DNA of 61,053 nt, the filler included, from Dugesia japonica (taxonomy: Eukaryota): assembly GCA_001938525.1 (NCBI GenBank). It is 6 parts of 6 records of this genome, joined end to end, with 100 filler letters (N's around TTAATTAATTAA, not from the genome) between each part and the next. Parts side by side here need not be neighbours in the genome. Positions count along the whole stretch, not along the records: positions 23,392 to 33,071 come from MQRL01612109.1; 5 more parts are not named here. One strand, 5' to 3'. The translations under genes and the position numbers were made by a program. The notes beneath the pieces are model-generated. The model was given only the letters and a program-made list of their open reading frames with translations. It was not told the DNA's origin and searched no databases. Of this stretch, positions 1 through 61,053 are shown piece by piece; within the stretch, counting starts at the first letter, position 1, and each line of letters begins with the position of its first letter.

Positions 1-89
1 AACACAAAACAAACAGACGTTAAACATTTTATTTTCTGTAAATTCTTAGAGGCATATCTACCCATAACGTCAAGAGAAAAATCACTCCT

Positions 90-245
90 AGTCTAAATTT
101 ACTTTTGAGTCCATGGGGAACATCTCGGCAAAACAGCACAAATCTGTTTCATCCGGATGTTCTATCTTTCCATTGGTTATCAAGTGGGCTAGTAATTGTT
201 TATTACGAACGTTTTGTCTCCGTTTCAAGATCTTCCGCAGAATCC
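90..245 (-). pseudogene. Cargo ORF remnant ILRKILKRRQNVRNKQLLAHLITNGKIEHPDETDLCCFAEMFP
   Basis: Manual translation; clearly homologous to the + strand peptide at 11505-11670 in copy C. Confidence 0.65.
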
Positions 246-359
246 TATATAATTCGGCAGGCATGAACTAAATACAAGAATAATATAATTTGCAAACATG
301 ATTCGTGTTTCATTTTCCTATGAAAAAATCGGATCGACGTTATTTTCGAGTGACACTAT

Positions 360-790
360 TAGTAAAAATAACAATAATACCAGTCAACACCTTGATAATA
401 ATACTGATGCTAAGAATAGTTTGGACGGGGGTGATGGTAGCTCTAGAGGTGATAATACCAATTGTGAATTAATAATAATGGTAATCATAATTCTAAGAGC
501 TATAATAACATTCATGAAAATAATAATAATGATGATAATAATAATGATGTTGCTAATACTAATGATATTAATCATACGACTAAGAATAATAATAACAATG
601 ATAGTGAGAATAATAATAATAATAATACTAATAAGAGTAATAATAACGAGGATAATAATGCTACTAAGTATACTAGTAATAATGATAATGATAAGAATAC
701 TAATAATAATACTAATAAGAATAATAATAATAATGATAATCATTAAAAACAACAATATTCACAAAAGCAATGATAATAATAATAATCGTA
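360..790. repeat. AAT-rich low-complexity tract
   Basis: Degenerate (AAT/GAT)n; the I/N-rich ORFs 298-816 and 384-755 are by-products. Confidence 0.85.
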
Positions 791-2609
791 ATTTTAGAAA
801 AAGCTTTTTCTTTTGAATTGTTGCGAGTCCCCGTTGCTTGGTGATTTCCCCCCTTTTGGTAACAGGTTAACTTATTTTAAAAAAACGAACTTATCAATTC
901 ATGTGCATATAGAATGATGTGTCCGGCCTATGACTCAATGGCAGAGTGTGTGTGATATGCTTTCCTATCATATCAGTTCTTGGCTGAATTATATCTGATG
1001 GGATGTCTGTATTTACAGCGAGACACACATAGTTTCATCGAGTGATTTTAGGCATTACAGTTTATTATATGCAATTCTACCGTTCGATATTTATGGAATT
1101 TAGCTATCATATAATGATTGTAGACTCTCCGATTCAACTTTTTCGCGAGCGGATTTATTAATGGAATTCACGAAATCGGTAACTATACCCATGGATTTTG
1201 ATCAACCGGCAACTTGGGAATTAATTATTCTTCATTTGAACGAAGGAATTATAATCTGAATTTTTATGATTGCGAGCATAATGTCATTTAATCCGAATAA
1301 CATAGCTGATTGGTCGAATGGATTGTTGGTTAGTTTATAATTCAAAACTGATCGATGGATACTGATTCCACTTTGGCTTTTTTTTTAAATTTCAAGATTT
1401 TATGTTTCTAACTCAATAAAATTTAGTTCGTTCAAATTTGACTTTTTATAAAAAAAAACAAGATGCATTTTTTAAGCAGAAGTTACTTTTATTTTTTCTT
1501 TTAAAAATAATATTTATCTTTTTATTTATTAAATAATTAATGTTATGAATTTATAAGTTCACAAATGAAAAAATCTAGCCCAACTACATTTATTATGTTA
1601 ACTAATATTCATTTTTCCATATAATAACATATTGATACAAATAAAATAATACTTTACTTTATGATATTGAACCAAAGTTTTCTGCAACGTGTTAATTGAT
1701 AACAAGCGGACTGTTTGGATTATGGGTTCTAGTATCCTGTTCTTTTCCTCCTTCTTGAAACAAATAAAATTTATCCACACGTAAATAGAAGTTTTAATTT
1801 ACTCTTAATTTCTGATATCGAACGATATAGCTGATGTGCGTTAACCTCGTAGTATAAATAATTTTCTTGTTAATTCTTGGACTTGGATAAATCACAATTG
1901 ATTTCTTTTTACGAGTTCTTGCGTATATAATTATACGAAAATTTGTTGTTTTTTAAGCTGATTTTTCTACCAAAACTTGGGCCTTTTTATACCATTTTCT
2001 GATGCAACTCGGCATCATTCTTATTTGGGGGTATTTTTATTTTCAAATACCAGTGTCTTATTGGTGCTGGTGCCATGATTCCAAAATTTTTACAGAGTTT
2101 TAGAACTCTGATTGGTAAGTATTTTTGGAAAGCCATGTGATGGTTTTTTCTTTGTATTATTTTTAGGCCTCCTATTAGTCCGATCTTGTGGACACTGTAG
2201 CAACCCTCTAGATGATGGTAAGTTTTCCTAATTGATAAATCTAATTGACCCTTGCTGTTTTCTTCTTGAATTTTCTTTGCCGGATTCTATCCGACTTTCC
2301 TGACCGGAAATATTTACCGAAAACAGATTTTACTTCAATTTTAATTAATTTTCTGTTTAAATTAATTATTATTTCTTTGCATTTATTTTTTCATTTGATT
2401 TTTCTTTTCTTTAATAATTCTAATAATTTTGTGCTTTCTATAATTAATAACATTGAGTTTGATCCTTTCAGTTTCCTTTTTAAGATTAGTGACTGGTTTT
2501 TTCATTCTGGCTTCTTCACCGATTCCTTAATTTGGTACTGTTCATTCGTGACTCCTTTTAACCTGGATTACCGTTTCTCGGGGTGTTTCGCCCCAATATA
2601 CGTTTATAT

Positions 2610-2825
2610 TTCAGAATAGTCTCATCTATCGAGAATCAACGTAATTTTCTATTAAAAAATGCTATTATCACATTGACTGAAATGCACTGAGTCATCCCTG
2701 ACCTCATCCATTTTCAGTGTGATCATGTTACCTTCTTCAACACCGAAGAAATTTCATGCCCTATCTGTTTTGATTCACCTTTCCTCACTCAGGTCGCAGA
2801 CTGTGGCCATTATTTTTGCCATTAA
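2610..2825 (+). pseudogene. Truncated C3HC4 RING-finger coding remnant
   Basis: Frame reads ...FFNTEEISCPICFDSPFLTQVADCGHYFCH*, the CxxC...CxHxxC half of a RING; one upstream TGA, truncated before the last CxxC. Confidence 0.6.
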
Positions 2826-2934
2826 TTTTTCATCTGGACCTATAATTTCTAATATACATTTCGATAAGATTAATAATAGAAATAACTGGAGCAATGAAAA
2901 TTCGAAATATTAACCATCAGTTTCAACAAAGCAT

Positions 2935-3273
2935 ATGGCCAGAAAATTATATGATAAATACAATGGATTGCCACAACCAAAAGATAAAATTTTAAAACCA
3001 GGTCAAAGTTATTGTTGTGGAGAAAGAGATCATTTACGTTTTGAATGCCCATTAAAGTACAAGTGTTTGATATGTGGAAAAGATGGACATTTATTCAGAA
3101 ATTGTCACTTATTGAATAATCGAAATAGAAATTTTAATAGGCCTATATTATGTATTTATTATGAAAACAATGAAGAGTATTGTGAAGATGAAATAATAAA
3201 TCATAACATTGAAGAACAAAAAACCCAGAACAACCCTGTTGCTTACATTTCGTTAGTGGAGTTGAATCAATGA
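2935..3273 (+). pseudogene. gag: Gag nucleocapsid fragment with two CCHC zinc knuckles
   Basis: SYCCGERDHLRFEC (degenerate) and CLICGKDGHLFRNC. Confidence 0.85.
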
Positions 3274-3958
3274 ATAATGCAATGTACCAGACGAGTGATG
3301 GAAGGCAATGGAGTTGTGTGGAAGTGAAAAATGTTTCAATTAAAATATTGTGGGACTCAGGAGCTGCGATAACAGTTGTTTTGAATTAAAAGAAAGAGTC
3401 TTTTCTAAATTCATATTTTATTAACCTTTCAAAATTTCAACTCAATAATNNNNNNNNNNNNNNNTTTTTTAATTTAACTTTATTTCTATCGTTTCTTGTT
3501 TTCGTTTCATTTAAACACGAAACAGAAAGTAAAAAAGGAAGGATATATATAATTATATTTATTTATTTTATATATACATATTATTTATTTCTAGGTGACA
3601 ACAACAGTGATGAATAAAAAGTGTTGGGAGAAGATTGGAAAACCTTATTTATCAAATACGAATATTATGCTCAGTGGTGTATTTTCTAGAATGAGTGAAA
3701 AGCTGATGGGATCTGTGTCAGTAAACGTGAGATTGAAAGGTAAGATTTGATTAGTAAATATATTAATAGTTAGACAAATTTATCCAAATTTCATTGGTGG
3801 AATACACATAATGAAGAGTTTTGGAATAAAACTAGTGGAAATAAATAATATTCATACTTCTATAATGAAAACAATCATTCAGATGCAGAAAGAATTAGAA
3901 TTGCCTTAGAATGTTTTAATAATAAAAACAATAATAAAAACAAATCTGATAAAAATAT

Positions 3959-5250
3959 ATGGGAAAATTTTTTATGGCTTCGAAATTCGATCTTAGTCAT
4001 ATGACATTGATAAAGCATGAAATAAAAGTAAATAGTGCACCAGTACTGATTCAACCCAGACGTCAACCAATGCACTTAGAATCAAAAATCGACGAACTAG
4101 TAGAAAATCTAATCAAAACAGATGTGGTAAGAAAATGTAAAAGCCCATGGAATTCCCCACTGGTAATTGTTGGTAAAAAAGACGGATCGATCCGGATGTG
4201 TGTTGATTATAGACAGTTAAACGCGGCTACAGAAAAATTTACTTTTCCAATGCCGGATATACATTTTTTGCTTGATTGTTTAGCTGATTCATATTATTTC
4301 TCATCTATCGATCTGTGTCAAGCTTACTACCAAGTAGAGTTGGATGAAAGTTCAAGACTGTTTACTGCTTTCAGTACTAAACGAAGTCAGTTTTGTTTTA
4401 ATCGTATCTCTTTTGGCTTGGCAACTGCACCAGCCACTTTTCAACAACTTATGCATAAACTCTTAGATAGATTAATTTTTACTGGTGCTATTGTTTATCT
4501 CGATGATATCCTAGTATCTAGAAAATCTATACAAGAACATGTCAAAATGTTAGAGGAAATGTTTAAACTAATTTTTAATTTCGGATTAAAAATCAACCCA
4601 GAAAAATGCAAATTTCATCGATAAGAACTCATTTTGTAGGTCACACTATTAATTCTAATGGAATTTGAAACAATTAACTTGAAAATTGCAGAAATACTTA
4701 AAGCAGAAATTTCAAAATGCTTATCAAAGTTAAAATCATTTCTCGGGTTAACAAATTATTATCGCCAATCTATAAAGAATTATGCTGAAATTGCAGCACC
4801 ACTTTATGCGGCCATATCAGGATGTAACAAAAAACTTTATTGGACAAATGAATGCGATCAAAGTTTTAATGACTTGAAAAATAAATCATGTTCTGTGCCT
4901 ATTTTATATTATCCTAGAAAAAATCGAATGTTTATTTTAGATACATATGCTAGTTTTGGAGCAATAGGAGCTGTATTAAGACAAATTAAAGAAAATGGTG
5001 ATGAAACAGTAATTACATATGGATCACGACATCTTTCGGCTCATGAAAAAAAGGATATTGTGTTACTAGAAAAGAATTATTAGCGTTACATGAATGTTAG
5101 GTATTTCAAACAGTACTTATATGACAAACGATTTATCGCATTCCAATTTATCTAATTTTTATGAACACAGCAAAAGTCCTCAATTTAGATCTTCAATATA
5201 GAAAAGGAAGTGAGCATAATAATGCAGANGCTTTATCAAGAATCTCTGAT
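3959..5250 (+). pseudogene. pol: Gypsy reverse transcriptase and RNase H (disrupted)
   Basis: RMCVDYRQLN, IDLCQAYYQV, FGLATAPATFQ, VYLDDIL; SFLGLTNYYR, FILDTYAS, YRKGSEHNNAxALSR. Confidence 0.93.
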
Positions 5251-5475
5251 GTATTATGTTCGCGGTGTGAAACGAAACGCAAAGATGCCAACAGCAGTAA
5301 GTCAAAAGTTAAATACATAAATGGTCTGGACCAAACATTGAATTTTGTGAACAACATTAAAAGTATTCAGAACAACGACATAAATTTTAACGATATTAAA
5401 AGGTACTTAATTAGTGAAATTACAGAATGCTCAGAAATCTGAAAAAATAGTTACCTGTATAAAAGTATTGAAAAC

Positions 5476-6440
5476 TTGAAAATTATTGATGATTTAATTG
5501 TTAAGGAAGACGGTAAAAATATATTCATTTTAATACCAATAAAATTTGCTAATGAATTAGTAATAATGATACACAACGATCTATGCCATCTTGGAGAAAA
5601 AAGGACTTTTAATTATTTCAAGGATCATTATTTTTGGCCATCAATGATCAATACAATACAGTCGTTTTTAAAACAGGACTGATTCCTAGACAAAGTCATA
5701 ATTTACTTGAGAAAATTGTCGTAGACATTGCAAATATGGACAAAACTGAGTCTAATAAAAGTATCTTGTTGTTAATGTAGTCAGATTTAGCAAATTAGTT
5801 TGTTTAACTGCCATATCTAAATTGGATAAATCGATCTGTAAGTTATTTTAAATAATTTGATCTATTATTACGAAAAGCCAATCAGTATTTTAACAGACAG
5901 GGGAAAAAATTTTGAAAGTAATTTTATAAAGGAAAATATCTCAAAAGTGAATATAATACAAAAGTTCATCTCACCTTATCAACAACAATCAAATGGTCTG
6001 GTAGAACGAGTGATACGAACTTTACGAGATATGATGACAACATCAATAAAAAATAGGACTTGATTTGAATTACTGACAAGAATTGAATTCAGCATTAATG
6101 TAACTCAGCAGAATTCGACTAAATTTTTTCCTTTTGAAATAGTTTTTGGCCGGAAAATAAAAATTCATTCTAAATATAACAATTCAGAAACCAGTAAAAC
6201 AGAAATTATTGATGAAGCTAGAATAAATTTAGAAAAAGCTGCTAAAAATTGAAAACTTTTTCGAAAACAAAAAAAGGGGATCTCAGATTTTTAAGGAGGG
6301 AGAGTGGGTTTTGGTACGAGTGGAACCACATAATAGAAAGAAAAATGATTTTCAATATTTCATTTCATATAATTAGATATATTTCATTTAATCAAGTCGA
6401 ACTCAAATGTAAAGATCCAATAAAACAACGAAGAATAGAA
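5476..6440 (+). pseudogene. Gypsy integrase (disrupted)
   Basis: HNDLCHLG...HYFWPSM zinc-binding part; ILTDRGKNFES and PYQQQSNGLVERVIRTL core motifs. Confidence 0.88.
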
Positions 6441-6465
6441 TAGTTAAAGAAGTGGACAGTTTCTT

Positions 6466-6616
6466 AAAGAAGGGGAAAGTTATGGTGTATTATTAATTAA
6501 ATTAATAAGTCCCTTGTTTAAATAATATAATAAATCTTTACTAAACGTGTTACATTTGAATTCTTATTATTGTATTATGAAATCCGATATTAAAGATAGC
6601 ATAACTGGCGACCACG
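6466..6616 (+). repeat. PPT + short LTR (GTTATG...CATAAC, ~6479-6605) + PBS-like TGGCGACCACG
   Basis: Purine run AAAGAAGGGGAAA precedes the LTR; inverted ends GTTATG/CATAAC; TGG-starting PBS immediately after. Confidence 0.7.
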
Positions 6617-6943
6617 CCAAAAATATTAGCGCAGTTACACGACATCAAGAAAACAAATTAATTCAGCGAAAGTTCATCACTTGCAGCAGCTTTTAAATAA
6701 TGTTTAGCAAAACTCAGAGACAAAGCCCGAATACAACAGATAACATTAAAATCTTTGACACCAAAATAAAGACGAAAAATGATCGAAAGATAAATTTCTT
6801 GGGTTGCTAGGCTTTTGATGTTGTTTTAATATTTGATTTTAGTGTTCTTTATTTTTAATCTCTTGATCATAATTACTTCTCCTGCATATCTTTTCAGTCT
6901 TGGAGATGACACCTAGTAACCACAGAAATTTGTGCTACTCTTT

Positions 6944-7294
6944 CTAGTAATAATATCCTCCTTTTCCCGGATTCAGTGGGACTATGCTGTATCCCGTCTT
7001 AGATATGCAATTTCTATTTAATTCGGCTCCCAATCTTGACACCTGGGTAAGTGTACGAACTGTGGAAATCAGTACTTCTTCCCGATTCGCGTAGGTCTTA
7101 ATATTATCTGCCATGGCTCGGCATGTTTGTGATAGCGCCAGTTCACTTTCCTTCATCTTATCAACTTTACTTCTGAGTTGTGCATTCCTTTGTTGTAGAT
7201 CCGTGATCTCATTCTTTAACTTCTTCTGTATGGAGTACCATTTTGCTCTGATGTTGGTCATTGATGTATCAGTGGTTTTCCTGTCATCAGTCAC
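6944..7294 (-). CDS. Coiled-coil cargo protein exon (family CC1)
   Basis: Open 116-aa frame, heptad-like, preceded by TTACAG acceptor; homologous peptides at 58025-58341, 40170-40640 and probably 12357-12724. Confidence 0.6.
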   Translation of the reverse strand: MTDDRKTTDTSMTNIRAKWYSIQKKLKNEITDLQQRNAQLRSKVDKMKESELALSQTCRAMADNIKTYANREEVLISTVRTLTQVSRLGAELNRNCISKTGYSIVPLNPGKGGYYY

Positions 7295-7486
7295 TGTAAT
7301 TAATTGACATATAATATTTTATAATTTTAATTATCTCTATTCAACTATTTTGTAAATGTAAAATTATCCATCATATTATTTAACAATATTATTTAGAAGT
7401 CGAAATCAATGTAATTTGATACTGAATTTATCACTAACTCGTTAGTCAAAATCAAGATAAGAAAATTGCTATATCAACAAAAAAAA

Positions 7487-7975
7487 CTATATTGAGGTCA
7501 ACACATAATTGATCACACGAGTGTCTCGACTGTATATGTTGTCAAATGGTGCGAGCACCTGTTGTAGCACTGTTTCAATTCTACTTGATAATCTCTCGGA
7601 GAGTTTTGTATACTCCTCGGCTTTGATGTGTGTTTTCATCATCGTTTGGATGACGTGCTGCTGCTGCTTTGCGAAATCCGATGATTTTATTAACAGGGAG
7701 ACCAGCTGATCTACTCGCATTTGTAGTGCATTTATTCGCTGTATGTGCTCGACGAATTGTTGTTGCTGTCTTAGTATCTCCTCTTGCATTTCTGTGATCT
7801 TTTCATCTTTGATTTGCAATTGTTCTTGAATTATCCACCACGGATCAGTGTCCGATCCCTCAGTAGTCACCGAATCCCACAATGGTGGCATATTATTACA
7901 TGGCGGTGTCGTGAAGGCACACCCAGCTGGTGTTAACGATTGCATGGCTTCTGTCTTGGTGATTTGCGTAGTCAT
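7487..7975 (-). CDS. Second cargo ORF, Q-rich coiled-coil protein of unknown function
   Basis: Intact 162-aa ORF, GC above flanks, ATG directly after a TTTATAG acceptor. Confidence 0.55.
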   Translation of the reverse strand: MTTQITKTEAMQSLTPAGCAFTTPPCNNMPPLWDSVTTEGSDTDPWWIIQEQLQIKDEKITEMQEEILRQQQQFVEHIQRINALQMRVDQLVSLLIKSSDFAKQQQHVIQTMMKTHIKAEEYTKLSERLSSRIETVLQQVLAPFDNIYSRDTRVINYVLTSI

Positions 7976-10202
7976 CTATAAAGAAAATACAACTAATGCT
8001 ACACGATTAGGTATTTATATAACAATGGTGGAATAATATAATAGTAATTACGGAATTATCTTTTGGCATCACAGGCATCGATCATCCGTCAGTATGGTTG
8101 GATGTGGATCATCATGTTACTTGCATTCATTCATATACATCTCATTACTACTCATTCATTCTCATATCTTTTATCGTGTCATCAACATTATTATTTCGAT
8201 TAAACTTTCATTTGAAAGATATGTTAATGGCGATCTATATCCCTCTAACTGTCAGCTGGTTCTCCTGTGGTGGATTATATCTTTGAATTTCTAAAGGTAA
8301 AACATATCTCAGAGTTGATATATTAATCAGCAATTTTAAAAGAGTAAATTTTATAATCAAAAATAAAGAATTCATAAACATAAACGAAATTGATATTTTC
8401 ATCACATTTACACTACCATTTGTCAATATACACCAGAAAATCATTAAAGAAAAAAAATTATCATGAGAGAATTCAAACACACCAACACCTAACCACATCT
8501 CTTTCCTACTCAAATCTATTAACACATTTTTAATCATAAATCTCTATCAACTGTCAACAACTCTTTCATGTTTATAAACAACTCTTTCAGAGTCCGATTT
8601 TAGCATCATCTTTTTTTATTCGACATTTGAGCCCAATATTTTTATACACATTCTCTCATCACCGGTATTACTCCTTTCACAATCATCTGTATCTCATTAT
8701 CATTTATTCACTATCATTTCTCGTTATCCCCTTCCTCATTATACTATCCTCGCTTATTAACACTTATCAACTCATGTCTTTTACAGTCTTATCATCATCA
8801 TATAATCTTTGTCTCACAATTATCATTGACAATCATCATATAATATTCGTTTCACATTTATCATTGTTAATTCTATTTAATCTCATATATTCATAAACAT
8901 GGACAGCATAATCATATATTATCATAACATTTGTAACAAAACTCATCATAACTCATGGTGACTCGTGATGGATGATCTCGTGAAGCGAAAGACTAAACGG
9001 TATCGGCGACCACTGCTAGCAAAGCTAATGAGTAGTGATCGTCCCCTCAGTCCCTCTTTATAGTCGAATATATGATTTTTTAAAAAAATAAAATGACTCA
9101 AATTACTTTTCGATTTGTTCCGATCCTTCAATGTGAAAGAATTCTACTTGGCACTTTTAACAATAAGTGAACAAGAGTTTAAAATGAAAATTGTTAGTCT
9201 GATTTTACAGAAATTTGCTTTGCCTTTTATACCTCACTGTATCGTCAAATTTTGACAGTTATAGTTGGTGTCCACTTCAGATTTCTGTTAATGCAAATAA
9301 TTGTACGTTGTTCACCCGTAGCTTCCACATAGATGTCCAAATATGGGCGTGATTATTTTTATTTTGTGTTAATTCTGTAGCGGATTATGTGCTCACAGAT
9401 GTTCTATATTTTTTTCCTCAAGTAGAGAGGCTTTAAAAATAGTATTTTTCTTAAAAAATAATAATTTTCTGAAACTTGTCAGGCTTTAGAAATAGCGATA
9501 ACTCCACAATCACATGCAAATATAAACATATCAATCCTAAATTCTTGCATAAAATCATCAGATCTTCTTCTATGTATAATTTTCTTGTTATGATTCCTCC
9601 GGGTTCATTATAAATAATAATATTTATTGAATAATAATAATTTTAATTATATTTATCGATAATAATAATAATTTCACATTTTTATATTTTTTATAAAATT
9701 ATAATAATGTTGGGGTGAAACACCCAGTCAAAGAGAACTAAGACCACGGTGGTCGCCAACTGTAGGATACGAGAAGAAAAGAAAGCTGCACAAATATCTC
9801 GAAGATGATTAGAAAGAGAAGAAGAACATATACAACTATCAGAAAAGGTTGTAAACCAAAGATTAAATAAACCGCATAAATGAAGCTGATAATAATTAAC
9901 TCGAGCAATCAAGCGAGCGCCCATCGAGGCTATCAATCAAAGAAAATTATCAAATCATTAATTCAATAAATAAGAAAATTATTTAACAATTAATTAATTA
10001 CCAAGAAAATATTAATTATTTTAAATGCAAAATAAAATAAAACAAGGTCGAAATCCGTTTCTTGCAAATAACTTTGCTCCGGGAAGTCGCAGAACTCCAG
10101 CGCAAGAAAATTCAAGAAGAGCGAAGAACGGGACATCTAAATTTTATCATTAAAGAATTCCACCTTCATCCAGAAGGGTGTGATCGAGATCCAAATATTG
10201 AG

Positions 10203-10403
10203 CCAATAAGAACCTAGAAAATAAACATGAAACAAAGACCAGAAAATCACATGGCAACTTAAAAATAGCCACCAATAGACACTCTAAAAGTCTTAGAAAA
10301 ATTCTGAAACTCAGCACCATTACCAATAGAAAACGAAAAAATTTGAGTTAAAAATAGGAACCAATGACAATGGTGTCGAGATGTATCGGGGAAGCTATAT
10401 AAA
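10203..10403 (+). promoter_or_regulatory. Pol II promoter: four CCAAT boxes followed by TATATAAA
   Basis: CCAAT at 10203, 10272, 10323 and 10361; TATATAAA at 10396-10403; related ATTGG boxes in copies A and D; TATA conserved in copies A, B and F. Confidence 0.65.
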
Positions 10404-11504
10404 CCCCAGAAAAAACTTAGAAAACCACCTTAAAATTTCTCGTTATTCAGCATCAATTATTGTGTGAAATCATACCGTGCCTGATACGAAATATTGTACA
10501 CGTTATTGGAGAAATCAGTCAGTGAAAAATTCCACCTTTACAGCGGTTTATTTTTAGAAAAGTAACAATTGAAATTATTGGTTGCATTTTAGAAAAATAG
10601 AACCGGTAAATATCAGAAGCGCAAGTGAAATATTTTAGTCAAAAATCAATATCGACAACATTCCCGTTGCAGCTACGAGAAAATTATCAACAAGTGAGTA
10701 TGCGTTTAATCTGCTTGATAAGTTGTATGTCAATAATTGTTTCAGTATATTTTTTTGTATGGAACGAGTATCAATAAATAAACATTTTTAATTTGATTTA
10801 ACTATCTAAATTTCTATAGAAATTAATAACGGGAAAGTTCCTCGTAAGATATAGTTGAGTGTTAACTTAAATGAAAGCGCGACAAATGTTATTTTCCCTC
10901 CAACTCAATATTGAATAATTCTAACACACCGATTAAGGTGAAGTAATTAGCCATGCATGCATAGCTCTCCTATTGGAGTAATATCTAAATCCCATTTATG
11001 TTTTTAGCACTGATAAAATTAACTATTCACGCATATCGTGATACAATCGGGATTTGGTCAATGAATAAGAAATTTTTGTTTTGGTTGTGCACTAAAGCTA
11101 GCTGATTATATTTCAACGTGCTCATATGCAATAGCTCAGTTGGAAGCAATGTGTGTGATATTAGTTGTAACAAACCAAGTCCTAATTAATGGTGACTAAA
11201 TCACTCTTCCAATGAGTCATTTCCACAAGCCATAATTCATATCAAATATTTGCAGTATCACTATAACCAAGGTTCTTTGGTAGTCATATCTTGGCAATTA
11301 GTGTATGGAAATTTTGCTTATTTCAATGCGACCGGGCCAATTTGGAATTATTTATTATGCTTTGAACAGTGTCCCTTTGGGGAATCTTCTCAAAATTGGA
11401 ATATGTCCTTTTTGTTGCTCAAATTTTTCATGCAACCATATTCATGGATATTGCTCACTGTTACACTGACAAACACCGCTGATATTTTTCATAAAAATCA
11501 GGAG

Positions 11505-11670
11505 ACATAAGGTGCTCAAACTAATTCGGAAACAGCGTGAGACCGTCAGATTAAGACAGTTAGTGGCCCAACTATTAACAAGGGGAAAATAGAACATCCA
11601 GACGAAACGGATTTAGCTTGCTTCGTGGAGATGTTCCCCTCAGTGATCCCCACAGATATCGATGCATAGA
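11505..11670 (+). pseudogene. Cargo ORF remnant (VLKLIRKQRETVRLRQLVAQLLTRGK/IEHPDETDLACFVEMFP)
   Basis: One-base frameshift at ~11589; conserved with the copy A peptide. Confidence 0.65.
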
Positions 11671-11842
11671 GTATCCCCTTTTTAAACAAGAATGCGACCC
11701 GTCAATTGCTGTTAATTGTTAGACAATAACTTTGCACGTTGAATAATTATATTTTGTTGTTTATTTCTACTTTTCACTAATTAAACTAGACTGAAAAATC
11801 TCCTATATTATAATTTAAACAAAGCTTCGATATAATTATAGA

Positions 11843-12199
11843 ATGGAATCTATCTGGGAAAGGATAATCAATCGACGAACCCGTCGAATAATCTTTCGGC
11901 GACATCACAACCCCTACAATCATGACGCGGGCATCTTAGCCGACAGGTCTAATTTGCCCCCAGTGGAGTCCATTGTAACTCGTTTAAGAGATTTTGGAGA
12001 ACGTCAGCAATATCAAACTTGAACGGGCCCCGATCGAACCCTTGCGATGAACTTCCGATATCAGCCTACAATGCCACCCCCAGCTCCCGCGGTACAGGCC
12101 TTTATCTCTTACCTTCTCTGGGGGGTTAGGGAGCCAACCGGAGTGGCCGATAGTGAAAATACAGCACCCAATGTTGACACTAATAATAATCCCCAATGA
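11843..12199 (+). pseudogene. Cargo ORF (MESIWERIINRR...), one internal TGA
   Basis: 118-codon frame following an ATTATAG acceptor; GC-rich relative to flanks. Confidence 0.5.
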
Positions 12200-12356
12200 A
12201 TGTTGTTTTGTTTTAGAATACGAATAAATAGGTGTCTTGTTTAGAGTTCAATTATATTATATCTTCACGTTAAGATTAAGATAAACTTCTGTTTCCAGTT
12301 ACATTACGTTGTTGTCTTGTTCTTATCTTCGTAATTAATAAAAAATAATATTTCAG

Positions 12357-23831: not shown

Positions 23832-26092
23832 TTATTCTAATTTTATTCTTTTACAATTATTTGAATCTGGTTTTGCTAAATTTGATCGTTTTAATGAAAC
23901 AGTTTTGTTTACCTGATTAATTGGTGTTGTCGAATTTAATTTGTCTTTAATTNNNNNNNNNNNNNNNNNNNNNNNNNNNNNNNNNNNNNNNNNNNNNNNN
24001 NNNNNNNNNNNNNNNNNNNNNNNNNNNNNTTTATTTATTGCTTCTAACTTTTCTAAAATTGACAAATTCTGTCTTTGTTGAATTATATTTTCTGAATGAA
24101 TATTTCCATTATTTTTATCATATTCATTTAAAATATTTTGTTCATCTTTAGAAATCAAATCTTTTGGTATTTTGGATAATAATTGAATTATATGTTCTTT
24201 ATCACGAAACCAAGAAACAAGAGATCTTCGATTGACATTTAAATCTGATCCAATTTTACTTATTGATTCTCCATTTTCATATCTTTTTATTGCGTTTAAC
24301 TTTTGCCAAATTGAGATTTTCTGTTTCATTATTATTTTACAGGGATTATTATTTTCATCACCTTTAGTTTGATTTTTGTCTTCTCTTTTATCATTTGAAT
24401 CTTTGGACATTTTTGTTAATTTAATTAATTTTTCTTTATCATAAATCCAATTATGAATATTTGATTGGTGTACGTTTAAATCTAAACTAATATTTCTACA
24501 NNNNNNNNNNNNNNNNNNNNNNNNNNNNNNNNNNNNNNNNNNNNNNNNNNNNNNNNNNNNNNNNNNNNNNNNNNNNNNNNNNNNNNNNNNNNNNNNNNNN
24601 NNNNNNNNNNNNNNNNNNNNNNNNNNNNNNNNNNNNNNNNNNNNNNNNNNNNNNNNNNNNNNNNNNNNNNNNNNNNNNNNNNNNNNNNNNNNNNNNNNNN
24701 NNNNNNNNNNNNNNNNNNNNCTTACGTTTAAATCAAAACTAATTTTTTTACCTGATTCTCCATTTTCATATCTTTTCACTGCTTCTAACTTTTGTAAAAT
24801 TGACCAATTCTGTTTTTCTTTAATTATTTTTTCTGAATGAATATTTTCATTATTTTTATAATATTCATTTAAAATATCTTCTTCCTCTTTAGAAATTGAA
24901 TCTTTTGGAATATTTGATAATAATTTAATTANNNNNNNNNNNNNNNNNNNNNNNNNNNNNNNNNNNNNNNNNNNNNNNNNNAATATCTTCTTCCTCTTTA
25001 GAAATCAAATCTTTTGGCATTTTTGATAAAGATTCAATTAACGTTTCTTTATTATGATACCAATAAAAAATATTTGATTGGCTTACGTTTAAATCAAAAC
25101 TAATTTTTTTACCTGATTCTCCATTTTCATATCTTTTCACTGCTTCTAACTTTTGTAAAATTGACCAATTCTGTTTTTCTTTAATTATTTTTTCTGAATG
25201 AATATTTCCATTATTTTTATCATATTCATTTAAAATATCTTCTTCCTCTTTAGAAATTGAATCTTTTGGAATATTTGATAATAATTTAATTAATTTTTCT
25301 TTATCATGAAACCAACAAACAATAGTGTTTGGACTGGCATTTAAATCTAAACCAATTTTTCTACTTGATTCTCCATTTTCATATCTTTTTATTGCGTTGA
25401 ATTTTTGCAAAATTGAGAACTTCTGCGTTTGTTTTATTATTTTACTCTGATTACTTTGATCATTTTCATTTTGTTCTTTATCTTCTTTTTTATCATTTAA
25501 ATCTTTGGACATTTTTGTTAATTCAATTAATTTTTCTTTATCATAAAACCAATTATAAATATTCGTTTGGCTTACATTTAAATCTAAACTAATATTTTTA
25601 CATGATTCTCCATTTTCATATCTTTTTACTGCGTCTAACTTTTGCAAAATTGACAAATTCTGTCTTTGTTTAATTATNNNNNNNNNNNNNNNNNNNNNNN
25701 NNNNNNNNNNNNNNNNNNNNNNNNNNNNNNNNNNNNNNNNNNNNNNNNNNNNNNNNNNNNNNNNNNNNNNNNNNNNNNNNNNNNNNNNNNNNNNNNNNNN
25801 NNNNNNNNNNNNNNNNNNNNNNNNNNTAAAGTATATTTGGACTGCTTACATTTAAATCTAAGCCAATTTTTTTAAGTGATTCTCCATTTTCATATCTTTT
25901 TACTGCACTTAACTTTTGCAAATTTGAAATTTTTTTATTTTGTGTCATTATTTTATTTGGATTTTTATTCTTATCATCTTTATTTTGATCTTCATTATTA
26001 TTACAGTTTTCGATATCTTTTTCTGTAGCATTCAAATTCTTTGAAATTGTAGATAATTCAGCGAATGCTGAATTATTATTATTATTTTCCAT
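23832..26092 (-). CDS. Intronless tandem psq/CENP-B-type HTH repeat protein (about 8 modules visible, gaps inside)
   Basis: Repeated SILQKLxAVKRYENGESxxxIxxDLNVxxxxIxxWxxxKEKL modules at 79/84-aa spacing; ATG at 26092; ends KRIKLE*; no stops in the sequenced parts. Confidence 0.85.
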
Positions 26093-26504
26093 ATTTTCTA
26101 AATTTATATAATAATAATTTTTTTTATTAATAGAAAAATAATTAAATAAAATATATTTTTCTTGATTTTTATTGGATAATTATAAAAATATTATTTATTA
26201 TTGACATTTTATACTATTTTTATAAATTATTATGTAATTAAAATTAAATAAATGAAAGAAATAATCGTTAGAAACTCATTTTATTTGCGAATCAATATTT
26301 TCCAAATTTGCCATAAAAATATTATTAATAAAAAATAGTAAATAGATGTGAGCTCCGATTGTTTTATTAATTTTGGAGTTTTGACTGTTTTAGAAATGTG
26401 GCATTTGGATTGGTTGTAAAATTACGTAAAACAATATTTTGAATTCGCGTTGGAATGGTCAAATTTTGCTAGGGAATTACGAAAATTTGAATTTTGTTTA
26501 AAGG

Positions 26505-26697
26505 TTTTTTGAAATTCATTAAATAAAAGCTTGAATCAAATTTTTTTTGATAATAATTCTTATTTTCGTCTTTGTCGTCGTCAGGAATTGAATCTTTCTC
26601 AAAACGTCAATTTCTGACGGAGACAAAGTCGAAAATTAGAATTATCATCAAAAGAAATTTTGAACGAAGCTTTTATTTTAATGAATTTTGAAAAACG
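26505..26697. mobile_element. Foldback/MITE-like long palindrome
   Basis: Two ~85-bp arms are inverted complements; shares CGAAGCTTTTATTTTAATGAA and flanking motifs with 14960-15230 and 38140-38370. Confidence 0.75.
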
Positions 26698-27569
26698 ATC
26701 AATTGTTACGTCCAAAAATTATTCTTGCAATAATTGTAATAGTAATATAATTTTCTCGTTCAACTTTTATCGTAGAGTTTCGAATTTGATATCCTTGAAC
26801 TTAAAATAAAAATTGGTATAATTTTCACATAGTGTCTGTTCATTTTTTCATGCATTTGTTCGATAAATCGGTTATACAATTGTTATTCATACATGCGAAA
26901 GTGTATTGTAGCAAAACAGCAATATCAGGTCTTTCGCTTTCATCATGATGAATTGTACGAATTGTATGTTGTTAGTTAGTATGAACTCTGTACTAAATCT
27001 GCTTTTTTAAAATTTCTCGTGTTCTACTGTTAATTTATTCATTGGACTAGTCCATTCTATTTTCGCTATTTGTTTCCATAAATGTGTTTATTTTTGTTTT
27101 CATGGTTATGGATTGCTTTCCTAATTTCATACCATGTCGCTTGATACAATTCATTTGGTATTGTTCAACATTTATTTCTTGTCCTGAAAAACTCATGACT
27201 ATCACATTTATTTTGTCTTAATTGCATCTTAGTAGCTTTTTGACAATTATCGTTTCTGTCGTTGGGAATTTAGTGTATGTTCCCATCTTGATTGTTTGAT
27301 TGGTTGTGGTAGTAAACATAATTTATATATTCCTTTATGTATTGGTTTTGGATGTATTTTCCCAAATAATCTGACTTTCACCTATGTTTCTGTGACTGCT
27401 AATATTTTGCAGGGCATTTTGTTGGGTCTTTTGCTATCGTTCTGATTTCTATTTCCAAAGTATTAACTGATAACATAACATAATTTTTAAAGGTAACGTA
27501 TGTTTTTAAATTTAGCATATATTTTAAATATAATATAATTTTTAATGAGAATATATATTTTATATTCAA

Positions 27570-28750
27570 TATACACCTATCCCCCGATTTACACGGTAAC
27601 TTTTTTACACGATTTTGCTTTTACACTTTTTTAAAAAAATTATATCCCCCGATTTACATGGTACTTTTCGCTTTTACACGGTTNAAAAAAAACGATTAAA
27701 AAGTTATATTTGGATAAAAAACAGAANAAAAAATTTCCAAAAATGTATACACAACATAATGTTATTAGTTTTTACTTTTAACAGTAAATTTATTCATACA
27801 TACTGTTATTTGGTTCTAACACTGGCATTAAAAACTAAAAAAAAAGAATTCATCCATTCTGCATAAATTATTAAGAGATTGGACTTATTCTTGGCTTAGT
27901 GAGTTAAATTTATGTATTTAGTAGATGAAAAGTGCATACATATTATTGATTTCTTTATAATAATAAATTTTTAAAAATATTAAGCTATCGTAAATAATAA
28001 TTCATAATTTTTGTAGCAATTTTAAAATTCAGTATAAGCGTTTTATAGGCTTCATGATGTCGAAAGAAAAAAAAAACAAACAAGAAAAAAGAAAAGTAAT
28101 ATCGTTAGAAACTAAAATCAAAATAATAGATCGGCTGAGTAAAGGAGAAAGAGTTACAGAGGTGGCTAAATCATATTCTTTGAATGAAAGCTCGATTAGA
28201 AAAAGTGTAGCATCTGGAAGTGGTACAAGTTACAGCACAAAATCATATGTAAGGGATATTGTCATTGAAACTATGGAAAAGGCATTAATAATATGGATTG
28301 AAGACCAAACACAAAAGCGGATACCAATTGATACAAACGCAATCACAAATAAGGCGTTGTGGATATATGCAAAAGTTAAGGATCAGTTACCATCTACGTC
28401 TTTAGCTGAAAACCAAAAGCCGTCATTTTCAGCAAGCCACGGTTGGTTCGAAAGATTTAAAAAAAGGCATTCTTTGCATAATTTGAAATTGAAAGGCGAA
28501 CTATCATCAGGAGATATAAAAGTAGCAAAAGAATACCCAGCAAAGCTTGCTGAAATCATTGCCGCCAATTCATACACTCCAGATCAGATGTTTAATGCTG
28601 ACGAGTCCGGTCTTTTTTGGAAAAAAATGCCGAGAAGGATCTATGTGGCTAAATCTCACAAAACAGCTAGTGGCCATAAAGCAGCAAAAGACCGTATAAC
28701 AATTCTGTTTTGCAGCAACGCTTCAGGCGGTTACTTAATGAAACTATTCT
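27570..28750 (+). mobile_element. Tigger/pogo (TIGD1-like) DNA transposon, 5' part; transposase from 28054, truncated at ~28745
   Basis: psq HTH (KRKVISLETKIKIIDRLSKGE), CENP-B HTH (FSASHGWFERFKKR), DDE start (QMFNADESGLFWKKMP, KDRITILFCSNASG); TIR-like ATCCCCCGATTTACAC near 27580. Confidence 0.93.
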
Positions 28751-29370
28751 TGTTTCCCATTGGTGCCAGCTCTAAAATTCTAAAAATTTTTATGATTTTC
28801 GATCACATTATTGGTGTCTAATTTTAGAGCACCTTGTGATCTTCAGGGCTTTGTCTCATTTTAATTTTCTGGTTTCTCATTGGTTCATTATTCAAACCCT
28901 TTTAACGGACCTTCTGTTGTTGGTAGGATATTTTTGTTGGACAATCCTATTGCCCTGTCACTTTCTCCTTCCAGTTTTTCTTAATAGAATCTTTTATGAT
29001 CATTCCAGAGTGAAGATATCTTACAAAAACTGATTTTCTATTAATTATTCTTCTTTTTTGTAATAAATTAATTAATTTTTGATAATTAAATATTATTTTC
29101 TGACGATAATTCACTTGTTTTTCTAATAAATTATAATTTTCCTTAACTATTCCGATCGATTTCAGCTAATATTTTGTCCACCAAATATTTTCTTTTTGTC
29201 TATTGTATTTTTCTTCTAGCCTTTTTACCTTTTTTAATCGATATAATAATAGAACTTTTACTGAGATGAAACAGTTCTAGTTAATTTTCTTTTTTTAGCT
29301 CCCTTCATTAATATTTTCTGATTTCGGCCCTTGGGCCTAATTTTCTTCTGAAACCGGGCCTATTGTTTAT
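28745..29370 (-). mobile_element. Copy D (promoter-end fragment) of the cargo element family, interrupting the Tigger transposase
   Basis: 28755-29040 aligns with 2060-2340 (repeated ATTGG boxes, GATATCTTACAAAAACTGATTTT vs AATATTTACCGAAAACAGATTTT). Confidence 0.55.
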
Positions 29371-29389
29371 ATAGTATTGTTTATATTTT

Positions 29390-30507
29390 CCAGTTCTTTT
29401 TGATACAATATTGATGAGCTATGGGAATTTATACGGTAACTTTTCCATTGATTGTTGTGATTTGAAAACAGCCAACATGGCTGACAATAAACAGCATTTA
29501 AAGTTTTTGAATAACATAGCCAGAAATATGGAACTGGACCATACTTTAATTTAGCATAATAAACATTTTCTTTGAAACTTCGATTATTAGAGTCCTTAGG
29601 AAACAGTGCTTTTGGTCGGTATTGCGAACTACATACTATTTTGCGCTTTTCGTCATCAGATATAATTTGATTTAAATATTTACCTAAATCGTTATCATTG
29701 ATATTGTCGAGATTTTTTGAGCAGAACTGTTCAGTTACATTGTTGAGTTGGATGCTATTATCTATTTCATTTTCAACTACGGGCCTTATATTTTAATTTT
29801 TGGATATCTAAGCAACATCATTTTCATTTAAATTTTTAGACTGTTGAGTATTAAAGATCTAGACATTTTCTCTGTCTTTCTTCAGAAATGAATCCAATTT
29901 TGGTAATTGTTGTAGTAAAATCTCTTTTTCTTTCTTGATTTCACGCTTTTGAGCTCCACCTTTTACTTTTTTCAGAAGAATTCGGTTCAATTTTCATTAA
30001 CTTAAAGGTGAGAGTCAGAGGGTGACGGTAACTTGAAAATAAAAATTTTGAACACATTCGTTAACTATTACTAATTATAAATTTTTACCTTATTTAAAAA
30101 ATAAGTCTCATTCTTAACTGTGTAAAACAGAAAATTGAAGAGACTTTCAGAAATCATATAACATATTATTTATATGTTATAATTACTTTTTTGCGAATAA
30201 AAAAATATAATGTTGTATTGTATTGTTTTCTAGTAATATGCACTGCAGTGGAATAATAATTTCTACTCGTTTTATGTTTGTATTTCCTCTAAAGAAAAAC
30301 TTATCAGAGAAAAGTTTCTTATATATTTATTTTGTATTTGGATTGGTATGGATGGAAACATGGTGATTAAAAAAATAAGAACATTTTTTTACAAAAAATG
30401 TTTTTTAAAATTTAAAATTAGAAAATTAATTATTTTTTTTAATTTCATGGTTTGACGAATTGGCCCTTGTACCTCGCACACACTCGCCATACCTAGCTAC
30501 GGCACTG
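29390..30507 (-). mobile_element. hAT transposon 5' remnant (ZMYM1/TTF zinc-finger type)
   Basis: Minus-strand terminus CAGTGCCGTAGCTAGG at 30507; peptides GGAQKREIKKEKE and WLCYSKTLNAVYCQPCWLF. Confidence 0.75.
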
Positions 30508-31600
30508 CCCTAAATATTATCTTTTACAAAATATTTGAACTTTTAAAAACTGTTTAGAAACTGTTTTCTATAAACTTTATGAAGTTTATTTGCTAATACT
30601 ATTTGATCCTCAGATTGTTCTTCTAGTTTATATTCTTCACCACTAATTTTATCTTTATGAGCATGTTCAAGAATCTTTTTAATAGTAATGTATTACTTTG
30701 TCTTTCTAAATTTCCACCTTTCATTATTTTTCCTTTCATTGCAAATTTGTATATCTCCACCTCCACGCTTTAAATAAATTCGTTGATGTCTGAATTTATA
30801 ATTGTCAATTTTCAATAACAAAATTATACAAATAGTGGTGTATTTACGGTTAGAAACTGGGTATATACATTTATAAAATTTTATTCATTGGGTGCTTTGA
30901 GAGTATGATGAGCACTCTGGGAATCGCGAGGATGATGGGACCCTTTGGTATTCGAGATTTTTGATAGATCCTTCTGAGTTTTTACACTTTTATGATTTTA
31001 ACGACTTTTTTTTACATGCGTGGCACATTTTATACCTCGCTAGACTCCTAAATGTTAAGATGTATAATTTTGTTATTGAAAATAAACTGAAGAAATCGGA
31101 GATAAAAATAAATCAACATAAATGCTGGTTCTGAATATGCCAAATAAAGTTTTATGGTCATATTATAAATAAGGAAAGGATTAAAACTGATAATTCAAAT
31201 ATAGAGACAATAAACAAATTTGAAAATATCGATGTATCAAATATCTTTGTAACCTTATTGTTCTAACAAACTATTAATAGTCTTTTATTGCTGTTGTTAT
31301 TTATTTTTACATATTATTTGTATCATAAATACATTTTATTCATTCATAGAAGAAATATTTATTAATAATAATATTTGAATGACAAATTCTGAAAAACTTG
31401 ATTTTCTAATAAAATGAGTTTCTAACAATTATTTCTTTCATTTATTTAATTTTAGTTACATAAAAATTTTTAAAAATAGAACAAAATATAATTAATAAAT
31501 AATGTTTTTATAATTATCCAATACAATTCAAGAAAAATATATTTTATTAAATTTTTTTTCTATTAATTAAAATAATTATTATTAAATAAATTTAGAAAAT

Positions 31601-32894
31601 ATGGAAAATAATAANAAAAAATTAAATATTCAAGAAACAATAGATGAAGACAAAAATATCCAAATGAAATTTTCAATTTTTGAAAAGTTACAAGCAACAA
31701 AACAATATCAAAATGGAGAATCAAGTATAAAAATCGCCTGTGATTTGGATGACTATCAAAGAATTATTGTTAATGAGTTTCATGGTAAAAAAAATTAAGT
31801 TGAATTTTCACAAATCTCATAGAATTTGAATGCTAAAGAAGAAGAGATCGAAAACTATGATAATAATGAAGAACAAAATAAAGATAAGAATAATAATCCA
31901 AGTAAAATAATGACACAAAACGAAATAATCTCAATTTTGCAAAAGTTAAAGGCAGTAAAAAATTGGAAAATGAAAATGGAGAATCAAGTAAAAAAATTGG
32001 TTCTGATTTAAATGTAAGAAGTTTAAGTATATTTTATTGGTTTCATATCAAAGAAAAATTTATTAAATTATTAGTAAAAATGCCAAAAGATTTGATTTCT
32101 AAAGAGGGAGAAGATATTCTAAAGGAATATGATAAAAATATTAAAAATGTTCATTCACATAACATAATTAAACAAAAACAAAGATTGCCAATTTTGCAAA
32201 AGTTATCCGAAGTAAAAAGATTTGTAAATGGAGAATCAAGTAGAAATATTGGTTTAGATTTAAATGAAAGACGATCAAATATTTATAATTGGTTTGATAA
32301 TAAAGAAAAATTAATTCAATTAACAAAAATCCTAAAAGATTCAAGTGATAACAAAGAAGATAAAGAACAAAATGAAGATGATCAAAATTATCAAAGTAAA
32401 AATATAAAACAAATACAGCAATACTCAATTTTGCAAAAGTTAAACGCAATAAGAAGATATGAAAATGGAGAATCAAGTAGAATAATTGGTTTAGATATAA
32501 ATGCCAGTCTATTGTTTGTTGGTTTCATAATAAAGAAAAATTTATTAAATTATTATTAAATATGCCAAAAGTTTTGATTTCTAAAGAAGAAGATATTTTA
32601 AATGAATATGATAAAAATAAAAATATTTATTCACAAAAAACACCTAAACAAAACAAGAAATATTCACTATTGCAAAAGCTAAACGCTGTAAAAAGATATG
32701 AAAATGGAGAATCAATAACAAAAGTTTCTAATGAATTAAATATAGCACCGACAACAGTTCCATATTGTATCAGAATTAAAGACAAATTAGATTCGACAAC
32801 ACCAATTAATCAGATAAACAAAACTGTTTCATTAAAACGATCAAATTCAGCAGAACCAGATTCAAATAATTGTAAAAGAATNNNNNNAGAATAA
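31601..32894 (+). pseudogene. Second, frameshifted copy of the tandem psq-HTH repeat gene (about 5 modules)
   Basis: Same modules and C-terminus (IKDKLDSTTPINQINKTVSLKRSNSAEPDSNNCKR) split over four ORFs; 5' and 3' flanks (31410-31600, 32900-33050) are inverted homologs of 26100-26290 and 23590-23740. Confidence 0.85.
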
Positions 32895-33071
32895 ATCAAG
32901 TAATAATAGAAATAAATTTGATTTATTTTTACTTATACGAAGTAAAATGTTTGTAAAAGTGAAATCGTATTTAAATTTTTTCCTATTTTAAATAAACACA
33001 TTGAAGTGTTTAAAAATGAAATTAAAATGTTTAAATAACATATATAAACTCAGTGTTCTGTTTCCTCGGCC

Positions 33072-33171
33072 NNNNNNNNNNNNNNNNNNNNNNNNNNNNN
33101 NNNNNNNNNNNNNNNTTAATTAATTAANNNNNNNNNNNNNNNNNNNNNNNNNNNNNNNNNNNNNNNNNNNN
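33072..33171. other. Artificial contig spacer
   Basis: N44-TTAATTAATTAA-N44. Confidence 0.97.
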
Positions 33172-33479
33172 ACGTAGGCGAGAATTTCTCCGTTGGAGTT
33201 CCGATGTCTCAGCTTGCATCTTTTTATGTTTTACCAACAACAAATTCTTTAATTCCGTTACCAAATATCCAACTGTGGTATTGGTTGATTTAGATACTAA
33301 ATACTAGAATAGTTCATCTTGATTTATTAATAGTATAGGTAAATTTATAGTTAATTTTATCGTTACGATTTAATTAAGTTGAATAGATTTTTTATTTACT
33401 CTGATTGTTATTATATTTACTTTAGCATCACTCAAGGATTCGTAAGTCGATCACCATTATCACCGGTGGAGCTGGAGTT

Positions 33480-35940
33480 TGACATAAAATTTATTGATAT
33501 TACATTTATTATTCATTAATGTCACTCCAGGTTATCGAGATCCTTGAAAATAGATACGTCTTTCCCTTTATTAATTTATATTTGATTTGCCTCTGCATTT
33601 AATGCAAATCCAGCTCCCTGAAGATGATGGTGCGGTATATCTTATAGATTTTTCATTTTCTATATTTGATTTTAATTCATTGATTTTGTCTGTTTTGAAT
33701 TGGTAAGGTTTATTATCACTATTTTTTAATTCTATGTTTTCGTCTCTGTTTTATATTGAGTTTGTCTTAGATTGTTTGAATTTTTCTCTTTTGCATGGCC
33801 AAATGCTCTGCAATATCTTTTAATCAAACGATCTGATTTCTTAATGGTTTCTACTTCTTGATCGTCTCGTGTTTTCCCGATTAGAAGAACCTGGTTTATC
33901 TGAATTTCTTGGTTTCTTTGACTCTATATTTTTAATTATATTTTTTATTTGAGCCGGTTGATTTGTATTTTCGGTTGTGGCTTGTTGATTAACTTTTCCT
34001 ATTTGAGATTGCTGATTATCTGCTGGAAACTCTGGTTCTCTAAATATTTTCCTCGGTGGTATGTATATCTTTTCTCTTTCGTCTTTTATTTCCTCTACAA
34101 TATATTTATCTAAAAGATCTAACATTTATTTCATCGCCTCCTGCTGTCATTCCGACAATTTATTCACTATCTTGACTTTCAAAAGTTTGTCGTTTTTGAG
34201 AATAATTCCATATTTCATTAGTCTTTTGTTTTCAATTAACTCTTGATTATAAAAGTAAAATTGTATCTCATCGTTTTCTTCTAATATTATTGGCCCTTTT
34301 GCTATTATTATCTTTTTTAGTTTTTCTGTTTTAGTAAACGCATGTGTACTTATTATTAAAGCTATTTTATTAAAACTACCTGGTTCTGTAGAAGCTTGCA
34401 CTATTATAGATTTCTGTCATTCTGGGTTTACTTTAACAAACTTGCTTTAGTTTTTTATCAATTNATTTATTATTTTATGGCTCTCATCAAATTCTATTCT
34501 GTGTTTCACTTTTAATAATAGGATTATTAATTTTTTTATTCATAATAGTTTTGGGGATATTCGATTATATCCTTCAAATATTGAATTAGTGTGAGTTCGT
34601 TTATATTCCCTTTGGCCATTTTGTGACTTTAATTTTCCATCATCGACTTTTGTTTACTCTCATATATTTCTCCATCTAAACCCACTTTAACGGATTCGTG
34701 GGTATTTATTTCATATTCAATTTTCTCTTGTTAACTCTCCTGCATTCTCTCATATCTGACTCGTAATTCCTGTAATTCTGCTTTTATATTCTTGTATTCC
34801 TCATTTTGCCTCCTCGATAACATTTCGTTTCAGGTCCAAATGATACTTCTTTCTTTATTATGCTTCTAGGTTCACGCTGTTGGCTTCTAAAAACTCTTGC
34901 TAAATGCCCATACCTGTTACAATTGTAGCATTTTATTTGTCCTATATTTTTTACTTGATCTCTTCCTTCGTTTGAATAATATGAATTCTTTCCTCGTTCA
35001 TTATTATTATTTATATAATTGAATTTCCTCTTTAGGCTCCTATTATATCTATAATTTGATTCAAATTTTCTTTTGGGGCTGTATCCTCTATTGTTAAATC
35101 TTATGCTCAAATTTCTGTAACATCTTTTATAATTATTATTCCAGTTTTTCCTTGGACTGGAGTTTCTATACATATAACTTTTTATGGGGTATTCGTATAT
35201 CTCTAAAAACTCGTCGGACTCGAATTTTATCATTTGTTTTTATAATTTTTTTTCTATTATCTTGGTGATCTTGTTATGATCGCTTCATGTTACCCAATTG
35301 CGTAATTTCCTTGTCGTTTAACATTTTTATTTCTATTGCGTACATTTTTTTTGTCTTTAGGTTTATGATTATAATTTGCATCATTTCTTCTTTGCTTTTG
35401 TCATTAACTCTTCTATATTTTTGTATTCTACTGCTATCAGAGCAGTATTTATATAGCTAAGTGTTCAACTCAAGAATTGGTTCTCTATAACATGTTTAAT
35501 ATTATCACCTTCTCTAAAGGCCATTTTTGCTAATTTTTTCAAATCATATAGATATTCACCTAAAGTTTCTGTAGTTCCTTAGGTTCTATTTCTAAACTTT
35601 TTTGTATACATATTCTTTCTAATTCTGTGGGAACTATTATAAGCTTTTTAAGCTCTTTTATTATTTCGTTAAAAGTTTTAGGTGGCTTCTTTAATTACTC
35701 ACAAAACCTTTTAAATAAAGAGACAATCTCTTTACAAACTCGTCATTTGTCCAATTACACGCTAGCACGCACATCGACATTTCTTCAAAATATTCATCAA
35801 ATTCCTCGGGTTTCCCGGTACACGTTTTTATGGGTAATTTGTTTAATTTATTTCGGTCGCTTAAGCCAAATAGATTAAAACCATTTTCTTGTTCATTTAT
35901 ATTTTTATTATCTTTACGTGCCATAATTATATTCCTACTT
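33480..35940 (-). mobile_element. Degenerate LTR retroelement gag region
   Basis: Gag-like EEFDEYFEEMSMCVLACNWTNDE...LSLYLKG; zinc knuckle CYNCNRYGHLAR; multiple stops. Confidence 0.7.
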
Positions 35941-36239
35941 CTTAACTTAAATCTAATATCGTCTGTATCAATTGTTCGTATTATTTGTTATGTTTAATTT
36001 ATTTTTAAATATTTGTGTTGGTATAAATTTATTTATTTATTAATAAATATGAAACTGTCAGAAATAATTCTTAAATAGTTTAGTTTTTATTAGAAAAATA
36101 TTTTTTTGAAGGTTTGGATTCCTTTATTTATATTTTATTCACTGGATTAGTAACTATCTGCGAATTTCTTTTCAATTCACAATTCAAAAAAGAAACATTT
36201 TCTCAATAATCAGGTTTCGTTTCAACCTTTCAAAATTAT

Positions 36240-38466
36240 TGTAAAGATTAAAAATTGAAATTGCAATTTAAAGTTTGAAGAAGAAAATGCTAAAAAGATT
36301 TCAAGAATTTTTTAAAAATATTTAAACAACTTTGTTTAAATAATCAGGCTTTAAAAAATAGTTTTAAAATTTGAAGATTTGAAATTTCATTAATAAAAAT
36401 TTTGTTTACTTAAATGAACTTTTCAGAAAGTTTATCAGTAACTAACATGGTGACTAACACTTCAATGAACCTCATTCGAGAAGCCCTACACTCTTGAATT
36501 TACCTACATAATGACGATATTGAACAGTTTATCAATGGATGAACCAAATACTGTATGTATTGGTGTAAAGAAAAAAGATAAAAACCTCTTTGTGGTTGGC
36601 TTAATTGATAGATAATTAAGACAAGCATATGAATGTCAAGATGAATTATTAGATTTTGAGGATCGACTAAAGAAAGCGTTCCACGAAAAGACTACTGGAG
36701 GAAGCTTTAAAATACAAGAGAACGGATGAACACGTTTATGTGTACAAAATAAGGTTTTTAAAGAAGAAATGACAAAAGAATTAATATTCATTAATTGCCG
36801 TAATAAAAGGATACAAATAAAAATTAAAGGAGGAAAATTAACTAACTCGGAAGAGATATTTAAAACAATAAAAACAAATGATGAACCTAAAAGAAACGGA
36901 CAGGATAAATACGGTAGAGAGTTACACCAATGCAGTAAAAAGAGGCATGACAAAAGAACGTTTCTTAGGAGTAAACCGAACTTAAAGTGAATCTAAAAAG
37001 AAATTACATGTTGGTAATGTCAGAAGATTAGTCATATCAGCAGAAGTTGTCCCGAAAAGAAAAGAACATGTTACACACGCGGATCAGAGAATCATTTAAG
37101 AAAAAGTTGTTAAAACATTAGATGTTTAAGATGTCGAAAAAATGGACATCATACAGAACAATGTTACAATAATTTGGAGACAGAAAGTGTGTGGACTAAT
37201 GAGAGAAGACAGCAGAATAACGAACAAAGAAATGAAGCAGCACTATACAGCCGAATAGAGGAAACAAAGAGAAACAATAACAGATTCCCAAATTAAAGTG
37301 GGATGAATTTAGGAAAAGAGACAGCAATAGATATGTAAACGCAATGGTAAAAAAAGATGAGGAGTACATAAAGAGAGGAGATAATATTTATTATTACGAT
37401 GAGGAGACAAACAGCTATTGAGAAGAGACCCCAAACAGACAAGCTCCATCCAAAGTCGAGATGATTGGAACAATGAACTAAAAAACAATCCAGATCGCGA
37501 TATACATATGTATAGTAAAATTAGTTTATTCAAAAGTATAAAAGATGAAAGTAAAAAGGAAAGAGTACACAGAAAGGCTTAAAGAGTCGAAAGTAATATA
37601 TTGAAAACAAGTGATTTGAAAATTTGAAATCCAATAGAGAAAAGAATATCAATGATCAAAGAGATACATAAATTATTAATACATACAGGAACAGAAAAAT
37701 GATCAGCTACATAATCAGCAACTACGAGATTGAAGAACTGAAGAAGACAATCACAGGCGAGATAAGACAGTGTTAAGCGTGCCAAAAGAACAAAGCTAAT
37801 ACTGTGGCAACAAAAGAGACAACAATAAAATTAAGCGCAAATTGTTCGAGACAATTTGATAAAACTAGAAACTAGAACAAAAGAAAATGAAGGATACGCT
37901 GGCTCATACAAGATCACGGAGAAGGTCCATGAGAGAAGATATCGTTTACGAAATGCAAATGGAAAAGTGTTAGAAAGGAACGTAGAAAAGCTTGAAAAAT
38001 TCTTTTAATCAAGTTGGATGAAAGGATTAAAAATTTAAATTGCAATTTAAAGTTTGAAGAAGAAAATGCTAAAAAGATTTCAAGAATTTTTTAAAACTAT
38101 TTAAACAACTTTGTTTAAATATTCAGCTTTTAAAAAATATTGTTTTACAATTGGAATTATTACGAGAATAATTAGTGAAAAAAACCATTGATCGTTTTAC
38201 AGAATTAAATATTTGTTTTTTTATTGATATTTGATAACAATTCGATATTTCGACTTTGTTTTCTTCGGGAATTGACTTTTCCGAATAAAGCAAAGTCGAA
38301 ATATCGAATTGTTATCAAATATCAATAAAAAAAAAACTTTTGACCGAAGCTTTTATTTTAAATGAATTCTTTAAAAAATAGTTTTAAGATTTGAAGATTT
38401 GAAATTTTATAAATAAAATTTTGTTGACTTTAATGGACTTTTCAGAAAGTTTATCAGAAACTAACA
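36240..38466 (+). mobile_element. Internally deleted Gypsy element with two ~210-bp LTRs (36240-36447; 38019-38466 split by an insertion)
   Basis: LTR pair TG...ACTAACA; PBS-like TGGTGAC at 36448; degenerate gag with three CCHC knuckles (~37005-37165). Confidence 0.85.
38140..38370. mobile_element. Foldback/MITE-like palindrome nested in the 3' LTR
   Basis: Near-perfect hairpin 38216-38336; flanked by duplicated TTTAAAAAATA. Confidence 0.75.
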
Positions 38467-38559
38467 ATTTCATTTTATCGCTTAAAATTTATCTTTTTCA
38501 AAATTAGGTTTCGTTATTATCAAAATATTATCTTTATTTCAACTCTGAAGACTTAAATT

Positions 38560-39050
38560 ATTTTTTGAAATTTTAAGGATTTTTATGAATTGGTTCCTCA
38601 CTTGGGGCACCAGTTTTGTTTAGATGTATTTAGGATTTCGCAAAGGCAAATAAAAGATTTTTTACGTGAGCTCAAATGAGTTTTTTAAAAATGAAATTTC
38701 ATTAGCGTTTACTTATAAATATCTCAATAACTGTTTCCTTATATCTTAATATCTTTAATATATAAAATAATGTTCGTATAAATACTCTATTTCAATAATA
38801 GAGGAAAAATCAAACAATCTAAAAAGAAGGTGTATAATATATTCGGATTTATGAATGAGCTCTAGTGTCGACAATTGCATGTAATTTCCATTTATACTCT
38901 CTACGTCTTCTTTACATCTTTTAACGGCTAATGTGACAACGATGTTCTGTGTCTCATAATATCAGCGGTCATAATTTCTACATTTCCCCTAATTTTCGAT
39001 CCTCAAATAAGCTATAATTCTACATTTCTCAACCTTTTGGTTCTCAATTG
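38560..39050 (+). mobile_element. Degenerate integrase remnant
   Basis: Traces of FG..LVSDN..F and AYNST motifs. Confidence 0.35.
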
Positions 39051-39681
39051 NCTTTGACACCGCTTTTGCCGTTTTAGTTCATCAATGTGACTGAGACCAT
39101 TTTTAGATCTTTCATCATTTTGTCTACAGTTGACCGCATTAATTCTTACATCTTCCATCATTTTTGCTGCAATAATCCTAACACCCTTTATCATTTAGGT
39201 CTTTCGATTTAACCGTGATAAATTTTACATCTTTATCGATTTTGCATTTCAATTTAGCCATAACAATTTTTACTTTAATATTTCAGCTCCAGAATCGTCA
39301 ATGAGTCTTTATTTTACTTCAGCTCCGGATTAAAATTCGGTTTAAGATACTACTTCAACACTCTATTAGCAATTTGATTTTAAAATTCTTTATTTCATTT
39401 CGTGGATAAACTATTTGTCCTGTAGTTTTATTTTAGTTGTACAGTCATCAATCCTTTAATCGGAGTCACTCAGATTAGTATTAATTAATTAAGATAATGT
39501 TAAAATTGCTTGATATAATATCCTTGTTAATGATATAGACTGCAATAATAGTATCCTCGTTACTGATATTGATTGTGATAAACTTGGCAATAGAGAAATT
39601 TAATGCGATAAACAAACTTTTTCAAGTAACTAACTTTCAGTGCATCTGTAATCGCTTTTTATTATATCCCGGGTTGATGAT

Positions 39682-41100
39682 TGATTGGTGCTACCCCAAT
39701 TTCCAATCATTCATCGCCGGCCATTGCACATAATTTTGACTTCAACATATAGAGTGGTGTGCAAATCTATTCTCTCACATGCTTGTTCAATCACATCCTG
39801 GTTTGTTTATCGTTTCGCAGTATGTATGTTCTTGGGCTTCAAGGTTTTTGATGTTCTCTCTCTTATTTCCATCTTTTCTTGATCTATTTCATTCTTATCC
39901 ATGATATATGTCTTCTAAGGGTAGATATGCAGGAGCCGACAGAAATTTGTCTATACCTCGTGTGCTGATCGCGCACCTCGTAATTCATGTGGGACTATGT
40001 GGTATCCCGTCTTTGAGAAAGTCAAATATTGTTGAGTTTTGCTCATATTTCCTAGATTTTACTTTATTTTCACTAGTGTATTTTCATGTTAAATAAGTCG
40101 GAATTGACACTGTTACGAAGATTTATTAATGTATAGACAAACTATGGAGATTTGAAAATCGTCTTTTCCGTGATGACTCAATCTGGTTCCGCAGTTCTTT
40201 TTCCTTCATATTCCTTCAAAAGTGTTTTTAAATTAGCAAATACTGCGACTTCCCAGTGTGTATAGGACTTGATGATATCAGCTAACATTTGGCTATTGTT
40301 GATTCTGACTCTGATCTCATTTCGATTTCTATTTCCCTGATAAATCGTGGTTCATTTAAATTTAATTTCTTCAACCGCAACTCATTTGATTCTCATTTTG
40401 CTTNGCTTTATTTGACAGCCTTTCATTCAATTATAATTTAACTGCATTTCATTTGATTTTGTTTTCGTTCAACAATATTTCATTTGAGTCTCATTTCAAT
40501 TTAACAGTACTTCATTTGAGCTCGTTTCAATTTAACCGCATTTCTTGTGAACTCATTTTACTTTCACCAAATTTCATTTGCTCTCGTTAACCATATTTGT
40601 TTCTCATTTAACAGCATTTCATTTAATTTGTTTCTCTTTNNNNNNNNNNNNNNNNNNNNNNNNNNNNNNNNNNNNNNNNNNNNNNNNNNNNNNNNNNNNN
40701 NNNNNNNNNNNNNNNNNAATTTAACTCAATCGGTTTTGCTGGCGGATGATCTCAGACTCGCATGTTCTTGACATTGCAAAAGTTTACTTTGTTGATTCCT
40801 TTCTTGTCTTGAATAGAGTTTGATTCCTGGAAATAATTCTTTAGAAAATTTCCAAAACTTCACTCTTTAATGTCTGAAAGATTTCTCAATTTCTGTCTTT
40901 TGTGTTTTTTGATGTCTTTTATAGTAAATGATTTCCAAGTGTATCTTGCTGTTATAGATGTTCATCTACTCATAAATCACTGCTGTGTTTTTTTTAGTTT
41001 TTATTGCTTTTCTGGTATTAGAAATACATTGTTTATTGAATCTCTATCTCATACGCGTACATTTGCTACACCGCCACAGAAATCGCTGCTTCTTTGAATT
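39682..41100 (-). mobile_element. Copy E of cargo element family with expanded coiled-coil exon (boundaries approximate)
   Basis: Conserved GGGACTATGTGGTATCCCGTCTT (39991-40013); minus peptide SQMLADIIKSYTHWEVAVFANLKTLL (~40170-40310) homologous to CC1; degenerate NEM-L repeats 40340-40640. Confidence 0.6.
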
Positions 41101-41916
41101 CAAATTTGAATCAATTTTTTTTGCTGTACTGGTTTACTAAATTTNNNNNNNNNNNNNNNNNNNNNNNNNNNNNNNNNNNNNNNNNNNNNNNNNNNNNNNN
41201 NNNNNNNNNNNNNNNNNNNNNNNNNNNNNNNNNNNNNNNNNNNNNNNNNNNNNNNNNNNNNNNNNNNNNNNNNNNNNNNNNNNNNNNNNNNNNNNNNNNN
41301 NNNNNNNNNNNNNNNNNNNNNNNNNNNNNNNNNNNNNNNNNNNNNNNNNNNNNNNNNNNNAATATTGACAATTTTTAATAATTATAAAAAAAATATTTTG
41401 TTTTAATTAGTTCTATTTTTATTATATTTATATATTAACATCATAATACTAACAGCATTAATAATTTTAATGATAATACTAATAATAATAATTATCCTTT
41501 ATTTTGATACTGATTTCATATTATCCATTTTAATAATTATATTTAATTTACTATAATGTTAATCACTGTATGTTATAATAATTATACTTCGTATAATTGT
41601 AAAATACTTCTATAACATGAATATCATACTCTTCGTTTCTAATTTTCTTTCTTACTCAAACCGTTTCTGTCTTTCTGATTTTCTTTTAATTCACAATTTA
41701 TTTCGGTTTGTCAAATTATTTGTTTTCATTACATTGTTTATTATTTCATTTCTTCTCTCAATTGACTATCATTTCTTAATTTCTCATTGGATTTATGGTC
41801 CAGTCTATTTATCTTTGTTTTATATGCTTGTTATTCATCATTTCAATCAAAGTACCAACTAAAAACGCAGGGATTAAGTTAATCCTCTTACGTCACTAGG
41901 GGAGGACCTACGTAAC

Positions 41917-41944
41917 TGTTCCAGTGCACTCATATCTATCTACT
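41917..41944 (-). mobile_element. Putative Polinton-type terminus AGTAGATAGATATGAGTGCACTGGAACA
   Basis: Matches the AGTAG-starting motifs at 51472 and 59809. Confidence 0.5.
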
Positions 41945-42180
41945 CTGGAGTAAATTAAAAACTAATTTCATTGGATGTGTTTAAAATTTACTGATTATTG
42001 AAGTACATCGTATTTGCAAAATTTTAATTTGTTAAATTTATCAAATGTTTGTCTAGATTGATGAAACTAGCTTACCATTGATGATACAAATTTTAAAATT
42101 GTGGGTGGTTTCTATTTTCAGAAACATTTAAAACTACTAAAATGATAACTTGATAAAATTGAATAGAATAAAGTTTTTCT

Positions 42181-42280
42181 NNNNNNNNNNNNNNNNNNNN
42201 NNNNNNNNNNNNNNNNNNNNNNNNTTAATTAATTAANNNNNNNNNNNNNNNNNNNNNNNNNNNNNNNNNNNNNNNNNNNN
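42181..42280. other. Artificial contig spacer
   Basis: N44-TTAATTAATTAA-N44. Confidence 0.97.
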
Positions 42281-42402
42281 TGGTATTATCAATAAATAAT
42301 ATGGTATTATCAATAAATATAGTATTATCAATAAATAATGTGGTATTATCAAAGCGAAAGAGAAAATATTTCAATGAATGAGATTTAAATTAAAAATCTC
42401 AC

Positions 42403-49453
<7,051 letters not shown>

Positions 49454-50069
49454 TTTTAAAAATATCTTTTTAAATGTATTAAACTTCACAACTAATTAAA
49501 TATAATAAAATAATATTATTATTGATAAAGTAATTTAAAAATAGGCTTCAAATTCTCTTTAAAAAAATTTTAAGTAACTATTATTTAAACAATTAAAAAC
49601 ATTAGGTGTTTGTGTGTGACAGTTTATAGAATTTTCTGAAAATGAAATCCCATTCATGTCGTTTAAATTTTAAAAATAAATGAGCTTTAAACTTTTTCTT
49701 ATATAAATTGTTTGATTAAATTTATAATTATTTTAAAAATTAAGATAGTTAATTTTATTTTTAATTGATGAAATTAAAAAACAGTAAATCTTGCCATATG
49801 GATTTTCATGCGCAATCATAACTTAGAAAATTTATAGTAACTTTAAATTAAGTCAAAAAATATCATGTATATATAAAACATTCTAGTTCTTGTATTCAGC
49901 AACGGATCCAGGAGTTTTTCATGGGGGAGGGGGCGTTTTCTAAAATTATAATATTTGTTTAATAGAAAAATTTTAAATAACACATTAATTTTTTTAAAGA
50001 AACATGCTTACATTCTTAATGAATAAGTGACTAGATATCAGATCAATTTTTTTCTCAGAAATTTTTCGT

Positions 50070-50720
50070 CAGTACACCCATACCTCGCTATACGGCATTT
50101 CGCTATAACGACCCTCTTCAATTATCTCACGTTTTCGATTTATGACCTAAAATGTTTCGCTATAACAGCAAAAAAAAATTTTTTCGATGTCGATATATCT
50201 ACATGTGCATGGAAATAAAAGATGAAGAAGCTACCGCCAATGAGGCCGCATTTAAGGAATATCCCAACATTTTAAAGGGTATTATTGAAAGAGGTGGTTA
50301 TAAACCTGAACAAGTGTTTAACGTAGAGCAAACAGGGCTTTATTGAAAGCGAATGCCTGATCGCACGTACATTTCAAACCCCAAAAAATCTGCCCCTGGT
50401 TATAAGGTGTTTAAAGAACGATTAACTTTGCTACTTGGTGCAAATGCCGTGGGTGATTTTATGCTATAACCACTTGTAACATATTTGTCCAAAAATCCAA
50501 GGACTGTTAAAGGACTAAAAAAAAATCAATTACCCGTCATATACAGCTACTTTTGAGGATTGGTTAGAAAATCACTTTTGTACAGAAGTGAAAAAATATT
50601 TGCGAGACAATAACTTAGGCAACAAGGCTTTCCTAATTTTGGATAATGCATCAGGCGATCCTACTAATTTATCCGAACTATCTGAAGATGTCATGATTGA
50701 GTACCTTCTGAAAAATACAA
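50070..50720 (+). mobile_element. Tigger/pogo transposase remnant (second family)
   Basis: GYKPEQVFNVEQTGLY*KRMPDRTYI, KERLTLLLGANAVGD, KAFLILDNASG; TIR-like ACCTCGCTATACGGC. Confidence 0.88.
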
Positions 50721-51471
50721 GATTAAAGATTATTGTGCATGATGTTTGTGTTAATGCAATTATTAACAAAGCTAAAAAACAAGCATTGGAGAAGCATAAT
50801 AAGTCATTGCTATCACTTGTACATACCAAAATGAAGAAATTAATGATAAACCTTTTGGATAAACAAATTAGTGACTTTATAGCTTCATTGGGTCTAGCAA
50901 ATTTTACATAAATAATGGTAACTTGGAATAATTGCAGCGAGTTTAGCTCAAACCTATATCAAATTTATATAAAATTTATTTAATGAACAGAATCTAAACT
51001 ATATGAACAAATCTGGACCAATTAGCGTACAGTCTGAACAAACTTATGTTGACAAAATTGTTAAATAAGAGCATTTAAATCTTTTGTTATTGATGAACTG
51101 TGGCAAACAAACACCAAATTATATGGAGTCGACCTATAAAGATTTGAAGATCGAGTCAAAATATCATCAATTTTCAAACTTTGTGCTACAAACTGAGATG
51201 GGAATTTATGAGATTCTCTGCCTGTTGTATGTTTCAGAATTTGTAGACACCGACTATTTCAAACTACTAGTAAAGAAATAGGAAGAAATTTGTCTGTTAT
51301 AACACTAAAATAAGTGCTTCTTAGTATAAAGCCATATTGTTGTTAGTGGATTTTACTATGTGTGTATTTACTATATTTTACTATGTGTCAAGTATTGGTT
51401 TGTTCATACGTGAACGTTGTAGCACGTCTGATCTCTAGACAACAGGTATTGTCCCGGGAGATAGTTCCATG

Positions 51472-52300
51472 AGTAAATAGATAATAGCGCACTAGATCAG
51501 TCCCTCCACAGACTAAGTGATCTAGTAATTTGAGTGATCCAGGAATGTAGAATTTTGATTGGTCGTTACGAATTAGGAATAAAAGAATTTTTGAATACGG
51601 GTTGTAACCGTCGAAGTTTTGCTCAGAAAGGTCAAAAATTCGAATTTTCGGTTCGACATTTTTTGGTCCATTTTTATTGTTGATATTGTTGAACTCAAAA
51701 TAAAATTCTGAACATTTCTTGAAAAGAGTTTGCTAGAAAAATATTTTTAGTTTCCAAGAAAAAGGTACAACCTTACTGGATCACTTGACCTTGATCTAGG
51801 AATTTCTCAGTCAAGATGTATTATATTGCTTCACAAATAAAACTTTTCGATTCAGAATAAAATTCAGAAGATATTTTGTATAGGGTTTACTGTGTAAATA
51901 TGCTTGGATCGAAATGTAGAAAATGACCAGGTGACATGTCAAGCCTGGGATAAAACATTACTTTTCGAGAAATACTTATGATAATCAAGTAAATTTGATA
52001 TTGTTGAACTCAAAATAAAATTCTGAACATTTCTTGAAAAGAGTTTGCTATTTAAAAATTTTTAGTTTCAAAGATAAAAGTACTAGCGCACTGGATCATT
52101 TGACCTTGATCTACGAAGTTCTCGGTAAAAACTTATTATATTCTTTTGCAAATGATACTATTTGATTGCGAATATAATTTAGAACATATTTTGTATAGGT
52201 GTATGTTTAAAAGATAGAAATTAATCACATACCATGCACCACATTGGATAAAAGAAATTGTTTACTCCGGAAATACTTATGATAATCAAACAAATTATAT
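51472..52300 (+). mobile_element. Putative Polinton-type terminus with 316-bp subterminal direct duplication (from ~51681 and ~51997)
   Basis: Starts AGTAAATAGATAATAGCGCACTAGATCA; TGATATTGTTGAACTCAAAATAAAATTCTGAACATTTCTTG occurs twice. Confidence 0.5.
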
Positions 52301-52465
52301 ATGAAGCGAGCCTGTTCTATATTTAAATTTTATATCTAAACTGTTGAAATAATTAATCCAGGTTTGGAACTGCGATGTAATTGGCTTCTTGGTATTTAGC
52401 ATAAAATTGATGGCTTTATTGTATGTTCTGAGGATAAATCTCTTCCCGTATAAGTATTGTTTGAA
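52300..52465 (-). mobile_element. Gypsy RNase H fragment
   Basis: FKQYLYGKRFILRTYNKAINFMLNTKKPITSQFQTWINYFNSLDIKFKYRTG. Confidence 0.85.
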
Positions 52466-52565
52466 NNNNNNNNNNNNNNNNNNNNNNNNNNNNNNNNNNN
52501 NNNNNNNNNTTAATTAATTAANNNNNNNNNNNNNNNNNNNNNNNNNNNNNNNNNNNNNNNNNNNN
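52466..52565. other. Artificial contig spacer
   Basis: N44-TTAATTAATTAA-N44. Confidence 0.97.
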
Positions 52566-54649
52566 AAAGTTCAAAGTAGAATCATATAATTCAATAATAT
52601 TGTCAAGCACAGAATATTGTTAACTTTGTAAATGATTATTATAAGGTACATGCGGTATTGGTTTGTTTTTGAATTGTCTCGTTTGACTTGAAAGCGCCTG
52701 ATTATTTTCTTTGATTGTTCATTGTCAAAATCATGATTGTTTTGGATTGAGAATGATTGACCATTTATGGTTATGTTGATGTTATATATTTGGTGGNNNN
52801 NNNNNNNNNNNNNNNNNNNNNNNNNNNNNNNNNNNNNNNNNNNNNNNNNNNNNNNNNNNNNNNNNNNNNNNNNNNNNNNNNNNNNNNNNNNNNNNNNNNN
52901 NNNNNNNNNNNNNNNNNNNNNNTTTTAATGATCATTTTATTAATTTTGGTAAATAAATTACTGGAAAAATATTAATCTACATTTTAAAATAATATTCATA
53001 CATAATATTATAATTTAATACATAATTATCCGGTACTATCATAAAACTTTTAATTAAAACTTTATTTTGTTAATTTATTATATAATTGAACTATTGTGAA
53101 TTATTTAATTAATTAATTAGCCCAGATAAACAAACTAAATATTTAGTAAATTATTAGATTTTCATTTTAGATTTTATAATTATGAAAATTAAAAAAATAT
53201 TAAAATAATAAAATATTTAATTTTATCGGAATATTTTATGTAAAAAGTGAATATCGAAAAAAATTAATTATTTTTGTAAAGTTTACTNGCTTTGCTGAAT
53301 CAATTTATATGTATATATGTAGCNGATAGCAATAGAGTATAAATACTATTGCATTTTAATGTATTTTCACCCTTAGTAAAACTCGTAAAACAGTTTTCAA
53401 TTTTTGTTATTGAACAACTGAGAGTCAAAATATTATCTTGTTAAATTGAATTTGTAATTGAGTTTAATTTGTTATACTAATATAAATTTTCTAAGTAAAT
53501 ATTTTTGTTTAATTGAATAAGTTCGACTATATAGTATCTTTATATAATATCAATATACCTATAATAAACATATTAAGGTCATTTAAAGATAACCTATAAT
53601 GAGGCCTATTTGGATTGTTAATTCTATAAAATTGTTATTAAATTGTTATTTTGGCAACAATCTCTAAAGTATCTCAATAATTAGTTGAATTGAAATTTTT
53701 TACCGGACACTAAACTTTTGAGTTTATTTGTAGGTTTTATTAAAGGCTTATATATGTATAATATATTTATAAATTGTTTTATTTAAATTATTAGGTTAAG
53801 AAATTGCCTTTTTGTTTTATTATTTATATGAAATTGTTAAAATAATTTCTAGTAATTAAAGAGTTTTCAAGAAAATCTATCAAATAGAAAACCACAGTTT
53901 GAACAAATAAAGAAATGGCAAAAAAATAAATCTTTCATAGAAATAATGTCGAAACGCAATAAAAATGCAATTAAGAAAATGTAAATCGGTGATGCAGGTC
54001 CTCTAAAATATGAAGATTTGTATATAAATCTGGAAGAAAAAGCATTAACAAAACTGTTTTGCATTCTGAAATCCAGTCTATAATGGAAAATGATTGGAAA
54101 ATTGCACATCTTTAGCAAATAAAGATGTCAAGAAAAATTAACAAAAAACTTATTTAGCTGCTCTATCTTTGCAGAGAGATAAAGATAGCAGGATTGGCAT
54201 AAAAAGAATTAAAAGACTTCAATTTTAAGACGGGATACAACCTATAATCTCTAATAGGCAAGCAAGCTATGCAAATATTTTAGAATTAAGATCAAAAAGA
54301 ACATTAATTTTAGANNNGTANNATTTCACTTATTGAAAATGTTTTCTCCTGTATCAAATCAAAGCTTATTTGCATAAGACCTACACCAATAACAAAAAAA
54401 AGTTTAAAATCTAACATTGAACATGTTATTTTGAAATTAAGATATTTGGAAAATTTTTATTTTAATATGTGGGAAATAGTAAATAAGATCATTATTGCTG
54501 AAATTTAATTAACAGTAAAATAGTAATTTTTCAAATTCTACATGTTTTTGGAATTATTACATTTACTTTTGAAATTTATACTTTTTTATGAAATGTAACA
54601 TAAAAGAAATTTAATATAAGATTTGTGTTTTGAACAAATAAGTTCAGTT

Positions 54650-55720
54650 TATTTTGACAAAAGATTTCTAAGCTCTTTATCAATATTTGCCATACGTTTG
54701 TTTCTTTGATATAATTATTTTGAGTGTCAAAAATCAAATTCTCAAAGATATGATTGACCAAATGGCAGCAATGTCACAACAAAATTCAAACTTAATTCTT
54801 GGTAGTCATTGTGATTGTAGATTTAGAATTTCTTCTCGAAAAATGACTTCATTAAAGAGATTGGTTTTGAGAATTTTGATACTTTCCTGCTCAATAGATG
54901 GCAATTTTTCTCAGTTGTTTCAACATAAGAATTCGTAACCCGTAATTCCTTCATTTTATTGAATTCCAGAAAATAATGTTTGAATCTAGCTTAAAGATTT
55001 TGCAGTGTAGCAATGACATCACATGAAGTTTTGAATTTTTTTTATAATGGACCGAGACAATGAAAGCAACTACGTTGCTTTTTCAGAGCTTTTACAACTA
55101 TATTCTTTCATAAAAGTATCTCAATTTTCCAAGTATTATTAAATTTCTTTCGTTCAATTGTTTAATACTAACGTTTATTGAATTCAACTTTTTAAGAATG
55201 TCATTCAGAAATATCACTTCCAACCCTTACATGCCAAATGTTTATATTTTGAAATGTATCTTGATGACAGTCAAAGTACGATGAAATGTATGTTTTCAAA
55301 AATGTGAATCTTGAGATACCTTCTGCTTTAGATAACTAAAGCACTTCTGTGTAATGAAGATAACATATGAAACTCACACAATGATCCAAAAATACTCAAA
55401 CATAATGCACTTAGCTTGAAGTAGTAAAGATTTTTCAAAACATCGTTCATCATAATTTTGAGTTCATTGGGCCAATATTTCGACTTCAATAGTTATCAGA
55501 AGATCATGCAATGCTTCAATTAAACCACAGAATTTGGTTCTATAACATAAATGACAAATTCTTAGTGATAAACATGCACTGGATGACCTTCATCCATATA
55601 AATATTGATGCAGTATTCCAAATACATTGATATTGACTTACATTTTGCATCTAGTAAATCGAAAATGATTCTACAAGTTTTGGCTTACTTCAAATCATTA
55701 CAAAAATGTTTTCATTAATG
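54650..55720 (-). mobile_element. Degenerate hAT (Buster/ZBED5-like) transposase
   Basis: YTEVL*LSKAEGISRF corresponds to the HTEVRWLS.G.VL.RF motif; KHCMI corresponds to HC.IH. Confidence 0.65.
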
Positions 55721-56109
55721 ATCTTGCTATTCTTCATGATCATTTTAAAGGGGAGCAGTTGTGCCTTATACTTGGGCAATAAATTAGTATCAATGAAATT
55801 AATAACAAAAACAACAAAGTTAAGTTTCGTAAATATCATTTATTGGTCTGGTTGATCAGTAAACAAAAACAATAAATAGAGCCATATAAACATTTAAAAC
55901 TAAAGAAATGGTATGCTTAGACAATCATGACTGTCTCATTTAAATTTTCATAATATATGAAAAGTTCACTTATTANNNNNNNNNNNNNNNNNNNNNNNNN
56001 NNNNNNNNNNNNNNNNNNCTACTGGTTGAATAACACTGATATACATAATTCTACTTTTTAATTGTAGAAATATTTACTCCAACTCAACCGATAAAAATAC
56101 TATGTGATA

Positions 56110-57715
56110 GGATCCACTCTCGAGTATTAACTCTTGATTCAAAGTGATAGCAATATTAATGATTTAAAACAATTCGAATTATTTTTAAATATAAGAATAA
56201 TAGTTTATACTCTTAATAATAACGAGTCAATCATATACAGTGAAAATGATTTATTCGAGAAAGAAACATTTATATATTTAGAGAATAATTATTTCAATGC
56301 TATTGCTAAAATATCAGCATACTTACAGTCAAATAAATATTGTCATGATTGTTTAATAGGTTTTCAAAATCAACATACATGCCCAACGGGATTACTGTTA
56401 TCGAGGAGGAAAATTGCGAAATGTAATGATTGTGGCAGGGAATATTCGAAACAATATAAACAAAGTTGTCGTCAAAAGAATTGCCTTGTATGTTCTGAAT
56501 TTTATACGCCACCATTCAATAATCACAAGTGTTATATTAAAAATAATGGCGACAAATTTAAAATTAGCTGTTCTTATATCTTCTTTGATTTTGAAGCAAC
56601 GCAAGAAAATAGAGGTTATCACGAGATGAACTANGCAATTGAATATGATTCACTAAGAAAAGTATTTTATAAATTTCAATTAAATATTGTAACTATATTT
56701 AAAATAATTACCAAAGCAACTAATGATGAAAAGAGAGAAGAAATGAATTGGAAATTAGATGAATTAAATGTTAATAATATATTGGCTAAGAGCGTAGAGA
56801 TAAATTAAATAATTATAAATGATTCAATATCCTTAATAGATACTTTCTACAAATTCTTTATAAGCATGACTGTTAAAGATTTTACCTTTATAGCTCATTA
56901 TTCCAAAGGATACCATACCATATGAATTTAATGGTTGTTATTTTCATGGATGTTTAAATTGTTATTCGAAAGAAGAAATATGCAAGAAAGGGAGTAAGAC
57001 AATGGAGTATTTAAATAATAGAACTCAAATGAAAAAGAATAATATCATTAAATATTTTAATGATAGAAGGGAGAAAGTCGAATATATGACTATGTGGGAA
57101 TGTGAGTATCAAAGATATTTATTAGAGAATCCTCATTTTAAAAATTTTAAGCCAGATATATCGCTAAATAAACTAAGGTCTAAAGATGCTTTTTAAGGAG
57201 GAAGAACAGAACCATTTAAATTATATTATAAAGCTACTAATAATCAAAAGATTAGATATGTTGATGTAGTTTCATTATACCCGAATGTTAATAAATATGA
57301 CGAATATCCGATAGATCATCCACAAATATTATTTAATGCCATCCTTGTAGAATATTTAAGCCTAAATAATCTTTTGGTCACAATTAAAAAAAATAGTTTG
57401 ATCACAATTTGAAAATGATAGGCCCTATTTTGGTTTAATTAAATGTAAAATGATGCCTCCTCAAAATTTATATTTGCCTGGATTACTTTCTAAGCAGGAA
57501 ACAATAAATGCTCATAAATTATTATTTGGATTATGTAAAACATGTATGAATAAAATAAACACGAAAATATTTATAAGACAAAACAATTTATGGCATGTTT
57601 TAATTTTAGAAATGCTCCGTGTATTCATAATGATGAAGAAAGATGTATAATAGTAACTTTGTCAACAATTGAAGTAAATAAAGCTTTAAACAAAGGATAT
57701 ATATATTATTGAATA
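56110..57715 (+). pseudogene. Polinton/Maverick protein-primed family B DNA polymerase remnant
   Basis: Cys-rich N-terminal region, YIFFDFEATQ (exo I), MWECEY, DAF*GGRTE, YVDVVSLYP, FGLIKCK..PP..LY.P.L, EVNKALNKGY. Confidence 0.92.
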
Positions 57716-58024
57716 TATTGGGCTGCTAGGCTTTTGATGTTGTTTTAATATTATTTATATTGATCTTTCTTTTTAATCTCTTGATCATCATTATCTCTTT
57801 TCTAAGATATCATTTCTGTCTGGGGGGATGATACCTAACAATCACAGAAATTTCCGGTGCTCTCTCTAGCAACACGATCCCTTTTCCCCGGATTCAGCGG
57901 GACTATGCTGTATCCCGTCTTAGGTATTCAATTTCTATCCGGCTCCTGTTTTTACAATTAAACCTCATTAATCAATTAACTTATGTTATAATCAAAAATC
58001 TGAAAATACACTCGATACAAAATT

Positions 58025-58341
58025 TTATTCATCTAGCTCGATAATCTCTTTTGGCTTTTCTTTGACTACTTCTGGAGTTGGTTTCATTTCCTGAGTTATT
58101 GTACGAACTGTTGCTATCAGCACGCTCTCTCGGTCAGAGTATGATTTGATTATGTACCCCATTGCACGACAGAATTAAGATAACACAAGGTCTCGTTCCT
58201 GCAACTTAATATTCTTTGCTCGTAGTGTAGAGTTCTTTCTTTATAACTCGGTGATTTCATTTTGTATCTTTCTTTGTAACGATGCCCATTTCTTGTGAAT
58301 GTCCGCTACAGAGGTGTTTGTTAGTTTCCTGGTTTTCGACA
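58025..58341 (-). pseudogene. CC1 coiled-coil cargo exon with two stops
   Basis: KWASLQRKIQNEITEL*EKNSTLRAK...CRAMGYIIKSYSDRESVLIATVRTITQ aligns with 6944-7294; TTTCAG acceptor. Confidence 0.75.
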
Positions 58342-58737
58342 CTGAAATTATTGACATGTAAAATTTTGTAGCTTTAAATCTTCACATAATTATTAAATTT
58401 GACATGGAGCATCATATTTATCAATTTTTTATTTAAAATTTGAAATCAATATAATTCTAATAAGAATTTATCCTTAATTTCTTTTAATCAAGTGAAAATT
58501 TTATTTCATGATCGTTGAATAATCTTAAGACAAGAAGAAATATTATAGCTAAAAACTATATTGATATTAAAACAATAATCATCACTCAATTCTCATAAAC
58601 ATTTCATATCGTATACTCATAGACGCTTCACTTTCAAAAATTATTTGATGTATCATTATCAGTTCATATGTCGTTTTATTTTATTATCAATTCATCACTC
58701 GTACCACTTCGTTGTCAATTCATCAATTCATATCCCT

Positions 58738-59000
58738 TCATTATCATTTCATCAATTCATATCTCGTATCACTTCATTATTGATTCCTCACACGTCATAA
58801 TCTCATACGTATTAAATCTTTCATGTCTCATAAGCATTAACATCTTTCGATTCTCATAAGCATTTCATTATTCTCATTATCATTTCATCAATTCATATCT
58901 CCTATTCCTTCATTATTGATTCCTCTCACATCATAATCTCATACGTATTAAACCTTTCATCTCTCATAAGCATTAATATCTTTCGATTCTCATAAGCATT
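58738..59000. repeat. ~138-bp tandem duplication inside copy F
   Basis: CATTATCATTTCATCAATTCATATCTC...CGATTCTCATAAGCATT present twice. Confidence 0.8.
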
Positions 59001-59808
59001 AACATTTTATAAACACTATTTTAACATGAGTAGATAATCTCGAATTAATACGTATCTCTGATCACTGATGTCCATCGTTGCCTGCGCTGCCGGTCAACGA
59101 TAAACATCATCTCAGTCTTCCGATCATTTAGTTTAAATAAATTAAGCAAAAATTACTTTGTTGTTTGTTGACGATAGTTTTGTTTGTAATACAATATGAA
59201 TACTACTGGTCACTTTTAACAATAAGAGAACCAAAGTCACAAAAGTTTTAAGAGATTTATTTGCTGCTTTTTATGAAAATTGTATCTTCTTTTATACAAA
59301 ACTGTAATGTCATTTTTTGGCAGGTGGTGTAGGCAACCACTTCAAATTTTTAGAAAACTCAGTGAATCATGCGGTGCTTACTCGCAGATTTGTTTATGAT
59401 GTCCAAATTTGGACATGATTTCTTATTCATTTTTTGCTCGTAATTTCTTAATGAATTTTATTTTTACATATGTATACCGGGGCTCACTCGGCATCATAGA
59501 TTATTTTTCACAAAACATTTAATGCGTGTGTTTGGTGTTCACCCAATACACATAAAACTGATTTTTTATATGAACGATGTGCGGTACTCAACAGACACAT
59601 ATAAATTTAATCCAATAATAATAAATTTAATAATATTTATCGTTAAATAATAATAATTTTAGATAGTTTGTCTCTATATTATACATAGGTATTTATACGT
59701 AAATGCATGTAATTAATTTACAAATTCCTAACTTAACTTTTTATTATCTTTCGTTACATATAATGCTACTTTCTTAATTCTAATTTCTTCTTCGTAATCC
59801 ATAATATT

Positions 59809-60800
59809 AGTAGGTAGATAGTGGTGCACTGGATCACTTGAACAAAGACAATGACTCAAAGTTGTGAGTCAAAATGATGAGTCATTGTTTTATAGATCAG
59901 GATGAGTCATCAGTATGGCTCATCAAGGTCTGAAACAAAGACAGTTTTTCATAAGAATGAGTCATAATAATGAGTCATCATTTTTATAGATCAGGATGAC
60001 TCAACCCCCATACACAAAATTTTTTTAATTAATTTTTTTAAATTGTTTTTTTAAAACAAAATAAAGAAAAACAAAATTGACTGATTTAATTCATTTATTT
60101 TATAACATTTAACTAATACACTTAATATTTTCTTTTATGACTGTCATGATAAATTGATTCAAAGAATTTTCTTTTCAAAATTTTCTTATTTTCCGAGCAA
60201 TTTTTTTATTTGAATATTACAAAGACTTCCCTTTATGAAGTTTTTTTATAGATATATTTTAACATGTAAATATCACAAAGACATTTTAACATTTAAATAT
60301 CCCACTCTTTGAACTTTTTTATTTGAATATTTTAATAAAAGTTATATTTTATCATGTAAGTATCATAAAGACTCTTTGAAGTTTTTGATAGATATATTTT
60401 CATCAATGCAACTCAGAAAAATTACAGCTGCAACACTTATACACTGAAAATTACAAGTCTGAGAATTTTTAAAACTTAACATAACCGCCATTTTGATATT
60501 TTAAAACTCAATGTAGCCGCCATTTTGAATTTTGTTAATAAATGCAATAAGTATGCAACTCAAATGCAACTCAGATGCTAAATATAGAGTCTACATATTC
60601 AAAATTTCAAGACTGTTCATACCATGCACAAATATATATAGACTGCTCATGCCATGTAAAATATCAAGACTGTTCAATATCCTGTAATAATATCTTAAAA
60701 AATGTCAAGACTGCCCGATATCTTGTAATAATATCTTAAAAATATCAAGAATGTCCATACCATGCATAAATTTTTTGTATTAATATCTTAAAAACTTTGA
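59809..60800 (+). mobile_element. Putative Polinton-type terminus and subterminal repeats
   Basis: Starts AGTAGGTAGATAGTGGTGCACTGGATCA; AP-1 site cluster; short tandem repeats at 60600-60790. Confidence 0.5.
59853..60003. promoter_or_regulatory. Cluster of seven AP-1/TRE-type sites (TGASTCA)
   Basis: TGACTCA/TGAGTCA at about 59853, 59865, 59878, 59903, 59959, 59971 and 59997. Confidence 0.6.
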
Positions 60801-60915
60801 AGCTAATGGTGAGTTTTTTTTTATAAATTAAATATTAAAAAAATGATTGATTTAGAAAATATCGAATCTGATAACCAATTGATGGAAGAATCCGTGTTTT
60901 CAAAATCATCAAATA

Positions 60916-61053
60916 CATTTATTAAAGGTTTGACTTAATTTAATTTAAAATTAATTATTATTTTGTTTTAGATTATTTTGTAAATCTATGAACAAATCTA
61001 AAACAAAATAATAATTAATTTTAAATTAAATTAAGTCAAACCTTTAATAAATG
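60916..61053. repeat. Near-perfect inverted repeat running to the window end
   Basis: CATTTATTAAAGGTTTGACTTAATTTAATTTAAAATTAATTATTATTTTGT ... ACAAAATAATAATTAATTTTAAATTAAATTAAGTCAAACCTTTAATAAATG. Confidence 0.85.

What the first reader, a model, noticed from the sequence alone, without database searches (positions are those of the whole stretch)
23832..26092. Tandem psq-HTH array protein with a hypervariable recognition helix: candidate modular DNA-binding system
Seen: an intronless ORF made only of ~80-aa modules. The scaffold (SILQKLxAVKRYENGES...I..DLN, W, KEKL) is nearly constant. The segment after DLN differs between modules: VSSPNIL, VSQTNIYNW, ASPNTIVCW, VSQSNIFYW, VHQSNIHNW, VNRRSLVSW, and in copy 2 VRSLSIFYW, ERRSNIYNW, IAPTTVPYC. 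No DDE domain is visible, and the protein ends in an NLS-like KRIKLE. Known: this fold is the psq/CENP-B N-terminal HTH of pogo/Tigger transposases, whose third helix reads DNA. Inference: a domesticated, repeat-expanded array with diversified specificity, analogous to ZNF or TALE arrays, perhaps for TE surveillance or repeat binding.
Basis: partly seen in the sequence, partly recalled or inferred. Interest (0 to 1): 0.88.

Follow-up and report, generated by a model that had tools for sequence, protein, structure and literature searches.

The report
Transposase-derived tandem HTH array gene
This is a real intronless gene made of at least five repeated DNA-binding helix-turn-helix modules borrowed from a pogo/Tigger transposase, with no cutting domain. 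It belongs to a fast-changing multi-copy family, but its exact length, its expression and any modular DNA code remain unproven.

Summary
The gene lies on the minus strand, 26092 to 23832, in five pieces separated by assembly gaps. Each piece has exactly one stop-free frame, although stops are expected at about 0.107 per codon. The pieces encode about 80-aa units that match Pfam CENP-B_N (E 2e-21), not the HTH_psq model. A module folds with pLDDT 88.9 as a three-helix HTH closest to fly Dan, CENP-B and Brinker. No Tc5 or DDE domain is present, and no gap is large enough to hide one.

The module count is uncertain, from at least 5 to about 9. Piece C is a 99% duplicate of part of B, D is an 85% paralogue of B, and two gaps are unsized.

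Amino-acid replacement is densest on one face of helix 3. The linkers vary almost as much, and overall dN/dS is about 1. Even so, a neutral simulation shows that the open frame has been kept by selection.

The gene is one of many genomic copies. A copy lying in inverted orientation about 5 kb away (31356-33048) is a pseudogene. Relatives share the start, the C-terminal tail and a CCAAT-containing upstream region, and two relatives sit on self-closing 1.8 and 2.9 kb units.

Two poly(A) RNA runs gave no support for transcription. Verdict: a new variant of pogo-derived psq/CENP-B-type DNA-binding proteins. A TALE-like code is unproven.

The parts
25827..26092 (-). Piece A: start codon (MENN..., conserved in relatives), Asn/Lys-rich N-terminus, and module M1 up to ...DLNVSSPNIL, cut off by a 149-N gap
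   Evidence: Single open frame. CENP-B_N partial hit. 83% DNA identity to copy 2 at 31801-32036. The MENN start is shared with P0001 and copy 2.
24982..25677 (-). Piece B: end of linker L2, then M2 - L1 - M3 - L2 - M4 - start of the next L2. This is the only stretch with three complete modules.
   Evidence: 232 codons with no stop. CENP-B_N E 2.3e-21 in 3 stretches. TRF period 252 bp. The M2 model has pLDDT 88.9.
24721..24931 (-). Piece C: linker L2 plus the first half of a module. It is a 99% duplicate of 25084-25293, so it is either a very recent internal duplication or a redundant or paralogous contig placed by the scaffolder.
   Evidence: 2 mismatches in 211 bp against piece B. Both mismatches change an amino acid.
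24030..24500 (-). Piece D: end of M6 - L1 - M7 - L2 - start of M8. It is an 85% DNA paralogue of M2-L1-M3-L2-M4 in piece B.
   Evidence: CENP-B_N E 5e-6.
23832..23952 (-). Piece E: C-terminal tail IKDKLNSTTPINQVNKTVSLKRSNLAKPDSNNCKRIKLE plus the stop codon. KR-x11-KRIK fits a bipartite NLS pattern, and IKLE fits the psi-K-x-E SUMO consensus.
   Evidence: 92% DNA identity to copy 2, with dN 0.049 and no synonymous change. The tail is conserved in P0002. It has the highest summed word depth in the DNA runs.
26093..26337 (-). Conserved upstream region of the repeat unit, including an invariant ATTAYCCAAT (CCAAT at 26175-26171, about 83 nt before the ATG)
   Evidence: 88% identity to copy 2 at 31356-31620. 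72-76% identity to the upstream regions of L001 and L002, with CC invariant in four sequences.
23587..23831 (-). Downstream flank shared with copy 2. It contains a 50-N gap (23780-23829) flanked by a 46-bp artefactual duplication.
   Evidence: 32851-33048 aligns to 23779-23587, and 32774-32896 aligns to 23952-23830, overlapping by 46 bp.
31356..33048 (+). Copy 2: an inverted paralogous unit that is a pseudogene. Its order is M0'-M1'-L2-M2'-L1-M3'-L2-M4'-tail, with two in-frame stops (about 31796 and 31820) and two frameshifts (in M1', and a 7-bp deletion in helix 3 of M3').
   Evidence: ORF frames are 2, 2, 1, 0 for 31601, 31826, 31963 and 32562. Collinear blastn identity to copy 1 is 83-92%.
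28012..28788 (+). Truncated Tigger/pogo transposase remnant (CENP-B_N, HTH_Tnp_Tc5 and the start of DDE) lying between the two copies. It is not the recent source of the array modules.
   Evidence: HTH_Tnp_Tc5 E 3e-15. Only the first ~250 residues of full-length Tiggers align. The nearest named relatives are pseudoscorpion, spider and insect Tiggers. Its HTH1 aligns in register with the modules at 16% identity.

Best explanation
The locus is a real, intronless, DDE-less gene of a lineage-specific multi-copy family. Its product is a chain of at least 5, and as scaffolded about 8-9, three-helix HTH modules of the CENP-B N-terminal/psq class, the first DNA-binding domain of pogo/Tigger transposases.

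The modules are joined by two alternating linkers of 33-38 aa. L1 is polar and low in complexity. L2 carries a conserved acidic ISKEEEDILNEY motif. The protein ends in a basic tail.

Inferred mechanism:
- The tail's bipartite KR-x11-KRIK motif takes the protein into the nucleus.
- Each mildly basic module places helix 3 in a major groove, as CENP-B and Brinker do.
- Several modules on flexible linkers bind clustered or repeated short sites. By my recollection, this is how the four psq repeats of Drosophila Pipsqueak bind GA repeats.

The array grows and shrinks by unequal exchange between modules. Paralogues differ mostly on the exposed face of helix 3 and in the linkers, so different copies probably prefer different DNA.

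Shown here: gene structure, fold class, absence of catalytic domains, family membership, selection for an open frame, and the location of variability. Inferred only: DNA binding, nuclear import, target type and expression.
For: - **Open frames.** Every piece is open from edge to edge in one frame, against 0.107 stops per codon expected.
- **Selection on the frame.** B and D differ at 76 of 471 nt, yet neither has a stop. 99.8% of simulated neutral descendants acquire one.
- **Domain and fold.** CENP-B_N E 2.3e-21. AF2 module pLDDT 88.9 with helices at 8-19, 24-31 and 35-43. Foldseek gives 2elh TMq 0.73, 1hlv TMq 0.77 with rmsd 1.9, and 2glo. The PDB profile search puts 2elh on top at E 7e-6.
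- **No catalytic parts.** No Tc5 or DDE hit.
- **Relatives.** P0001 (E 2e-41, 4-5 modules) and P0002 share the MENN start, the CKKIKLE tail and a CCAAT-containing upstream region.
- **Location of variability.** Replacement in the helix-3 window is pN 0.32, against 0.10 in the scaffold (Fisher p 0.0013). It is higher in 7 of 7 module pairs. Across 28 family modules the entropy peaks fall at helix-3 positions 35, 36, 39 and 40, which form one helical face.
- **Charge.** Modules carry net +1 to +5 and the tail +6.
- **Precedent.** DDE-less pogo-derived DNA-binding proteins and lineage-specific HTH-psq/CENPB expansions are documented (PMC4231638, PMC10027918).
Against: - No transcription was seen in two oligo-dT RNA-seq runs: 2 and 4 partially fitting reads.
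- Whole-gene dN/dS is about 1, and scaffold dN/dS is about 0.8. That looks like weak constraint.
- The neighbouring copy is a pseudogene.
- The L1 linker is as variable as helix 3, and the helix-3 versus linker contrast is not significant (p 0.07).
- A variable recognition face could equally mean that base-specific binding is not under selection.
- The module count rests on a gapped short-read scaffold inside a multi-copy family.
- The three-module model without an alignment was poor, with pLDDT 44.5.
Confidence: 0.55

Rival explanations
1. The ORF belongs to a selfishly amplifying DNA unit: a mobile element of unrecognised type, or a tandemly or circularly amplified 'ampliconic' unit. The HTH array would then bind the unit's own DNA, or act in a genetic conflict, rather than serve as a host regulator.
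For: - DNA-run unitigs pile up to a summed word depth roughly 10-20 times that of the flanks over the tail and module cores. About 200-260 unitigs were laid on 2.4 kb, which suggests many near-identical copies.
- The repeat unit carries its own conserved upstream and downstream flanks. The upstream flank is conserved in relatives that share only about 45% amino-acid identity.
- The closest relative sits on a unit that closes on itself with a period of about 1833 bp in two independent assemblies. P0005 sits on a contig whose 141-bp ends are identical, giving a period of 2944 bp. Each unit holds only the array gene.
- dN/dS is about 1, a dead copy lies next door, and the neighbourhood is rich in TE debris.
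Against: - No terminal inverted repeats, no target-site duplication and no catalytic ORF were found in the window or in L001, L002 or L047.
- The 3' boundary of the unit lies beyond the end of the piece, so the unit's ends could not be defined.
- Summed contig depth is not a copy number.
- Self-closing contigs may reflect ordinary tandem gene clusters.
Confidence: 0.22
2. The locus is a decaying relic whose apparent length is an assembly artefact. Contigs from several paralogues or haplotypes of a 4-5 module gene were scaffolded into a false long array, and the family is drifting neutrally with no current function.
For: - Piece C is 99% identical to part of B, and D is an 85% paralogue of B.
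- The two 50-N gaps have overlapping ends, and one (23780-23829) is demonstrably a 46-bp false duplication.
- Copy 2 has only 5 modules and is a pseudogene.
- dN/dS is about 1, and there is no RNA support.
Against: - B alone shows M4 followed by another L2, so at least 5 modules are required even without C and D.
- The sized gaps match one-module continuity.
- B and D both remain stop-free despite 16% divergence (p about 0.002 under neutrality).
- The tail and the L2 motif are strongly conserved.
Confidence: 0.15
3. The modules no longer read DNA. The array would be a protein- or RNA-binding repeat scaffold, and the helix-3 face varies simply because it is solvent-exposed and unconstrained.
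For: - The recognition face is the least conserved part of the module across the family.
- Net charge per module is only +1 to +5.
- The conserved acidic L2 motif suggests that partner binding matters.
Against: - The fold and the conserved core residues are those of DNA-bound relatives such as 1hlv and 2glo.
- The invariant W41, K45 and T/N37 in helix 3 are retained.
- The variability follows an i, i+1, i+4, i+5 pattern on the face that contacts DNA in homologues, which is typical of paralogues with different targets.
Confidence: 0.08

Closest known systems
Drosophila Pipsqueak (Psq) DNA-binding region. That it has four tandem psq HTH repeats binding GA-rich DNA is from my own knowledge of Lehmann et al. 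1998 and Siegmund & Lehmann 2002; the latter is cited in PMC10027918 and PMC5026256.
   Same: It has tandem copies of the same pogo-related HTH class within one polypeptide, and no transposase catalytic domain. Multi-site DNA binding is the probable mode of action.
   Different: - Psq repeats are about 50 aa and directly adjacent. Here the period is 79/84 aa with two alternating conserved linkers.
- Psq has 4 repeats plus an N-terminal BTB domain and is a single-copy, conserved developmental gene.
- This gene has at least 5 to about 9 modules and no BTB domain, and it is intronless, multi-copy and fast-evolving.
- The Pfam HTH_psq model gave no hit; CENP-B_N did.
Pogo-derived CENP-B-related proteins (CENP-B, S. 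pombe Abp1/Cbh1/Cbh2, Drosophila CAG, TIGD/JRK) (PMC4231638)
   Same: The CENP-B_N HTH is the building block, and 1hlv is a structural match (TMq 0.77). A DDE-less derivative has a precedent in CAG. According to a reference listed in PMC4231638 (Cam et al. 2008), the fission-yeast members survey retrotransposons.
   Different: Those proteins carry one CENP-B_N domain plus one HTH_Tnp_Tc5 domain, usually with a DDE remnant. Here only the first HTH is present, and it is repeated many times. No Tc5 domain is found.
Lineage-specific expansions of TE-derived HTH-psq/CENPB transcription factors in metazoans (PMC10027918)
   Same: These are species-restricted multi-copy families of pogo-derived HTH proteins without one-to-one orthologues.
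   Different: That survey describes expansion in gene number, not repeat arrays within a gene, alternating linkers, or self-closing gene units.
Unannotated multi-HTH proteins found here: L046 (7 modules plus 2 HTH_Tnp_Tc5, no DDE), P0005/P0008/P0009 (4-6 modules), and bacterial-looking arrays P0004/P0006/P0024/P0021
   Same: They carry tandem arrays of 4-8 modules of the same HTH class, with variable helix 3.
   Different: Only P0001 and P0002 share the start, linkers, tail and upstream region with the window gene. The others are distant (23-35% identity) or prokaryotic in context.
TALE and C2H2 zinc-finger arrays
   Same: These have repeated modules with a constant scaffold and variable positions on the DNA-facing element. 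This is an analogy only.
   Different: There is no evidence here of a fixed number of base pairs per module or of a residue-to-base code. The scaffold is only 55-85% identical between modules, and the linkers are long and variable.

Membership tests
CENP-B N-terminal / psq-type HTH domain (Pfam PF04218, HTH clan) | Sequence match to the family profile above the curated cut-off | tested here: met
   Piece B scores 75.6 bits against a cut-off of 21.2, E 2.3e-21, in 3 stretches. D scores 26.5 bits, and copy 2 scores 32.9 bits. HTH_psq PF05225 and BrkDBD gave no hit at E<=1.
CENP-B N-terminal / psq-type HTH domain (Pfam PF04218, HTH clan) | Three-helix helix-turn-helix fold, with the third helix acting as the recognition helix | tested here: met
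   AF2 with a 28-module alignment gives pLDDT 88.9 and helices at 8-19, 24-31 and 35-43. Foldseek gives 2elh prob 1.0, 1hlv TMq 0.77 and 2glo TMq 0.68. The E-values are weak (>=0.04) because the domain has only 52 aa.
CENP-B N-terminal / psq-type HTH domain (Pfam PF04218, HTH clan) | Sequence-specific DNA binding | not testable with these tools
   Inferred from homology only.
Autonomous pogo/Tigger transposon | Second HTH (HTH_Tnp_Tc5) and a DDE_1 catalytic domain in the same ORF | tested here: not met
   Neither domain is found in any of the five pieces. The gaps (77-220 N) are too short for a DDE domain. The only Tc5/DDE signal in the piece is the separate truncated remnant at 28012-28788.
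Autonomous pogo/Tigger transposon | Terminal inverted repeats with a TA target-site duplication at the ends of the unit | tested here: inconclusive
   No inverted repeat links the 5' boundary (about 26337) to the downstream flank, and none is found in L001, L002 or L047. However, the 3' boundary of the unit lies beyond the end of the piece.
Pipsqueak family (BTB-psq group) | Tandem psq repeats | tested here: met
   At least three complete modules are contiguous in piece B.
Pipsqueak family (BTB-psq group) | N-terminal BTB/POZ domain | tested here: not met
   Piece A starts at a conserved ATG and has no BTB hit. Relatives P0001 and P0002 also lack BTB.
Modular DNA-code arrays (TALE/ZNF-like) | Variation confined to a few fixed specificity positions on an otherwise constant module | tested here: inconclusive
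   Entropy peaks fall at helix-3 positions 35, 36, 39 and 40, and pN is 3 times higher than in the scaffold. But surface positions of H1 and H2 and the linkers reach similar entropy. The sample is small and the pairs are not independent.
Modular DNA-code arrays (TALE/ZNF-like) | One module reads a fixed number of bases, with a residue-to-base code | not testable with these tools
   This needs SELEX, PBM or structures.
Expressed host gene | Transcript evidence | tested here: not met
   Runs X14 and X17 (oligo-dT, about 1.9 and 1.7 Gb read) gave 2 and 4 reads, all fitting only partly. Tissue and stage are unknown, so this is weak negative evidence.

The most novel reading that the evidence does not exclude
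The family is an ampliconic, rapidly diversifying set of programmable multi-HTH arrays. Each module would read a short DNA word through four variable helix-3 positions (35, 36, 39 and 40 of the module). Module shuffling by unequal exchange would create new long recognition sites. The genes would be amplified on tandem or circular 2-3 kb units as part of a genetic conflict with repeats or transposons, or as a selfish element in their own right. That would make it a natural HTH counterpart of KRAB-ZNF or TALE arrays.
Probability: 0.12. Interest if true: 0.85.

Novelty: new variant of a known kind. Interest (0 to 1): 0.5.

Why it matters
Domesticated pogo DNA-binding domains are known as single domains (CENP-B, CAG, TIGD) or as the four-repeat Psq domain. 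A family that multiplies this HTH into long arrays would be a second natural route, besides zinc fingers and TALEs, to long and evolvable DNA recognition. The distinguishing features here are the alternating conserved linkers, a conserved nuclear-targeting tail, its own promoter-like element, many genomic copies, and replacements focused on the recognition face.

If binding specificity tracks the helix-3 residues, the modules could be a compact engineering scaffold. They could also open a window on conflicts between host and repeats. If not, the locus is still a clear example of how transposase domains are recycled into fast-evolving gene families, and of how short-read scaffolds distort such arrays.

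Tried and rejected
- **Straight translation.** Translating 23832-26092 in one pass breaks frame at the gaps, so I analysed the pieces separately.
- **Gaps.** I did not fill any N gap. The loose-end letters that read laying printed next to the gaps were not used.
- **Metagenome scan.** With A3 it returned 42 loci, all single-HTH, mostly 30-55% GC, prokaryote-like IS OrfA hits and not family members.
- **Three-module structure.** Prediction for piece B without an alignment gave pLDDT 44.5 and was not usable.
- **PDB hit 8vd6.** The 'CAP REPEAT' entry turned out to be a de novo designed protein (PMC12339374) and is irrelevant.
- **Weak representative hits.** P0016 (a bee 'jerky/tigger' protein) is two fused Tigger transposases, not an array. 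P0042 is an Ig-domain false positive.
- **Terminal inverted repeats.** The search found only AT-rich noise.
- **Other scans.** Rfam and tRNA scans of the piece were empty. The other small ORFs in the spacer have no Pfam domain.
- **Host identity.** Run names are coded. Atlas and cluster look-ups gave no taxon for the family. Only the Tigger remnant points to an arthropod, probably arachnid-like or insect-like, TE lineage, and that could also reflect horizontal transfer.
- **Neighbouring Tigger as source.** It is not the recent source of the modules: 16% identity, hhalign E 3e-4.
Full report
**1. What is in the sequence**

The feature lies on the minus strand. Between the ATG at 26092 and the stop at 23832 there are four N runs: 25678-25826, 24932-24981, 24501-24720 and 23953-24029. 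A straight translation breaks frame at the gaps.

Each of the five sequenced pieces has exactly one frame with no stop from edge to edge, while the other frames hold 1-34 stops. The pieces are:
- A, 25827-26092
- B, 24982-25677
- C, 24721-24931
- D, 24030-24500
- E, 23830-23952

The coding strand is 50% A and 28% T. Chance would give 0.107 stops per codon, so P(no stop in 586 codons) is about 2e-29. The coding signal is therefore real.

With the N counts as written, gaps C-D and D-E are in phase: the ORF listing reads 23832-24779 as one ORF. Gaps A-B and B-C are not in phase. Gap lengths are estimates, so phase says little. Compared with the uninterrupted copy 2:
- The A-B gap (149 N) should hold about 129 nt.
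- The D-E gap (77 N) should hold about 81 nt.
- The C-D gap (220 N) should hold about one period, roughly 240 nt.

Three gaps therefore fit simple continuity. The 50-N gap B-C is a placeholder with overlapping ends. So is the 50-N gap at 23780-23829 in the 3' flank, which is flanked by a 46-bp false duplication. I did not fill any gap.

**2. Anatomy**

The protein reads:
M(ENN...) - M1 - [gap] - L2 - M2 - L1 - M3 - L2 - M4 - L2... [gap] ...L2 - M5... [gap] ...M6 - L1 - M7 - L2 - M8... [gap] - tail.

- Modules are about 45 aa: SILQKLxAVKRYENGESxKxIxxDLNVxxxxIxxWxxDKEKLI.
- Two linker types alternate. L1 is about 34 aa, polar and low in complexity. L2 is about 38 aa and carries a strongly conserved PKDxISKEEEDILNEYDKNNGNIHSE.
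- The periods are therefore 79 and 84 aa. TRF reports 252 bp, 2.8 copies and 79% matches in piece B.

Piece C differs from 25084-25293 at only 2 of 211 nt. Piece D is an 85% DNA paralogue of M2-L1-M3-L2-M4. Piece B alone shows that M4 is followed by another L2, so at least five modules are certain. The figure of eight to nine depends on the scaffold.

**3. Domain and fold**

- Pfam assigns the modules to CENP-B_N (PF04218): piece B gives E 2.3e-21 in three stretches. There is no HTH_psq, BrkDBD, HTH_Tnp_Tc5 or DDE_1 hit in any piece.
- No gap is long enough to hide a DDE domain.
- A 28-module alignment (A1) gave an AF2 model with pLDDT 88.9 and helices at 8-19, 24-31 and 35-43.
- Its best structural matches are the psq/CENP-B_N domain of fly Dan (2elh, TMq 0.73), CENP-B on DNA (1hlv, TMq 0.77, rmsd 1.9 Å) and Brinker on DNA (2glo). 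E-values are weak because the domain is tiny.
- The profile search of PDB sequences also puts 2elh first, at E 7e-6.

**4. Is helix 3 hypervariable?**

The variable stretch (V33 to N40 of the module) is the turn plus the first six residues of helix 3.

- Within the window, entropy is 1.8-2.7 bits at +13 to +20 (I at +18 is conserved), against about 0-1.3 in most of H1, NGES and IxxDLN. Single surface positions of H1 and H2 and the residues before the module reach 2.0-2.4 bits as well.
- Across 28 modules of the wider family, the highest entropies fall at positions 35 (3.33), 39 (3.24), 36 (2.92) and 40 (2.68). These form one helical face. I38, W41 and K45 are nearly fixed.
- Codon counts for B against D:

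| Region | pN | pS |
|---|---|---|
| Helix-3 window | 0.32 | 0.09 |
| Scaffold | 0.10 | 0.12 |
| Linkers | 0.18 | 0.21 |
| Whole alignment | 0.162 | 0.158 (dN/dS 1.03) |

- Fisher tests give p 0.0013 for helix 3 against scaffold, and p 0.07 for helix 3 against linkers.
- The most changed 8-residue windows are helix 3 of M3/M7 (7 of 8) and, equally, part of L1.
- In seven module pairs, pN in the helix-3 window always exceeds pN in the scaffold, and exceeds overall pS in six. The counts are tiny and the pairs are not independent.

Replacement is concentrated on the DNA-facing side of helix 3, but not uniquely there. Positive selection is suggested, not shown.

**5. Is the gene alive?**

B and D differ at 76 of 471 aligned nt, with only in-frame length changes, and neither has a stop. 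In 5000 simulations of 76 composition-weighted substitutions, 99.8% produced a stop. The open frame has therefore been maintained by selection, or homogenised by gene conversion, despite dN/dS near 1.

The tail is the best conserved part: 92% DNA identity to copy 2, 4 nonsynonymous and 0 synonymous changes in 35 codons.

By contrast, copy 2 (31356-33048, plus strand, head-to-head with copy 1 across a 5-kb spacer) has two in-frame stops and two frameshifts. It keeps an extra N-terminal module, M0', which relative P0001 also has and copy 1 has lost.

Two oligo-dT RNA-seq runs of the same species label (about 1.9 and 1.7 Gb read) gave 2 and 4 reads, all fitting only partly. Transcription is unsupported, although tissues and stages are unknown.

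**6. Family and context**

- **Copy number.** In two DNA runs from different studies the region is covered only by unitigs of about 100 bp. About 200-260 were laid, half of them at 95-99% identity. Summed word depth is about 230-460 over the tail and module cores, against 10-30 in the flanks. This is the signature of many near-identical copies, though it is not a copy number.
- **Shared flanks.** The unit shared by copies 1 and 2 extends 245 bp upstream and at least 245 bp downstream of the ORF.
- **Database relatives.** Only a handful of unnamed metagenome or SRA proteins are close:
  - P0001: 317 aa, E 2e-41, 42-48% identity.
  - P0002: 276 aa, same tail ...KRSN-x-CKKIKLE.
  - More distant 4-6 module proteins: P0005, P0008, P0009 and P0003.
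- **Conserved upstream region.** About 180 bp upstream of the ATG is 72-76% identical between the window copies and L001/L002. It includes an invariant ATTAYCCAAT about 83 nt before the ATG.
- **No transposon hallmarks.** No terminal inverted repeats or catalytic ORF accompany any copy.
- **Self-closing units.** The P0001 gene lies on a unit that closes on itself with a period of about 1833 bp in two independent assemblies (L001, L051). P0005 lies on a contig whose 141-bp ends are identical, giving a period of 2944 bp. Each unit holds only the array gene. These are tandem head-to-tail gene units or circles.
- **Arrays elsewhere.** L046 encodes seven modules followed by two HTH_Tnp_Tc5 domains and no DDE. 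Bacterial-looking arrays also exist (P0004, P0006, P0024, and P0021 in a prokaryotic gene context).
- **The spacer.** It holds a truncated Tigger covering the first ~250 aa only. Its nearest named relatives are pseudoscorpion, spider and insect Tiggers. Its own HTH1 is only 16% identical to the modules.

**7. Most likely mechanism**

Shown:
- a DDE-less chain of psq/CENP-B_N HTH domains with conserved linkers and a basic tail;
- membership of a multi-copy, fast-evolving family;
- an open frame under selection.

Inferred:
- The tail's KR-x11-KRIK fits a classical bipartite NLS, and IKLE fits the psi-K-x-E SUMO consensus. Related tails in P0003 and P0008 carry IKLE and (I/V)KKE.
- The modules are mildly basic and the linkers acidic.
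- Each module would insert helix 3 into the major groove as in 1hlv and 2glo. Several modules on flexible linkers would bind clustered short sites. By my recollection, this is how the Psq four-repeat domain binds.
- Paralogues that differ on the helix-3 face would prefer different sites.
- Unequal exchange between modules explains the 163-aa higher-order period, the B/D duplication and the variable module numbers among relatives.

**8. Comparison with known systems**

This gene works like Psq in having tandem psq-type HTHs. It is built from the same domain as the pogo-derived CENP-B-related proteins, including the DDE-less CAG (PMC4231638). It also fits the pattern of lineage-specific expansions of TE-derived HTH-psq/CENPB factors (PMC10027918).

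It differs in five ways:
- module number
- the long alternating conserved linkers
- the absence of BTB and Tc5 domains
- the intronless, multi-copy, self-flanked unit
- relatives on self-closing units

It is not a pogo transposase, because the Tc5 and DDE features were tested and not met. It is not a BTB-psq protein. A TALE/ZNF-like code is an analogy without evidence.

**9. Verdict**

This is a new variant of a known kind, of moderate interest. Interest would rise considerably if long reads, expression data and binding assays confirmed a diversifying modular DNA reader, or a selfish amplified unit.

Noticed in passing
window 23780-23829 and flanks 23734-23779 / 23830-23875: The 50-N gap is flanked by the same 46 bp on both sides, and copy 2 reads straight through this stretch. 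It is a scaffolding artefact in which overlapping contig ends were not merged.
   Followed up: yes
L001:1-2030 and L051:1-1855: The closest relative (the P0001 gene) lies on a unit that closes on itself with a period of about 1833 bp in two independent assemblies. In L001 the two ends are 97% identical. The unit is a tandem head-to-tail repeat or a circle and holds only the array gene.
   Followed up: partly
L047:1-3085: The first and last 141 bp of the contig are identical, giving a period of 2944 bp. The only ORF is a 367-aa protein with six HTH modules (P0005).
   Followed up: partly
L046:1583-4162: Three adjacent exon-like ORFs encode seven CENP-B_N-type modules followed by two HTH_Tnp_Tc5-like domains and no DDE. 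This is another DDE-less multi-HTH architecture in an unidentified eukaryote.
   Followed up: partly
L045:10001-11505: Two adjacent genes encode multi-HTH (HTH_Tnp_1/CENP-B_N-like) arrays in a clearly prokaryotic, IS-rich context (MltA, TGT and queuosine synthesis genes). Proteins P0004 and P0006 are 8-repeat arrays of the same kind.
   Followed up: no
window 27579-27598 and 27644-27663: A 20-nt C-rich motif, ATCCCCCGATTTACAYGGTA, occurs twice, 65 bp apart, in very AT-rich DNA. Zero matches are expected by chance. Its nature is unknown; it may be a small repeat element.
   Followed up: partly
window 30455-30510: There is a short GC-rich island (..GGCCCTTGTACCTCGCACACACTCGCCATACCTAGCTACGGCACTGCCC..) in a spacer of about 25% GC. 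It gave no tRNA or Rfam match.
   Followed up: partly
window 28012-28788: A truncated Tigger/pogo transposase remnant lies here (CENP-B_N, HTH_Tnp_Tc5 and the start of DDE). Its closest named relatives are Tigger copies from a pseudoscorpion, spiders and insects, at up to 63% identity. Unnamed SRA contigs reach 84%.
   Followed up: yes
window 25084-25293 vs 24721-24931: Both differences between the 99% duplicates change an amino acid in the conserved L2 motif: NEYDKNNGN against NEYYKNNEN.
   Followed up: no
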